Notes under the pieces: model-generated
What the model was told of the DNA's origin: nothing
The model's database searches: none
What the model saw: only the letters and a program-made list of their open reading frames with translations
Shown: positions 1 to 64,000 of the stretch, piece after piece
How the letters are laid out: each line of letters opens with the position of its first letter
How positions within the stretch are numbered: the first letter of the stretch is position 1
Position numbers and translations under genes: made by a program
Source of the DNA: Planctomycetota bacterium
GTDB taxonomy: Bacteria > Planctomycetota > UBA1135 > UBA2386
NCBI GenBank assembly: GCA_965228735.1
Contig: OZ245838.1
Span: 4,832,001-4,896,000 of the forward strand
DNA length: 64,000 nt
Direction of reading: 5' to 3'

Positions 1-492
1 GGCGAACGCGCGCAGCTGTCGACCGATCGTGTCGGCGAACTCCGCCGGATCCTCGCAGCGGTAGCCGTGACGACTCGCAAACGTCCGGATCTGAGTTTCG
101 GACGGAGCGTCACCGAGGTCACGCCAACGGCGCGCGTCGCGCCGGATCGCCATCCATGTTCCCTGTCCAGACCCGGTCGTGACCGTGTCCGGGCCGACGA
201 CGAAGTCGTAGTAGCGGTGTGCGGCCGACCAGGCGGCCAGTACCACCAACACCGCGGCGAATGCCATGTGCAGACGGCCGTAGCCGCCACCGAGCGAGAT
301 CGCGTAGCCAACCATGGCTCCGATGCCACACGCGATGACGCCGAGGTGAAGGCCGGTGATCGCGGTGATCCAATACCAGGCCACGGCGCCCGCGGTCGCG
401 GCCGCTCCGCCCAGGAGCAGAGGGCGGGTGAGCGGCGCGGGTGGCAGCGAGATGCCCATCCCCCGAAGGTCGTTGGCTTCGAACTCGCTCAT
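1..492 (-). CDS. Hypothetical multi-pass membrane protein (3' end outside window)
   Basis: Manual translation from ATG 492: MSEFEANDLRGMGISLPPAPLTRPLLLGGAAATAGAVAWYWITAITGLHLGVIACGIGAMVGYAISLGGG...; three hydrophobic segments, frame open to window edge (absent from ORF track). Confidence 0.6.
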   Translation of the reverse strand, partial: MSEFEANDLRGMGISLPPAPLTRPLLLGGAAATAGAVAWYWITAITGLHLGVIACGIGAMVGYAISLGGGYGRLHMAFAAVLVVLAAWSAAHRYYDFVVGPDTVTTGSGQGTWMAIRRDARRWRDLGDAPSETQIRTFASRHGYRCEDPAEFADTIGRQLRAFA

Positions 493-748
493 GGCGGCGG
501 GATTCTAGCGGGGTGCGATCGAGGTCGGTGGAGATCCGCGCGGTTCCCGGTGCAGTGGAAACCACAGACGGGCCAGCGTGTGCGTACCGACGCGCGTGGG
601 TGTTGCATCGTCGCGTTCGCGATCCGTGACTGTTCCGCGAGGTTCACCAAACCCGTAACGGGGATGGCTCGCGGGTCCGGAGGTCGGTTCGACCCCGGAG
701 CGTTGTGCTACCGTGCGCGCCCTCCTTTGACCTGACAACGCTCTGCCG

Positions 749-3376
749 ATGCTTCGCTGGAACCCGCTCGTTCGCCCCGTCGCCCTGCTCGCTCTGACCA
801 TGCCAGCGCTCGCCCAGCAGGGTGAGGGCGCCGGCAAGGACACCGATGCCGCGAAGGCCGAGAAGGCCGTCGAATTCACGCTCGAGAACATCTTTCCCGA
901 CCGGAAGAAGCCGTTGTTCGGTCCCGGGGCCAGGGGCGCGGCGTTCTCGCACGACGGCGCTCATGCCGCCTATCTGTATCGCGGTTACGACGAGCGCCGC
1001 CACGGTAGCGACTTGTGGCTGGTCGACGTCGCGACGGGGGAGCAACGTCGGTTGACGAGCGCTCTGACGTTGTCCGAGTTCCAGGCGTCGGCGCGCAAGG
1101 TCGTCGACGATCGTGTTCGGAAGGCCAAGGCGGCCCAAGAGAAGTCGGAGCAGAAGAAGTCGGAGAAGCAGAGCTCCGAGAAGAAGGCGACGAGCGAAGG
1201 GAAGTCGGAGGAGGAGAAGTCCGACACGAAGGCGAAGGACGGCGAGGCGAAGAAGGGCGGCAACGACAAGGACGACGCCGCGCGGCGGGATGCCGATCGC
1301 AAGAAGTTCGGCAACGTGGTCGACGAGAAGGACGCCACCGCGGAGAAGGCGCCGCGCTACGGCGGCGTCAGTTCGTTCGAGTGGTCGCCGAACGCCGACG
1401 AACTGCTGTTCACCGCGGGCGGCGACATCTACCGCTTCGCCGTCGGCACGGATGGGCCCGAGCGTCTGACGCAGACCAAGGCGAGCGAGCGTGACGTGCA
1501 GTATCTGCCGGACGGCAGCGGCTACACCTACCTGCTCGACGGTGCGCTGATGCAGGTGCGCTTCGGCAGTCACCTGATCGTGCAGCTCGATCCGAAACTG
1601 CCGCCTGGCGAGTCGATGTCGTCGTACCGGATCAGTCCCGACGGCAAGAAGCTGGTGTTCATGGCCGGCAAGGGGTCGTCATGGCGCGGCGGCAGCCGGC
1701 GGGTCAACATCGCGCGCTACCGCGAGCGGTTCATGGAGGTGCGCGAGGTGTCGCGCACGGTCTCGGACGACAAGCTGCCCGAGCGCGAGACGTTCGTCTA
1801 TCTGCACAAGCTCGAGGACGGACTGTTCGAGCGCAACAAGCCGATGCGCGTGTGGACGCACAAGCACACGGGACCGCGCGACATCCTGCGCGTGCCGGAG
1901 TGGGCGCCCGACAGCAGTCGCGTGACGTTCGCGACGTTCGAGCAGAAGAGCTCGCAGGTCATGCTGCTGCAGGCGCTCGTCGAACCGGCCAAGTTGGCTG
2001 ACAAGCAGACCGCGAAGAGTGGCAAGGGCGACAAGAGCAGCGAGAAGGCCAAGGGCGACCAGGCGGATCAGCCGTTCGTCGAGGCCGAGGCGGACGTCGT
2101 CTATCGCTTTCTGCACGACGGCGGTCCCAACACCCCGGGCATGATGCAGCCGCGCTACGGCGCGGACAGTCGCCACATCGTGTTCTTGTCCGAGCAGACG
2201 GGCTTCCGGCACGTGCACTTGCTGGACCCGCTCTATCAGAGTCAGCGGCCGCTGACGCACGGCCGCTTCGAGGTCTATCCGTTCGGCATCGACGAGCAGC
2301 ACCGCCGCCTGCACGTGCTGGCGACCAAGGAGCACCCGACGCGCCAGGACGTCTACACGTTGGACCTCGAGAGCGGTGAGCTGGCCCGGGTCAACAGCGC
2401 GCCCGGGGTCTACTCCAGCGCCGCGATCAGCCCCGACGGCAGCACGGCGCTCGCGACCCACAGCACCTACGGTTCGCAACGCGAGCTCGTGCTCGTCCGG
2501 CAGGGTGGTCGCCACGAGGTGCTGACCGATTCTCATCCGAAGCGCACGGCGAAGCTGACCGAGAGGGCACCCGAGTTCTTCGCTTTCGAGAACCGGCACG
2601 GCCACGAGATCCACGGCTACGTGTTCAAGCCCGACGACTGGACCGACAAAGACAAGCGGCCGCTGCTGCTCTACGTCTACGGCGGTCCGCTCGGCACGCG
2701 CAAGCAGGTCGTCGACGGCAGCTACCAGAGTGCTGGCTACTTCTTCGCCCAGTACATGGCGCGCAAGCACGGCTGGGTGACCTGCACGATCGATCCGCGC
2801 GGCATGTCCGGCTACGGCGGCGTGTTCGAGAAGGCCAACTTCGAGCAGGTCGGCAAGCCGCAGGTCGAGGACCTGACCGACGGCGTCAAGCACATGATCG
2901 CCGAGTACGGCGTCGACCCGAAGAAGGTCGCGATGCACGGCTGGAGCTTCGGCGGCTTCCAGACGCAGATGTGCATGTATTCGGAGCCCGACGTGTTCCA
3001 GGTCGGCATCGCCGGCGCCGGGCCGACGGAATGGGAGAACTACAACGCCTGGTACTCGACCGGCACGATCGGCAATAGCCGCGAGGGCAAGACCGACCTC
3101 GGCAAGTACTCCCTGCTGCCGCTCGCCAAGAACCTGAAGGGCAAACTGCTCCTCGTGCACGGCATGGAGGACAGCAACGTGCTCTACCAGGACACGGTGC
3201 GGGTGTACCGCGAACTGCTCAAAGCGGACAAGGAAACGCTCGTCGAGCTCTTCCTCGATCCGACCGGCGGCCACGGCCTCGGCGGCGACGTGACGACGTT
3301 GCGGCGGTATCGCAAGTACGAGGAGTTCCTCGTGCGCAACCTGGGCAGCGGGTCGCCGAAGAAGTCGACCGATTAG
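749..3376 (+). CDS. Secreted S9B family dipeptidyl-peptidase IV-like serine peptidase
   Basis: Signal peptide, beta-propeller repeats, YVYGGP, GWSFGG nucleophile elbow, HGMEDSNV (Asp), GGHG (His); Lys/Glu-rich low-complexity inserts. Confidence 0.92.
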   Translation: MLRWNPLVRPVALLALTMPALAQQGEGAGKDTDAAKAEKAVEFTLENIFPDRKKPLFGPGARGAAFSHDGAHAAYLYRGYDERRHGSDLWLVDVATGEQRRLTSALTLSEFQASARKVVDDRVRKAKAAQEKSEQKKSEKQSSEKKATSEGKSEEEKSDTKAKDGEAKKGGNDKDDAARRDADRKKFGNVVDEKDATAEKAPRYGGVSSFEWSPNADELLFTAGGDIYRFAVGTDGPERLTQTKASERDVQYLPDGSGYTYLLDGALMQVRFGSHLIVQLDPKLPPGESMSSYRISPDGKKLVFMAGKGSSWRGGSRRVNIARYRERFMEVREVSRTVSDDKLPERETFVYLHKLEDGLFERNKPMRVWTHKHTGPRDILRVPEWAPDSSRVTFATFEQKSSQVMLLQALVEPAKLADKQTAKSGKGDKSSEKAKGDQADQPFVEAEADVVYRFLHDGGPNTPGMMQPRYGADSRHIVFLSEQTGFRHVHLLDPLYQSQRPLTHGRFEVYPFGIDEQHRRLHVLATKEHPTRQDVYTLDLESGELARVNSAPGVYSSAAISPDGSTALATHSTYGSQRELVLVRQGGRHEVLTDSHPKRTAKLTERAPEFFAFENRHGHEIHGYVFKPDDWTDKDKRPLLLYVYGGPLGTRKQVVDGSYQSAGYFFAQYMARKHGWVTCTIDPRGMSGYGGVFEKANFEQVGKPQVEDLTDGVKHMIAEYGVDPKKVAMHGWSFGGFQTQMCMYSEPDVFQVGIAGAGPTEWENYNAWYSTGTIGNSREGKTDLGKYSLLPLAKNLKGKLLLVHGMEDSNVLYQDTVRVYRELLKADKETLVELFLDPTGGHGLGGDVTTLRRYRKYEEFLVRNLGSGSPKKSTD

Positions 3377-3438
3377 CGGGCCGGATCGGCGCCGCACTGG
3401 CCCGGTTCGGATCGTGGGGTTCCAATCCGATGAATCGG

Positions 3439-3464
3439 TGAACCTCGCACCGAGCGCGGACGAC
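3439..3464 (+). promoter_or_regulatory. Putative ECF-type autoregulatory promoter
   Basis: TGAACC-N16-CGAC ending 10 nt before the ATG of the ECF sigma gene; matches the generic ECF AAC...CG pattern. Confidence 0.4.
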
Positions 3465-3474
3465 CAGTGATCAG

Positions 3475-4020
3475 ATGCACGATCTCGGCGCACGACTCGA
3501 ACTCGCGGTGCTGCGGGCGCAGGGCGGCGAGGCCGACGCCTTCGCGGCGCTGGTCCGCGACTGCCACGGCGTGCTGCTGCGGCATGCGCGGCGCTACCTG
3601 AGTGACCCGGGATTGGCCGCCGACGCGGTTCAGGACGCCTGGGTCGCGATCGTGAAGACCCTGCGGAGGCTCGATGATCCGGCGCGCTTTCTCGCCTGGG
3701 CGTTGCGCATCACCGCGCGGCGCGCGATCGATGTCGCGCGGCGCCGCGGCCGCACGGTCGGCGTGACGGTCACGGGCGATATTGACGGAGTCGTGGCTTC
3801 GCCTACCGCCGCCGGCGACGACACCGAACGGCTGCGGGCTGCGGTCGCGCAGCTCGACTTCGACCATCGGGTCGTCGTGGAGCTGTTCTACCTCGAAGAG
3901 CTGTCGCTGCACGCCGTCGCGGAGGCGACCGGCCTGCCGGCCGGCACCGTCAAGTCGCGGCTGCATCACGCGCGCAACCGGCTGCGCGCGACCCTGATGG
4001 AAACTGATGACAAGGAGTGA
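3475..4020 (+). CDS. ECF RNA polymerase sigma-70 factor
   Basis: Region 2 (AADAVQDAWV...FLAWALRI) and region 4 (VAEATGLPAGTVKSRLHHAR). Confidence 0.92.
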   Translation: MHDLGARLELAVLRAQGGEADAFAALVRDCHGVLLRHARRYLSDPGLAADAVQDAWVAIVKTLRRLDDPARFLAWALRITARRAIDVARRRGRTVGVTVTGDIDGVVASPTAAGDDTERLRAAVAQLDFDHRVVVELFYLEELSLHAVAEATGLPAGTVKSRLHHARNRLRATLMETDDKE

Positions 4021-4023
4021 ACG

Positions 4024-4392
4024 ATGGACCAGTTCGATGACAAGTTGAAGCAGGCGCTGCGCTCCGGGCAGCGCGTCGAGATCGGTGGTGACGAGATCGG
4101 CTCGGTGCGCGGGCTCGTGACCGAGATCTTTCGGTTCCGCAGCAAGATGATCATGGTCGGCGGCATCGCCAAGATCATCGCGTTCTGGGCGATCGCGCTC
4201 GGCGGGTTCGTGATGACGTTCCTGGCCGAGACCGAACGCGGCATGTTCCTGTGGGCGTTCGTCAGCCTGTTCGCGCTGGTCGGGCTCGGCATCCTGTGGC
4301 AGTTCCACTGGGCGCTGCTCAACCGCAACGCGGTGTTGCGCGAGCTCAAGCGCCTCGAGATCGAGGTGAGGCGCGGCGACCGACCGACGTAG
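4024..4392 (+). CDS. Small two-TM membrane protein, probable anti-sigma partner (DUF6768-like)
   Basis: 3 nt after the ECF stop with AAGGAG RBS; two TM helices then NRNAVLRELKRLE. Confidence 0.6.
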   Translation: MDQFDDKLKQALRSGQRVEIGGDEIGSVRGLVTEIFRFRSKMIMVGGIAKIIAFWAIALGGFVMTFLAETERGMFLWAFVSLFALVGLGILWQFHWALLNRNAVLRELKRLEIEVRRGDRPT

Positions 4393-4679
4393 GGGCAACG
4401 GCGACGCTGCCTGCTTTGATGCCGTAGACTGGTGCAACGCCGGGAGTCGCCAGTCGTGCTCTGCTCGTCACGCTCGTCGCCTGCCTGGCCTCCGCGCTCG
4501 CGTGCGCGCAGGAAGGTCGCGGAGTCGTTCTTCGGGATGGCTGTGGACGACGCGGAGCGCACGATCGATCAGGCGCCATCTCACCGTCGTGCAGTGGTGG
4601 CTCCCTGCGATCTTCCGGTTCTTCGACGAGCAGGCGAGGTAGTCGCCGGCCTCGCGAAGGCGAGTCGGGGCCGTTCCGG

Positions 4680-5711
4680 TCAGGTCCGTTCGAGCGTCTT
4701 CCGCACGCGGGGTCGGTCCTCGTACCACTCGGCGATCGACGGTTCGACCTCGCGACCCTCGGTGGCCACCCAGCGCAGGAAGGTCGGGGGGGCGTCGTCG
4801 CGCAGCGTCGGCAGCATCACCCCCGGGTTCGGGAAGCGCTTCTGCAGGTTCTGGTCGCGCTGCCAGAGCACCATGGCCGGTGGGGGCAGCGCGCTGTCGT
4901 TCCCGTTGGGTTGTTTGAGACCGAAGTAGCACGTGCCGGCGGCGATGCGGAGGGCGTCCTCCTGAGTGAAGCACTCGTCGAGCGCGGCGCCGTCGAACTG
5001 TCCGAGCGCCATGATCGCTTCGAGGAACTTGCGGTCGTGGTCGGTCTTCGGTTTGCAGCGTCGCAGCCAGTTCTCGAGGATGACCTTGAGGCCGTGTGAC
5101 GGCATGAGCCACGGCGGCACTTCGACCGTGATGGTCGAGAAGGCGGAGAACAGCAGCTTCATCCCCTCGGCCGAGGAGTGGAAGTAGCTCGCCGGAAAGC
5201 CGTGGAACGGGAACACGAACGAGCAGTCCGCGACCACCTGGCCGCCGGGCTTCAACACGCGCCAGATCTCGCGCGCCGCGGTGTGGGGGTCGGATAGATG
5301 TTCGAACACCGCGCCGGCCAGCACCATGTCGACGGATTCATCGGCGAACGGCAAGAACTGCGCGTCGCCGACCACGTCCACGCGTGGCGTGAAGCGCAGG
5401 TCCGTCAGCACGACCCGCGGATCGTTGGACTCGCGTTCGCCGGAGCCGATGTCGAGCAGGATCTGATCCGAGCCCCAGGCCTCGAGCATCTGGGTGATCG
5501 ACTCGGGATACGCCGAACGGACCTCCAGCTCGCGCTCGTGAACGATCTCGAGATCACGCTCGTGCTTCGGCAGCAGGAACGGCACGTCATCATGCACCGG
5601 GTGATCGAACGCGCAGGTCGCGCAGTGCATCCCGGCCTCGCCGCGTCGCAGGGTTCCGCGGCAGTCGGGGCACGCGAGCAGATCGACCAGGAGAATCTCG
5701 GAGGCTGACAC
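4680..5711 (-). CDS. Class I SAM-dependent methyltransferase with N-terminal Trm112-like Zn-ribbon
   Basis: LACPDC...CATC...DDVPFL N-terminus; LLDIGSG motif I, GDAQFLPF, VFEHL, RVLKPGG. Confidence 0.8.
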   Translation of the reverse strand: MSASEILLVDLLACPDCRGTLRRGEAGMHCATCAFDHPVHDDVPFLLPKHERDLEIVHERELEVRSAYPESITQMLEAWGSDQILLDIGSGERESNDPRVVLTDLRFTPRVDVVGDAQFLPFADESVDMVLAGAVFEHLSDPHTAAREIWRVLKPGGQVVADCSFVFPFHGFPASYFHSSAEGMKLLFSAFSTITVEVPPWLMPSHGLKVILENWLRRCKPKTDHDRKFLEAIMALGQFDGAALDECFTQEDALRIAAGTCYFGLKQPNGNDSALPPPAMVLWQRDQNLQKRFPNPGVMLPTLRDDAPPTFLRWVATEGREVEPSIAEWYEDRPRVRKTLERT

Positions 5712-5840
5712 GGCGCGCCGAGTCTAGGCCCACTCGAGCATGGACGGAACGGGCGATCGGTCGGACCCGCGGCGGTCGTTCAGCGCCGCGACGACGGCAG
5801 CGGCCAGGGCAACACGGCGCGGCCGCGCTAGCTTCTATGC

Positions 5841-6395
5841 ATGAGCAACGAGAGAGCTGCCTGGATCGAGACGATCGACGAAGGATCGGCCCGGGGTGAA
5901 CTTGCCGCGCTGTATGCGAGGTGCCTCGACCCTGGCGCCGACAAGGTCGACCACGTGCTCAAGGTGCATTCCCTGCACCCCGAAGGTCTCGCGGCGCACC
6001 TCGCGGTCTACCGCGCGTCGATGCAGAGCACGAAGGGGCTGCGGAAGGTCGATCGCGAGATGGTGGCGGTCGTCGTTTCCAAGCTCAACGGCTGCCACTA
6101 CTGACTCACCCACCATCGGCGCGGTCTGCGCCGGTTGCTCGGGGACGATGACCTGGCCGTTCGGATCGAAGCAGATTTCGAGGACGCCGGCCTCGATGCG
6201 CGGCGGCTCGCGATGCTGCGCTACGCGGTCAAGCTGACGGTCAGCCCCAGGGCGATGCAGCGCCGCGATGTCGACCGGCTGCGGGCCGTCGGGTTCACCG
6301 ACCGCGACGTGCTGGAGCTCTGCGAAGTCGTCGCGTATTACGCGTATGCCAACCGCATCGCCGATGGGCTCGGTGTCGCGCTCGAAGAGGACTGA
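5841..6395 (+). CDS. AhpD/carboxymuconolactone decarboxylase-like peroxidase, predicted selenoprotein (UGA 6102-6104 = Sec88), 184 aa
   Basis: ORFs 5841..6104 and 6135..6395 share a frame; read-through gives REMVAVVVSKLNGCHY-U-LTHH...YANRIADGLG, the family N-x-C-x-Y-C-x-x-H-H motif with UGA at the second Cys; SECIS-like hairpin follows. Confidence 0.87.
6105..6135 (+). promoter_or_regulatory. Bacterial SECIS-like hairpin
   Basis: CGGCGC-GGTCT-GCGCCG (6117-6133), loop after an 18-nt spacer from UGA; the GGUCUGC apex resembles the E. coli fdhF SECIS. Confidence 0.75.
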
Positions 6396-6448
6396 ACCGA
6401 TGAAGAAACACCGGTCATGCGCGCGCATCAGCCGCGGGTGTCGGTGCG

Positions 6449-7846
6449 CTAGAGCGCACCGACGACGGTGTTGATGGCGTTGGTGCTCTTGATCGATGTG
6501 AGCACGGTGCCGGTGATCTCGAGCGAGATCATCTGGCCGTTGATTGGCAACGCCGACAGCGTCGGGTCGTTGGGGATCGGGAAGGAGTACGGGGCCTGGC
6601 CGCTCGTGGGAAACAGCAGCTGGACCGCGTCCGTTGTCACGAGCAAGTCGCAACCCGGGCCGGCTGCTGGATCGAACGTGCTGAGCGGAACCGATTGTGT
6701 TCCGAAGCCGAGGATCATCGCGCCGATCGATCCGGTCGCGAAACCCGAACCCGTGACGCTCCAATCGCGGCCGGTCCACGGTAGCGAGTCGGCGACGAGG
6801 CCCATCCCGCCACAGCCCGTGCCGGCCGATGTGGCCGATGCGACGACGGCGGATTGATACTCGTAGGTGTTCGTCGGCACGAGATTCCCCTGACCGCTGA
6901 CCTTGTACGTCTTGCCCAGGGCCGGAACATAGGAGAGGAAGAAGCGGCTGAAGTAGCCCAGGCCAGGACGGATCACCCAGTCGTTCGTGAGGGTGTCGAA
7001 CTCGGAGACGCCGTTGAACTGATTGGCTGGCGTGCCACCGTTGCCCGAGGGCATCACGAGGCGTTGTCGGAGTTCGTCGTACGTTGCGCTGTTGGCGACG
7101 ACGCCTTGCGGGTCGGTCGCGGTCGGGATCAGCGTCCAGTCGGTGCCGTCCCAGCTGTGCACGTCTCGGCGCCACTTGGCCGGCGCGGAGAGCGATGCGT
7201 CCTGGCCGCCGACCAGTAGCACATCGCCAACGTCAGGCCGCGTTACGAGGTGGTGCTGACGACGGGTCGACGGGATGACCGTGGGGGTCGCCTGCACCCA
7301 GGCCGCGCCCCCGAACAGCATCCAGGTGTCGTCGAGGTGGGTGCTGGAACCATCGAGGCCTCCGAACATCACGATACCGGTAGTCGCGGGGTCGTAGGCG
7401 ATCGCCGTGAAGCGGCGCGCCGGTGGACTTGCAGCCGGAGTGACGTTGGTCCACGCGTTGGTGCCCGGGTCCCATTCCCAGAGGTCCGCCAGCACGTTGC
7501 CCGCGGAGTCCTGGCCGCCGAACACGACCAGCTTGCTGCGCGACGGATCCCATGTCACACCCGCCTGATGGCGTGCCGGCGGCGAACCGGCCGCTCCATC
7601 CGCAGTCATCTGAGTCCAGGAAGCGCCGTCGAAACGCCAAAGGTCGTTCATCCGCGAACCGCCCGAGTTGCCGGACGTTCCGCCGAAGACGTACATGTGA
7701 GTGCCGTCGGTCGTGCTGGCGTTCTCGCGGCGCAGCGGTGGTTCGGTGCCGCCAGTCGTCACCTGTGACCAGTCCGGGCCGGGGGCCTGGGCTATCGCGG
7801 TGGCGGTGAGCAACGGGAGCAGGGAAGAGGGGATCGCACGTCGCAT
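6449..7846 (-). CDS. Secreted Kelch/galactose-oxidase-type beta-propeller protein with C-terminal beta-rich domain
   Basis: Signal peptide; repeats of the type PPARxxxxxxYD...VxFGG...DxWxWD. Confidence 0.85.
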   Translation of the reverse strand: MRRAIPSSLLPLLTATAIAQAPGPDWSQVTTGGTEPPLRRENASTTDGTHMYVFGGTSGNSGGSRMNDLWRFDGASWTQMTADGAAGSPPARHQAGVTWDPSRSKLVVFGGQDSAGNVLADLWEWDPGTNAWTNVTPAASPPARRFTAIAYDPATTGIVMFGGLDGSSTHLDDTWMLFGGAAWVQATPTVIPSTRRQHHLVTRPDVGDVLLVGGQDASLSAPAKWRRDVHSWDGTDWTLIPTATDPQGVVANSATYDELRQRLVMPSGNGGTPANQFNGVSEFDTLTNDWVIRPGLGYFSRFFLSYVPALGKTYKVSGQGNLVPTNTYEYQSAVVASATSAGTGCGGMGLVADSLPWTGRDWSVTGSGFATGSIGAMILGFGTQSVPLSTFDPAAGPGCDLLVTTDAVQLLFPTSGQAPYSFPIPNDPTLSALPINGQMISLEITGTVLTSIKSTNAINTVVGAL

Positions 7847-8179
7847 CGGTCGTTCGAGTGGGGTTGAGATCGTCGAGATCGGAAAGAGTCGGCAGCGGGC
7901 TATGGTCGCTGCTCAGCGGAGGAGCGGCGTGTGGGTTGTCGACCGCCGAGGGAGAGACCTGGGGCCGGGTCGACCGCTGCAAGAAATCGCGCGGTGCTGG
8001 CCGGTCGCGGGTTTGCGCTGAACCGACTCGCGGGCTGGATCGGCTGGCTGCGTGCGGCCTTACGACTTCGACTTCCGTGCGTAGTGGTCGGGGAATCGCG
8101 ACATTCTTGCAGCGCCGCACGAGTCCCAGAGTCTCTTCGATTGGCCGGCTACACTGGATCCGGTTGGACCGCAATACCG

Positions 8180-11014
8180 ATGAGTTCTCCCGACTCAACC
8201 GAGGCGATCGAGGCCGCCTTTCTGGCGTACCGATGCAACCGGGACCCTGCCGCGCTCGCGACGGTGTACGACGGAACCGTCTCCCGACTGCTCGCGATCG
8301 CAACCCACATCAGCGGCGACACGGCGCTCGCGGAGGATGCCGTCCAGGAGACGTTCTTGTTCGCGCTCGAGAACCCGGAGCGGTGGAATCCGTCCCGGCC
8401 GCTCGTTCCGTGGTTGCTCTCGATCCTCGGCTTTCGGTTGAAGAAGGCTCGGGCACGTGAGCGGCGGGAGCCCGATCCAGAACGAGTTCCGGTGATGATG
8501 AGCGCGACCTCGGAGCCCGGAGCGGAGTTTGCGGCCAGCGAAGAGTTTGCGCGGATCGAACGTGCGATCACCCATCTGCCGCAGCCGTATCAAACGGTCG
8601 TCCTGTTGCGACTTCGCAGCGGGCTGCGTCCCGTGGACATCGCGGTCGCGCTCAACAGGAAGCCGAGCACCGTTCGCGCGCAACTGACTCGGGGTCTGGA
8701 GATGCTGCGGCGAGTTCTCCCGGTGGCGACGGTCGCGATGTTGTCGGGATCGCTGTCGGCGGCGTTCCGCAACCCGTCCGCACGGGAGGCCGTGCTTGCC
8801 CGTGCCACCGAACTGCATCGAGCTGTTCTGCTGGCACGTCGGGTGACCTGGCTGCGTTGCTGGGCGGTAGGCATGACGGCCTGCTTCGTCGCCGTCCTCG
8901 CGTGGTCGGGGTGGCACAGTGATGACGCCAGCAGAGCGCAGCTCGCCCAGCTCGACGGCAGCGCAGAGGTTCGTGCCGCACAGGCGGCTGTGCCGGATCA
9001 GGTTCCGCGCGTCGACGCGGGCAACCGCAGCTCTCCGAGCCGCGAGGCGGTTGCCCTGGGCGGCACGCTGAGAGTGACTGTCGAGTGTTTGGATCGCGAG
9101 CTGCCCTTCGCGGCGGTCGAGCTCGAGCCGCTCGCCGATCCGCCGCGCTACCTCGTTCACCACCACACCAGATCCGGACAACGTTGGAGTGAGGTTGCCT
9201 CGAATCCTCCGGCTCCCGTCGAGCAGCTGCGGCGCGGAACGACCGGGGATCGTGGTTCCGTGGAGTTCTCCCATCTGCCGCCAGGAGGCTGGATTTGCCG
9301 GGCGCTCGATGCCGCTGCCGTATTGCGGATCGATGCCGGCGAACTGACTGAGATCCGATTGCAGGTCGACTCGCGTTCCGTGTCGGTGCGAGGGTTGGTC
9401 CTGGATCACCGCGGTCAGCCGGTGCGCGGTGCCGAAGTGTGGAGCGTCGACGAGACGCGGAGAACGCACGCGAGGAGCCTCGCTCGAACGGATGCAGGAG
9501 GGCGATTTTCAGCGGCAGTTTCACCGTTCACGACCATCGGAGTTGCCCACTCGGGCGGTGCCGTGGTCGCGACGACGCTGACGCCCGACAACACCGCGAG
9601 CGTTGCCGAAGTCGTGCTGCGCTTGGCCGGGGCGGGAGCGATGCTCGAGGGGCGCGTGGTCGACGATCGCGGTCAGCCGGTGGGCGGCGCCGTCGTCGAG
9701 GTCGGACACCCCAACGACTGGCGGGTCGCCGAGGTCGCGACGCTGCCGCGCGAGATCGCCCGCCGGATGCGAACCGTTTCCGACGCGCGCGGACGATTCA
9801 CGTTCGAGGCACTGGTGCCCGGGGAGACCATCGTGCTTGCACATCGGGGCGGACTTGGCGCGCGGCTGCACGTCATCGATCTCGAACGCAGCCAACGCTC
9901 GACCGTCGAGATCGAACTCCCCGCCGTTGCGACCCTCGAGGGCATCGTTCGTGATGCCGCCGATCGCCCGGTTGCCGGCGCCCATGTCTCGGTAGGCCGT
10001 CGCGGTCGGATCGGCCACTGCGCTGGAGTGACGGACAAGGGTGGCCGGTATCGGTTGTCGGGAATCACGCCGGGTCGGCTGACCGTGGAGGTCAACGACT
10101 ACCGGGGAGCGTTCGCGTTCCGCACGGTCGATTGCTCGGCTGGTGAAACGAGCATCTGGAACCCGGTGCTCTCGCGAGGCAACCTGCGCCTTGCCGGTCA
10201 GGTCGTCGATGCTCGGGGCAAGCCGTTCGCGGGTGGCTGGATCGTCCATCGCGGTCAATGGAGGACGCGAGTACGGAAGCTCGATGAATCCGGTCGGTTC
10301 GAGGTGGTCTTGTCCGAACGAGTTGCGGCCTTGTCGAGTGGCATCCACGTGTATTCCGACGAGCCACGCACCGAGAACGGTCGAATCACGGGCACGCCGG
10401 TCGTTGCCCGTGCGGGTCTACGGGCGGGCGCGCCGGACCTCGTGATCACCGTGCCGGACGTGCGTGCAGCTGACTGCAGAGTCAGCGGCCGGGTGATCGG
10501 CTCGCCGGGAGTGGTTCCAGCAGACCTGATGCTGACCGGGAAGACGGACAGCGAAGCTCGACGAGGCCGGGCAATCCGCATCGAGTCGGATGGCACGTTC
10601 TCAGTCGACGGGGTCTTGCCCGGCACCTATGTGCTTCGGCTCGGCGCGACTCGGCGAGCGTTCGGCCCGTTCACTCTACGTGCCGGATCACATCTCGATG
10701 TCGGCACTCTGCGACTGCCGCCGTCCGACATCGATCAACGGTTCGTCAAGGTGCATTTCGCGCTCGTCTTCCCGCACCATGTAGCAGCGACCGAGGCCGT
10801 TCAGCTCGAGGTTCGAGACGAGCACGGCTGGCTGCGCTCGTTCAAGATCCAGGGTGCCAGCCTCGCGGGGAAGGACGTGTTCGTAGAGTTGCCCCCTGGT
10901 CGCTTCGTTCTGCGGGCCACCAGTGAGTCCGAGCTGATCGCGGAGCGGCAGATCGTCGTCGATCCACGGCAGCCGATTCTCCGCGCCCTGCCGATCGTGT
11001 TTGGGCCTCAGTGA
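8180..11014 (+). CDS. ECF sigma factor fused via a TM helix to carboxypeptidase-regulatory-like (transthyretin-fold) repeats
   Basis: AEDAVQETFL and STVRAQLTRGLEMLRR sigma motifs; TM WAVGMTACFVAVLAW; repeated GRVVDxxGxPVxGAxV...TDxxGRF units. Start taken at ATG 8180. Confidence 0.82.
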   Translation: MSSPDSTEAIEAAFLAYRCNRDPAALATVYDGTVSRLLAIATHISGDTALAEDAVQETFLFALENPERWNPSRPLVPWLLSILGFRLKKARARERREPDPERVPVMMSATSEPGAEFAASEEFARIERAITHLPQPYQTVVLLRLRSGLRPVDIAVALNRKPSTVRAQLTRGLEMLRRVLPVATVAMLSGSLSAAFRNPSAREAVLARATELHRAVLLARRVTWLRCWAVGMTACFVAVLAWSGWHSDDASRAQLAQLDGSAEVRAAQAAVPDQVPRVDAGNRSSPSREAVALGGTLRVTVECLDRELPFAAVELEPLADPPRYLVHHHTRSGQRWSEVASNPPAPVEQLRRGTTGDRGSVEFSHLPPGGWICRALDAAAVLRIDAGELTEIRLQVDSRSVSVRGLVLDHRGQPVRGAEVWSVDETRRTHARSLARTDAGGRFSAAVSPFTTIGVAHSGGAVVATTLTPDNTASVAEVVLRLAGAGAMLEGRVVDDRGQPVGGAVVEVGHPNDWRVAEVATLPREIARRMRTVSDARGRFTFEALVPGETIVLAHRGGLGARLHVIDLERSQRSTVEIELPAVATLEGIVRDAADRPVAGAHVSVGRRGRIGHCAGVTDKGGRYRLSGITPGRLTVEVNDYRGAFAFRTVDCSAGETSIWNPVLSRGNLRLAGQVVDARGKPFAGGWIVHRGQWRTRVRKLDESGRFEVVLSERVAALSSGIHVYSDEPRTENGRITGTPVVARAGLRAGAPDLVITVPDVRAADCRVSGRVIGSPGVVPADLMLTGKTDSEARRGRAIRIESDGTFSVDGVLPGTYVLRLGATRRAFGPFTLRAGSHLDVGTLRLPPSDIDQRFVKVHFALVFPHHVAATEAVQLEVRDEHGWLRSFKIQGASLAGKDVFVELPPGRFVLRATSESELIAERQIVVDPRQPILRALPIVFGPQ

Positions 11015-11107
11015 CGGGCGTTCCACCGGGCCCGGAACTGACTGTCGTGATCGACGAGGCCTGAGCGGCGTCCGCGCTCGGGACGGTGGCGCACTCACCG
11101 ACGGTAC

Positions 11108-11893
11108 TCACTGGTCGAGCGCGGTCGTGCGCCACCCGTTCGCATCCGCGGATGCGACGAGGAGGCCTTCGCCTTTCGCGTCGAGCTCGCCGACGAGTTT
11201 GCCGCCCGCGGCCCAGATCGAACTGCGGCCGGCAGCGGGCAGGCCGCCCGACGGTCCGCCGTAGTTGGCGAACGCGACTGTCATCGAGTGGCGCTCGGCA
11301 AACTTCCGCAGGCGGGCTCGTTCGGCATCCAGATCCGCCGGGATCACGAACATGCTCGCGAGGTAACAACGAGCACCTCGGCGAGCCGCGCTGGCGGCGT
11401 GCGAGGGTTCACCGATGTCAGCGCAGATCGCGATCGCGGCCGGGTTCCCGTGAAGCGGCACGAGGGGATCACTGTCGCCCGCGACGAACACGCTGTCCTC
11501 CCGCGGCGGGACGCGGCCAGCAGGGTTGGCGTCGGGTGGGAACGCACCGAGGCGACGCTTGGTGTAGACCGCGGTCGAACCGTCGGGCCCGAACACGGGC
11601 GCGCTGAGGCAGAGTCGGCCGTCGACCCGGATCGGTGCGCCGGCGATCAGCGTGATTCCGCGGTCCGTTGCGAGGGCGCGCAGCGGCGCGAGGCGGTCGT
11701 CGTTGAGTTCCATCGCGAGTTCTGCCGCGAGCTCCAGTTCGTAGCCCGTCAGCGACAGCTCGGGGAAGACGACGAGCTGGGCGCCGGCGTCTGCCGCGCG
11801 TGCGGCGAGGCGAAGGTGGTCCGCGCGGTTGGCCTCGAAGTCTCCGGGCCGGGGGATGGTCTGAGCGATCGCCAGCGCAGCAGGGGCATTCAC
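11108..11893 (-). CDS. Carbon-nitrogen hydrolase (nitrilase superfamily)
   Basis: LVVFPELSLTGY (Glu), YTKRRL (Lys), ICAD (Cys) triad. Confidence 0.88.
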   Translation of the reverse strand: MNAPAALAIAQTIPRPGDFEANRADHLRLAARAADAGAQLVVFPELSLTGYELELAAELAMELNDDRLAPLRALATDRGITLIAGAPIRVDGRLCLSAPVFGPDGSTAVYTKRRLGAFPPDANPAGRVPPREDSVFVAGDSDPLVPLHGNPAAIAICADIGEPSHAASAARRGARCYLASMFVIPADLDAERARLRKFAERHSMTVAFANYGGPSGGLPAAGRSSIWAAGGKLVGELDAKGEGLLVASADANGWRTTALDQ

Positions 11894-11976
11894 GATTCGG
11901 ATGCTAACTCGGGTGATCTGCGTTCGGGTCCCGGGCTGCCATTCCGGTGGTCGGCCGTTGGCGATACGAAGGAGCC

Positions 11977-13332
11977 ATGGACTACGACCTGTTCGTCATC
12001 GGCGCCGGCTCGGGCGGGGTGCGCGCCGCGCGCATGGCCGCGGGCTTCGGCGCCAAGGTAGCGATCGCCGAGCACCTCTACCTCGGCGGCACGTGCGTGA
12101 ACGTCGGCTGTGTGCCGAAGAAGCTCTACGTCTACGCGTCCGAGTACGGCAAGGCGTTCGAGGACGCGCGGGGTTTCGGTTGGCGCAGTCAGGTGCCCGA
12201 GTTCGACTGGTCCACGTTGCGCGACAACAAGACCGACGAGATCGGACGGCTCAACTCGGTCTACGACAAGATGCTCTCCAACGTCGGCGCGGACGTGATC
12301 CGGGGGAAGGCCAGTATCGTGGGCCCGAACGAGGTCGAGGTGAACGGGCAGCGACACACGGCCGGCAAGATCCTCATCGCGACCGGCGGCTGGCCTCGAC
12401 GCGACACCCGGCCCGGTACCGAGCTCGGCATCACGTCCAACGAGGTGTTCGATCTGAAAGAGTTCCCGCAGCGGCTGCTCGTCGCGGGTGGCGGCTACAT
12501 CGCGGTCGAGTTCGCCGGCATCTTCAACGGCCTCGGCGCCGAGGTGATCCAGCTCTATCGCGGACCGCTGTTCCTGCGCGGGTTCGATCAGGACATCCGC
12601 GAGTTCGCGGCGCAGGAGCTGCCGAAGACCGGCATCGATCTGCGTTTCGAGGTGATCATCGACTCGATCGAGCGCACGGCGGACGGCCTGCGTTGCCAGC
12701 TCTCGGACGGCAAGGATGTGACGGTCGACCAGGTGCTCTACGCGATCGGTCGCGAGCCGAACACCGAGGGTCTCGGCCTCGAGAACGTCGACGTGCGCTG
12801 CGACGATCAGGGCTACATCGAGGTCGACGACGACTTCCGCACCGCGACGCCGTCGATCTTCGCGGTCGGCGACGTGACCGGCGGCATGGAGTTGACGCCC
12901 GTCGCACTCGCGGAAGGCATGGCGTTCGCGCGCAAGCAATTCGGCTCGATGCAGCGGCCGGTCGAATACGACTTCATTCCGTCGGCGGTGTTCTGCCAGC
13001 CCAACATCGGGACGGTCGGCTTCACCGAGGAAGAGGCGCGCGGGGAGTTCGACAGCATCACGCTCTACAAGTCGTCGTTCCGACCGATGAAGCACACGAT
13101 CAGCGGGCGCGACGAGAAGACGTTCATGAAGCTCATCGTCGACGACGCGACGGATCGGGTCGTTGGCGTTCACATGATGGGGCCCGACGCAGGCGAGATC
13201 ATCCAGGGCATCGCGATCGCGCTGAAGGCCGGCGCGACGAAGGCGACGTTCGACGCGACGATCGGCATCCACCCGACCGCGGCGGAGGAGTTCGTCACGA
13301 TGCGCGAGCCGTGGCAGGAGTCCAAGTCATGA
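11977..13332 (+). CDS. gor: Glutathione-disulfide reductase
   Basis: GAGSGG, GGTCVNVGCVPKK, GGGYIAVEFA, IGIHPTAAEEFV; GGAG RBS. Confidence 0.93.
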   Translation: MDYDLFVIGAGSGGVRAARMAAGFGAKVAIAEHLYLGGTCVNVGCVPKKLYVYASEYGKAFEDARGFGWRSQVPEFDWSTLRDNKTDEIGRLNSVYDKMLSNVGADVIRGKASIVGPNEVEVNGQRHTAGKILIATGGWPRRDTRPGTELGITSNEVFDLKEFPQRLLVAGGGYIAVEFAGIFNGLGAEVIQLYRGPLFLRGFDQDIREFAAQELPKTGIDLRFEVIIDSIERTADGLRCQLSDGKDVTVDQVLYAIGREPNTEGLGLENVDVRCDDQGYIEVDDDFRTATPSIFAVGDVTGGMELTPVALAEGMAFARKQFGSMQRPVEYDFIPSAVFCQPNIGTVGFTEEEARGEFDSITLYKSSFRPMKHTISGRDEKTFMKLIVDDATDRVVGVHMMGPDAGEIIQGIAIALKAGATKATFDATIGIHPTAAEEFVTMREPWQESKS

Positions 13333-13721
13333 GCGACGATCGCGAACGCATCTCCTCTGGTTCGGAGTTCGAGCGCCAGGTCGCCTACTCGCGAGCCGTC
13401 GTCTGCGGGCCCGACATCTTCGTCTCCGGCACGACGGGTTACGACTACACCACGATGACGATCGAGTCCGATGTCGTGGCGCAATGCCGGCAGGCGCTGC
13501 AGAACATCGAAGCGGCGCTCGCGCAGGCCGGCTCGTCGCTGCGCGACGTGGTGCGCGTGACGTACATCCTGCCGGACCCGGACGACTTCGAGGCGTGCTG
13601 GCCCGTGCTGCGCGAGTACTTCGGCGACGTGCGACCGGCAGCGACGATGCTCTCGGCGCGGCTCCTCAACGCCGACATCAAGATCGAGATCGAGGTGACC
13701 GCGCGCAAGCGTTCGGTGTGA
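13329..13721 (+). CDS. RidA/YjgF family protein
   Basis: ATGA overlap with gor; YSRAVV, VSGTTG, DVVRV, RPAATM, KIEIEV. Confidence 0.9.
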   Translation: MSDDRERISSGSEFERQVAYSRAVVCGPDIFVSGTTGYDYTTMTIESDVVAQCRQALQNIEAALAQAGSSLRDVVRVTYILPDPDDFEACWPVLREYFGDVRPAATMLSARLLNADIKIEIEVTARKRSV

Positions 13722-13872
13722 CGCCGGGCACCGCTCCCCGCTGTGCGTCGCCGTGAGCAACGACCACCGGCGTCAGCGCAGCTTCTCCGTTTCGCAGCGC
13801 GGCCTTGCGTTGTCGGACGTACGCGCGGTTGGGCGGCGGAGCCAGATCGGCGGGCTCTGGTAGTCTGGACCG

Positions 13873-15249
13873 ATGACCGTGCCGACCCGTCTGCTGCCGT
13901 GTCGCGGCGCCGCTCTCACGATGCTCGCTCTTGCCGGCGCTGTCGTAGCGCAGGCGGAGGCGCTTCCTCGCACCGCGGCCGAGGTCATCGACGCGTGGCT
14001 CGACGCACGACACGACGGCCCGCTGCTGCCGACGCCCGCGAGCACCGCGGCGTTGCTTGCGGAGCTGCGGGCGCTCGGCGTCAATACACCGGCTGCGCTC
14101 GAGGCGGCGCTGCGGGCACCGCGCCACGAGTATCCGCCCGCGGCCGAGTTGCTCGGCAAGACGACCGAGCACGAGGTCGAGTGCTACCACGTCGACTACA
14201 CGACACGGTTCTTCCTGTTCGTGCCGCAGGGCTACACGCCCGACCGCGCGCACCCGCTCGTGTTCGTCGCGCACGGCGGCAATTCGTCGATGTCGCCCGA
14301 GCGGGCCGGCCGGGTCGCGCGTTCGTATCTGCAGGCCTACGCGCCCGCAATGGCCGAGCACCTCGGCGCGATCGTCGTCGCGCCGGCCAGCTCGCGCGGC
14401 TGGGGGCAGATCGGCAACTCCATCGCGCTGTCCGTGATCTCGGACCTGCAGCGCCGCCTGCACATCGACGGCGATCGCCTCTACGTCACCGGTCAGTCGA
14501 TGGGTGGGCACATGGCCTTTCGCACCGCGCTGACGCTCGGCGACCGGTTCGCCGCGGTGTCGCCGCAGAGCGGCGGGTATGACTTCGTCGCGAAGCGGGC
14601 GATCGGCAACCTGCTGTCGGTGCCGGGGTATGTCACGTGGGGCAAGCGCGAGCCGTACGGCATCGACAAGGACAGTCGAACGAACGCCGCGTGGGCGCAA
14701 GAGCACGACCTCGACTGGGTCTTCGTCGAGAAGAACGGCGGTCACGAGATCTACGCCGACGAACAGCCGAAGGTCGCACGCTTCTTCGGCGCGCACCCGC
14801 GCAACCTGCATCGGCCCGAGGTCTACATCCGCGCGGGCGGCGCGATGAAGTTCACGCGGACCTGGGGCGTGAAGGGTTGGCCGGAACACACGGTGCGTCA
14901 CGAGACCCGACCGCTGCGCTGGAACATGCGCCACTGGCTCGAACTGACTCCGCGGCCGGACCATGAGGGGCCGTTGACCGCACACGCGTGCTACGTGGGC
15001 AAGAACCGCTTCGAGATCACGGCGAACGCGGTCCGCGAACTTCAGGTCTACCTGCACCCTGCCATGGTCGACCTCGCCGCGCCCGTGCACGTCGTCGTGA
15101 ACGGAACCGAGCGCTTCGCCGGCAAGGCCGAGACCGATCCGCGTCTGATGCTCGAACTCGTGCGCGAGTTCGACGACCGCGGGCGCATCTGGTGGGCCCG
15201 CGTTCGGGTCGAGGTGCCCGACGATCGACCCGATCCGTTCGGGTTTTGA
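13873..15249 (+). CDS. Secreted alpha/beta hydrolase (esterase/peptidase-like)
   Basis: Signal peptide; FVPQGY...PLVFVAHGG; RLYVTGQSMGG nucleophile motif; NGGHE. Confidence 0.72.
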   Translation: MTVPTRLLPCRGAALTMLALAGAVVAQAEALPRTAAEVIDAWLDARHDGPLLPTPASTAALLAELRALGVNTPAALEAALRAPRHEYPPAAELLGKTTEHEVECYHVDYTTRFFLFVPQGYTPDRAHPLVFVAHGGNSSMSPERAGRVARSYLQAYAPAMAEHLGAIVVAPASSRGWGQIGNSIALSVISDLQRRLHIDGDRLYVTGQSMGGHMAFRTALTLGDRFAAVSPQSGGYDFVAKRAIGNLLSVPGYVTWGKREPYGIDKDSRTNAAWAQEHDLDWVFVEKNGGHEIYADEQPKVARFFGAHPRNLHRPEVYIRAGGAMKFTRTWGVKGWPEHTVRHETRPLRWNMRHWLELTPRPDHEGPLTAHACYVGKNRFEITANAVRELQVYLHPAMVDLAAPVHVVVNGTERFAGKAETDPRLMLELVREFDDRGRIWWARVRVEVPDDRPDPFGF

Positions 15250-15332
15250 CGGTCATCGGGGTTGGCCGGAGCGCGCATCGCACGCTCGACAGCTGCCTAT
15301 CTGCTTGCAGGCGGTCTGCTGCAGGCTGGTCG

Positions 15333-15593
15333 CTACAGGCGATACGTGATCCGACCGCGGGTCAGATCGTACGGCGACAGTTCCGCGCGGACGCGGTCGC
15401 CCTGCGTGATGCGGATGCGGAACCGACCCATCTTGCCGCCCGTCTTGCAGATCGGGGTCTGGTCGGTGCCATCGATACGAATGCGGTAGCGGCCATCACC
15501 GAGTGCCTGCAGGACTTCGCCCTCGACCTCGATCGCCTCTTCCTTCTGCGACGGCGGGGGGCCGCCACCAGAGCCACGCCGATGCCGACTCAT
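15333..15593 (-). CDS. infA: Translation initiation factor IF-1 (divergent, N-terminally extended)
   Basis: KEEAIEVEGEV...GKM...IRITQGDRVRAELSPYDLTRGRITYR. Confidence 0.85.
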   Translation of the reverse strand: MSRHRRGSGGGPPPSQKEEAIEVEGEVLQALGDGRYRIRIDGTDQTPICKTGGKMGRFRIRITQGDRVRAELSPYDLTRGRITYRL

Positions 15594-15774
15594 CGGTTCT
15601 GGCCCTCCGCGAGGACGCGGGCAACGGGGCGAAGAGGAACAGCTGTGGGATGATGTGGAGTTCTTTGCATTCGTACGGCGGAAGATGATATCCGCGATGA
15701 TCGTCCTCTGCGACCCCCTAGCCGTAGTCGGGGCGCCGAAGGGCCCGCGGAAACGGCGGTCGCCGGGGCGCCGA

Positions 15775-16534
15775 TCACGGTCGCTCGCGCCAGTTGCGGA
15801 CCGTCGGCAGGGGGGCCGGTCGGCCGGATCGGTTCGCCCGCCCGGGCCCCGCGACCAGGTCGGCGACGAGGCAGCGCTGCACGGGCAGGCCGGCGGTGCC
15901 GCGCGGTCGGCAGGTTGCGATCGACCGGACCTGCCAGCCGGCGGCCGGGCCCGGGAGCGCCGTTACCTCGACGGCCACGTCGGCGTCGCCGCGCGCGCGC
16001 GCGCGCGAGCGCCAGCAACAACGTCGGCGGTCCGGCCAGGCGTTCGGGTCGCCCGGAGATCAGCGACGGCAGCTCGGGCACGACCGGAGTCAGCAGCAGC
16101 GTCAGTGCCGCGCCGATCACGAACACGACGATCGCGGCGAGCAGCGGCATCTCGAGCCGGCGCCGCAGCTGGTCGCGGACGCGCGCGCGCAGGCTCGCGT
16201 CGGTGGCGATCTCGTCGAGCACGCCGGGCAGATCACCGGACTTGATCCCGGCCTCGACGAGTGCGCGATAGATCGGCGGGAAGCGTTCGGCTCGCTGGCC
16301 ATACGCCTGTTCGAACGGCACGCCCGCCTCGATCTCGGTGGCCATCGTGGCGCACTCGTTCTTCAGCTGTCCGCTGTCGACGTCGTGCACCAGGTTGCGC
16401 AGCGCTTCCGGCAACGGCAGGTCGGCGCGACACAGCCCCGCGAGGCTGCGATGGAACATGCCGATGTCACCGTACGGCTCCGGCTGCTGCTGCGGCTCCG
16501 CGGTGACCGAGCCGCTATGAACGTCGTCCTGCAC
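15775..16534 (-). pseudogene. GspF/PilC N-terminal half joined out of frame to an unrelated C-terminal fragment
   Basis: LPLPEAL...IEAGVPFEQA...FPPIYRALVEAGIKSGDLPGVL plus first TM; GspF character ends at the (CG)9 tract; start codon uncertain. Confidence 0.6.
15990..16007. repeat. (CG)9 dinucleotide tract
   Basis: cgcgcgcgcgcgcgcgcg read directly. Confidence 0.9.
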
Positions 16535-17633
16535 CAAGGACACGGTCGACCTCCTGGTAGTCGGTGATGCCGCGTTCGACGAGCCGCTCGGCCGCGTCGC
16601 GCAGGTTGGGAAAGTCACTGTCGGCCGCCGCTGCGGCGAGCTCGCTGCCGTCGCTGCGCGCGAGCACGGCACGGCGGAGGCTCGGCTGCATCGGCAGCCA
16701 CTCGGCGATGAGCTGGCGACCGGCGTAGCCCGAGCCGTGACAGCGCGGGCATTCGCTGCCGGCGCACGGCGCGGCGTCGCAGAGGCGCCGAAGGAGCCGT
16801 TGCGCGAGCACCCCGCGCACCGTCGTCGTCAGGACGAACGGCTCGACGCCCATCTCGAGCAATCGCGCGAACACCTCCGACGCACAACCGGCGTGCAAGG
16901 TCGATGCCACGAGGTGGCCCGTGAGTCCGGCCTCGAGCGCGATCGCCGCGGTCTCGCGGTCGCGGATCTCGCCGACGAGCAGGACGTCGGGATCCTGGCG
17001 CAGCAGCGAACGCAGGGCCTTGGAGAAGCCGAGTCCCGCGGCCGGATCGACCTCTGTTTGCACCACGCCTTCGAGTCGGCGTTCGACCGGGTCCTCGACC
17101 GTCACGATCGTGCGCTCGATATCGTGGTGTGCGAGGTGCTGCATGCACGAGTACAGCGTCGTCGTCTTGCCGCTGCCGCTCGGGCCCGTGAGGAGTACGA
17201 CGCCGTCGGGTTGTTCGATGGCGTGCGCGAGTGCCTTGCCGACCTCTTTCTCGAGCCCGAGTTCCGTCAGGGCGCGGGGCGCGCCGTCCGGCGCGTCGAA
17301 GCGCAGGGCCACGCGTTCGCCGAACAGCGTCGGGTAGGTCGCGACCCGGACCTCGCGGCCGATGCCCGAACGTGCCGCCGCGATGCGTCCTTCCTGCGGC
17401 ACGTCGCGGCGATAGACGAGCAGCTCGGCGAGCGCTTTGCAGCGGCCGACGAGCTGCGGACTCAGTTCGGCGGGCAGCGTCTCGACGGTGCTGAGTGCGC
17501 CATCGCGTCGCATGCGAACGCGCACGCCACCCTCGGTCGGATCGAGGTGGAGATCGCTGGCGCCGCGTTCGAGCGCGCTCTGCAGCAATCGCTCGACGAC
17601 CGCCGGGGCCGGTGCATCGACAAGATCGGGCAC
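16515..17633 (-). CDS. GspE/PilB family secretion ATPase (short form)
   Basis: ASDLHLDP, LTGPSGSGKTTTLY Walker A, VEDPVE, LRQDPDVLLVGEIRD, TGHLVASTLH, C..C..C..C Zn motif. Confidence 0.92.
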   Translation of the reverse strand: MPDLVDAPAPAVVERLLQSALERGASDLHLDPTEGGVRVRMRRDGALSTVETLPAELSPQLVGRCKALAELLVYRRDVPQEGRIAAARSGIGREVRVATYPTLFGERVALRFDAPDGAPRALTELGLEKEVGKALAHAIEQPDGVVLLTGPSGSGKTTTLYSCMQHLAHHDIERTIVTVEDPVERRLEGVVQTEVDPAAGLGFSKALRSLLRQDPDVLLVGEIRDRETAAIALEAGLTGHLVASTLHAGCASEVFARLLEMGVEPFVLTTTVRGVLAQRLLRRLCDAAPCAGSECPRCHGSGYAGRQLIAEWLPMQPSLRRAVLARSDGSELAAAAADSDFPNLRDAAERLVERGITDYQEVDRVLGAGRRS

Positions 17634-17703
17634 GGTCCGTCATCGGCGAGACGGTGAACCCGCTTGCTCGCGGCGCGCAGTCGTCGATGGCACCGCGGCC
17701 TGG

Positions 17704-19119
17704 TCAGCGTTGGAGGAGCGGCGCCAACGCGGCCGCGATGGTCTCGCCCATGAGTCGGTAGCCACCGTCCGAGCAATGACCGTCGGGGATGAACAGCTCG
17801 TTCCGCGGCCGCTGGCTCGCTTCGAGCGCCGGCCGCAGCGGGATCGCCCGCGTGGCGGTGGCGTTTGCGACGGCGCGGATCACGTCGTCGAGCAGGGGCG
17901 TGGCCATCGGGTAGGTCAGCAGGATCGGTGTCGTGCCATGGCTGCGGCACAGTGCGACGAGTTGCTCGAGGTGGGCGCGCAAGGTGGCGTCGACCGCTGG
18001 GTCCGGCCGCGGCTCGCTGGTGATCGCGAGCATCGTCTGCATGAGGCGTTCGCCCGCCTGTCGCGCGTTCCCCTGCAAGCCCAGAGCGGCGATGGCGGCT
18101 GCCGCGCGCTCGCTGTCGAAGTGCTCGCGGCCGGGTCGCAACGCGACGATGCACTTGCCGAAGTCGCCCTCCAGGCCGAGGGCGGTGATGGCCGACCGCA
18201 AGGCCTTGTCGGGGTCACGTTCGTAGCACGTGCGGCACTGCGCGCGCAGCACGCGAGCGCGCCAGATGCGTTCGTTCGCGGGCGCGAGGTCGTGGGCCTT
18301 GTCGTAGGCGGCCTCGGCCTCGGCCAGCCGCCACGCGTTGTAGTGCTCTTCGGCGACGAGATACCAGAGCGCCGGGGAGTCGGGCCAGCGTTCGACGCCT
18401 TCGCGGGCCACGCGACCGGCGGCCGATCGGTCGCGCGCGCGCACGAGCGCGTCGGACCAACGGACAGCGATGTCGGCGGTCGGTTCACGTTCGAACTCGC
18501 GTTGCAGTCGGGAGGCCTCGGCACGGGCGAGCTCCTCCTCGTCGGCCGCGCGCCGCTCCGAGTCCGGCTTCGATGCGCCCGTTGTCGCCGCGACCGGCGC
18601 GCGATCGCCGAACGCCCACGCGAACAGACGACCCGTGCGCCAGCGCCAGCGCCACGTCGCACTGCTCTCGGCGATCGCGGTTCGTGCGGCCGCGTCGTCG
18701 AGTCGTGCGGGGCGGCTCCACTGATCGTTGAGGCCCGTGAGGATGAGGACGACGTCGGGCTCGTGATCGTCGAGCTGCGCCGCGAGTCGCTGCAGCAGGT
18801 CGCGCGAGTTCTGCCCGGGCCAGGCCGCGTTGACCACCGTCGGTTGCGGCAGGCCACGCGCCGTGAGTTCGCGCCGCAGCACACCGGGATACGCGGTGTC
18901 CGACGAACTCGCGCCGAGCCCGTAGGTGTAGGAGTCGCCGATGCAGAGGATGGTCGCGCCGTCCGCGCTGCCGAGTGCGACCTCGTCGCGCGCGTAACTC
19001 AGATACGCGACGTAGGACGCCACCTGCAGCCCGAATTCGAGCAGCACCACGCTGAGCAGCGCGATCCACACGAACCGGAGCCGCCGGCGACCGCTGGGGC
19101 AGGCCGTCGTCCGCGACAT
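17704..19119 (-). CDS. Membrane-anchored SGNH/GDSL hydrolase with TPR-like insertion
   Basis: N-terminal TM; CIGDSYTYG, GQNS, TGLND, PDGHC blocks; helical repeat insert. Confidence 0.75.
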   Translation of the reverse strand: MSRTTACPSGRRRLRFVWIALLSVVLLEFGLQVASYVAYLSYARDEVALGSADGATILCIGDSYTYGLGASSSDTAYPGVLRRELTARGLPQPTVVNAAWPGQNSRDLLQRLAAQLDDHEPDVVLILTGLNDQWSRPARLDDAAARTAIAESSATWRWRWRTGRLFAWAFGDRAPVAATTGASKPDSERRAADEEELARAEASRLQREFEREPTADIAVRWSDALVRARDRSAAGRVAREGVERWPDSPALWYLVAEEHYNAWRLAEAEAAYDKAHDLAPANERIWRARVLRAQCRTCYERDPDKALRSAITALGLEGDFGKCIVALRPGREHFDSERAAAAIAALGLQGNARQAGERLMQTMLAITSEPRPDPAVDATLRAHLEQLVALCRSHGTTPILLTYPMATPLLDDVIRAVANATATRAIPLRPALEASQRPRNELFIPDGHCSDGGYRLMGETIAAALAPLLQR

Positions 19120-19300
19120 GACCCGGGTGTACTCGATGTGGCGGGCGTTGGCGAGCGGCGTTGGTCGTGAACCGTTCGAACCGCTCTGGTCGACCGGAAC
19201 ATGCTGCCTCGTGAGGCGGAAGTCCGGTTGGTGCTCTCGTGTGAGTGACGTCCGACGGATCGCCGAAGCGTCAAGTGGCGGGGGGACTCTCCAGCGCGCG

Positions 19301-20395
19301 TCAGCTCGTGGCGTCGCGTGCGGCGCGGGTCATCGCGATCGCATAGATCACCACCAGGAGAATCCCGGCGACGACCGCGATCTTGCCTGCGGTCGCGGGG
19401 CCGCCCGCGGAAGCTGCGCTGGCGGGCGCGGCCGACAGTCCCAGCGTGTGCGCGAGCGCGCCGCCGACGAGCAGGCCCATGACCGCGACGAACGCGTCGC
19501 CGTTGCCCTCGCCCGTGAGCACGACGAGGCGCACGGGACAGCCGCCGCACAGAGCACCCGTCATGCCGACGAGCGCGAGTCCGAGCATGTTCCACGCCCA
19601 TTCGCCGTGCGCGACGGGTTGGCCTTCGAGTCCGGGTGCGAAGCGGCCGCCGATCACGAGCACGAGCGCGTAGGCGAGCATCAGGGCGACCGCCGCGATG
19701 AGCATCGGGCGGGGGCCGCCGAACACCTGGCGGGCGGCGTTCACGCCGCAGAAGCCGGTTGCCGAGAGGATCGCGCCGCCGCCGATGCCGAGGCCGAGCG
19801 CCAGCAGCCACGGTGCGTGGGCGGGGCCGGTCGTTGCACCGGGGCCCGGGCCGGCGAAGGTGTCACTGATCGCGAACACGAGCAACAGAACGCCGATGAT
19901 GAGGGGTCCGGCGAGCCCGATCGTGAGCGGCACCTCGTGCGTCTTGCCGATCGAGTAGCCGCGCCGTTCGAACGCGCGCGCGATGCCGACGCCGCCGAGG
20001 AAACCCGGCAGCGCGAGCCAGGCGTTCAGGTCGCCGCCGCCGAGGCGTTGGAACAGGCGGAACGGACAGCCGAGGAACACGAGCGCGCCGATCGCCATCG
20101 CGACGCCGAGCAGGAAGCGCATGACGGCGTTCGAGCCGGAGCGGCCGACGTGACGGCCGCTGACGAAGCACCAGATCAACGCGCCGAAGACGAGGCCCGC
20201 GATCTCGGGGCGGAAGACGGCCGGGCCCTGGTGCATCTTGAGCGCGCCCGCGACGTCACGCACGAAACAGGCCCCGCACAGTCCCATGTTGCCCGGGTTG
20301 CCGAGCAGCACGAGCGTCGCGGCCAGCGCGCCGAGCAGTCCGACGAGTGCGATGCCGAGCCAGCGGCGAGCGGGATTCGGTTCGTTGCGCAGCAT
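19301..20395 (-). CDS. yedE: YedE/YeeE family putative selenium transporter
   Basis: GNPGNMGLCGACFVRDVAGAL signature of the selenium-associated YedE subfamily, RPEIAG, LGCPFR...LGGGD, GGCPVR; about 10 TM segments. Confidence 0.9.
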   Translation of the reverse strand: MLRNEPNPARRWLGIALVGLLGALAATLVLLGNPGNMGLCGACFVRDVAGALKMHQGPAVFRPEIAGLVFGALIWCFVSGRHVGRSGSNAVMRFLLGVAMAIGALVFLGCPFRLFQRLGGGDLNAWLALPGFLGGVGIARAFERRGYSIGKTHEVPLTIGLAGPLIIGVLLLVFAISDTFAGPGPGATTGPAHAPWLLALGLGIGGGAILSATGFCGVNAARQVFGGPRPMLIAAVALMLAYALVLVIGGRFAPGLEGQPVAHGEWAWNMLGLALVGMTGALCGGCPVRLVVLTGEGNGDAFVAVMGLLVGGALAHTLGLSAAPASAASAGGPATAGKIAVVAGILLVVIYAIAMTRAARDATS

Positions 20396-20517
20396 CGCCA
20401 GAGTTTGCCTGCGCTGCGGGCTAGCGGCAACGTTCGCCGGGCTGCGTTGCCGCTAGCCCATGATTCCCGTTGCGGTCAGCGCGCTATACGAGGATCGAAC
20501 GTGAAGAAGACGCGGCG

Positions 20518-21528
20518 TCAGAGCCGCAACAGCATCTGGATGTTGCTGCGCGCGTACGGCGTCGGCTCGCCCGCGATCTCCTCGAAGCCGAGTTTGCGAT
20601 ACAGGGTGATCGCTGGCTCGAGCACCGTGTTGCTCTCGAGGAAGAGCTCTGCGGCGCCGAGCTCGCGCGCGCGATCGATCACGGCGCGGCCGAGGCGTTC
20701 GCCGATGCCGAGGCCGCGGACGCGTTCGGTCACCGCCATCTTGGCGAGCTCGAGGCGGCCGTCGCTGCGCGGCATCAGGGCGCACGTGCCGACGATGTCG
20801 TCGTGCAGCGTCGCCATGAAGATCGCGCCGCCGGGGTCGAGCACCGACCGCCACGGATCGGAGAGCGTCTTGCGGTCGGCGTCCTCGACGACGAACCAGT
20901 GTTCGATCCACTCGAGGTTGAGGCGTTCGAACGCGGCCGCATCGCTCGGCGAGTCGTCGAAGTCGCGGACGGCGATCGCGGGTTCGAGCCGTTCGCGCCG
21001 TTTGTTGGCGATGCGCTGATAGAGCCCGCGGTCGTCGAACGCGGACTCGGCCTCCGCGAGCGCCCGCCAGAGATTGTCGTGCATCTCGGCGAGCATCTCG
21101 TCGACGGCGGCGCCGACATCGGCGAACAGCTCCTCGACGCGGTGGCCGACGCGCACGCCCTTCGCGGAGAGCGCGAGGTCCCGCACGCGGCCGTCGTTGG
21201 CGTTGGGCGTCGACTCGACGAGGCCCGCTATGGTCATCGCCTTGACGATCTGGCTGACCGCGGCGTGGCTCATGCCGATCGACTCGGCGAGCTCGGTGAC
21301 GGTGGAGACGCCGGCGACGTCCGTGGCCCCGGCCTCGCGCGGCACATCGGGCCCGGCTTCGCGATCCCGCCGCGCGTTGGCCAGCAGGTAGAAGACCGGA
21401 AACCAGCGCGGGTCGAAGTCGACGCCGTGCAGCTGGTAGGCCTTGGCGGCGTCGTCCGTGAGGCGCTGCGCGAGCGCCCGCAGGCGACTGCCCAGGGCCA
21501 GGCTTCCGGCGCGTTCGTAGAGCTTCAT
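20518..21528 (-). CDS. Bifunctional MarR-type HTH regulator / GNAT acetyltransferase
   Basis: LALGSRLR...FDPRWFPVF...TELAESIGMSHAAVSQ; C-terminal ELAKMAV...RGLGIG...FLESNTVLEPAITLYRKLGF. Confidence 0.9.
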   Translation of the reverse strand: MKLYERAGSLALGSRLRALAQRLTDDAAKAYQLHGVDFDPRWFPVFYLLANARRDREAGPDVPREAGATDVAGVSTVTELAESIGMSHAAVSQIVKAMTIAGLVESTPNANDGRVRDLALSAKGVRVGHRVEELFADVGAAVDEMLAEMHDNLWRALAEAESAFDDRGLYQRIANKRRERLEPAIAVRDFDDSPSDAAAFERLNLEWIEHWFVVEDADRKTLSDPWRSVLDPGGAIFMATLHDDIVGTCALMPRSDGRLELAKMAVTERVRGLGIGERLGRAVIDRARELGAAELFLESNTVLEPAITLYRKLGFEEIAGEPTPYARSNIQMLLRL

Positions 21529-21543
21529 CGGGGCGATTCTCCC

Positions 21544-21567
21544 AGATAGGTAAGAGCTTACATATCT
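21544..21567. promoter_or_regulatory. AT-rich palindromic operator (probable MarR site)
   Basis: AGATAGGTAAG-AG-CTTACATATCT, 11-bp arms with one mismatch, 15 nt upstream of the MarR-GNAT ATG. Confidence 0.65.
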
Positions 21568-21610
21568 CAGGATGCAGCAATGGCTGTCGGTTTGCAAGGG
21601 CCCGTCCGGC

Positions 21611-22639
21611 TCAGCGGATCGTCAGCGTCCGGCGCTCGTCGGCGCCTGCTACGAGCTCGATCGTGACGTCGTGGACCGATTCGCTGCCCCGGTCGATCCG
21701 CAGCTGCCAGGTTCCCGGATGGACGCGGTCGAAGCGGGCGACGCGGCCGTCGCGGTATGCGCGCATGCGGTGCTCGCCGGCGACGAGGACGCAACGTGCG
21801 CGATCGATGCTCGTCGGATCGCCGGTGAGCTCGACCGTGAGGCGGGCCGGGCGGGCGCCGGTCATTGGTTCGACTTCGGTCGTCTGGTCCCGCGTCAGGG
21901 TCACGGTCACGGGGCGAAAGACGAACCGTTCGTGCGTCGCCCGGATGCGGTAACGACCGGGCGGCAGCGGGCCGGCCGTGAACGTGCCGTCGGCGACGGT
22001 GCGAATCGAGCTGCCGAGGGTCACGGGCCAACGGCCTTGCGAGAGCTCGATCGACACGTCGGCGAGCGGGTTGCCAGCGAAGTCGAGCGCGCGGCCGCGG
22101 ACGTGCGCCGTCGCGGCATGTTCGGGCCCGATCACGAAGACGCGTTCGTCGGTGCCGGCCGCGACGTTCTCGAAGTGCGCGACGATGGGGGCGAAGCCGG
22201 GCTTGTCGCGCACGAGCAGCGTGTTGGCCTCGGCCTTCCGTACGTCGAGGACGAAGCGGCCTTCGCCGTCGGTCTTGCTGCCGCGGGGGGTGTCCTTCGC
22301 GGCGATCCACCAACTGGTCAGTGGTTGACCACGAGGATCCGTCAGTCGCCCACGGATTCGAGCGGCCGGCGCAAGTACGAAGTCCTGCCGCACGGTCGCG
22401 CCGGCCGCGATCTCGATCGTGCGATGAGCCGGAGCGTAGCCCGTCGCCTCGACCGTGATCGCGCGGTGGCCGACATCGATGTCAGGGAACTCGAACTCAC
22501 CGTTCGCATCACTTTCGACGCCAGGAGTCTGTCGGTAACCCCAGCTGAGGGCTGCGATCTCCGCCCCCGCGATCGGTCGGCCTTCCTGGTCACGAACGCT
22601 GCCGACGAGCGTGGCGCTGGCAGGCAACTCGACGAGCAC
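21611..22639 (-). pseudogene. Carboxypeptidase-regulatory-like repeat protein, apparently 5'-truncated
   Basis: GSVRDQEGRPIAGA, GRLTDPRGQPL, GRALDFAGNPL repeats; no signal peptide or RBS; frame starts mid-domain just after an in-frame TAG. Confidence 0.55.
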
Positions 22640-22708
22640 CTCGGTGGTGGTGCCGGTGCTCAGCTACCGCGTTGACGATCGCCGCGGTGGCGTTCACCGA
22701 AGGGGCGG

Positions 22709-23866
22709 TCACCGCAGGTAGCCCGGCAGCCAGCCGCGGGAACCCTGCGGCGGAATCGCGTCCGCGACATCGCGGCCGTCGGCGATGGTGAAGCGCACGG
22801 CGAGCGGGAAGTCGCCGGGCGGCGCGCCGCGGGTGTAGCGACCCTCGCCGCGGAACGGGCCGAGGCCGATCAGGTCGAAGCGCGTCACGCGCTTGCCGTC
22901 GGTCTCGACGAAGCCGAACAGCGCGGCCTCGTAGCGCCGATCGCCGGTCTTCGTCGCGAGCTCGACGCGGCCCGTGATGCGACCGTCGCGCAGCTTCACG
23001 TCGAGCGCGCGGACCTCCTCGTCGCGCCACATCGGCGGTTCGCCGCGTGTCGCGTCGACGAGGTGGAAGCGGGCGAGTCGGCGCACGAGCGAGTCGGGGA
23101 GCTCGCCGCGAACGAGCGCTTCGTGTTCGTCCCGAGTGAGCCACAGGTTGTCGCGCGAGAGCGCGGACTGCTTGATCCGCTCCCAATCGTCCTTCGGTTC
23201 CGGGTAACCCGCGAGCACGCGGCCGTGCACGCGTACGACGAGTCCGCCGGCCGGCGGCTCGGGCGCGTAGCGCGCGTCGACCTTGCCGCGGTCCATGGCT
23301 TCGACGCTCGTGTCCGCCGCCGCGCTCGCCCGGAACTCCGCGAGCGCCTGGCGCACGAGCCGGCGCACCTTCTGCGGGTCGCGGTTGTTGTTGTAGAGCA
23401 GCAGTTGGCCGCCCGGGGTCGCGACGTAGAAGCCCTGCGTCGTGCGGCGGAAGTCGTGCCGCGGACCCTGCCCGGCGATCGCGCGCCACAGTTCGCCTTC
23501 GTTGTCCTGTTGGCGCCGTTCGTAGGCCTGGTCGATCGCGACGGGCACGAAGTGCTCGTTGAGCAGCGCGATCATCTCGTCGTTGTCGAACGTCGACGCA
23601 CGGTCGAGCACGCCGTTGTTTCAAGTGCAGCCGAGCGGGTGGCCGTCCATCGCCCAGACGAACAGTGGCTTCTGCCGGTCGGCAGCCTCGTTGCGGGCGC
23701 CGAGCAGGTCGATGCGCCACGCGATACGGCGCCACGGCGCGTCCTCGTCGGGCGTGAGCTGCTCGAAGAGCTCCGTGAAGCGCGCCTCGTCGAGCGCCTC
23801 CGCGGTCTGCGCGGCGACGGCGCCCAACAGGGAGAAAAACGAAGCAAACGCGCGGACGTGAGACAT
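22709..23866 (-). CDS. Exported thioredoxin-fold protein, predicted selenoprotein (UGA 23623-23621 = Sec82), SELENON-like active region, 385 aa
   Basis: ORFs 23621..23866 and 22709..23611 share a frame: ...KPLFVWAMDGHPLGCT-U-NNGVLDRASTFDNDEMIALLNEHFVPVAID; the halves form one Trx-like beta1-motif-alpha-beta2 unit; signal peptide; SECIS-like hairpin. Confidence 0.78.
23589..23620 (-). promoter_or_regulatory. Bacterial SECIS-like hairpin
   Basis: mRNA UGA-AACAACGGCGUGC-UCGAC-CGUGC-GUCGA-CGUU; 5-bp upper stem, GU-containing loop after an 18-nt spacer. Confidence 0.55.
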
Positions 23867-24050
23867 GGATCGGCCTCCGAGGACCTGACGACCATACCGG
23901 TCCGTCGACCGGTCGCGGAGGTCCGACCCTCGCCGAAGCTCGGCGATCCTGCATAAGCCGGATCACGAGCGCCGGGGGATCGTAACACGCGCGTCCTCGA
24001 TGGCTCGCACGAGCGGGCCGCGAATCCGTTCCCAGAAACCGAATCGATCT

Positions 24051-24410
24051 ATGAAGAAGACCAGAACCACTCTCGTGTCCGCGGCCGTCACCGGCCTGTT
24101 CATGGGCACTGCCGCGACCACGTTCACCGCTTGCTCGGGCATGCCGAGCGCGTCATCGAGCATGGAGCTCGAGAAGCACGCTTGTAAGACGCTCAACAGC
24201 TGTCAGGGCAAGGGCGGCTGCAGCTCGAGCGCCAACGGCTGCAAGGCCAAGAACGACTGCAAGGGCCAGGGCGGGTGCGCGACCGTCAGCAACGAATGCC
24301 GCGGCCACAACGACTGCAAGGGTCAGGGCGGCTGCAAGACCGCGACCAACTCCTGCAAGGGGCAGAACGACTGCAAGAACCAGGGCGGCTGCAAGGTCAC
24401 CAAGCACTGA
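24051..24410 (+). CDS. Cys-rich bufferin (BufA2)-type RiPP precursor, probable lipoprotein
   Basis: MKKTR+hydrophobic+FTAC; four repeats of C-x5-C-x5-C (e.g. NxCKGxNDCKGQGGC); directly upstream of DUF692. Confidence 0.85.
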   Translation: MKKTRTTLVSAAVTGLFMGTAATTFTACSGMPSASSSMELEKHACKTLNSCQGKGGCSSSANGCKAKNDCKGQGGCATVSNECRGHNDCKGQGGCKTATNSCKGQNDCKNQGGCKVTKH

Positions 24411-24422
24411 TCGCAGACGGCC

Positions 24423-25277
24423 ATGCAGAAGCCCCTCGATCGACTCGTCCAGCGCGACCTCGGCATCGGCATCGGACTCCGGACGGCGCATTACGCGACC
24501 GTCCTGGAGGAGAAGCCGGCCGTCGACTTCTTCGAGATCCTGTCGGAGAACTACATGCACACGGGCGGGCGCCCGTTGCGGGTGCTCGACGAGGTGGCGG
24601 CCCACTACCCGGTCGTCATGCACGGGGTGTCGATGAACATCGGCAGCACGGACCCGCTCGATCGGGAGTACTTGAACGAACTGCGCGCGCTGCAGCGACG
24701 CTGCGGCGCGCGCTGGATCAGTGATCACATCTGCTGGACCGGCGTCGACGGCAAGAATCTGCACGACCTGCTGCCGCTGCCGTATTCGAAGGCGGCCCTC
24801 GCGCACCTCGTCGAGCGCGTCAACGCGGTGCAGGACATCCTGGAGCAGCCGCTCGTGCTCGAGAACCCGAGCACGTACCTGCAGTTCGCGGGTGCCGACT
24901 TCACCGAGGTCGAGTTCCTGCAGGAGCTGACCGCGGCGACCGGCTGTGGGCTGCTCATGGACGTGAACAACGTGTTCGTCTGCGCGGAGAATCACGGCTT
25001 CGACGCGACGGCGTATCTGCGGGCCGTGCCGTGGGACCACGTCGTCTACTTCCATCTCGCGGGCCACTCCGTGCTCGAGACGCACCGGCTCGACACGCAC
25101 GACGGTCCGGTCTGCGACGAGGTCTGGGAGCTCTACGGCCTCGCCCACGAGCTGTCGGGCGGGCGCTCGACCCTGCTCGAATGGGACGCCCACATCCCGT
25201 CGTTCGACGAGGTCCACGCGGAGGCGCAGAAGGCCGAACGCCATCGCGCAGCCAGACCAGCGGAGGTCTCACGGTGA
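24423..25277 (+). CDS. Multinuclear non-heme iron oxidative enzyme (MNIO, DUF692; BufB/MbnB family)
   Basis: GIGLRTAHY, FFEILSENY, HGVSMNIG, SDHICW, HDLLPLP, LENPSTY, DVNNV, HLAGH, DTHD, LLEWD. Confidence 0.95.
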   Translation: MQKPLDRLVQRDLGIGIGLRTAHYATVLEEKPAVDFFEILSENYMHTGGRPLRVLDEVAAHYPVVMHGVSMNIGSTDPLDREYLNELRALQRRCGARWISDHICWTGVDGKNLHDLLPLPYSKAALAHLVERVNAVQDILEQPLVLENPSTYLQFAGADFTEVEFLQELTAATGCGLLMDVNNVFVCAENHGFDATAYLRAVPWDHVVYFHLAGHSVLETHRLDTHDGPVCDEVWELYGLAHELSGGRSTLLEWDAHIPSFDEVHAEAQKAERHRAARPAEVSR

Positions 25278-26083
25278 CCGATCTACGCACGCTCCAGCAG
25301 TGGGTGGCGGCGGTCGTCGAACACCCGAGCACGGCCGATGTCGCGATCCGCAGCAAGGCCGCGACCGCGCTGATCGCCCGTGACGACGTCGACGGGGTCC
25401 TCGTGCCGAACGCGCGGCTCGATGCGGCAGGCATGCTGCAGGTCTACAACGGCGGCTACCTGGCGCGGCTGCTCGAGGTCCTCGAGGGCGATTACGGCGC
25501 CGTGCGAGACGCGATCGGGACGGCCGAGTTCCGTGCGATCGGGGCGCGCTATCTGCAGCGGCACCCGAGCCGGCATCCCAACCTCAATCGCCTCGGGCGC
25601 GGGTTCCCGGCGTTCGTCCAGCGGCAGCGCAGACTGCCGAACCGCCGGTTCGTCACCGAGCTCGCCACGCTCGAGCTGACCTGCTCGCTCGCGTTCGACG
25701 CCTCGGAGTTCGAACCCGTCGCGTTGGAGCAGTTCCGCGACGTCGAGCCGTCACGCTGGGACGCGGCGCGGCTGCAGGTGAACCCGTCGCTCGCCGTGCT
25801 CGCGTTCGCTCACCCGGTCGACGAGTTCTACCAGGCGTGGAAGGAAGACGCCCCGCAGCCCGTGCCCGCCCCCGACCCGTCATGGGTCGCGGTGTTTCGC
25901 AAGAACGACCGGGTGTGGCGGCAGCGGTTGACGGAGCCGATGTTCGCGGTGCTCACGGCGCTCGTCGCCGGCGAACCGTTGGGCCAGGCGCTCGCGCGCG
26001 CCGAGGCGGACAGCCCGGTCGCCGAGTGGTTCCAGGGCTTCGCGGCCCACGGTCTCTTCGTTGGGGTCGACTTCGGCGACTGA
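25274..26083 (+). CDS. DUF2063 family MNIO partner (BufC-like)
   Basis: GTGA overlap with DUF692; LQVYNGGYLARL...YLQRHPS...GRGFPAF...ELATLE. Confidence 0.9.
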   Translation: MTDLRTLQQWVAAVVEHPSTADVAIRSKAATALIARDDVDGVLVPNARLDAAGMLQVYNGGYLARLLEVLEGDYGAVRDAIGTAEFRAIGARYLQRHPSRHPNLNRLGRGFPAFVQRQRRLPNRRFVTELATLELTCSLAFDASEFEPVALEQFRDVEPSRWDAARLQVNPSLAVLAFAHPVDEFYQAWKEDAPQPVPAPDPSWVAVFRKNDRVWRQRLTEPMFAVLTALVAGEPLGQALARAEADSPVAEWFQGFAAHGLFVGVDFGD

Positions 26084-26124
26084 CCGGCGTCTCGCCACGC
26101 ACCGCTCGTGATACCGTGGCGGGC

Positions 26125-26637
26125 GTGAAGACCGCCAAGAGAGTCTCGTTCGGAGTCACCGTGCTGTGCGCCGCGCTCGCCAGTTGCGCGTCGCCCTACA
26201 CGCCGAGCCCCGATCGCCCGTTCGAGGAGATTCCGGAGTTCACCTCCACGCGCACGATCGCGCTGGTCAACGCGCAGGACCGCGACGAAGAGGTCAGCTT
26301 CGGCGGTGGCGTGACCGCCAACTACCACAAGTGGACCGAGGTTGCGATCGAGGTCGCCGAGCGCGAACTGACGAAACGCGGGGTGACGATCGACCCGAAC
26401 GCCGAGAGCAAGCTGATGCTGAAGCTCACGCGCGCCCAACTCGACACGGGCTGGGTGACGATCGAGACCCAGCTCGACCTCGACGCCGAGTCCAACGACG
26501 GCTTCGGCGCCAGCTACACCGGCAGGAACAGCTCGGCGATGATGGCTGTGATCAAACGCCAGATCGACGGGGCGGTGATGCGCGTCGTGAAGGAACTGCT
26601 GTCGGATCCCGACTTCGTCGCCTGGCTCGGGTCGTAG
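26125..26637 (+). CDS. Hypothetical lipoprotein
   Basis: GTG start, basic N-terminus, LASC lipobox, normal codon bias. Confidence 0.7.
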   Translation: MKTAKRVSFGVTVLCAALASCASPYTPSPDRPFEEIPEFTSTRTIALVNAQDRDEEVSFGGGVTANYHKWTEVAIEVAERELTKRGVTIDPNAESKLMLKLTRAQLDTGWVTIETQLDLDAESNDGFGASYTGRNSSAMMAVIKRQIDGAVMRVVKELLSDPDFVAWLGS

Positions 26638-26758
26638 TTCGTTGCGGCCCCGGTTCGGGGAGGCGTGCGGCCGCCGACCACTTTTCTGGCGAACCCTGGC
26701 CGAAACCGGTCCCCGATCTCGTTCATGACAGAGAAGGGGCCGAAGGAGAGCCCTCGTC

Positions 26759-26801
26759 GGCGAACCTCCCGTTCTCGGGAGGTTCGCCCTCGGGGTCTTT
26801 T
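26759..26801 (+). terminator. Putative intrinsic terminator
   Basis: Perfect 13-bp stem GGCGAACCTCCCG-TTCT-CGGGAGGTTCGCC with TCTTTT shortly after, downstream of the MNIO operon. Confidence 0.6.
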
Positions 26802-26910
26802 GCGGTCTGGCAGCCAGCGCCTCGCGAACCTCGGTCGCCGGATGGCCGCTGGCGCCGCCCTCGACGATTCGTGCCCGCACGCGGCTGGGTTGTCGCGTAG
26901 AACACGGACC

Positions 26911-28269
26911 ATGCCGGCTCCCTTTCGCTCGAACGTCTCCGCCGCCGCGCTTGCGGCCGGCGCCTCGCTGCTCTCGGTGACCGCCCTGTCCGCGCAGATG
27001 AGCGCGGACTGGCCCGGCTTCCGAGGGGGCCACCACGACGGTATCGCAGCTGCCAGCAAGCCGCCGACGGAGTGGGCGAGCGACCGCAATCTGCTGTGGT
27101 CCGTCGAGTTGCCGGGTCCGGGTTCGTCGAGTCCGATCGTCGCCGGCGGGCGGGTGTGGGTCTATTCGTACTCCGGCTACGGCGCCTACCTCGACGACGG
27201 GGGCGACCGTTCGAAGTTGGTGCACCACCTGAGCTGTTACTCGGCGACGGACGGCAAGGCGCTCTGGAGCAAGGCCGTGCCGGGGCCGCTCGAGCAGGAT
27301 GCGCGGCGGATCCAGATCTCGCAGCACGGCTTCGCGTCGCCGACGCCGATTCTCGATGGCGAACGGATCTACTGCTACTTCGGGCGCGCCGGCGTGGTCG
27401 CGTTCGACCTCGACGGCAAGCAGCTCTGGCAGACCGATCTCGGCCACCCGGATCCCGACGCGCCGGTCGCGACGAACCAGATCGTGCAGGACGGCAAGGT
27501 CATCCCGTTGCGCTGGGGGTCGGCCGCGAGCCCGGTGCTGTTCGACGGCCTCGTGATCGTGAACTGCTCGGAGGAGAGCAACTCGATCCGCGCGTTGCGG
27601 CAGGAAGACGGTGAACTCGTGTGGCAGCACGAATCGGCCAACCTCGAAGGTACGGCCGTGACACCGGTCGTGTTGGGCGAAGGCGACGACGCGGTGCTGG
27701 TCATCACGCTCGGCGGTGCGATCTGGGGCATGGCGCCGAAGACGGGCAAGATGCTGTGGCAGATCGAGACCAAGACCGGCGGCGGGATGTCGTCGCTGCC
27801 CGTCGCGGATGACGAGCTGGCCTACGTGTTCGGCGGCGACGACGTGAGCTACGCGGTGAAGTGGCGGCGCGACGCCGAGGACCCGCGCGTCGTCTGGGAG
27901 AGCAAGAGCGTCGCGATCCCGTCGCCGCTGCTGCACGACGGCAAGCTGCTCGCGGTGCGCTCGTCGGGGTTCGGCCTGTGGCTCGAGCCGAGCACGGGCG
28001 AGGTCAAGCACGAGGCGCGGCTCGACGGTCGCACGAGCCAGGTCTACGCGTCGCCGGTGATCGCCGACGGACGGATCTACGTCGTGAGCCGCAAGCGCGG
28101 CACGTTCGTCTACTCGGCCGACGGCGCGTTCGAGCTGCTCGCGCGGAACGAGCTCGACGACGACAGTCAGTTCAACGCGTCGCCGGCGATCGCCTCGGAT
28201 CGCCTGTTCCTGCGCTCGGACGAGCAGCTCTACTGCATCGGCGCGGGCGCGAGCGGCGGCGACAAGTAG
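26911..28269 (+). CDS. Secreted PQQ-like (BamB-type) beta-propeller protein
   Basis: Signal peptide, DWPGFRG, GSSSPIV, ASPTP, ASPVI repeats. Confidence 0.88.
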   Translation: MPAPFRSNVSAAALAAGASLLSVTALSAQMSADWPGFRGGHHDGIAAASKPPTEWASDRNLLWSVELPGPGSSSPIVAGGRVWVYSYSGYGAYLDDGGDRSKLVHHLSCYSATDGKALWSKAVPGPLEQDARRIQISQHGFASPTPILDGERIYCYFGRAGVVAFDLDGKQLWQTDLGHPDPDAPVATNQIVQDGKVIPLRWGSAASPVLFDGLVIVNCSEESNSIRALRQEDGELVWQHESANLEGTAVTPVVLGEGDDAVLVITLGGAIWGMAPKTGKMLWQIETKTGGGMSSLPVADDELAYVFGGDDVSYAVKWRRDAEDPRVVWESKSVAIPSPLLHDGKLLAVRSSGFGLWLEPSTGEVKHEARLDGRTSQVYASPVIADGRIYVVSRKRGTFVYSADGAFELLARNELDDDSQFNASPAIASDRLFLRSDEQLYCIGAGASGGDK

Positions 28270-28272
28270 CGT

Positions 28273-28992
28273 TCAGCGATCGTCGGGATCCGCCGCGTCG
28301 GCGTGGTCGTCGGCGTCGGCGATCACGGCCAGCGCGGCAGCCCAGTCGGGCAGTTCACACTCGCCCTTCGGCGACAGCGCGTAATGTCCGCGCTCGATGC
28401 GGTCGAACCAGCCGTAGTGGTTGGCCTGCAGGATGCCCGCGGCGCGCTGCACGCCGCTCTGATCGCGCACGACGCTGGCCTTGAGGGTGCCGTTCTCGGC
28501 GAGCTGCCGCGCGCAGCGCAGCGCGTCCTGGCGATACGCGGTGAGCCGGACGCGCGTCGCGGAGCCGCCTGGTTCGGGATCGCCGACCCGTTCGACGAAC
28601 TCCTTGAGCAGCCGTGCGCGGCGGCGCTTGTCCGGACGCGGACGATACGGCGCGGGGTCGAGCACGGGCGTGACGTTGCCGCTCGCGCTGACCGTCAGCA
28701 GACCGAAGCCGAGCCGGCGCAGCAGCGCCAGCACCTGCTTGCGTCGCGAGCGGAACGCGGCGCCCTTGCCGTCGTTCTCGCCGAACGCGAGGTAGACCGT
28801 GTCACTGAGGCGGGCGCGATCGACGCCCTGCAGCACGAGTGCGAGAGTGAGTCGTTGCTTGAGCTCGACGATGACCGGCGGCTCGTCGCCGCGGACGGCG
28901 ACGATGTCGCAGCCGTCGACCTCACCCTTGACGGTATAGCCCTGCCGCTCGAGGAAGCGCTTGACGGGCGGGTAGAGCTCGGCCTCTGCCAT
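28273..28992 (-). CDS. DUF2161 family putative PD-(D/E)XK-fold protein
   Basis: EAELYPPVKRFLERQGYTVKGEVDGCDIVA...VELK...TAYRQDAL...NHYGWFDRIERGHYALS. Confidence 0.85.
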   Translation of the reverse strand: MAEAELYPPVKRFLERQGYTVKGEVDGCDIVAVRGDEPPVIVELKQRLTLALVLQGVDRARLSDTVYLAFGENDGKGAAFRSRRKQVLALLRRLGFGLLTVSASGNVTPVLDPAPYRPRPDKRRRARLLKEFVERVGDPEPGGSATRVRLTAYRQDALRCARQLAENGTLKASVVRDQSGVQRAAGILQANHYGWFDRIERGHYALSPKGECELPDWAAALAVIADADDHADAADPDDR

Positions 28993-29003
28993 CCGCGGCG
29001 ATG

Positions 29004-30299
29004 CTACTTCTTGTCGGTGCGCGGCGCGCGCAGGTCCGCGCAGACGAGCTCTTCGTCGTTGCGCGCGAAGACGTGCCCGTAGGCGAACGCCGGATGGGAC
29101 CAGCAGACTCCGCCGCGACGGTTGAGCTGCGCGCGGGTCGGCGCGATCAGCTGCGCCCGGTCGAGGATCTCGAGGCCGGCGGGCGACAGCTGCGTGAGCA
29201 GCAGTTCGCCGCGTTCGTTGAACATCCACACGTCCTCGCCGTTCTTCACGAAGTGGATCGTCGCCCACCGCGAGCGCGGCACCGCGGTCAGGTCTTCCCA
29301 CACGCGTTCGCCGTCTGCGAACGCGAGGCAGCGCAGCTGACCGTAGCTGTCGACGCCGTAGATGTGCTCACCGATCGCGATCGGCGTCGAGATGATGCTG
29401 TGGAGGCCGTCGGTGCGCAGCTCGTTGCGGCCGCGGCGGCGCCAGAGCTCCTCGACCTTCGGCTCGGTCTGGTCGAGGCGCAGCAGCGCGCAGCCGTCGT
29501 AGAACGCCGTGAGGAACAGGCGGTCACCGTGCACCAGCGGCGTGGCGCACGCGAGCGGCATGTTCTTCGCCTTCAGGGGATACTCCCAGAGCAGCTGGCC
29601 GTCCTGCGGCGCGACACCGACGACGCGATCGCCCGACCAGCAGACGAGAACGCGCCGGCCGGCCTGGTCGATCACGATCGGCGCCGAGTAGTTGCCGCGG
29701 TCACCGAACGCGGTCCAGCGTTCGGCGCCGGTCTTCGTGTCGAACGCGACGAGCCACGCGTCCTTGCCGCTCGCTGGCACGATGAGCAGGTCGCCCTCGA
29801 TCACGGGCGCTGCCGCGATTCCCCAGATCGGCATGTCGATCTCGTACTCGGCGCGGAGGTCGTGGTGCCACACGACCTCGCCGCTGCTCGCGTCGAGCGC
29901 GTGCAGATGGCCGGTCGAGCCGAGGCCGAACGCGAGGCCGTCGTGGACGTGCACCGAACAACGGGGGCCGGCGGGATACGACACGCCGGCGTACGAGCAC
30001 GGATACGAGTGCACCCAGAGCGGCTTGCCCGTGTCCCAGGCGAAGCACCGGATGCGCTCGACCTCGTCCGGCTCGGTCCCGCGATCCATGACGAAGACCC
30101 GCTCGGCGGCGACGGTCGGGCCGCTGTAGCCCGTGCCGATCGGGGCGCGCCAGCGTGGTTCGAGCTCGTCGGGCAGCTCGCGGCGGATGCCCGTTTCGCG
30201 CCAGAGGCCGTCGCGCGTGGGGCCACGCCACTGCGGCCAGTCGTCGCCGGGGCCTTGTGGCGCGAGGGTGGGAAGTACGGCGGCCAGCAGTGCGAGCAT
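29004..30299 (-). CDS. Secreted PQQ-like beta-propeller protein
   Basis: DWPQWRGP, GYSGPTV, YSAP, CWSHPA. Confidence 0.88.
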   Translation of the reverse strand: MLALLAAVLPTLAPQGPGDDWPQWRGPTRDGLWRETGIRRELPDELEPRWRAPIGTGYSGPTVAAERVFVMDRGTEPDEVERIRCFAWDTGKPLWVHSYPCSYAGVSYPAGPRCSVHVHDGLAFGLGSTGHLHALDASSGEVVWHHDLRAEYEIDMPIWGIAAAPVIEGDLLIVPASGKDAWLVAFDTKTGAERWTAFGDRGNYSAPIVIDQAGRRVLVCWSGDRVVGVAPQDGQLLWEYPLKAKNMPLACATPLVHGDRLFLTAFYDGCALLRLDQTEPKVEELWRRRGRNELRTDGLHSIISTPIAIGEHIYGVDSYGQLRCLAFADGERVWEDLTAVPRSRWATIHFVKNGEDVWMFNERGELLLTQLSPAGLEILDRAQLIAPTRAQLNRRGGVCWSHPAFAYGHVFARNDEELVCADLRAPRTDKK

Positions 30300-30386
30300 C
30301 GCCGGGCACGATACGCGCCGCGTCGCCGCTCGCCATCCCCGTGGGCGTCGGGCGCCCATCGGGGCAGTCGGATCAGGGGCAGCGGA

Positions 30387-31658
30387 TCATGCGTCCGCCT
30401 GGATCCGATAGAGATGCGTCTTCGTGCGCAGCACGAATGCGTTGCCGACGACGGCTGGCGAGGCCATGAAGCCGCTGTTGAGGCGATTGGTCCCGAGCTT
30501 CTCGAACTCGTCGCCGCGCGCGAGCACGACCGTGCGCCCTTCGCGGTCGAAGAAGTAGATGCGGTCGCCGATCGCGATCGGCGACGCCGAGTGTTCGCCG
30601 CCGATTCGCTGGCGCCAGATCGGCTTGCCCGTCGCGGCATCGAGGCACGTGCCGCGCCCGCCGTCGTCGACCATGTAGATGCGACCGTCCGCGAGGATGG
30701 GGGACGGCATCCGCGGGACGTTGCGCTGCCACTGCCAGATCGGCGCCGTGTCCGTGACATCCCCTTCGCCGCCGAGCCGAACGGCGTGCAGTTCCCCGCG
30801 CATGAAACCGGTCGTGAGGTAGACGGTCTCGCCGTCGGTCAACGGGCGCGAGGCCATCGAGAATCCGGGGTGACGCACGCGCCACAACTCGGCGCCCGTC
30901 TCGGGATCGTAGGCCATCGTGCAGCGCGCGCCCGAGCTGATGAGCCACTCCTGGCCGTCGACCGGTACGACGATCGGCGTGCTGTAGGCCTTGCGCAGGT
31001 CCGGTTGGACGCCGTTGAAGTCGGTCGAGCGCGGCGTGCGCCACCGCGTCTCGCCCGTGCGCTTGTCGAGGGCGATCACGTACTGCACGTCGCCGCCGTC
31101 CATGTGGAACACGAGCGCGTCGTCGACGATCACGGGCGAGCTGCCTGGCCCTTCCATGTGATCACAGTGGATGTCGCGGCGTTCCCAGAGCGTCTCGCCG
31201 GAACTCGCGTCGAGGCATGCCGTGCCGTAGGTCCCGAAGTGCACGTAGACGCGGCCGTCCTCGACCGCTGGGGAGGGTGACGCGTAGCTGTTGAGCTTGT
31301 TCTTCGGCTCGGGCCGTTCGTTCGTGAACACGATGCGGTCGTGCAGCACCTCGCCGTTCTGGAACGAGACGGCGACCACGTGCAGGTTGCGGCCCTTCTC
31401 GGTCGCCGTCGTGAGCCAGATCCGCCCCTCGTGCACGAGCGGTGACGACCAGCCCTCGCCCCGGATCGCAGTCTTCCACGCGACGTTCTTCTGCTCGCTC
31501 CACTCGAGCGGCACGTCGGCGTCGGGAAGAAAGCCGTTCCGGTCCGGGCCACGGTAGTCGAGCCAGGATTCGGTCTGCCCGCACGACGGGACCGCCAGTG
31601 TCGAGGTCGCCAGGATTGGAATGGCAACACGGGCGAGACGACGAAACGGCGAGAGCAT
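30387..31658 (-). CDS. Secreted PQQ-like beta-propeller protein
   Basis: WLDYRGP, GWSSP, NSYASPSP, GSSPV, YSTP, MASPA. Confidence 0.88.
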   Translation of the reverse strand: MLSPFRRLARVAIPILATSTLAVPSCGQTESWLDYRGPDRNGFLPDADVPLEWSEQKNVAWKTAIRGEGWSSPLVHEGRIWLTTATEKGRNLHVVAVSFQNGEVLHDRIVFTNERPEPKNKLNSYASPSPAVEDGRVYVHFGTYGTACLDASSGETLWERRDIHCDHMEGPGSSPVIVDDALVFHMDGGDVQYVIALDKRTGETRWRTPRSTDFNGVQPDLRKAYSTPIVVPVDGQEWLISSGARCTMAYDPETGAELWRVRHPGFSMASRPLTDGETVYLTTGFMRGELHAVRLGGEGDVTDTAPIWQWQRNVPRMPSPILADGRIYMVDDGGRGTCLDAATGKPIWRQRIGGEHSASPIAIGDRIYFFDREGRTVVLARGDEFEKLGTNRLNSGFMASPAVVGNAFVLRTKTHLYRIQADA

Positions 31659-31677
31659 GACGAGATGCTAACTCGAT

Positions 31678-33129
31678 TCAGCGGGGTGCGCGCTTCTTGC
31701 CCGGCAACTCGTCGGCCGGGATCGTCGCGTAGGGCCGGGGTCGCTGCGCGTCGACCTCGTCGAGCCACTGCATGAGCAGGGTGCGCAGGCGGGCGGCGTC
31801 CTCGGACCGCTGCTCGATCAGGTTCTCACGTTCGCCGAGGTCGGTGGCGAGGTCGTAGAGCTCGTGCGCGTCGTCGTCCCAGTGGTGGATGTACTTGAGA
31901 TCGCCGCGCCGCACGACGGAGCCCATGTGATTGTCGCCGTGGTAGCTGTAGTGCGGGTAGTGCCAGAACAGCGCTTCGCGTTCGAGCTCGCCCTGGCCGG
32001 CAAAGAGCGGCAGCAGGCTTTCGCCATCGAAATCGGCCGCCGCATGCTCGACCCCGGCCGCGTCGAGGAACGTGGGCGCGAAGTCCATCGAGATCGCCGG
32101 GGTCGCATCGACGGCGCCCGCGCGCACGTGACCGGGCCAGCGCAGGATCATCGGCACCCGGATGCCGCCTTCGTAGAGATAGCCCTTGGCGGCGCGCAGG
32201 GGGTCGGCGACCGACGAACCGGGCATCTGCCCGTTGTCGGAGGTGAACACGACGAGGGTGTCATCGCGCAGACCGAGGTCGTCGAGCGCTTGCAGCACGC
32301 GACCGATCGCGCGGTCCATGCCTTCGACCATCGCGCGGTAGCGGGTCGGCATGTCGGGTTCCTGCGCGTCGGAGTAGCGCGCGTAGAGCTCCGGCGTCGC
32401 CTCGATCGGATAGTGGACCGTGTAGGTCCACAGGCACAGGAAGAACGGCTGGCCCGGCTGCCTCGGGGTGCGGAGGAACTCGATCGCCTCCGTGGCCAGC
32501 AGGTCGGGGAGATACTCGCCGGCCTTGCCCTTCTCGAAGTTGGGCATCTTGATCGGAGCGAAGAACGTGCCGGGGCCGCCCATCGCGTTGCCGGCGACGT
32601 TCACGTCGAAGCCGTAGCTCTCCGGGAACAGCGTCGTGTCGGTCGTGTTCCAGTTCGGCCCGGCGAGGTGCCACTTGCCGACGAACCCCGTGCGATAGCC
32701 GGCGTCCTGCAATCGATGCGCGATCGTCGGGAACGCCTTGTCGAGCACGTTCCGTGATCGACCCGGCCCGAACGCGCGCCCACGGCGCTCACCGTTCTTC
32801 TGCCCGCGTTCGTCGTAGAAGCTCCAGCGATCGGGGATGTGGTTGGTCACTCGCAGGCGCGCCGGGGCGAGACCGGTGACGCACGCTGCGCGTGTCGGCG
32901 AACAGACCGGCGCGGCGGCGTAGAAGTCCGTGAACCGCGTACCGTCGGCCGCCAGACGATCGATGTGGGGCGTCGTGAACTTCGCGTTGCCCTGGACGCC
33001 CAGGTCCATCCAACCGAGGTCGTCGATCATCACGAACAGGATGTTCGGCCGCTCCGAACGCGGCGCATCCTGCGCGGGCAGAGCGGCCCACGCGGCGAGC
33101 GTGACGACGACGAGGTGGGCAGCGCGCAT
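31678..33129 (-). CDS. Secreted formylglycine-dependent sulfatase
   Basis: PNILFVMIDDLG, CSPTRA (CxPxR), GKWHL, FTSDNG, YEGGIRVP. Confidence 0.93.
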   Translation of the reverse strand: MRAAHLVVVTLAAWAALPAQDAPRSERPNILFVMIDDLGWMDLGVQGNAKFTTPHIDRLAADGTRFTDFYAAAPVCSPTRAACVTGLAPARLRVTNHIPDRWSFYDERGQKNGERRGRAFGPGRSRNVLDKAFPTIAHRLQDAGYRTGFVGKWHLAGPNWNTTDTTLFPESYGFDVNVAGNAMGGPGTFFAPIKMPNFEKGKAGEYLPDLLATEAIEFLRTPRQPGQPFFLCLWTYTVHYPIEATPELYARYSDAQEPDMPTRYRAMVEGMDRAIGRVLQALDDLGLRDDTLVVFTSDNGQMPGSSVADPLRAAKGYLYEGGIRVPMILRWPGHVRAGAVDATPAISMDFAPTFLDAAGVEHAAADFDGESLLPLFAGQGELEREALFWHYPHYSYHGDNHMGSVVRRGDLKYIHHWDDDAHELYDLATDLGERENLIEQRSEDAARLRTLLMQWLDEVDAQRPRPYATIPADELPGKKRAPR

Positions 33130-33155
33130 GCGCCGCAGCATACCGGCGGCGCGCG

Positions 33156-33587
33156 TCAGATCGGCGCGAACCAGATCACGACGTCGCCGAGCTTCTGCGC
33201 GAGCTCTGCCGTCAGCTCGAACGTGAACGACGCGTTGTCCGCGGTGATCGCCGGCGTCTCCTTGATGCCGATCCTCTGGTCCGAGCGGTCGTAGAGGTTG
33301 ACGAGCATCTTGACCGCGCCGAACGACTCGTGCGACTCGGACAGCTGGTAGGGCTGCACCGTGAGCTTCTGCGCGTCGACGAGACGGAGCTTCCACCCCT
33401 TCGCGATCGGACCCTTGCTGTTCTTGGCCTTGCCCGTCGCCGCCAGATGTTCGGCGCGCGCGGCCGTCGTCGTCGGGCCGTAGCGCCACGAGATCTCGCG
33501 GTTCTTCCAATCGTAGGGTTCACCGCCGCCGCACGCCGACAGCGTGGCGAGCAGCGGCAGAGCGGCGACTGCCAGGTGGGATCGCAT
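33156..33587 (-). CDS. Hypothetical lipoprotein
   Basis: LSAC lipobox after hydrophobic stretch. Confidence 0.65.
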   Translation of the reverse strand: MRSHLAVAALPLLATLSACGGGEPYDWKNREISWRYGPTTTAARAEHLAATGKAKNSKGPIAKGWKLRLVDAQKLTVQPYQLSESHESFGAVKMLVNLYDRSDQRIGIKETPAITADNASFTFELTAELAQKLGDVVIWFAPI

Positions 33588-33651
33588 GCAATAGACGATC
33601 CTGGCAACTTCCTCCCGATGCAAGGCAGGGCGCGTGCGATACCGTGACGCC

Positions 33652-35109
33652 ATGCACCGCCTCGTCGGGTCGTTCGTCGCGCTCGCCGCGCTCCTCGATT
33701 CTTCGGCTGGCCAGGAAGGCGCGGATGGTGGCCGGCTCGCGCGGCTGCGGGCCGCGGCTCACGCCCACGTCGACTCGGAGCAGCAGGCGCTGTTCGATCT
33801 GAGCAACCGCATCTGGCGCTTCGCCGAGACGAGCCTCACCGAGAGCAAGTCGTCCGCGGCGCTGGCCGACTTCCTCGAAGAACGCGGCTTCCGCGTCGAG
33901 CGCGGCGTCGCGGGCATCCCGACGGCGTTCACCGCGACGTTCGGCAGCGGCAAGCCGGTGATCGGCATGCTGGCCGAGTTCGACGCGTTGCCCGGCATCA
34001 GCAACGAGGCGAAGGCGCAGCGCTCGCCGCTCGTGCGCGGCGGCAACGGCCACGGCTGCGGTCACAACCTCTTCGCCGCCGGCTCGGCCGGGGCGGCGCT
34101 CGCGGCCAAGGCCGTGATGGCGGCGGAGGGCATCGGCGGCACGCTCGTGCTGTTCGGCTGCCCGGCGGAAGAGACGGTGATCGGCAAGGTCTACATGGCC
34201 AAGGCGGGGGTGTTCGACGGTCTCGACTGCTGCCTCGACTGGCACCCCGGGGACGAGACCCGGGCCGACTACGAAGGCACCCGCGCGCTCAACAACTTCG
34301 TCGTGAAGTTCCACGGCAAGACGGCGCACGGCGCGGGCGATCCATGGAACGGCCGGTCCGCGCTCGACGCGGTCGAACTCATGAACCACGCGGTGAACAT
34401 GCTGCGCGAGCACGTCGTGCCGTCGACGCGGATCCACTACGTCGTCAAGAACGGCGGCGGCGCGCCCAACGTCGTGCCGGCCGAGGCGTCGGTCTGGTAC
34501 TACGTTCGCGACCTGACACGCGCCGGCGTCGAGTCGACGTATCAGCGGGTGCTGAAGTGTGCCGAGGGCGCGGCGATCGCGACGGAGACGACGTGGGAGC
34601 ACGAGCTGACGACGGGTGTGCACGACTACCTGCTCAACCGCCCCCTCACGGAGCTGCTCGATCGCAACCTGCGCGCGGCGGGTGCGCCGGCCTGGGACGA
34701 TGGCGAACAGAAGTTCGCGCGTCAGCTGCAGGTCGCGACCGGCAAACCCGACAAGGGGCTCTTCGTCGGCGTCGCGGACCTGCCGGCCGATCCCGTGCCG
34801 GCCCAGGGCGGTTCGACCGACGCGGCCGAGGTCTCGCGCATCACGCCGACCGGCAAGTTGCGTGTGGCGTGCGCGCCGGTCGATACGCCGTGGCACGCGT
34901 GGCCCGTCGTCGCGTGCGCCGGCACGTCGATCGGTCACAAGTGCATCCGGAGTGCCGCCCGCGCGCTCGGAGCGTCGCTCGTCGAGCTGTTCGTGTCGCC
35001 GGACCTCGTCGCGGCGGCGCGAACCCGGTTCCAGGAACAGACGGCGGGTGAGCCTTACCGGTGCCCGATCCCGCAGGATCAGGAGCCGCCGCTGCCGCGT
35101 GGGCAGTAG
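33652..35109 (+). CDS. M20 amidohydrolase (AbgB-like)
   Basis: EFDALPG, GHGCGHN, GCPAEE, DWHP, GRSALDA, GGSTD. Confidence 0.9.
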   Translation: MHRLVGSFVALAALLDSSAGQEGADGGRLARLRAAAHAHVDSEQQALFDLSNRIWRFAETSLTESKSSAALADFLEERGFRVERGVAGIPTAFTATFGSGKPVIGMLAEFDALPGISNEAKAQRSPLVRGGNGHGCGHNLFAAGSAGAALAAKAVMAAEGIGGTLVLFGCPAEETVIGKVYMAKAGVFDGLDCCLDWHPGDETRADYEGTRALNNFVVKFHGKTAHGAGDPWNGRSALDAVELMNHAVNMLREHVVPSTRIHYVVKNGGGAPNVVPAEASVWYYVRDLTRAGVESTYQRVLKCAEGAAIATETTWEHELTTGVHDYLLNRPLTELLDRNLRAAGAPAWDDGEQKFARQLQVATGKPDKGLFVGVADLPADPVPAQGGSTDAAEVSRITPTGKLRVACAPVDTPWHAWPVVACAGTSIGHKCIRSAARALGASLVELFVSPDLVAAARTRFQEQTAGEPYRCPIPQDQEPPLPRGQ

Positions 35110-35119
35110 TCGCGGGGCG

Positions 35120-35758
35120 TTACACCAGCCCCTGCTCGATCGCCCGCAGGACGGCGCGCGTGCGGTCGTCCGCGCCGAGCTTGCCGAGAACGACGCTGAC
35201 GTGGTTCTTCACCGTGCCGGCCGCGAGCCCGAGGCCATCGGCGATCTCGCGGTTCGTCAATCCGGCGGCCATGAGCCGCAGGACGTCGGATTCACGCGGT
35301 GTCAGGCTCGTGGGCGCACGCTCGCTCACGGGCTCGGGATCGGTCAAGGCTCGCCGGATCCGATCCGAGATCGCCGGACGCAGCGCGAGCCGGCCCGCGT
35401 GCACTTCCTGGATCGCGTCGACGAGTTCGTCACGCGAGACGTCCTTGAGCAGAAAGCCGCGGGCGCCTCGGCGGGCCGCGAGCAACAACGCAGCGTCGTC
35501 GTCGAACGTCGTCAGCACGAGGGCGCGTGGGCGCGATCTGCCGGCGTCCTGCAGCAGGCGCAGGAGCTCGTGGCCATCCATCTCGGGCATTCGCAGGTCG
35601 AGCAGCACGACGTCGACCTCCGTGGTCGCGAGTGCGGCCCAGGCTTCCTGCCCGTTCGCGGCGCTCGCGACGACCTCGACCGCGGCAACGCCACCGAGGA
35701 GCGCTTCGAAGCCCTCGCGCACGAGTCGGTGGTCGTCGACAACCATGACCCGGATCAC
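35120..35758 (-). CDS. NarL/LuxR family response regulator
   Basis: VVDDH, LLDLRMP, GFLLK, LTPRE...GTVKNHVS. Confidence 0.93.
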   Translation of the reverse strand: MIRVMVVDDHRLVREGFEALLGGVAAVEVVASAANGQEAWAALATTEVDVVLLDLRMPEMDGHELLRLLQDAGRSRPRALVLTTFDDDAALLLAARRGARGFLLKDVSRDELVDAIQEVHAGRLALRPAISDRIRRALTDPEPVSERAPTSLTPRESDVLRLMAAGLTNREIADGLGLAAGTVKNHVSVVLGKLGADDRTRAVLRAIEQGLV

Positions 35759-36891
35759 GACGTTGCTCCGCTCACGCTTCGTTCGGCGGTCACCGGCAGA
35801 CCGATCCGCACGGTCGTGCCGCGTCCCGGTTGGCGATCGAGGTCGAACGTGCAGCCCGCGGTGCGGCAGCGATCGGCCATCCCGTCGAGGCCGCGCCCGG
35901 TCGCGGGTCCCGGCCAGCTGCGCCCGTCATCGGCCACCGTGATGCTGTCGCGTCCGACGTCGATCACGACTGCGCTGGCGTGCCCGTGCTTGCGCGCGTT
36001 GGTGACGGCTTCCTGAACGACTCGCAGGCACTCGCGCGCGGTCGCGGGGGGCAGCGCCTGCACGCCGCTCTCGTCCGTGACGGCGAGTCGGACTCGCGGT
36101 GTGAGGTCGTCCGCGGCCAGGTCGTCGAACGCCCGCACGAGATCGAAAGCGACGGTCTCCTGCATGTCGTCGACGACGCTCCTCACCTCCGCCAGCAGGA
36201 GTCGCGCGAGCTGTCGCGCCTGTTCGACGTGTCGTTCGCCGTCCGGCCCGCGCGCGGCCTCGAGCTGCAGCTGCAGCGCGACGAGATGGTGGCCGAGGAC
36301 GTCGTGCAGATCGGCGGCGATCTGGTTGCGTTCGGCCTGCCGCGCAGCGGTGAGCAGCTCGGCGCGGGTCGCGGCGAGCTCGCGCCGCGCCCGGCTCTCG
36401 GATGCGGCCGTCGCGTGGAAGCGGTAGCCGATCACCTGGAAGCACAGGAAGCCGAACGCAGCGGCGCTGCCGACCTCGGCGTTCCAGCGCATGGCGTAGA
36501 TGGCGACGAGGCCGATCGATTGGGCCGCGATCCAGAGCGCGACGACTGGCGTCGAGAACCCCGGCAGTCGCGCCGCCACGACGACCAGCAGCGCCGCGGT
36601 CAGCGCAGCGCCGCCGTAGATCGCGGGGATCAGCCAAACCGCGGTCAGGGCGCACGCCGATGCGAGCCCCAGCACGAAAGCCCGCGCGGTCGAGCCGTGC
36701 AGCCGCGCTGCGAGCGCGTCCGCGACGAGGAACGTCGCGATGCAGGCAATCCAGTTCCCGAGGTGCTCGGGCGCCGGGTCGTCCGGGTGCAATAGCGCGC
36801 GCTGCAGCAACGGCAGCACGGCCACCGCGACGCCGACCGGGCCGAGCCACGCGGCGCGGGGTCCTGCCGAAACGGTCGGGGTCGCGGTCAT
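35755..36891 (-). CDS. HisKA_3 membrane sensor histidine kinase
   Basis: Several TM helices; ERNQIAADLHDVLGH, QEAVTNARKH, DDG, GRGLDGM; overlaps the regulator start. Confidence 0.9.
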   Translation of the reverse strand: MTATPTVSAGPRAAWLGPVGVAVAVLPLLQRALLHPDDPAPEHLGNWIACIATFLVADALAARLHGSTARAFVLGLASACALTAVWLIPAIYGGAALTAALLVVVAARLPGFSTPVVALWIAAQSIGLVAIYAMRWNAEVGSAAAFGFLCFQVIGYRFHATAASESRARRELAATRAELLTAARQAERNQIAADLHDVLGHHLVALQLQLEAARGPDGERHVEQARQLARLLLAEVRSVVDDMQETVAFDLVRAFDDLAADDLTPRVRLAVTDESGVQALPPATARECLRVVQEAVTNARKHGHASAVVIDVGRDSITVADDGRSWPGPATGRGLDGMADRCRTAGCTFDLDRQPGRGTTVRIGLPVTAERSVSGATS

Positions 36892-37002
36892 GCCGACGCA
36901 ACGATAGCCCCGACTTCGGCCGTTCCACCCCTGCCGATGGTCATGGGCCGGCGCGTGTCTCGTGGCACTGGCGCGGGACCCTCGTCCGCCGACGCTGCTG
37001 CG

Positions 37003-37995
37003 ATGAACTGTCGCATCACCATCGTCGTGATCCTCGGCCTCCTGACCGCCGCCGGCTGCGCCGGCTCCTCCGGCGCCGCGCGCTTGCGTTCCCTCCAAGG
37101 CGTCGAGGCGCCGGATTCCCAGCAGGAATCCCAGCAGGAATCCCAGCAGGATCCCCAACAGGACCCTCAACCGGACCTGTGGCGCGACGATCCCGCTGCA
37201 GTAGTCGACGGCTACCTCGAGCAGGCCGGGCTCGAGCCCGTCGACGTGCTCCTGCTCGGCACGTTCCATTTCGACGACCAGGGGCTCGACGCCTACAAGC
37301 CGACCCATTCGTTCGACCCGCTGACGGCGCGGCGGCAGGCGGAGATCGAGCGCGTCGTCGAAGCTTTGGTGGAGTTCGCACCCGACGTCGTGTGCATCGA
37401 GCGCCGGCCATCGGGCCAGGTGCGGGTCGACGAACACTATGCCGCCTATCGCGCCGGTGATCGAACGCGGAGCAAGAGCGAGATCGACCAGGTCGCGTAT
37501 CGACTCGCCGCGCGGCTCGGGCACGAACGCGTGCACGCGATCGACGCGCCCGGGCGCTGGCTCGAGCCGCGGGTCGACCCACTGCGTTGGGCCCGCGAGC
37601 ACGGCGCACTGCGGCGGCTCGCGACGCCTCTCGAAGGCGTCGTGGCGCGCGCCAACCGGGATCGCGACCGCTTCATCGATCGCGTCGACCTCACCACGAT
37701 CCTGCGGTTCATGAACCACCCGCGGGTGCTGCAGACCTCGCATGCCGCCTACCTCGTGGGTGGGTTCCACGCCGGCGACGGCGAGGAGTATCCCGGGCCC
37801 GACGGCTTCGTGAGCCAGTGGTTCAACCGCAACCTCCGCATCTTCAGCAACCTCGCGCGCGCGACGGAACCGGGGCAGCGGGTCGTCGTGCTCATCGGCG
37901 CCGGCCACGTGCCGATCCTGCGCCACTGTGTCGCATCGAGCCCGGAGTTCCGACTCGTGGAGGTGCGGGACGTGCTGCCGGCGGCGAAGGACTGA
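37003..37995 (+). CDS. DUF5694-like lipoprotein
   Basis: AAGC lipobox; LLLGTFHF, RQAEI, EIDQVAYRLA, WFNRNLRIFSN, IGAGH. Confidence 0.7.
   Translation: MNCRITIVVILGLLTAAGCAGSSGAARLRSLQGVEAPDSQQESQQESQQDPQQDPQPDLWRDDPAAVVDGYLEQAGLEPVDVLLLGTFHFDDQGLDAYKPTHSFDPLTARRQAEIERVVEALVEFAPDVVCIERRPSGQVRVDEHYAAYRAGDRTRSKSEIDQVAYRLAARLGHERVHAIDAPGRWLEPRVDPLRWAREHGALRRLATPLEGVVARANRDRDRFIDRVDLTTILRFMNHPRVLQTSHAAYLVGGFHAGDGEEYPGPDGFVSQWFNRNLRIFSNLARATEPGQRVVVLIGAGHVPILRHCVASSPEFRLVEVRDVLPAAKD
37117..37176 (+). repeat. In-frame 12-bp tandem repeat (SQQE/PQQD linker)
   Basis: TCCCAGCAGGAA x2, TCCCAGCAGGAT, CCCCAACAGGAC, CCTCAACCGGAC. Confidence 0.85.
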
Positions 37996-38038
37996 GCCAC
38001 TTGCGAAACACGGCGGCCGGTGCTGGCGTTGGGGCCCA

Positions 38039-38803
38039 GTGAGCGTTCGGCCTCGTGAGATCCTCCGGCATGTCGAACACCGGGCGTATCCGGTGCCGGA
38101 CCGACCGTGGGCGCTGCGCATGCGCTGGCGCGACCTGCTGTTCGCGCACTGGCCGGTCGATCCGGCGCCCTTGCGCGCGGCTTTGCCGCCGGGCCTCGAG
38201 CTCGACCTGTTCGATGGTGAGGCCTGGGTCGGCGTCGTGCCGTTTCAGATGACCGACACCGCGCCGCGCGGACTGCCCGCGCTGCCGTGTCGGCCCTCGC
38301 GGTTCCTCGAGCTCAACGTCCGGACCTACGTGCGGCACAACGGTCGCGCCGGGGTCTGGTTCTTCTCGCTCGACGCGGACAGCGGGCTCGCCGTGCGAGC
38401 CGCGCGCTGGTCGTTCCATCTGCCGTACCACCATGCCCGGATGGCGCTGCGCTGCGACGCGACCAGCGGGTGGCGGCACTACAGCAGCGAGCGAAGTCAC
38501 CGCGGCGTCGGGGCCGGCGCGTTCCTCGGCCGCTATCGGCCGGGTGCGCCGCTGCCACCGGCCGCGCCCGGCTCACTCGAGCACTGGCTCACCGAGCGCT
38601 ACTTCCTCGCATCGGCGACGCCACGCGGGGCGTTGCGAATCGGCGGGATCCATCACGCGCCGTGGCCGCTGCACGCTGCCGAGGCCGAGATCGAGCGTTG
38701 CACGGTCACCGAGGCGTTCGGCATCACGCTGCCGGATCGGCCGCCGCTCTTGCACTTCGCGGCATCGCTCGACGTGGTGGCGTGGCTGCTCCGGTCGCCG
38801 TAG
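38039..38803 (+). CDS. DUF2071/YqjF family protein
   Basis: WRDLLFAHWPV, FLELNVRTYV, GVWFFSLDA, WLTERY, HAPWPL. Confidence 0.9.
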   Translation: MSVRPREILRHVEHRAYPVPDRPWALRMRWRDLLFAHWPVDPAPLRAALPPGLELDLFDGEAWVGVVPFQMTDTAPRGLPALPCRPSRFLELNVRTYVRHNGRAGVWFFSLDADSGLAVRAARWSFHLPYHHARMALRCDATSGWRHYSSERSHRGVGAGAFLGRYRPGAPLPPAAPGSLEHWLTERYFLASATPRGALRIGGIHHAPWPLHAAEAEIERCTVTEAFGITLPDRPPLLHFAASLDVVAWLLRSP

Positions 38804-38838
38804 CACGAAGCGAGCCGGAGGCGCCGTGTAGCGCAGCG

Positions 38839-39831
38839 CTACGCGGGTGGCTGGTCCGTGAGGAACTGCTGCAGGGTCGCCCGCACGCCCGCCGGCAGGG
38901 CGCGTCGTGGTGCCGCCGGGAACCTCGCGCGGACCGCGCTGTCGTCGAGGTCGCTCACGAACAGGTTGGCGCGCGCGTCGTCGGCGATCCCGAGGTCGAC
39001 GGCGTCGCCGAGCCCGAGTTCGTTCGCAGCCGCGCGGATCGTCGCGAGGAAGCCTTCGACCTCGACCGTCTCGCCGCGGATGTTGAACGCGGCGCAGCCG
39101 TCGAACGGTGCGCTCGCCGCGATCGCGAAGTGGGCGCCGACGTCTTCGACGTAGTGGTAGTTCTCGCGTCCGCGGTAGGGCATGCGGAACGGTTCGGCGC
39201 GGCCGTTGCGGTGACCGCTTACGACGTGCTTCATCGCGGTCGTCACGGCCGAGGTCATGCCCTGATCGCGCCCGGGTCCGTACGTCGTGTTGAGTCGCAG
39301 GCTGACCGTGGGAATGCCGGTGCGCTCGTGGAAGAGCCGGCAGAGGTGTTCGCCAGCGACCTTCCACACGCCGTACCGGTTGGGCGGGAACAGCTCGGCG
39401 GCCTCGGACACGAGCGGCGTGTCGTAGTGCGACCGCGGGCCGTAGACCGCGGCCGAGCTCGCGAACACGACGCGCTCGGGTCGGGTGGTGAGGCGTTCGA
39501 CGGCTTCGAGCAGGGCCTGCGTCGCGCCGACGTTGATGCGCATGCCGAGCTCCGGATCGCGGTCGCAGTCGGGGCTCTGCAGCGCGGCCAGATGCACGAC
39601 GTGGGTCGGCGAGGCCTCGTCGACGAGCGCGCCGACCGCCGACTCGTCGCCGAGGTCGAGCGCGGCGAAGCGGACGCGGTCGTCGAGTTCGTCACCGAGC
39701 CACATCTGCAGTCGGCTGCGATCCGAGCCGCGGCTCGCGACGACGATCTCGTCGACGCCGTGGCGCAGCAGGTCGCGCACGGTGACGGCGCCGATGCAGC
39801 CCGTGCCGCCGGTGACGAGGGCCCGCGTCAT
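38839..39831 (-). CDS. NAD-dependent epimerase/dehydratase
   Basis: VTGGTGCIG, HLAA, ASSAAVYG, YGVWK. Confidence 0.88.
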   Translation of the reverse strand: MTRALVTGGTGCIGAVTVRDLLRHGVDEIVVASRGSDRSRLQMWLGDELDDRVRFAALDLGDESAVGALVDEASPTHVVHLAALQSPDCDRDPELGMRINVGATQALLEAVERLTTRPERVVFASSAAVYGPRSHYDTPLVSEAAELFPPNRYGVWKVAGEHLCRLFHERTGIPTVSLRLNTTYGPGRDQGMTSAVTTAMKHVVSGHRNGRAEPFRMPYRGRENYHYVEDVGAHFAIAASAPFDGCAAFNIRGETVEVEGFLATIRAAANELGLGDAVDLGIADDARANLFVSDLDDSAVRARFPAAPRRALPAGVRATLQQFLTDQPPA

Positions 39832-40961
39832 GGGTTGATCTGCAGCACGGCCTTCGGCGTGCGGGCCCGGATCGAGTCGGTCATCGCGCGCATCGCGTCC
39901 GCGAACGGATAGAGCTGCGTGTAGTGCTCGACCGGGAATACGCCCCGCTGCAGCAGGCGCTGCGCGTTGTCGTAGTCCTCGTGGCTGCTGCCCATCACGC
40001 CCTGCATCGCCTGGCCGGAGCGCGTGAACGCCGTCGCGCCGAAGTTGACCTCGCACGGATACGTCGCGATGACGCAGATCGTGCCCTCGGGCTGCACGGA
40101 CAGTCCCGCGTCGGCGAGCGCGGGCGGCGCGCCCGAGCACTCGATGAGCACGTCGCAGAGGCTGTCGTCGAAGTCGTCGCCGAAGCGCGTGCCGTCGGTC
40201 GCTTCGATCCCACGCTTCAGCTGTTCGTGCAGCGGCGCGTCGGGGCTCACGACGATCGGCAGGAAGCCGCGGTCCTCGGCGAGCTTCAATCGCACGTCGC
40301 GGTCACGTTCGACGCCGACGATCGCAACGCGCGCGCCGGCCGAACGCGCGAGTTCGGCGGCCATGAGGCCCATGATCCCGCAGCCCGAGACGACGACGTC
40401 CATGCCCGGCTGGATGCCGCACTTGCGCAGCACACCTTGCGCCACGACGGACAGCGGCTCGACGACCGCGCCCTGCAGCGGCGTGAGGCCGGGCAGCAGC
40501 TTGATGCAGCGATCGGCCTCGATGATCGAGCGCGTCGCCATGCCGCCGTCGCGGTGGAAACCGAAGATGCGCTTCCGCCGGCAGTAGTTCCAGCGGCCGC
40601 GGCGGCAGCCGCGGCAGCGCGGATCGCGGCAGCCGCGCATCGCGAGCGCGCAGATGATGTCGCCCTTTCGCAGGCCTCCATAGCCTGCGGTATCCGGCCC
40701 GAAGTCGACGATACGCGCGGTGAACTCGTGGCCGATCGTGCGCGGGCGTTCGACCCAGGCGAAGTTCGGCTTGCCGACCGCGGCGCTGTTGTCCGAGCCG
40801 CAGACGCCGGCGAACAGCGGCTCGACCAGGACCTCACCCGGACCGGGGTCGCCGATCTCGACCTGTTCGACGGCGAGGTTCTGCGTGACCTCGGCGGCCG
40901 CGTCCGCGGGGTCGAGGCGGTGCTCGCCGTTGAGGCGCAGCGCGGTGGCGGTCAGGGTCAT
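39828..40961 (-). CDS. Zinc-binding (medium-chain) dehydrogenase
   Basis: GVCGSD, GHEF, C..C..C..C structural Zn site, VEPL, GCGIMG. Confidence 0.88.
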   Translation of the reverse strand: MTLTATALRLNGEHRLDPADAAAEVTQNLAVEQVEIGDPGPGEVLVEPLFAGVCGSDNSAAVGKPNFAWVERPRTIGHEFTARIVDFGPDTAGYGGLRKGDIICALAMRGCRDPRCRGCRRGRWNYCRRKRIFGFHRDGGMATRSIIEADRCIKLLPGLTPLQGAVVEPLSVVAQGVLRKCGIQPGMDVVVSGCGIMGLMAAELARSAGARVAIVGVERDRDVRLKLAEDRGFLPIVVSPDAPLHEQLKRGIEATDGTRFGDDFDDSLCDVLIECSGAPPALADAGLSVQPEGTICVIATYPCEVNFGATAFTRSGQAMQGVMGSSHEDYDNAQRLLQRGVFPVEHYTQLYPFADAMRAMTDSIRARTPKAVLQINP

Positions 40962-40972
40962 GGCGGGTGGGT

Positions 40973-41956
40973 CTACGAGTGCGTGGTCTTGGGGAACTGC
41001 GGCACGTGCCGGTTCGGGTCGGCCGGCGGGACGTTGTTCTCGGGTCGGCCCTCGAACCACATCATGTTCTTGACCGGGGCGACGAGCTCGGCGATGCGCG
41101 CGAGCAAACCGTCGGGAATCTCGGCCGCGGCGGCGGTCACGTTGCGTTCGACCTCGGCGCGGGTCTTCATGCCGACGATCGTCGTCGTCGGCGCGCGTTG
41201 CACGGCGTCGCGGATCGCGACCGTCGCGACGTCGGTGCCGGCTTCGCGACAGAGCGCGGCGAGCGGTTGCGCGATGTCGAGCACGGGCTGCGGGCTGCGG
41301 TGCCAATCCTGCGGACCCGCGTCCGTGAGGAGGCCCTGCAGCACGGGCGATGCGTTGATGAGGCCGATGCCGCGCTCGTTCGCGAGTGGGACGAGTTCCT
41401 CGTCGAGCTCGTCCTCGACGAGGTTGCAGTGCGCCCACGACAGCAGCGTGTCGAGCTCGGTCTGCTCGGCCAGCCTCCGCAGGTAGCGCACGGGCAGGCC
41501 CGAGATGCCGACGAAGCGGACCTTGCCGTCCTGCTGCAGGTCGCGCGCTGCGGGCAGCGCCTCTTCGAGCACCTGCTGCGTGGTGCCGAACTCGACGTCG
41601 TGGATCTGGAACACGTCGATGCGGTCGGTCTGCAACCGTTGCAGCGACTCGTCGATGCTCGCCTTGACGCGCGCGCCGGAGAAGTCGAACTGCGTGAAGC
41701 CGTCGCGGCAGCACTTGGTCGCGAGCGTGACGCGGTCGCGCCGGTCACGGAGCGCCTTGCCGAGCCTGGTCTCCGCGAGGCCGAAGCCGTAGAGCGGCGC
41801 GGTGTCGAAGTAGTCGATGCCGAGATCGATCGCCGCGTGCACGGCGTCGATCGCGTCGTTCTCGTCGAGCTCGCCGAACAGATCACCGAGTGGCGCGGCG
41901 CCGAAGCTGAGCGCCGGCACGTCGATGCCGGTCTTGCCGAGTGCGCGACGCTCCAC
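40973..41956 (-). CDS. Aldo/keto reductase (sugar dehydrogenase-like)
   Basis: FDTAPLYG, LATK, SLQRLQTDRID, QIHD. Confidence 0.88.
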   Translation of the reverse strand: MERRALGKTGIDVPALSFGAAPLGDLFGELDENDAIDAVHAAIDLGIDYFDTAPLYGFGLAETRLGKALRDRRDRVTLATKCCRDGFTQFDFSGARVKASIDESLQRLQTDRIDVFQIHDVEFGTTQQVLEEALPAARDLQQDGKVRFVGISGLPVRYLRRLAEQTELDTLLSWAHCNLVEDELDEELVPLANERGIGLINASPVLQGLLTDAGPQDWHRSPQPVLDIAQPLAALCREAGTDVATVAIRDAVQRAPTTTIVGMKTRAEVERNVTAAAAEIPDGLLARIAELVAPVKNMMWFEGRPENNVPPADPNRHVPQFPKTTHS

Positions 41957-41957
41957 G

Positions 41958-43112
41958 TCAGTCCTTGCTGACGTCGAGCCAGCTGCGTTCCTTGGCCGAC
42001 GCGAGCACGGCCTCGCAGACCTGTTGCGTCGCCTGCGCGTCGCGGAACGTCGGCCCGACGGACTTGCCCTCGCCCAGGGCGATGAGGAAGTCGGCGAACT
42101 GGTGCACGAACGAGTGCTCGTAGCCGATCGAAAGCCCCGGCACCCACCACTTGTCCATGTACGGCATGTCACCGTCGGTCACGTGGATCGAGCGCCACCC
42201 GCGCGTGCGCGACTCGTCGCGGTGGTCGAAGTATTCGAGTCGGTGCAGGTCGTGCAGGTCCCAGCGGATCGATGCGTGCTCACCGTTGATCTCGAACGTG
42301 TAGAGCGCCTTGTGGCCGCGCGCGTAGCGCGTCGACTCGAACAGCCCGAGCGAGCCGTTGTCGAAGCGGCAGAGGAACGCGCACGCGTCGTCGATGCCGA
42401 CGGGCTCGACCTTGCCCGTCAGGTTGTGCATGCGTTCTTTCACGAAGGTCTCCGTCATCGCCGTGACGTTCTTGATGCCGCCGTTGAGCCAGAGCGCGGT
42501 GTCGATGCAGTGCGCGAGCAGGTCGCCGGTCACGCCGCTGCCCGCGGCCTTGTCGTCGAGGCGCCACAGCCCGGCGCCGCCCTGCGGCAGGTCCTCGCTG
42601 ATCGTCCAGTCCTGCAGGAACTGCGCGCGGTAGTGGTAGATCCGCCCGAGCTTGCCCTCGTCGATGAGCTGCTTGCTGAGCGTCACGGCCGGCACGCGGC
42701 GGTAGTTGTACCAGACCGTGTTGGCGACGCCGGCCGCCTCGATCGCGGCGACCATCTCGGCGCCTTCGGCGGCCGTGCGGGCGAGCGGCTTCTCGCACAT
42801 CACGATCTTGCCGGCCTTGGCCGCGGCGATCGCGATGTCCTTGTGACTGTCGTTGGGCGTGCAGATGTCGACGGCGTCGATGTCGTCGCGCGCGATCACG
42901 GTTCGCCAGTCCGTCTCTGCCGACTCGAAGCCCCACTGCTTCGCGAACGCGGCGGCCGCGCCGTCGCTGCGGGCACAGACCGCCTGCAGCACCGGCTCGA
43001 ACGGCAGGTCGAAGAAGTTGGGCGCCTTCTTGTAGGCGTTGCTGTGGGCCCGACCCATGAAGCCGGTGCCGATGAGGCCGATGCGGAACGGCTTCTTCAC
43101 GTTGTCACTCAT
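41958..43112 (-). CDS. Gfo/Idh/MocA oxidoreductase
   Basis: [35 protein letters not shown]. Confidence 0.92.
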
Positions 43113-43140
43113 GATCGTGGTTCCTTCCTTCCGGTGCCTC

Positions 43141-44193
43141 TCAGTTCCAGCCGTGCGCGTCGCGCACCGCCATCATCGCGGCGAGGATGTCGTTCCAGGT
43201 CTGCGCCTCCGCCATCACGCTGTTGGGGAACATGCAGCCGTCCCAGCACAGGTGCTGCACGGACTTCGTCACCTCGCCGTCCGCATCGCGCAGCCAGAAG
43301 CCGGCGTAGTGCGGAATGTCGAGCTTGCCGTTCGGATCCTTCGGCAGGCAGTGGCGCCCCGTCTTGTCGTGCGAACCCGAACCGAACACCGTCGCGTCGT
43401 TCTGCGCGACGTGGAAGTCCATGACCCACGGCCGCAGCGCTGCCGTCATCTCGCGGTAGGCCGCGTCGAGACCCTCGCGGTCACCCCACTGGTAGTCCTC
43501 CGGCAGGATGCGATCCTCGGCCGCGTTGTAGCCGAGCGTGTAGAGCAGGGTGTGCGCCATGTCGGCCTGGAAGCCGACGGTGTTCGGCCGATCGACGAGC
43601 GCGAGCAGCTCGGCCATGCGCTTCCAGCTGTGCATGCCGCCCCAGCAGATCTCGCCCTCGGCCGCGAGCCGCTCACCGTGATCCTCGGCGATGTCCGCCG
43701 CTTTCTTGAACGTGTCCGCGATGACCTTCTGGTTGCCGTCGGGGTCCTTCTGCCAGTCGGCGACGCCCGCGGCCGAGTCGATGCGCACGATGCCGTACGG
43801 TCGGATGCCGATCTCGCGCAGGTCACGCGCGATGCGGCACGCCTTCTCGACCTGCGTGAGGAACGCCTGGCGCTCGCTCTCGTCGCCCATCGCCGAGCCG
43901 CCGCCCGTGGGCGGCCACACCGGCGCGACGAGCGAACCGACTACGAGGTTCTTGCTCGCGACCTGGTCGGCGAGCTTCTGCAGGTCGTCCTTGCTCGAAT
44001 CGATGTCGGTGTGGGGCAGCGACAAGAACAGGTCGATGCCGTCGAAGCGGTTGCCGTCGACCTCGGCGTTCGCGGTCCATTCGAGCATCTGCTCGAACGG
44101 GATCGGCGGGTTGTCCGTGCCTTCTTCCTTGCCGACGAGGCCGGGCCAGGCGGCGTTGTGGAGCTTGGGGAACGCGTTCTTCGAATCGGGCAT
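43141..44193 (-). CDS. Xylose-isomerase-like TIM-barrel sugar isomerase/epimerase
   Basis: [29 protein letters not shown] motifs. Confidence 0.75.
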
Positions 44194-44296
44194 GGTCAGT
44201 AGAGCCGGATTGGGGGAGCAGAGGGACCGGGCACTGTAGCCCGCCGGGGGCCGGCGCTGCAGCCGCCGTTGGATTTCGGTCAGGCCCCGAATTGGC

Positions 44297-44359
44297 TCCG
44301 CGTTGGGCTGGGTCCGCGTTGGGCTGGGTCCGCGCTGACCCGGCTCCGCGTTGACCAGG
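44297..44359. repeat. 16-bp tandem repeat in divergent promoter region
   Basis: TCCGCGTTGGGCTGGG x2, TCCGCGCTGACCCGGC, TCCGCGTTGACCAGG. Confidence 0.8.
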
Positions 44360-44384
44360 TCCGGGCGCGTGCGAAGATCGCGGC

Positions 44385-45224
44385 GTGCGCTACGGCATCA
44401 ACCTGCTGCTCTTTTCGACCCATGTCACCCGCGACCACGGCCCGCAACTGCAGTTCGTCAACGACTGCGGGTTCGACGGGGTCGAGGTCCCGTTGTTCGA
44501 GGGCGCGCCCGCGCACTACGCCGATCTCGGCGGCATGCTCGACGAGCTCGGTCTGGCGCGCACGGCGTCGACGGGTCTCGACGAGTATCACGATCCGATC
44601 CACGACAACGAGAACGTGCGGCAGGCCGCGATCGACCGCCTGCGCTGGGCCATCGACTGCGCGAGCGCGCTCGGTGCCGACGTGCTCTGCGGGCCGCTGC
44701 ACTCAGGCTACAAGGTGTTCCGCGGCCGCGGCCCGACGGACGATGAGATGCAGCGCAGCGCCGACGTGCTGCGCGCCGCAGCGGAGCACGCGGCCGAGGC
44801 CGGCATCGTGCTCGCGCCCGAGGCGCTCAACCGCTTCGAGTGCTACCTCGTGAACACGGCGGCCCAGCTGCGAGAGCTCTGCGAACGGGTCGATCATCCG
44901 GCCGTCCAGGCGCACTACGACACGCACCACATGCACCTCGAGGAACGTGACGCGGGGGCGGCCGTCCAGCACGTCGCGCCGGTGCTCGGCCACGTCCACC
45001 TGAGCGAGAACCATCGCGGCGTCCCGGGCGAGGGTCAGGTCGACTGGCGCGGGACGTTCGCGGCGCTGCAGGACGTCGGCTACGACGGTTGGTGCGTGAT
45101 CGAGGCGTTCTCGCGCCTCGACGCCGAATTCGCGGCCGCGATCCACATCTGGCGGGACCTGTTCGCGAGCCCGGAAGACGTTTGCCGCAAGGGGCTCGAG
45201 TTCATCCGCAGCGGCCTCGAGTGA
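44385..45224 (+). CDS. D-psicose/D-tagatose 3-epimerase family protein
   Basis: [42 protein letters not shown]. Confidence 0.88.
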
Positions 45225-46597
45225 GCGCGGCCGGGATTCGGGAGAGATTTTTGAATCGATCCCGTGACACCGCGACACCGTTGTCGTCGAGCGCGTGCCC
45301 CGACGCCGCCGCCGACCCCCGTGCGATTCCCTGCCTCGAGCCCTGCCGGTCCCGCCTGCCGTAGCGAGTTCTTCGCGGAATTCGTGTTGCAGCCGGAGCC
45401 GACCTGCACCCTGGACCCCACGGTGGATGTGCTCTGCGACAGTGACGTTGGATCCGGCGACGGCGGCCCATGCCCCGAGCGGGCGTCGGGCTGGCTGCCG
45501 CTGGTGGCGCTGTCGCCGGCCCGCTCGGCGCTCGCGGTGCGGCGGATCCTCGGGCACCTCGAGCAGCGACTCGAGACCACGGCGGGTGCCGATCCTGGAT
45601 CGGAGGGGAAGAAGGAGAGTCCGGCGAAGACGCGGCGGTAGCGGCGGGCCGGTTGGTCGCCGCCCAGGCAGACCAGACGACCCCGCCGGCCGCCGCCGCG
45701 GCTTTCCCCGACCCGGCCCCGGGATCCGGCGCGGTGGCTGGCGGTGCGCCACGGCCGTTGCGCCCACCAGCGCATGGCCAGCAGAGCGGCGCCGAGAACG
45801 GGCAGCACGACGACGCTCGCCTCGGGGCCGAAGTCGCCGCCCGAGAGCCACGCATCGCCCGCGCGTTCGTGGCGCACGAGAGTCGTGGGTTCGACGTGAC
45901 CGCTCGCGGGGAAACCGAGGATCACGCCCTGGAAATAGTTCCAGCCGATGTGCATGCCGGTCGACAGCCACAGCAGGCCGGTGGCGAGGTAGCCGTAGAG
46001 TCGCAGGAAGCCGAACACCACGATGATGAGCGTCGACAGCACGCCGGCCGCGTCGTTGCCCGCGTGGATGAGGCCGTAGAGCACGCACGAGCTCGCGATC
46101 GCGAGCCGGTGCCCGAGACCCGCGGCTAGGTTCTGAAACACGTAGCCGCGGAAGACGAGCTCTTCCCAGCAACCGACGAGAACGGCTGCGAGCAACGCCG
46201 GGCCGAGCAGGCCGAACAGCTCGCTGCCCGCCAGAGCGAACTCGACGTCGACCACGTGGCCCGTGGTCGTGAGCACGAGGAACACCGTGCCGGCCATGAG
46301 GCCGCTCAGGCCGAAACCGAAGAGCAGGTCGAAGGCAGTGACGCGGGTGAGTCGCAGCCCGAGGTCGCCCAGAGGGCGCCGATCGAGGTAGCGCCGGGCG
46401 ATCACCGTCGCACTGAGGGCGCTGCAGAACAGCAACACGATCACGAGCAGAGAGTCGCGCGGCAGGCTGCCGAGGATCGTCCGGGCCGTGATCGCCAGCG
46501 TCGCGTTGAGTCCGACGAGCAGGACGACGAACAACAGGATGCGCCAACCCGCGCGAAGTCGGGCGGCGTCCGGGTCGAAGAACAGGGCGCGGGCCAT
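45080..46597 (-). CDS. CPBP (Abi/CAAX) intramembrane metalloprotease; domain ends near 45770, 3' end uncertain
   Basis: RLRAGWR, EELVFRGY, YGLIH, GMHIGWN, GGDFGPE; frame stays open far past the domain. Confidence 0.8.
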   Translation of the reverse strand: MARALFFDPDAARLRAGWRILLFVVLLVGLNATLAITARTILGSLPRDSLLVIVLLFCSALSATVIARRYLDRRPLGDLGLRLTRVTAFDLLFGFGLSGLMAGTVFLVLTTTGHVVDVEFALAGSELFGLLGPALLAAVLVGCWEELVFRGYVFQNLAAGLGHRLAIASSCVLYGLIHAGNDAAGVLSTLIIVVFGFLRLYGYLATGLLWLSTGMHIGWNYFQGVILGFPASGHVEPTTLVRHERAGDAWLSGGDFGPEASVVVLPVLGAALLAMRWWAQRPWRTASHRAGSRGRVGESRGGGRRGRLVCLGGDQPARRYRRVFAGLSFFPSDPGSAPAVVSSRCSRCPRIRRTASAERAGDSATSGSQPDARSGHGPPSPDPTSLSQSTSTVGSRVQVGSGCNTNSAKNSLRQAGPAGLEAGNRTGVGGGVGARARRQRCRGVTGSIQKSLPNPGRAHSRPLRMNSSPLRQTSSGLANRSRQMWIAAANSASRRENASITHQPS

Positions 46598-46628
46598 GGC
46601 CGTCGGGCGCTGCGCCGCGGCGTTCCGA

Positions 46629-47561
46629 CTATTGCGGATTCGTGCCCGGGTCGCCGGTGAGTTCTCCGAGCCAGCGGTCCTGGCGGTCACCGATGCCGGC
46701 GAACCACCCCATCGTGTAGCGCGCGTTGAGCTCGCCGAGCGGCTCGAAGCGCGGGCCGCCGGCATCCTCCCAGCGATACGCATCGATCGCGAAGGGCCCG
46801 AAGTAGCCGGCGGCGTGCAGCTCGCGCGCCACCGTGGTGCCGGCGGTCGCGAGCGCGTCGAGTTCCTCGGGCGTGAGATCCGCCGCGCCGCGGGTCGTGT
46901 CCTGCCATGCACCCCGGTCGTCGTGGCGTTGCGTTGCGGGGTCGCCGAACCAGGCGGAGCCGTCCTTTCGCAGCCAGCCGTGCAGAACGAACTCGGCGAC
47001 GATGACGACGAACGGTTCGGCGAGGAGCGCGCCGTGCGCCGCGAGCGCGCCGTCGATCCAGCGGCGCTCCGGGCCGACGGGTGCGCTCGTGATCCGCTTC
47101 TGGCCGCGCCCGCTGAAGCCGAACAGACGTTTCAGCAGCCAGCCGTTCGGGGCTTCGCCGCGGCTCGTGGCGGTCTCGAGCTCGGCAACCGATCGCACGA
47201 TCGCGCGCCCGGGTAGCTCGCCGCCGAGCGCGGCTGCGAACGTGCGGTCGTTGACGTGACGCAGGACGTCGAACGGCGGCGAGTCCGGCAGCTCCAGCCC
47301 GGCGCGGGTGGCGATGGTGTGAGCGCGCGGGGTCGGGGAGAACGCCTGGCAGAGCACTGCGGCGTCCGAATCCCGGCAGGATGAACCAGGTACCGTACGC
47401 AGGGCTGTGTGGGTGGTGGAGCTGTGCGCGCGGGCGTGGGCGAGGAAGCGCTCGCCCCATTCGGCGGCTCGGGCTTGCTGGCGGTGTGAGGCGCGAAAGG
47501 CGTCGGGGTCGGCGAGTTCGAGATCCGCGTCGAGGTTCAGGATCCAGGCGACCGTGGTCAC
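46629..47561 (-). CDS. ATP-grasp fold protein
   Basis: GTGA-coupled to DUF455; WLLKRLFGFSGRG, LLAEPF, GYFGPFAIDA, ELNARYTMG. Confidence 0.75.
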   Translation of the reverse strand: MTTVAWILNLDADLELADPDAFRASHRQQARAAEWGERFLAHARAHSSTTHTALRTVPGSSCRDSDAAVLCQAFSPTPRAHTIATRAGLELPDSPPFDVLRHVNDRTFAAALGGELPGRAIVRSVAELETATSRGEAPNGWLLKRLFGFSGRGQKRITSAPVGPERRWIDGALAAHGALLAEPFVVIVAEFVLHGWLRKDGSAWFGDPATQRHDDRGAWQDTTRGAADLTPEELDALATAGTTVARELHAAGYFGPFAIDAYRWEDAGGPRFEPLGELNARYTMGWFAGIGDRQDRWLGELTGDPGTNPQ

Positions 47562-48382
47562 GGCGCATCCTGGGCGTGGCGGTTCTTCGCGAGCAGTGCG
47601 AGGAACGCGGGCGGGAAGCCGGCGCGTGCGCGGCGCTCGTGGTCGAGGTCGTGGCCGCGCATCATCTTCGGGCTCAACGGCGGCCGCAGCGTTGCGCTCC
47701 AGTGCTCGAAGCGCGGCTCGTCGTCGTCGCTCCACGTGCGAAACCAGTGCAGCGCGAAGCGCACGTGCGCGACCTCTTCGTCGCCGACGATGCGCTGCAG
47801 CTCAGCGCCCGCGTGGTCGCCGACCTCTTCGAACCAGGACTCGAAGCGGCGCGTGTGATCGAGATTACCGCCCTCGAGGCCCATGCCCATGAGCGCGACG
47901 AACTCCAGCGGCGTTTCGCACTCGGCGACGCGCTGCCAGAACCAGTCGCGCACCGGGAAGTCGGCGACGGCGTGGCCGAGCGCTTCGATGTGTTCGCGGT
48001 ACAGCTGCATGTGCCGGATCTCGTCGCGGCAGATCCCCAGCAGTCCCTGCCGGAACGCCCGCGGCGTGGCCGGGAACGCGAGGATCGCCCAGCACATGAG
48101 CTCCGCGGCCTGCATCTCGTGGTGCAAGAACGTGTGGAGCAGCTGCGCGCGGCGCCGCCCGTGTCGCATCTGACCGCGCGTGACCGATCGCGGGGTCCTG
48201 GTCACGAGGTCGAACTCCGGCGGCCGCCCCGGAGCGGACAGTCGGATCGCCGGGCCCGGGTCCGCGCGCCATTCGGTCGGCGGCGTCGGTGGAGCGAGCT
48301 TGTTCGCGAGTGACTCCGTTCGGACGTACGCCGCCGCCCACTCCTCGACCGTGCGTGCTGCGGTGAGTGGGGCGTCGGTCAT
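47558..48382 (-). CDS. Ferritin-like diiron protein, DUF455 family
   Basis: LHTFLHHEMQAAEL, DEIRH, LEGGNLD, DEEVAHVRFALHWF, RARAGF. Confidence 0.85.
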   Translation of the reverse strand: MTDAPLTAARTVEEWAAAYVRTESLANKLAPPTPPTEWRADPGPAIRLSAPGRPPEFDLVTRTPRSVTRGQMRHGRRRAQLLHTFLHHEMQAAELMCWAILAFPATPRAFRQGLLGICRDEIRHMQLYREHIEALGHAVADFPVRDWFWQRVAECETPLEFVALMGMGLEGGNLDHTRRFESWFEEVGDHAGAELQRIVGDEEVAHVRFALHWFRTWSDDDEPRFEHWSATLRPPLSPKMMRGHDLDHERRARAGFPPAFLALLAKNRHAQDAP

Positions 48383-48435
48383 GCGCTCGCGAATCGGCTG
48401 GCTGCGCGACAGTCGGGCCTTGGTCGGGCCATGCG

Positions 48436-49947
48436 TCAACGCACGCGGCGCACGGTCAGGACGGCCGAGCCCGCGTTGTTGTCGTAGCGTGACTCGAGGT
48501 CGTTGACGAACACGAACAGCTCGCCGATCTCCGCCGGCTCGAACGCGCTGGCCTCGTCGGTGTGCTGCAGGACGCGGAACGGCCGCCCCGCGCCGATCGA
48601 ACCGAGCAGCTCGAACCAGTTGGCGTCGGGCAGCCGGCGGTCGTCCTCCTTCCAGCGGATGAACCACTCGCGGACGCCGAGCTGCACCGTATCGCGGGTC
48701 CACCCGTCGGGGCCGCACTCGATCTGGGCATCCTGCCAGCGCTGCGTCATGTCGACGTCGAAGACGTAGGCCTGACCCGGCACGAGGAGCACCTTCGTGT
48801 GGTTCATCATCAGGTTCGAGTGGCAGCGCAGCGGCACGCTCTCGTTCACCGCCAGTTCGCGCAGCGGCACGGCGAACGAGTGCTCGCGCAACCCCGCGTA
48901 CTCCGCGGACTGCCCGTTCGGCCACTCGATCGCGTGACGCACGCCGCGCAGTGCCGCGGGGCGGTAGTCGCGCACCATCTGGATGCGTTCGCCGGCGGAC
49001 CAGTGCACCTGCGGGGTCTCGTTGGTCGGCGCATCGTTCTCGATGACCCGGACGTCGCGGTCGGCGAGGGTGATGCGCGACAGCAGCGGCGAACGGCGCT
49101 TGACGTGCGCGATCCCGGCCGCGTTCGGCTGGATCACGACATCGTCCGGGGCGATGCGGTAGTCGGCCCCGTCGGGTTCGAGATCGCCGTACGCGATCTC
49201 GTGATCCTGCAGCAGCTGCAGGCCGAGAGCGCGACGTTCGATCTCTTCGAGCATGAACTGCAGAGCGCAGTCCGACAGACCGTCCTGACGGAAGCCGCCG
49301 CCGACGTCGGCGTGCGCGCCGGGCAGCCAGACCTCGGTGATGCGGTCCTCGGCGTTCATCAGCGTCGGCATGAACGCCTTGCGGCGCTCGTCGATCGCGA
49401 CGAGGTGCAGGGCCTCCTTCACGGCCGGCGAAACGCGGCGATTCTCGAACACGACGTCGGACACGGGCTTCTCGTCCGAGTCGAGGTTGGGGCGGCCGAT
49501 GGATGCGACGGTGTCGAACGCGCCGAGGAAGTGGACGTCGAGGCCGTCGAACCGACTCTCCTTGCGCACGATCGCCGCGAACCGACGCGCGAGCGCGGCA
49601 CCCCGGCTGAAGCCGAAGACCGCGACCCGATCACCGTCCTCGTAGTGCTCGTTCACATCGGCGACGGCCGCGCGGAGGATCGTCGCGACGTCGCGGTGCT
49701 CGGGCGAGAACAGCGAGTTCACGATGCGCTTGAACTTGTTACCGTAGGTGCCGACGCCGGAGTAGTAGAACGATCGTTGGTCGGCGAACCGCTGGCCGTC
49801 GCGCAGGTCGCCGCCGAACAGCAGGTGCAGCTTGAGCACATTGGTGATGCTGCTGTCGTCCACGTCGCCCGAGAACTCGACGTCCTGCTCCGCGTCGCGC
49901 GGGTCGTTGCAGGTGCCGTCGAAACAGAAGATCAGGGTCTTGGCCAT
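48436..49947 (-). CDS. DUF2235 (Tle1-like) alpha/beta hydrolase with C-terminal beta-sandwich
   Basis: FCFDGT, TNVLKL, YYSGVGT, FGFSRGA, FDTVAS, AIDERR, PGAHADVGGG; AGGAGA RBS. Confidence 0.88.
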   Translation of the reverse strand: MAKTLIFCFDGTCNDPRDAEQDVEFSGDVDDSSITNVLKLHLLFGGDLRDGQRFADQRSFYYSGVGTYGNKFKRIVNSLFSPEHRDVATILRAAVADVNEHYEDGDRVAVFGFSRGAALARRFAAIVRKESRFDGLDVHFLGAFDTVASIGRPNLDSDEKPVSDVVFENRRVSPAVKEALHLVAIDERRKAFMPTLMNAEDRITEVWLPGAHADVGGGFRQDGLSDCALQFMLEEIERRALGLQLLQDHEIAYGDLEPDGADYRIAPDDVVIQPNAAGIAHVKRRSPLLSRITLADRDVRVIENDAPTNETPQVHWSAGERIQMVRDYRPAALRGVRHAIEWPNGQSAEYAGLREHSFAVPLRELAVNESVPLRCHSNLMMNHTKVLLVPGQAYVFDVDMTQRWQDAQIECGPDGWTRDTVQLGVREWFIRWKEDDRRLPDANWFELLGSIGAGRPFRVLQHTDEASAFEPAEIGELFVFVNDLESRYDNNAGSAVLTVRRVR

Positions 49948-50052
49948 TGGTCTCTCCTGCGGGAGGTATACGGTGGCCCGAGCCGGATTCCGCATCCGCG
50001 GTGGCGAGCCGGGCGAAATGATCCAGCGTCCGGCGCGATGCCGGCAGCGACC

Positions 50053-51573
50053 ATGACCCCGATCCCGACCGAAGCACCGCGCCGCGTCGCTGTAACTGGC
50101 GCAACCGGCTACATCGGGGGACGCCTCGTCGGCCGTCTCGTGGCGGCGGGCTACCGGGTGCGCTGTCTCGTGCGCAGCCCCAGGAAGCTCGACGGCCGGC
50201 CGTTCGCCGCCGACCCCGCGGTCGAGATCGTGGAGTGTGATCTCGAGGACTCGGCGGCCACTGCCGCGCATCTGCAGGACTGTGAGGCGGCCTACTTCCT
50301 CGTTCACTCGATGCTCACGGCCGGCCGGGAGTACGCGGACACCGACCGTCGGCTCGCCCGCAACTTCGCGGCGGCCGCAGCGCGTTCGAGCGTGCGCCGG
50401 ATCGTCTACCTCGGTGGTCTCGGTGAGACGGGCGACGGTCTCAGCGAGCACCTCGCGTCGCGGCGCGAGGTCGAGCACGAGCTCGCGGCCGGTCCCGTGC
50501 CGGTCACCGTGCTGCGGGCCGCGATGATCATCGGCGCGGGATCGGCGTCGTTCGAGATCCTGCGTTATCTCGTCGAGCGCCTGCCGTTCATGATCACGCC
50601 GCGTTGGGTCCAGACGCGTTGCCAGCCGATCGGCATCGATGATGTGTTGCACTACCTCGTGGAGGTGCTCCGCGTTCCCGAGACGGCGGGCCGCACGCTC
50701 GACATCGGCGGCGCCGACGTCATGACCTACGCGCAGATCATCCAGGTCATGGCGGAGGAGCGCGGTCTGCCGCGGCGACGAATCCTCGCCGTGCCCGTGC
50801 TGACACCCCGGCTGAGCTCGTTCTGGATCCATCTCGTCACGCCGATCAGCAGCCGCATCGCGCGACCGCTCGCCGAGGGGCTCCGGAACGAGGTCGTGTG
50901 CCGCGACGATCGGGCGAAGGTCCTCATGCCGACGGCGCGCAGCACGGTGCGCGAAGCCATCCAGAAGGCGCTCGGTGATCACGAGGCCGAGGACGTCGAG
51001 ACGCGTTGGTCCGACGCCGGGGTCATGCCGGGAGATCCCGACTGGGCCGGCGGCAAGGTCTTCGAGGATCCGCGTGAGATCACGATCGAGGCCTCGCCGG
51101 AAGCCGTGTTCCGCGCGGTGTGCCGCGTCGGCGGCGGTCATGGCTGGTACGCCGCGGACTGGCTGTGGCAGTTGCGCGGTTGGATGGACCGTCTGATCGG
51201 CGGACCCGGACTGCGCCGCGGTCGGCGGCATTCGGATCAGGTCGGCTACGGCGAAGCCCTCGACTTCTGGCGGGTGACGGAGGCGACGCCGCATCGCCGG
51301 CTCGAGCTCTACGCGGAGATGAAGCTGCCGGGTGTCGCGACGCTGTCGTTCGAGATCGAGCCCGTTGGCGAGTCGCAGGACGAACGCACCCGGACCCTGC
51401 TGCGCCAGACCGCGCGCTTCCGGCCGAAGGGCCTCTTCGGCCTGCTCTACTGGTATGCGGTCCTGCCGCTGCACGGCATCGTGTTTCGCGGCATGCAGCG
51501 CGGCATCGCACGGGCCGCGCGCAAGCTCGAACGCGCCAGCGAGCCGCGGGCCGGTGGCGCACAGCAAGCCTGA
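50053..51573 (+). CDS. YbjT-like SDR/NAD(P)-binding protein with DUF2867 C-terminus
   Basis: TGATGYIGG, YFLVHSM, SEHLASR, GSASFE, LDFWRV, AEMKLPG. Confidence 0.9.
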   Translation: MTPIPTEAPRRVAVTGATGYIGGRLVGRLVAAGYRVRCLVRSPRKLDGRPFAADPAVEIVECDLEDSAATAAHLQDCEAAYFLVHSMLTAGREYADTDRRLARNFAAAAARSSVRRIVYLGGLGETGDGLSEHLASRREVEHELAAGPVPVTVLRAAMIIGAGSASFEILRYLVERLPFMITPRWVQTRCQPIGIDDVLHYLVEVLRVPETAGRTLDIGGADVMTYAQIIQVMAEERGLPRRRILAVPVLTPRLSSFWIHLVTPISSRIARPLAEGLRNEVVCRDDRAKVLMPTARSTVREAIQKALGDHEAEDVETRWSDAGVMPGDPDWAGGKVFEDPREITIEASPEAVFRAVCRVGGGHGWYAADWLWQLRGWMDRLIGGPGLRRGRRHSDQVGYGEALDFWRVTEATPHRRLELYAEMKLPGVATLSFEIEPVGESQDERTRTLLRQTARFRPKGLFGLLYWYAVLPLHGIVFRGMQRGIARAARKLERASEPRAGGAQQA

Positions 51574-51629
51574 TCGCGGGGCGGCGCGCTCGGAATTCCG
51601 CGCGGGGCGTCGTAGCTTCTAGTGCACAC

Positions 51630-52991
51630 ATGACCGACACGATCCGCATCGGCTACGGCCAGGGGTTCTGGGGCGACTCGATCCTCGGCCCGGTCCGCCT
51701 CGTTCGCGAAGGCCCGCTCGACTACCTGGCGCTCGACTACCTCGCCGAGGTGACGATGAGCATCATGCAGAAGCTCCGCGGCCGGAACCCGCAGGCCGGC
51801 TATGCGACGGACTTCGTCAAGACGCTCGAGCGCACCCTGCCGACGATCCACGAGAAGGGCATCAAGGTCATCGCGAACGCCGGCGGCGTGAACCCGGAAG
51901 CGTGCCTCGCCGCGGTGCTCGAGCTCGCCCGCAGTCAGGGCATCCAGGGTCTCAAGGTCGGCATCATCGAGGGTGACGACATCCTCGCGCGCGTGCCCGA
52001 GCTCGTCTCTGGCGGTCACGCGATGAAGAACATGGACGACGGCCGGCCGCTGTCGGACATCCAGGACAAGCTGCTGAGCGCCAACGCCTACATCGGTGCG
52101 TTCGCCGTCGCGGAGTGCCTCGCGCAGGGCGCGCAGATCGTCATCGGCGGGCGGCTGACCGACCCGGCGCTCGTCACGGGGCCGATGGTGCACGAGTTCG
52201 GCTGGTCGCCCGAGGACTACGACCGGCTCGCGGCTGGCACGGTGGCCGGTCACATCGCCGAGTGCGGCGCGCAGTGCACGGGCGGCAACTTCACCGACTG
52301 GCGCGCGGTGGCAGACTTCGTGCGCATCGGCTACCCGGTGATCGAGGCCCACAGGAGCGGCGACTTCGTCGTCACCAAGCACGACGGCACGGGCGGCCTG
52401 CTCAACAAGAAGACCGTCGTCTCGCAGCTGCTCTACGAGATGGGGGACCCGCGCCACTACCTCGGCCCGGACTGCGTGGCGGACTTCACGTCGGCGACGA
52501 TCACCGAGGACGGCCCCGATCGCGTCAAGCTGACCGGCATCAAGGGCGGACCGCCGACCGACAGCTACAAGGTCTCGTTGAGCTACAAGAACGGCTACAA
52601 GGCGACCGGTCAGCTGACCGTCGCCGGGCCCGACGCGCTTGCGAAGGCGAAGCTCTGCGCCGACATCGTGTTCGGCCGACTCGAGCTGGATGGCTGCAAG
52701 TTCGAGGAGTCGGAGAAGGTCGTCGAGTTCGTCGGTTCGGGCGTCTGCCATGAAGGCATTCTTCAATCCGAGGATCCGCCGGAGGTCGTGCTGCGCGTCG
52801 GGGTGAAGTGCCCGGACAAGGACCGCGTGGATCGCTTCGGCATGGAGCTCGTGCCGCTCGTCACGAGCGGGCCGCCGGGTGTCACGGGGTTTGCCGGCGG
52901 GCGGCCCAAGGCGACGGAGATCGTCGGCTACTGGCCGGCGCTGCTCGACAAGACGCAGGTGCAGGCCACGGTCCGCGTGGAGGTGTCGTGA
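51630..52991 (+). CDS. Acyclic terpene utilization AtuA family protein (DUF1446)
   Basis: GFWGD, DYLAEVTM, NAGGVNP, SANAYIG, GHIAECGAQCTGGNF, QLLYE. Confidence 0.92.
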   Translation: MTDTIRIGYGQGFWGDSILGPVRLVREGPLDYLALDYLAEVTMSIMQKLRGRNPQAGYATDFVKTLERTLPTIHEKGIKVIANAGGVNPEACLAAVLELARSQGIQGLKVGIIEGDDILARVPELVSGGHAMKNMDDGRPLSDIQDKLLSANAYIGAFAVAECLAQGAQIVIGGRLTDPALVTGPMVHEFGWSPEDYDRLAAGTVAGHIAECGAQCTGGNFTDWRAVADFVRIGYPVIEAHRSGDFVVTKHDGTGGLLNKKTVVSQLLYEMGDPRHYLGPDCVADFTSATITEDGPDRVKLTGIKGGPPTDSYKVSLSYKNGYKATGQLTVAGPDALAKAKLCADIVFGRLELDGCKFEESEKVVEFVGSGVCHEGILQSEDPPEVVLRVGVKCPDKDRVDRFGMELVPLVTSGPPGVTGFAGGRPKATEIVGYWPALLDKTQVQATVRVEVS

Positions 52992-53305
52992 TGGCGAAGG
53001 TCAAGCTCGGTGAGTTCGCGTATGCGCGCAGCGGCGACAAGGGTGACGGCAGCAATGTTGGCATCTTCGTCACCAACGAGGCGGACTACGCGCTGATCAA
53101 GGAGCAGGTCACGGCCGAGCGCGTGAAGGCGCACTTTGGCGCGATCTGCAAGGGCGAGGTGACGCGCTACGAGGCCGACAACATGCTCGCGCTCAACTTC
53201 ATCCTGCGCGATTCGCTCGGCGGCGGCGGCAGCGAGAGCCTCAAGACCGACGCGCAGGGCAAGGTGCACGGTCTCGGTCTGCTGCAGCTCGAGGTCGAAC
53301 GCTAA
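52991..53305 (+). CDS. AtuA-related small protein (split C-terminal domain)
   Basis: TGATG overlap; ARSGDKGD...ALNFIL...LGGGG...DAQGK. Confidence 0.88.
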   Translation: MAKVKLGEFAYARSGDKGDGSNVGIFVTNEADYALIKEQVTAERVKAHFGAICKGEVTRYEADNMLALNFILRDSLGGGGSESLKTDAQGKVHGLGLLQLEVER

Positions 53306-53316
53306 GCGTCTGCGCG

Positions 53317-54252
53317 ATGACCGGAAGCGAACCCACGCCGGCAGTCATCGCCGCGCTGCGACAGCGAGCTGCGGCCCGGCGCCCGCGTATCGTGTTGCCG
53401 GAGACCGGGGATCCGCGCACGGTCGAGGCGCGGACTCTGCTCGAACGTGACGGACTCTGCGAAGTCGTCTGGGTCGAAGACCCGGCCGGAGACCCGCGGC
53501 TCGGCCGCGTCGCGGAGCTCCTCGTCGAACGGCGCGGGCACAAGGGTCTGACAGCGGCGGACGCGCGCGGGTTGGCTGCGCAACCCGCGATGTTCGGTGC
53601 GGGCCTGATCGCGCTCGGCGAAGCCGACGCGGGTGTCGCGGGTGCGGTGCACAGCACGCCGGACGTGATTCGCGCCGGGTTGTTCTGTCTCGGCACGGCA
53701 CCGGACGTGCCGCTCGTGTCGTCGTTCTTCCTCATGGTGCGCGGCGACGAGGTCCTGTCGTTCGCCGACTGCGGTGTGCTGCCCGATCCGAGCGCGGACG
53801 AGCTCGTGCACGTGGCGTTCGCCACGGCGCGGAACCATCGGCGACTGACGGGCGTCGAGCCCCGCATCGCGTTCCTGTCCTTCTCGACCAAGGGCAGCGC
53901 GAGTCACGAGAAGGTCGACAAGATGCGCACGGCGACCGAGCGCTTCGCTGCGGTGCACCCCGATTTTCTCTGCGACGGTGAGCTGCAGTTCGACGCCGCG
54001 TGCGTGCCCGAGGTGGCGGCGCGCAAGGCCGCGGACAGCCCGCTGCAGGGCCGGGCCAATGTCCTCGTCTTCCCCGACCTCGACGCCGGCAATCTGGCCT
54101 ACAAGATCACCCAGCGGCTCGGCGGGTTCGACGCCTACGGCCCGCTGCTGCAGGGGTTGCGGGCGCCGTGGCTCGACCTGTCGCGCGGCTGTACGGCGGC
54201 CGACATCGCCGGCGTGGCGGTGATCGCGGCCGCGATGCTCGAGCCGACCTGA
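53317..54252 (+). CDS. pta: Phosphate acetyl/butyryltransferase
   Basis: RIVLPE, VSSFFLM, FADC, LSFSTKGS, DGELQFDAA, FPDLDAGN, DLSRGC. Confidence 0.92.
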   Translation: MTGSEPTPAVIAALRQRAAARRPRIVLPETGDPRTVEARTLLERDGLCEVVWVEDPAGDPRLGRVAELLVERRGHKGLTAADARGLAAQPAMFGAGLIALGEADAGVAGAVHSTPDVIRAGLFCLGTAPDVPLVSSFFLMVRGDEVLSFADCGVLPDPSADELVHVAFATARNHRRLTGVEPRIAFLSFSTKGSASHEKVDKMRTATERFAAVHPDFLCDGELQFDAACVPEVAARKAADSPLQGRANVLVFPDLDAGNLAYKITQRLGGFDAYGPLLQGLRAPWLDLSRGCTAADIAGVAVIAAAMLEPT

Positions 54253-54399
54253 CCGCCAGGGCTCGGGAGCAGCGGGCCCCAGTTCGACAGTCGCACCCCA
54301 CCAGAACGGGCGCAGCCGTCGGAAACCGCCCCAGGCAGTTTGACAGTCACGGAACGCGACCGGGAGAATCGCGCTACGAAGGATCCCGGAATCCCCGCC

Positions 54400-55446
54400 A
54401 TGAATCGACTCGCCGCCCTGATCTCGTTCTGTCTCCTGCTCCTGTTGCCGAGCTGTCTCGAGTTCGACGCGCAGGAGATCACGATGCGCTACGACGCCGA
54501 GGCCGATCGGATCGACTTCCTCGTCGTCTATCGCGGCATCTTCTACGAGGGCGGCAGTGCGAAGCCCGACCTGAAGTCGGCCCTCGAGGAGTACGACACG
54601 GTCATGCAGAAGGGGCAGGCGTTCGTCTGGAACAACTGGCCGCTCAAGATCGACGCGGTCGATCCGCCGAAGACGACCGCCGCGCTCGCGGCGCACGTGT
54701 CCGTCGAGAACGGCAAGCTGTTCGAGGGCCCGACCGGTCGGCTCGACGGTTACCAGTTCGTTCGCATTCACGACGCGACCAAGTTCCTCCAGAAGGTCAA
54801 CCTCCTGCTCGAACTCGGCGTCCAGAGCGCGCTGATGACGGGCTTCGGCGGGCACACGTTCGACCGAGACAGCAAGGAGTTGGTGCGCGAGTTCTTGCGC
54901 GACCGCGAGAAGATGCTGCAGATCGAGGCCGGGCGCATCGTGCTGCGGCTGCCGCTGAGCAAGGCCGACTTCAAGGCGGTGCTCGGCAAGCTCGAGGATC
55001 ACTTCGTCAACAACATGCAGGGCGAGATCGTCCGCCATGAGCTCGTCACGCAGCGGCGCGCGGCCGACCCGACGGACGTCGCCAACACGAACGGCGGTGA
55101 CGTGGCGATCGACGGTGAGCGGTTGACGACCGCTATTCCGCAGTCGCCGACGTTCCGGTTCTTCTGGGACAACGAGATCGCGATCATCCGCGGCCAGGAA
55201 CTGCAGACCGTGGCCCTCGGGACGCCGGACAACAAGGAGCTGACGGTGATCAAGACGAGCAACGGCTACTACAGCGACAACTTCAAGAAGGCGATCACGG
55301 AGCGCGGCGACGACATCGAGGTCGGCGTGCCGGATCAGGAGATCCGCCGGCGGTTCGACGACTTCCTCACGCGCGACCCGGTGCTGCCGGTCGAGCTCGC
55401 GAAGAAGCGCAAGGTCGCCGAGGCCGGGCTCGACAAGGACCGGTAG
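54400..55446 (+). CDS. Hypothetical lipoprotein
   Basis: MNRLAALISFCLLLLLPSC signal/lipobox; strong GC3 bias. Confidence 0.7.
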   Translation: MNRLAALISFCLLLLLPSCLEFDAQEITMRYDAEADRIDFLVVYRGIFYEGGSAKPDLKSALEEYDTVMQKGQAFVWNNWPLKIDAVDPPKTTAALAAHVSVENGKLFEGPTGRLDGYQFVRIHDATKFLQKVNLLLELGVQSALMTGFGGHTFDRDSKELVREFLRDREKMLQIEAGRIVLRLPLSKADFKAVLGKLEDHFVNNMQGEIVRHELVTQRRAADPTDVANTNGGDVAIDGERLTTAIPQSPTFRFFWDNEIAIIRGQELQTVALGTPDNKELTVIKTSNGYYSDNFKKAITERGDDIEVGVPDQEIRRRFDDFLTRDPVLPVELAKKRKVAEAGLDKDR

Positions 55447-55468
55447 CGCCCGCCCCGATCAGGTCAGC

Positions 55469-55660
55469 TCAGCTCGCGTCGTCGGGCTCCGTGCCGCCGT
55501 TCTTGGCGATGCGTTTCGCCTCGCGCATCATCAGGAACCACATCCTGACCGCCGGATGCAGCGCGAGGTGGATCAGGTCGGAGACGATCTCGTGCTGCAC
55601 CGTGGCGACTGGCCCGATGTTGGACTCGACGTGCGCCGTGATCGCCTCGAGGTGGCTCAC
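55469..55660 (-). pseudogene. Short remnant resembling the N-terminus of SUFU-like immunity proteins
   Basis: EAITAHVESNIGPVATVQHEIVSDLIH then an abrupt change of character and stop. Confidence 0.35.
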
Positions 55661-55725
55661 GCCGCGCGATGACTCGAACCCGCGCTTGCGCGGTTGATGT
55701 CGGATCTCGTCGCCCCTCTCGGCTA

Positions 55726-56763
55726 TCACGTGCCCGACGATCCGACCGGCCGCAGGCGCAGCTGGCCGCACGCCGCGTTGGCGTCCGCGCCCGACGAGTC
55801 GCGGATCGTCGCGAGCAGATCGCGCTGTTTGACGCGGCGCACGATCTCGACGATGCGGTCGCGTGGCGGCGCAACGAACGACAACCCCTCGACCCGGTTG
55901 TAGACGATGAAGTTCACGTGCCCGCGCACGCCGGCGAGCAGGTCGCACAGCGCGTCGATGTCGGCGTCGCCGTCGTTGATGCCGCGCAGCAGCGTGTATT
56001 CGAACTGCACTGGCGCCCGGATCGCGCGGCCGTACTGGTCGGCCGCGGCCACGATGTCGCGGATCGGCTCGCGGTGCGCGTTCGGCATCAGCTCACGGCG
56101 GCGCTCGTCATCGGCGAGGTGCAGGGACACCGCGAGGCATGGACGCTCTGGCGCCGCGGCCATGCGCGCGATGGCCTTCGTCGAACCGACGGTCGACACG
56201 GTCTGGCGCCGTGGCGAGATCCGCGCCTCGTGCTTGATGCGTCGCACGGCCTCGAGCACGGCGTCGAGGTTGTGGCTCGGTTCGCCCATGCCCATGAACA
56301 CGACGCGGTCGATTGCCATCGCCTGGCGCGCGTGTACGACCTGTTCGAGGATCTCGTCGGCGGTGAGGTTGCGCTCGACGCCGAACAATCCCGATGCGCA
56401 GAAGCGGCACCCGACCGCGCAGCCGACCTGCGTCGACACGCACACCGTGCCGGCGGGTATGGCGACCGTCTCGACGAAGCGGCCGTCGGCGAGGCCGACG
56501 CGGAGCTTGACCGTGCCGTCCGAGGCCGGGTGGCGTTCGAGCACTCGGGTCGCGAGCCCGTTGGCGAGCCAGTCCGCGATGGCCGCGACTTCGCGATCGC
56601 TCAGGGTCAGCCCGGCGCGGTGGAACTCCGCCGCGCTCGGCTCCCGGCCGGTCAGCACGAGCCGCCAGGCGAGCCGGGCCTTCGGCGCGGAGAGCGGACC
56701 GGCGATCGCGGCCAGAACTTGGGCCGGGCCGGTGGCGATGGCGGGAGCGGCGAGCGGGTCCAC
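55726..56763 (-). CDS. RlmN/Cfr family radical SAM RNA methyltransferase paralog
   Basis: CVSTQVGCAVGCRFCAS, MGMGEP, STVG, VSLH, GIND, AACGQL. Confidence 0.88.
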   Translation of the reverse strand: MDPLAAPAIATGPAQVLAAIAGPLSAPKARLAWRLVLTGREPSAAEFHRAGLTLSDREVAAIADWLANGLATRVLERHPASDGTVKLRVGLADGRFVETVAIPAGTVCVSTQVGCAVGCRFCASGLFGVERNLTADEILEQVVHARQAMAIDRVVFMGMGEPSHNLDAVLEAVRRIKHEARISPRRQTVSTVGSTKAIARMAAAPERPCLAVSLHLADDERRRELMPNAHREPIRDIVAAADQYGRAIRAPVQFEYTLLRGINDGDADIDALCDLLAGVRGHVNFIVYNRVEGLSFVAPPRDRIVEIVRRVKQRDLLATIRDSSGADANAACGQLRLRPVGSSGT

Positions 56764-56868
56764 GGGCCGCGCATCTTACCGACCCAGGTGGCTGTCCTGT
56801 CTCGAATTGGGGCGGGCAGAGTCCCGGCCTCAGCCTCGTGGCGGGCGACGGTCGATGGGGGGCGCATC

Positions 56869-57588
56869 ATGGGAAGGAGCCAGTGGAGCTTTGTCTGTCT
56901 GTCCGGCCTCTTGGCGGCCTGCGCCGCGGCGCCGGAACCGGCCGCGCCCGTTCGCGCCGAACGCGCGCAGCCGATGCCGGTGGCGTCATCGCCGGCGCGG
57001 CAATCGGTCGAACGCGAAACCGTTCCGGCCCGACCGGCCGGTGAGACGGCGCGAGTGATGCAGCCCGAGCGTGCGGCGCCGGCGTTGCCCGAGCGCATGG
57101 AACCGAATCGCGTCGAGCCGGGCCGCGTCGAACCGGAGCGTGCCGAGCCCGATCGCGCGGCGGTCGCCCCGCAGTCGAGCGAGCAGCTGACCCCGAGCGC
57201 GGGCGGTGACGTCACGCTCGGTGAGGCGGGACTGCCGACCGGCGATTCGCTGCAGCCCGTGGGCCGCCAGTACGCGCGCACCGGGACGATCGAACACCAG
57301 TGGCGCAAGAACGGCGGCCACCGCACGAGCGTCGCGTTCACGCTGTCGTTCAGCGCCGAGCCAGGCCAGCTCGAAGCCGCCCGGGTCGCGGTCGAGGACA
57401 ACTGGAGCGAAGCGGTCGAGCGGGCGCAGGGCATCTGTGAGCTCGTCGATCTGACGAGCGAGACGGGGCGCTTCCAGTGCGAGGCCGTGCTGCGTCAGCG
57501 CCTGAGCGACGTGTTCTTCACGACGACCGACGGCAAGCAGCTGGGCCGTGTCGAGCGGGTCATCTGGGATCGCCTGACCTGGCGCTGA
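56869..57588 (+). CDS. Lipoprotein with Pro/Glu-rich linker and FliL-like C-terminal domain
   Basis: LAAC lipobox, EPxRx repeats, C-terminal LTSETGR...LRQRL...VERVIW. Confidence 0.5.
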   Translation: MGRSQWSFVCLSGLLAACAAAPEPAAPVRAERAQPMPVASSPARQSVERETVPARPAGETARVMQPERAAPALPERMEPNRVEPGRVEPERAEPDRAAVAPQSSEQLTPSAGGDVTLGEAGLPTGDSLQPVGRQYARTGTIEHQWRKNGGHRTSVAFTLSFSAEPGQLEAARVAVEDNWSEAVERAQGICELVDLTSETGRFQCEAVLRQRLSDVFFTTTDGKQLGRVERVIWDRLTWR

Positions 57589-57600
57589 ACGCGCGCGGCG

Positions 57601-58125
57601 CTACCAGCGCTCGCGCCGTCGCAGTTCGGTGATGTGTGCGACGTGGTGGCGGCCGTGCCACGCGTACGTCGCGACGTAGTCGTCGAGCGTCTTCAGGCCG
57701 TCCTCGCTGTGCGTCGACCGCTTGCCGAACACGGCGGGCTTCTGCGTCGACAGACAGTGCGCAAGCCGCTGGTGCACCGACTGCACGATGAGCAGGGACG
57801 CGCCGATCGGCGCCTTGGCGTCGGCCATCTCCGCCCACACCGCCTCGTCGTAGGCCGGGATTCGCGCGTTGGGTTCCGAGATCGTGAGCTTGTGACGGAT
57901 GTAGGCGTTGATGTGGCTGTCGGCGATGTGGTGGACGACCTGCCGCACCGTCCAACCGCCGGGCCGATACCGGGTGTCGAGTTGCGCGTCGTCGAGCCCG
58001 CGCACCGCGTCGTAGAGTCGCGTCGGCAGCGCGGCGATCTCACCGATCGCCGTGTTGCGCTGCTCTGGGGTCAGCGAACCCGTGAGCTCGAGCTGGCCGA
58101 TCGGGTAGCGCAGGTCGGTCTTCAT
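57601..58125 (-). CDS. YfiT/BstA-type DinB family thiol transferase
   Basis: LRYPIG, QLDTRYRPGGWTVRQVVHHIADSH, YAWHGRHHVAHI. Confidence 0.9.
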   Translation of the reverse strand: MKTDLRYPIGQLELTGSLTPEQRNTAIGEIAALPTRLYDAVRGLDDAQLDTRYRPGGWTVRQVVHHIADSHINAYIRHKLTISEPNARIPAYDEAVWAEMADAKAPIGASLLIVQSVHQRLAHCLSTQKPAVFGKRSTHSEDGLKTLDDYVATYAWHGRHHVAHITELRRRERW

Positions 58126-58664
58126 ACGTCGCGGTCCTTCGTGGTGTCGGTCGCCGGCTTCACGGTGACGAGCACGACGCCCTGTTCGACGGTGCCGCCG
58201 GTCGCCGTGGTCACGGACTCGACCACGCCGTCGATGCCGGCGGTGAGCTTGTGCTCCATCTTCATCGCCGACAGCACGACGAGCGTCTGATCCGCCGTCA
58301 CCCCGTCGCCGGGCGCGCACTGCACTTGCAACACCGTGCCGGTCATCGGCGCGATGATCGTGCCGTCGCCGCCGCCGCCTCCGGCACCCGCGCCGCGCCC
58401 GCTCGGCGGCGCGAGCGTGTGCGTCCGGCCGTCGACCCGGACAATGAACTGCTTGCCGGCCGGCGCGCCGAACGCGATCGCCGTCGCCGTCGTCGCGGCG
58501 CCGTCGTCGAGCCGCGAGAGCAGCAACGCGCCGCCCGGTCCCGGCCGCGCGGAAAACTCGTGCACCGCGTCGCCGACGCGCACGCGCCAGCGATCGCCGT
58601 CGACGTGCTCGGCCGTGACCTGCACCGCCTCGCCGTCGCGAGTGAACTCCTTGCGCAGCTTCAT
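58122..58664 (-). CDS. Biotin carboxyl carrier protein (BT + biotinyl domain)
   Basis: APMTG, AMKME biotinylation site. Confidence 0.88.
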   Translation of the reverse strand: MKLRKEFTRDGEAVQVTAEHVDGDRWRVRVGDAVHEFSARPGPGGALLLSRLDDGAATTATAIAFGAPAGKQFIVRVDGRTHTLAPPSGRGAGAGGGGGDGTIIAPMTGTVLQVQCAPGDGVTADQTLVVLSAMKMEHKLTAGIDGVVESVTTATGGTVEQGVVLVTVKPATDTTKDRDV

Positions 58665-60199
58665 GACCGCCCTCCGAACGTTCGGAAGCCCGCGAGCTCC
58701 TGCCAGATCGCCGTTGCTTGCCCAGCGCCGCTGCCCGCAGCTGCCGTGGCGTTGCCCGAGCTCCCTGCCGGCGTGATCGCCTGCGTGAGCACGGCGGCCG
58801 CGAGCGCGAGATCGTCCGGTTCTTCACCGGTGCCCTTCGCGAGCTCCGGCCGCTGATCGAGCATGCTCGTGCTGATCTGGAACGTGCGGAACGCCTCGTC
58901 GTCGACGATGCGGCGCAGGAAGTCGACGTTCGTCGGGATGCCGAGGTAGGCGCTGGCTCCGAGCGCCCGACTCAGCCGTTCGCACGCGAGCTCGCGCGTC
59001 GGCGCCCAGACGATGAGCTTGGCGAGCATCGAGTCGTAGTGCACCGGCACGGTCCAGTCGGTGTAGACGCCGCTGTCGACGCGGATGCCGGGGCCCGTCG
59101 GTTCGTGCACGAGCGTGAGCTTGCCCGCGGCGGGCAGGTAGCCCTGCTCGGGCGACTCGGCGCAGATGCGGGCCTCGATCGCGTGGCCGCGCGGCGTCAG
59201 GTCCTTGCCCGCGAGCATCTCCGTCACGTCACCGCCGGCCGCCGCATGGACCTGCAGGTGCACGAGGTCGACCCCGGTCACGAGCTCCGTGACGGGGTGC
59301 TCGACCTGCAGTCGCGTGTTGACCTCGAGGAAGTAGAAGTTGCCCTGGTCGTCGAGCAGGAACTCGCACGTGCCGGCGTTGTCGTAGCCGACGCGCTGAC
59401 AGAGCGCGATCGCGGCCTCACCCATGCGTCGCCGCAGATCCTCGTCGACGACCGCGGACGGCGCCTCCTCGAGCACCTTCTGGTGCCGACGTTGCACCGA
59501 GCACTCGCGCTCGTGAAGTGAGACGACGTTGCCGTGCTTGTCGCCGATGACCTGGATCTCGATGTGGCGTGCCGGCAGCACCGCGCGTTCGAGGATCATC
59601 CGGTCGTCGCCGAACGACGCCTTGGCCTCGCGCCGGCTCGCCGCGATCGCGTCCGCGAGGTCGTCCTCGTCGTCGACCCGCCGCATGCCCTTGCCGCCGC
59701 CGCCCGCGCTGGCCTTGACCATCACGGGCATGCCGATCTTCTTGCCGAACGCCACGAGCTCGTCGTCGCTCAGGTCCTTCTCGGTGCCCGGGATCACCGG
59801 CACGCCAGCGGCGATCGCCTCCTCGCGCGCCTGCTTCTTGCTGCCGAGCCGCTCCATCGCCTCGGGGTTGGGCCCGAGGAACGTGAGTCCCGCGTCCTGC
59901 GCGGCCCGGACGAACGCGGCGTTCTCGCTGAGAAAACCGTAGCCCGGGTGGATCGCGTCGGCGCCCGTCGCCTTGGCGGCCGCGAGCACCTTGTCGAAGT
60001 CGAGGTAGCTCTCGGCCGCGGTCTCGCCGCCGATCGAAACGACGTGATCGGCCGCGAGCACGTGGGCGCAGCGGGCGTCGACGTCACTGTGAATCGCGAC
60101 GGACTCGATGCCGAGCTCGCGCAGGCCGCGGGCCACTCGGACCGCGATCTCACCGCGGTTGCTGATCAGCACGCGCCGGAACGGAGGGTTCTTGGCCAT
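58661..60199 (-). CDS. Biotin carboxylase subunit of an acyl-CoA carboxylase
   Basis: NRGEIA, IHPGYGFLSEN, GGGGKGMR, ERECSVQRRHQK, EVNTRLQVEHPVTE, YDSMLAK. Confidence 0.95.
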   Translation of the reverse strand: MAKNPPFRRVLISNRGEIAVRVARGLRELGIESVAIHSDVDARCAHVLAADHVVSIGGETAAESYLDFDKVLAAAKATGADAIHPGYGFLSENAAFVRAAQDAGLTFLGPNPEAMERLGSKKQAREEAIAAGVPVIPGTEKDLSDDELVAFGKKIGMPVMVKASAGGGGKGMRRVDDEDDLADAIAASRREAKASFGDDRMILERAVLPARHIEIQVIGDKHGNVVSLHERECSVQRRHQKVLEEAPSAVVDEDLRRRMGEAAIALCQRVGYDNAGTCEFLLDDQGNFYFLEVNTRLQVEHPVTELVTGVDLVHLQVHAAAGGDVTEMLAGKDLTPRGHAIEARICAESPEQGYLPAAGKLTLVHEPTGPGIRVDSGVYTDWTVPVHYDSMLAKLIVWAPTRELACERLSRALGASAYLGIPTNVDFLRRIVDDEAFRTFQISTSMLDQRPELAKGTGEEPDDLALAAAVLTQAITPAGSSGNATAAAGSGAGQATAIWQELAGFRTFGGRS

Positions 60200-60345
60200 C
60201 TTGGGGGGGCAGACAATAGCGGTGGCGTCGGGCGATCGGCAGTCGAATCAGCGCGCCGAAAACCACGCGCAGAAAAGTGTGGCTCACCGTGCATCCCCGC
60301 GTCCGCCCGCGGGGTGATCGGGAGTGATACCTTCGGACGCACCGA

Positions 60346-62661
60346 ATGACTCCGCAGCAGCTGATCGCCCAGACCGTCGCCCGTGAGCTTCAGGCCAACG
60401 CCGAGGCGTTGCGTGCCCTCGCGCGCGACCTCGTCGGCGCGGCCGATGCGTCGGACCTGGTCCAGGAGACCGCGCTGCGCGCCCTGCGATCGCCCCCCGC
60501 GCAGCCGTATGGTCTGGCCGGCTGGTTGCGCACGACGTTGCGCAACCTCGCCGGCAACCATCACCGCGCGAACCGGCGGCGCCGCGTGCGCGAGAGCGTC
60601 GTGGCCAGGACGGCAGCTCAGGGCGGCGCCCCGAGCGCGGCCGATCTCGCGGAGCGCCGCGATGTCCTGCGCGGGGTCACGGACCGGCTCTGGCAGCTGC
60701 CCGAGCCGTACCAGCGCACGCTGCTGTGGCGCTACTTCGAGAGCCTGACGCCGACTGCGATCGCAGCGCGTGAGGGTGTTCCGGTTGCGACCGTGAAGAG
60801 TCGACTGCGGCGCGGGCTCGCGCTGCTGCGGGCCGAATGCGATCGCGCCGATGGCGGTCGCTGGCGCGCCGTTCTGCCGATCGCGTGCAGCGCGTTCCCG
60901 CACGCGGGTCGCCTCGCCGCCACCCTCGCGTTGCTCATGACCCCGACCCTCAAGCTGTTCGGTTCTGCCGTCGCCGTCGCCGCGACGGCCGCGCTGTGTC
61001 TGTTCCTGATCGACAACGACGTCGAACCGCCGGTCGTCGAAGAGCAGAGCGCGGTCGCGCCGGGTCCGGCGGCGAGCGCGGTGCAGCGGGTCGAACGCGA
61101 GCCGGCCATGGTGTCGGATGCCGTGGGCGAGACCGCCGGGCCCGCGCCCGTCCTCGAGCACGAGCACGTGTTTCGGCTGCTGTGCCGTGTCGTCGATCGC
61201 GATGGGCTGCCGATCCGCGGGGGTCAGGTCGTCGTCGGACCGCGGCGCGGGCCGCACAACGTCTTCGGCCGCACGGACAGGGACGGGTACGTCGAGATCG
61301 AATGGCGCGGCCGGCGGTCCAAGTGCGAGATCGGCGTCGGGCTCGTCTATCAGGGTCACGCGCAGTCGCTGCAGTACTTCCGGATCGTCGCGGGCGACCG
61401 GCGGCGGAACGAGATCACGCTGCTCGCCGAGTCCGGCGGCGACGGTGCTGTGTGCATGGCGGCCGTGAGGGTGCCGAGCACGACTTGCACCGCGTGCCAC
61501 AAGGGCCCGTCGTTCCCCGACGTGTTCGAGCGCTATCGGCCCGCGCATGCCGGGCTGCATCCGCACAGCCGGTTCATCGATCGGCTCGGGATCACGTTGA
61601 AGAGCGGGCCGAACGAGTCCGTCGACGACATGGGCGCCTACGAGGTGACGAGCGAGGAGCCGCCGCCGCCGCCGCCGCACCTCGGTCGCGTCACGGGTCG
61701 CGTCTTCGACGACCGCGGACAGCCGGTCGGCGGCGCCACCGTGATCTACCGGCGCGAGACGGGCGGCATCGCGGGTCGCGCGCGAACGCTCGGCGACGGC
61801 ACCTATGAGTTCAAGCACCTCGCGCCCGGCAAACTCGTCGTGCGAGCCGGCGGCGGCAGTTCGGGCATCGGCGAGGTCGACGCCGTGGTCGTGGCCGGGC
61901 AGGTCACGACGCGCGATGTCACGCTCGCGCGCGGTCTCGAGATCACCGGGCGCGTCGTGCTACCCGAGGGCGAGTCGCCGAGCGGCTGGCGGGTCGAGTT
62001 CGAGTCGACGCGCAGCGCCTACCGCGACGCCGCGCTCGTCGAGCCGGACGGGGAATTCGCGCTCGCCAACGTGCCGTCGGGCGTCGTCGGTCAGCTGCTG
62101 CTCTGGGGTCCACCCAGGTGCCGCCTGCCCGTCGCCGTCACGCCGTCGATCCGGCCCGGCGCGCGCGACATCGTGTTCGACGTCGCGCTCACGGGCATGC
62201 CGACGGGCGAGATCCGCGTGCCGCTCGACCCGATGCGCAACGACGCGGTCTTCGTGTGGCATCCCGAGAGCGGCCGCGGTGCCGGCGCGGTGCGCGACGC
62301 GGAGGGCAACTGCAGCCTCACCGGGCTCGCACCCGGGCACTACGAGGTGACGGTCGGGCGGCACGATCTCGGCCGGCACTGGATCGACGGCGCGGGCGCG
62401 ATCGAACTCGGCGTCGCGACGCTGCCGGCCACCGGCGTGCTCGTGCGTGGTGCGGGCGTGCCGCTCGGCGTGGAGCTCTACCACCGGCAGCAGGACGTCG
62501 ACGTGCGCGCCGCGATCTACCCCGACAACTGGGAGAAGGTGCAGCTGCCGCACGGCCGATGGCTCGCGATGTGGGGCGAGGCCGAGGCGCCGCACGTGCT
62601 CGAGTTCTCGATCGGGCAACGCGAGGAAACGGTGCTCACGATCGCGCCGACGCCGCGCTGA
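60346..62661 (+). CDS. ECF sigma factor fused via TM to carboxypeptidase-regulatory-like domains, with a CxxCH motif
   Basis: DLVQET, ATVKSRLRRGL; TM AVAVAATAALCLFLI; CTACH at 61486-61500; GRVFDDRGQPVGGA repeats. Confidence 0.82.
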   Translation: MTPQQLIAQTVARELQANAEALRALARDLVGAADASDLVQETALRALRSPPAQPYGLAGWLRTTLRNLAGNHHRANRRRRVRESVVARTAAQGGAPSAADLAERRDVLRGVTDRLWQLPEPYQRTLLWRYFESLTPTAIAAREGVPVATVKSRLRRGLALLRAECDRADGGRWRAVLPIACSAFPHAGRLAATLALLMTPTLKLFGSAVAVAATAALCLFLIDNDVEPPVVEEQSAVAPGPAASAVQRVEREPAMVSDAVGETAGPAPVLEHEHVFRLLCRVVDRDGLPIRGGQVVVGPRRGPHNVFGRTDRDGYVEIEWRGRRSKCEIGVGLVYQGHAQSLQYFRIVAGDRRRNEITLLAESGGDGAVCMAAVRVPSTTCTACHKGPSFPDVFERYRPAHAGLHPHSRFIDRLGITLKSGPNESVDDMGAYEVTSEEPPPPPPHLGRVTGRVFDDRGQPVGGATVIYRRETGGIAGRARTLGDGTYEFKHLAPGKLVVRAGGGSSGIGEVDAVVVAGQVTTRDVTLARGLEITGRVVLPEGESPSGWRVEFESTRSAYRDAALVEPDGEFALANVPSGVVGQLLLWGPPRCRLPVAVTPSIRPGARDIVFDVALTGMPTGEIRVPLDPMRNDAVFVWHPESGRGAGAVRDAEGNCSLTGLAPGHYEVTVGRHDLGRHWIDGAGAIELGVATLPATGVLVRGAGVPLGVELYHRQQDVDVRAAIYPDNWEKVQLPHGRWLAMWGEAEAPHVLEFSIGQREETVLTIAPTPR

Positions 62662-62714
62662 CGCGCGGTCTCTGCTTGCGCCCGCGCGCCTTCCGGGCGA
62701 CTGTGGCGGGCCGC

Positions 62715-63908
62715 ATGACCGAGCCTCGGCCGATCGACGATTCCAGCGCCGCGGATCGGCCAGCAGCCGCGACCGCGCGGCCGCGCCGGCGCCGCGGGCT
62801 GCGCTTCTACGTGGTGTTCGCGCTGTTCCTGATCGTCTCGACGGTCGTCATCGCCGAGGTCGCGCTGCGGATCTACAACCCGCTGCGTTGGCCGCTCGAG
62901 GACATGCGCGGGTTCTATCGCCTCGACGCGCAGGATCGCATCGAGACCGTACCGGGCTGGGAAGGCGCGCAGTTCGTCGAGGGCAAGCCGGTGCCGGTGC
63001 ACATGAACGCGCTCGGGCTGCGCGGTCCCGAGCTCGGACCGAAGCGACCCGGCGAGAAGCGCGTCCTGATGGTCGGCGACAGCTACGTCTGGGGGCAGGG
63101 CGTCGTCGACGACGCGACCGTGCCCGCGCGCCTGCAGGAGCTGCTGCGCGCGGACGGTCACGACGTGACGGTCGGCAACGCCGGCATGTTCGGCGCGGGG
63201 CCGCGCGAATGGGGCTACACGGTCGCGCGCCATCGCGACTCGTTCCAACCCGACGCGGTCGTCGCCGTGCTCTACGTCGGCAACGACATCCAGAACAGCA
63301 TCATGGACCCCTTGAGCGTCGTCGACGGCTGGCTCATGGCGTCCGGCACCGCGGAGCTGCGCGAGTCGTGGCGCTTCCGGCTGCGGGTCTGGTCGCGCCT
63401 CTGGGACACGATCGAGAAGCTCACGGCGAAGAAGCGGCTCGACGACATGGTGCTCGAGAAGCTCGCCACGCTGCAATCCGACGCGCCGTGCCGCATCGAC
63501 GAGGGCGTCTTCCTGGATCGCGATCCGGCGCAGGATGCGAGCGCGCCGTTCTTGGGCAAGGTCGAGGGCATCCTCGCCGGCTTCTTCGCGGAGTTCACCG
63601 CGGCGACGAAGGGTCTGCCGACGATCGTCGTGATCGTGCCGGCGTATCGCGTGGTGAATCAGGACTACGCGGCGATGGTGCGGGAGTTCGGGCTCGATCC
63701 GAAGCTGCACCAACGCGGGCGCGGGCACGGTCGGCTGCGGCGGCTGCTCGAGGCCGACGGGCACACCGTCGTCGATCTCGCGGACCGGTTCTTCGGCGCG
63801 GACGACCGCCGCGAGCTCTTCTTGAAGACCGACTGGCACTTCTCGGCGCAGGGTTGCCGCCGCGTCGCGACCTGGCTGCAGCCGGCGGTCGAGGAGTTGT
63901 TGCAGTGA
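62715..63908 (+). CDS. Membrane-anchored SGNH/GDSL hydrolase
   Basis: N-terminal TM; MVGDSYVWG, NAG, YVGND, TDWHF. Confidence 0.8.
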   Translation: MTEPRPIDDSSAADRPAAATARPRRRRGLRFYVVFALFLIVSTVVIAEVALRIYNPLRWPLEDMRGFYRLDAQDRIETVPGWEGAQFVEGKPVPVHMNALGLRGPELGPKRPGEKRVLMVGDSYVWGQGVVDDATVPARLQELLRADGHDVTVGNAGMFGAGPREWGYTVARHRDSFQPDAVVAVLYVGNDIQNSIMDPLSVVDGWLMASGTAELRESWRFRLRVWSRLWDTIEKLTAKKRLDDMVLEKLATLQSDAPCRIDEGVFLDRDPAQDASAPFLGKVEGILAGFFAEFTAATKGLPTIVVIVPAYRVVNQDYAAMVREFGLDPKLHQRGRGHGRLRRLLEADGHTVVDLADRFFGADDRRELFLKTDWHFSAQGCRRVATWLQPAVEELLQ

Positions 63909-64000
63909 GCGCCACCCGCCAGGCCGGCGAGGCCGAGCCGGAGATCGATGCGCTCGGACGGTTCGCGACCGTCGGGTTGCGGATCCTGCGCGGGTTCGCG

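Follow-up and report, generated by a model that had tools for sequence, protein, structure and literature searches.

A likely new family of thioredoxin-fold bacterial selenoproteins in Planctomycetota, probably a permuted variant of selenoprotein N

The gene and its surroundings

The window analysed here is a stretch of 64,000 nucleotides (contig OZ245838.1, positions 4,832,001 to 4,896,000) from the genome of a Planctomycetota bacterium (assembly GCA_965228735.1). On its minus strand, an ATG at 23866 starts an open reading frame of 81 amino acids which ends in GHPLGCT and is followed by an in-frame TGA at 23621–23623. Beyond this TGA the same frame is open for 303 more codons, as far as a TGA at 22709–22711 (minus strand). 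Reading through the internal TGA joins the two frames into a protein of 385 amino acids, with U82 at the TGA. This arrangement was first described in a reading of the sequence alone, and it stands as described. The features of the gene are as follows:

22709..23866, minus strand: whole gene, 385 amino acids with the TGA read as selenocysteine (U82); AlphaFold2 model, intact single-frame homologs
23874..23878, minus strand: ribosome-binding site GGAGG, 7 nt before the ATG at 23866; sequence
23795..23866, minus strand: predicted signal peptide, about residues 1–19 to 1–24; hydropathy heuristic
23315..23746, minus strand: residues about 41–184, a domain with a thioredoxin fold from the DUF255/AGR2/Thioredoxin_7 branch; weak Pfam match, fold matches
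23621..23623, minus strand: TGA within the frame, predicted to encode selenocysteine 82, which takes the place of the first Cys in CxxC; codon conservation, profile alignment
23593..23607, minus strand: upper stem-loop of a predicted bacterial SECIS element, with 5 bp and the loop CGUGC, which begins 18 nt past the UGA; covariation
22712..23254, minus strand: β-rich C-terminal domain, residues about 205–385; hhalign and secondary-structure agreement with the SELENON-order domain

The second frame had been described as lacking a ribosome-binding site of its own, and indeed nothing resembling GGAGG precedes GTG 23611, the start that a gene caller would choose for the second half. The GC content at third codon positions is 0.90 in the first half and 0.91 in the second, which is coding-like in both. 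The letters of the TGA codon are covered by contigs of four runs from four studies, one of which may be the source sample, and no differing letter is listed. The run contigs break at this spot because the paralogs share that stretch; a single piece (X8) has at least 31 letters on both sides of the codon, with two other letters at unlisted places. A promoter scan near the gene found none, and two terminator-like sites were disregarded as being on the other strand. No RNA dataset was listed as containing the gene sequence.

Divergent from the gene lies a bufferin-type cluster (24000–26083, plus strand), consisting of a Cys-rich BufA2 precursor, a BufB maturase (NCBIfam cut-offs passed) and then a DUF2063 protein. 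About 2.3 kb downstream, on the same strand as the gene and behind a MarR-GNAT fusion, is a putative selenium transporter of the YedE family (TIGR04112, over cut-off; 19301–21597, minus strand). Nothing in the neighbourhood is conserved beyond close kin: neither the bufferin cluster nor YedE was seen in the short flanks of 161 other loci.

The in-frame TGA in homologs

A search by protein of 301 genomes of the phylum gave 148 matches in 94 genomes, of which 135 have a TGA (exactly one in 130) and 13 have no stop. The codon column was read in 58 genome-derived genes, with three partial loci dropped and five distant genes read at a TGA one codon off the BLAST column. It is TGA in 53, TGT in one, Ser in two and Val in one, the remaining gene encoding an unrelated DUF255 protein. 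In metagenomes, a pattern with NNN at the codon matched TGA in 120 of 120 cases (about 870 matching stretches are estimated); its flanking codons were fixed, so that it samples the core subfamilies only. The stop codons TAA and TAG, which would have spoken against selenocysteine, are absent from the column in these 120 metagenome and 58 genome genes, as is TGG. In the homologs the sequence is conserved on either side of the TGA. Ten relatives have names, and all of them are Planctomycetota except for one, which belongs to the Verrucomicrobiota. The genome itself has three paralogs of the gene, each with an in-frame TGA and with different hairpins downstream:

G000:C1:3484531-3485658(+), 6929378-6930496(+) and 7086996-7088168(-): family paralogs in the same genome

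The expectation that gene callers would split such genes is borne out: C-terminal halves of 285–305 amino acids, starting after the TGA, make up 119 of the 120 top database matches. The halves were not found to occur independently, the partial matches checked being due to contigs that end there (G231) or to a frameshift in the copy (G148). Intact longer proteins were found by a domain profile search, and among the 51 examined, 49 have Ser at the site and no Cys there, one has Cys (P0163) and one Trp (P0031, known from the protein alone). Cys homologs, the usual criterion for a selenoprotein and something that the sequence-only reading had proposed to look for at this column, are thus very rare; they form one cluster (L056/P0163, codon TGT), whose protein is 738 amino acids long with a C-terminal SecDF-like periplasmic region.

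The intact Ser proteins (P0123–P0172, L057, L058) constitute a conserved subfamily of approximately 420 amino acids with neither Cys nor selenocysteine at the site. At L057 the Ser copy stands in tandem with a TGA form, and the subfamily is possibly a non-catalytic partner. Two genes of a contaminated genome (L063 and L064, in G116) each have a second in-frame TGA, one of them at an invariant Trp column, which represents a nonsense change, an assembly error or read-through.

Selenocysteine machinery

The genome of the window has selA, selB and selD over curated cut-offs, selD with a TGA of its own, and a tRNA-Sec (selC) was found; the complete set whose absence would have counted against the sequence-only reading is therefore present. 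Within the 301 sampled genomes of the phylum, selB is present in 217. The family is carried by 90 of these 217, compared to only 4 of the 84 selB-negative genomes, a difference which is overstated to the extent that related genomes are counted as independent. Three of the four selB-negative carriers have TGA forms together with selA (split over two contigs in one of them). G142, the remaining carrier, is 86% complete; neither selA nor selB was found in it, and it carries the Ser form only. The TGA forms thus follow the Sec machinery across the sampled genomes.

A selA gene and a selD fusion adjoin the gene in 5 of 162 loci, all in one clade: in L019, L020, L022, L024 and L025 (Rubripirellula/Rhodopirellula clade) the gene stands tail to tail with selA and with a fusion of an oxidoreductase to SelD.

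A hairpin downstream of the TGA

The hairpin with a GU loop that had been claimed to follow the UGA is present, with a stem formed by positions +14 to +18 and +24 to +28 and the loop CGUGC. Taken alone it is weak: its energy is -4.3 kcal/mol, it is not the minimum-energy fold, and z is about -0.4. Rfam at E up to 1 gave nothing relevant. Two approaches were discarded as support: a simple SECIS hairpin rule, because it is passed by 78% of 3000 random TGAs of the same genome, and minimum-energy folding of the 3′ region, which gave no significant structure.

It is only the covariation across homologs that lifts the hairpin above chance level. In the closest subfamily, which was picked by its downstream residues D-R, the pair +15:+27 joins the third bases of codons +5 and +9 and is Watson–Crick in 57 of 57 distinct metagenome sequences (CG 45, GC 10, AT 1, TA 1), compared with a mean of 37 and a maximum of 47 in shuffles. 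This pair has the highest mutual information among third-position pairs (0.91 vs 0.39). The Arg codon in the loop is CGT in 50 of the 57, compared with 16% elsewhere in the genes. The genome set concurs, with +15:+27 paired in 33 of 34 and the loop Arg encoded by CGT in 29 of 34. Over 90 distinct sequences, 97.3% of cells in the five stem pairs are paired and the stem covariation is 0.340, against 0.127 when shuffled (0/500) and at most 0.089 when slid, controls that are somewhat flattering in that the structure was read from the same, related sequences. The same five pairs are not kept in other subfamilies, including the three paralogs.

In comparison with the E. coli-type bacterial SECIS model, as set out in the available part of PMC13188914, the hairpin has the same 5-nt loop with G in its first two nucleotides and then U, the same spacing of 18 nt from UGA to loop, and a stem of at least 4 pairs. 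It differs in that the long lower stem is not conserved, and in that its core stem energy falls short of the model threshold of -7.5 kcal/mol, which applies to the whole element. A hairpin with a G(U) loop 16–37 nt downstream is thus present in the closest subfamily by both geometry and covariation. Taking the codon, the machinery and the hairpin together, the TGA is very likely read as selenocysteine.

The thioredoxin domain and its active site

The AlphaFold2 model of residues 20–385 is confident (pLDDT 96.5, pTM 0.93). In Pfam, Thioredoxin_7 is seen in the read-through only and under cut-off, at E 0.008; the gathering score was missed, with 16.7 and 15.8 bits against 27. The folds closest to residues 41–184 among solved structures are 3f9u, DUF255/YyaL, AGR2/AGR3/ERp18 and DsbH-like thioredoxins. 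VIA matches of the model are 3f9u (Z 13.7, rmsd 2.5, 119 aligned), AGR3 (12.3) and 3ira (11.2), and the Foldseek matches include 3ira and 7tkv. A single-sequence search of the PDB was set aside, having given chance matches to ribosomal uS15 only.

In the profile alignment U82 falls opposite the first Cys of the 3IRA sequence CHWC and opposite the Cys of the AGR2 sequence CPHS, and in the model its predicted location is where the active-site helix begins, the place of the attacking Cys in thioredoxins. The UGA does therefore fall at a thioredoxin-fold redox motif, as had been claimed. The fold is that of the DUF255/YyaL (Thioredox_DsbH; 3IRA, 7TKV), AGR2/AGR3/ERp18 and DsbH proteins; the protein differs from these in having selenocysteine and no CxxC, in the extra residues GHPLG before the site, and in the added β-rich domain.

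The family motif is GHP-x-x-x-x-U-x-N-G-x-x-x-R. Residues G75, H76, P77, N84, R89, Q144, G145 and Y147 are invariant near U82 in 35 aligned members. Cys80 is kept in 30 of these 35 and in 38 of 51 distinct TGA sites; it is replaced in the other 13, so that the CxU proposed originally as the motif is not an invariant core. The residue at +3 from U82 is Gly, and a resolving Cys is absent there.

Export, which had also been claimed, is predicted here by heuristic from the sequence of the leader, presumably a signal peptide. Its best 11-residue hydropathy is 1.98, and a value of 1.6 is reached by 126 of 136 homolog leaders but by only 25 of 532 internal windows.

The selenoprotein might bind a soft metal (copper or similar), or act on a peroxide or halogenated small molecule, and not on protein disulfides. 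Consistent with this are the missing resolving Cys at +3 and the missing Pro where SELENON-order proteins (see below) have Y-P, the lack of Pro in a loop of this type being atypical for disulfide-exchanging thioredoxins. The invariant H76 and the common C80 are both beside U82, and the gene is divergent from the bufferin genes for BufA2 and BufB. C-T-U with C-to-A variants is also a deiodinase pattern. Against it, BufB was never found in the flanks of the 161 other loci, which are mostly 1.2–1.5 kb long, and the nearest folds are the DUF255/AGR2/DsbH thioredoxins. Neither deiodinase (PF00837) nor peroxiredoxin is listed among the Pfam matches of the 35 members, deiodinase is not listed for the protein itself, and no peroxiredoxin-like fold came up in the model searches. 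We regard this chemistry as less likely, and prefer a thiol-disulfide function for the site.

Relationship of the thioredoxin domain to selenoprotein N

For the intact Ser homolog P0123, rank 1 in the ESM Atlas is a cluster named “Selenoprotein N” (98% eukaryotic; 0.90, 189/256 features), which we treat as a lead only. A second route was through distant Cys-Sec forms, which led to bacterial proteins with S-C-U-G-S-G after approximately 260–300 residues, here called SCUG-type. There are 8 strong cases in 301 genomes and 11 in 381. Proteins of this type, in SELENON order, are L223, L224, L227, L229, L230, L236 and L238–L241, and P0215–P0221 from databases, where they are also found split at the TGA; P0219 and P0220 have Cys at the Sec position. 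Four SCUG-type proteins were tested against NCBIfam, and none had a match.

The published markers of human SELENON, as printed in the accessible portions of the papers, are SCUG (PMC12839072), U462, G463, R466 and R469 (PMC3541580), and G-Y-I-P at 360–363 (PMC8639696). In the SCUG-type alignment (A4), where 7 of 11 rows have the Sec site, Gly is present at +1 in 6/7, Lys at +4 in 6/7 and Arg at +7 in 7/7, and the proteins have G-Y/F/W-I/V-P-R upstream of the site. The distance from the strand Gly to this G-Y/F/W-I/V-P-R is 42–50 residues in 5 of 8 measurable SCUG-type proteins, and 45 in human SELENON when counted from codon 315 (c.943), which we take to be the conserved strand Gly. Because of this fit to the human markers as far as the papers print them, we call the bacterial SCUG-type proteins SELENON-order. 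The identification is indirect, by way of motifs from papers and one automatic cluster name. Sequence, profile and structure searches returned no named eukaryotic SELENON sequence or structure, and the PDB searches brought up no structure of SELENON.

The thioredoxin domain of the family matches that of the bacterial SCUG-type proteins with an HH probability of 97.6% (E 5e-12, 129 columns), and the four best Foldseek entries are common to the family model and the SCUG-type model. The kinship of this domain to SELENON-type proteins is therefore real. As in SELENON/SEPN1, a eukaryotic selenoprotein of the ER, and the bacterial SCUG-type proteins (L223, L224, P0215–P0221), selenocysteine is placed where the active-site helix of the thioredoxin fold begins, and a predicted extracytoplasmic location and probably the partner domain are common to all of them. 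Gly at U+3 is shared with the SCUG-type proteins. The Arg at U+7 is shared with human SELENON, where it is R469 according to the accessible part of PMC3541580; here it is R89, present in 35/35 members.

There are also differences. The site reads C-T-U-N-N-G here and S-C-U-G-S-G in SELENON and the SCUG type, and N83 (U+1) and V86 (U+4) stand in place of the human G463 and R466 (PMC3541580, same part). The Y-P loop of the SELENON-order proteins is missing, its Pro being Thr or Arg in the family. Selenocysteine is residue 82 of 385, whereas the Sec domain of SELENON is at the C-terminus after a large domain; in contrast to the SELENON order, the thioredoxin domain comes first, behind a signal-peptide-like leader, and the probable partner domain comes second. 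The protein has 385 amino acids compared with 590 in SELENON. Ahead of the main domains, where SELENON has a membrane anchor and an EF-hand, there is one hydrophobic leader, and Pfam lists no EF-hand family at E up to 0.1. With no SCUG and no Arg at U+4, the family is a relative of SELENON and not a member, and the sequence-only description as SELENON-like is borne out in part. Both layouts occur together in six of the eight genomes that carry the SCUG one.

We also observed small exported Cys-Sec proteins of the C-U-L-G-G-R type that consist of the thioredoxin domain only (L066, L193–L207, L222), and of which there are also forms with Cys. A domain related to this type is carried by P0300 and P0371, both probably eukaryotic.

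The C-terminal domain

The C-terminal domain, which the sequence-only reading left as unknown, can now be compared with the N-terminal domain of the SELENON-order proteins. The two align end-to-end, though weakly, over 167 columns by hhalign (probability 35%, E 4e-4). The HH probability rose from 3.7 to 21, 24 and 35% as sequences were added, and is only 1.4% with the protein of the window as reference row. The final score of 31.0 compares with a mean of 16.8 and a maximum of 30.6 in block shuffles (0/120 higher) and with 17.5 for the reversed alignment; in the earlier run at 24%, 1 of 100 shuffles was higher. Under this alignment, wherever both predicted models are structured the helix or strand type is equal, at 50 of 50 positions in the local and 62 of 62 in the global version, and the three-state agreement is 0.66, compared with a mean of 0.43 and a maximum of 0.63 for shifted registers.

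On the six frames of the genome, a profile of the SELENON-order domain did not pick out the family genes, the best paralog having rank 34. PDB searches with the whole model gave no clear match for the second domain, and single-sequence hhalign of the full alignment against the N-terminal part of L220 gave a short thioredoxin overlap only. In the Atlas, the top three for the C-domain alone are hypothetical clusters, with SELENON absent.

The alternative is that the C-terminal domain of this selenoprotein is unrelated to that of SELENON and shares with it a β-meander only, the thioredoxin domains being related nevertheless. The low HH probabilities (4–35%), the failed rank test and the Atlas result all point in that direction. 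Set against them, the alignment is colinear from first to last strand, its score rose from 29.2 to 31.0 with added sequences and in the final run lies above the shuffled and reversed controls, the secondary-structure types agree between two separate models, and the compared domain is the one attached to the closest thioredoxin relative. We therefore judge an unrelated domain to be unlikely. On comparison with the bacterial SCUG-type proteins only, the C-terminal domain is quite probably the one that SELENON-order proteins have ahead of their thioredoxin fold, with the order of the two swapped.

Coverage in catalogues and related frames

Our search of the published literature found no report of a bacterial SELENON or of this family. 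An unpublished thesis reportedly deals with a SELENON homolog of Poribacteria. NCBIfam (June 2026) has no model for the protein or for its halves. The nearest NCBIfam model is the VPGUxxT family type 2 (NF041383), a catalogued bacterial selenoprotein which belongs to the same thioredoxin branch and is matched weakly by 9 of the 35 members, at E 6.7e-5 in the best case; its motif is different, the protein of the window does not match it at E up to 1, and a separate VPGU-type gene is found elsewhere in the genome.

The family is absent from the 119-family table of a 2026 review, as far as the available part of PMC13188914 goes; the families of Haft and Tolstoy (2025) were covered via that table. 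It is not mentioned in the portions available of the BSepDB and deep-Sep papers (PMC12013277) or of PMC7539508, BSepDB being covered through its paper. Nor can it be identified in the planctomycete candidates of Table S9, within the accessible part of PMC4807772, where one hypothetical and two thioredoxin-like candidates are listed without sequences. The deep-Sep method keeps a new candidate only if a Sec homolog is known for it, or if two homologs with Cys rank among its ten best hits (PMC12013277, in the part available). The family has almost no Cys forms, and it is for this reason that it was missed by the catalogues and stayed invisible. We conclude that it is a new family of thioredoxin-fold bacterial selenoproteins, likely a permuted SELENON variant.

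Further thioredoxin-like frames with an active-site TGA are found in the same genome (G000:C1) near 2546133(+) (EFC-U-SN), 3235828(+) (GMW-U-PG), 4985312(-) (YSP-U-PPC) and 6694148(-) (VPG-U-KTC). The EFC-U-SN and GMW-U-PG frames may be further uncatalogued selenoproteins.

Proposed mechanism and implications

The reading that we favour, and hold to be probable, is that of a single gene decoded by hairpin-guided SelB, whose product would be an exported thioredoxin-fold selenoenzyme, likely a thiol-disulfide reductase or isomerase, with the SELENON domains swapped. That the TGA is instead a true stop between two conserved genes, or Trp in a non-standard code, is very improbable: the separate database entries for the halves, the Trp of P0031 and the second TGAs of G116 could be cited for it, but TAA, TAG and TGG never occupy the column in the 120 + 58 genes, termination here would sever the thioredoxin fold within the turn of its active site, homologs with Ser or Cys are intact, the gene itself ends in TGA, which is a common terminal stop in homologs, and there are the covarying hairpin and the dependence on selA/selB.

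In the mechanism that we propose, SelB, guided by the conserved hairpin just downstream, would insert selenocysteine at the UGA. The predicted product is an exported periplasmic selenoenzyme of 385 residues, which would likely act in the periplasm as a thiol-disulfide reductase or isomerase. An envelope substrate would be held against the second domain while U82 attacks an oxidised sulfur in it. The second domain would present the substrate, and its invariant residues W242, R263, H268, D271, R274 and G275 suggest a binding surface. Because +3 is Gly and not a resolving Cys, either Cys80, in those members that have it (30/35 aligned), or an outside thiol would resolve the mixed selenenylsulfide.

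With this analysis a phylum in which most sampled genomes have selB gains a selenoprotein family that is both very common and mis-annotated. We lean towards a wider view, in which planctomycetes contain a large and so far hidden superfamily of exported selenoenzymes of the SELENON type, with two layouts related by circular permutation, and in which the core of SELENON is of bacterial origin. The reversed layout described here is far commoner than the SCUG layout, being found in approximately 31% of the sampled genomes with up to six matches each. Myopathy positions of SELENON such as R469 have a counterpart here, in this case R89. If the swap is true, small soluble proteins of bacteria contain both domains of SELENON, and its core fold, redox chemistry and substrate would be testable in a soluble, well-folding model.
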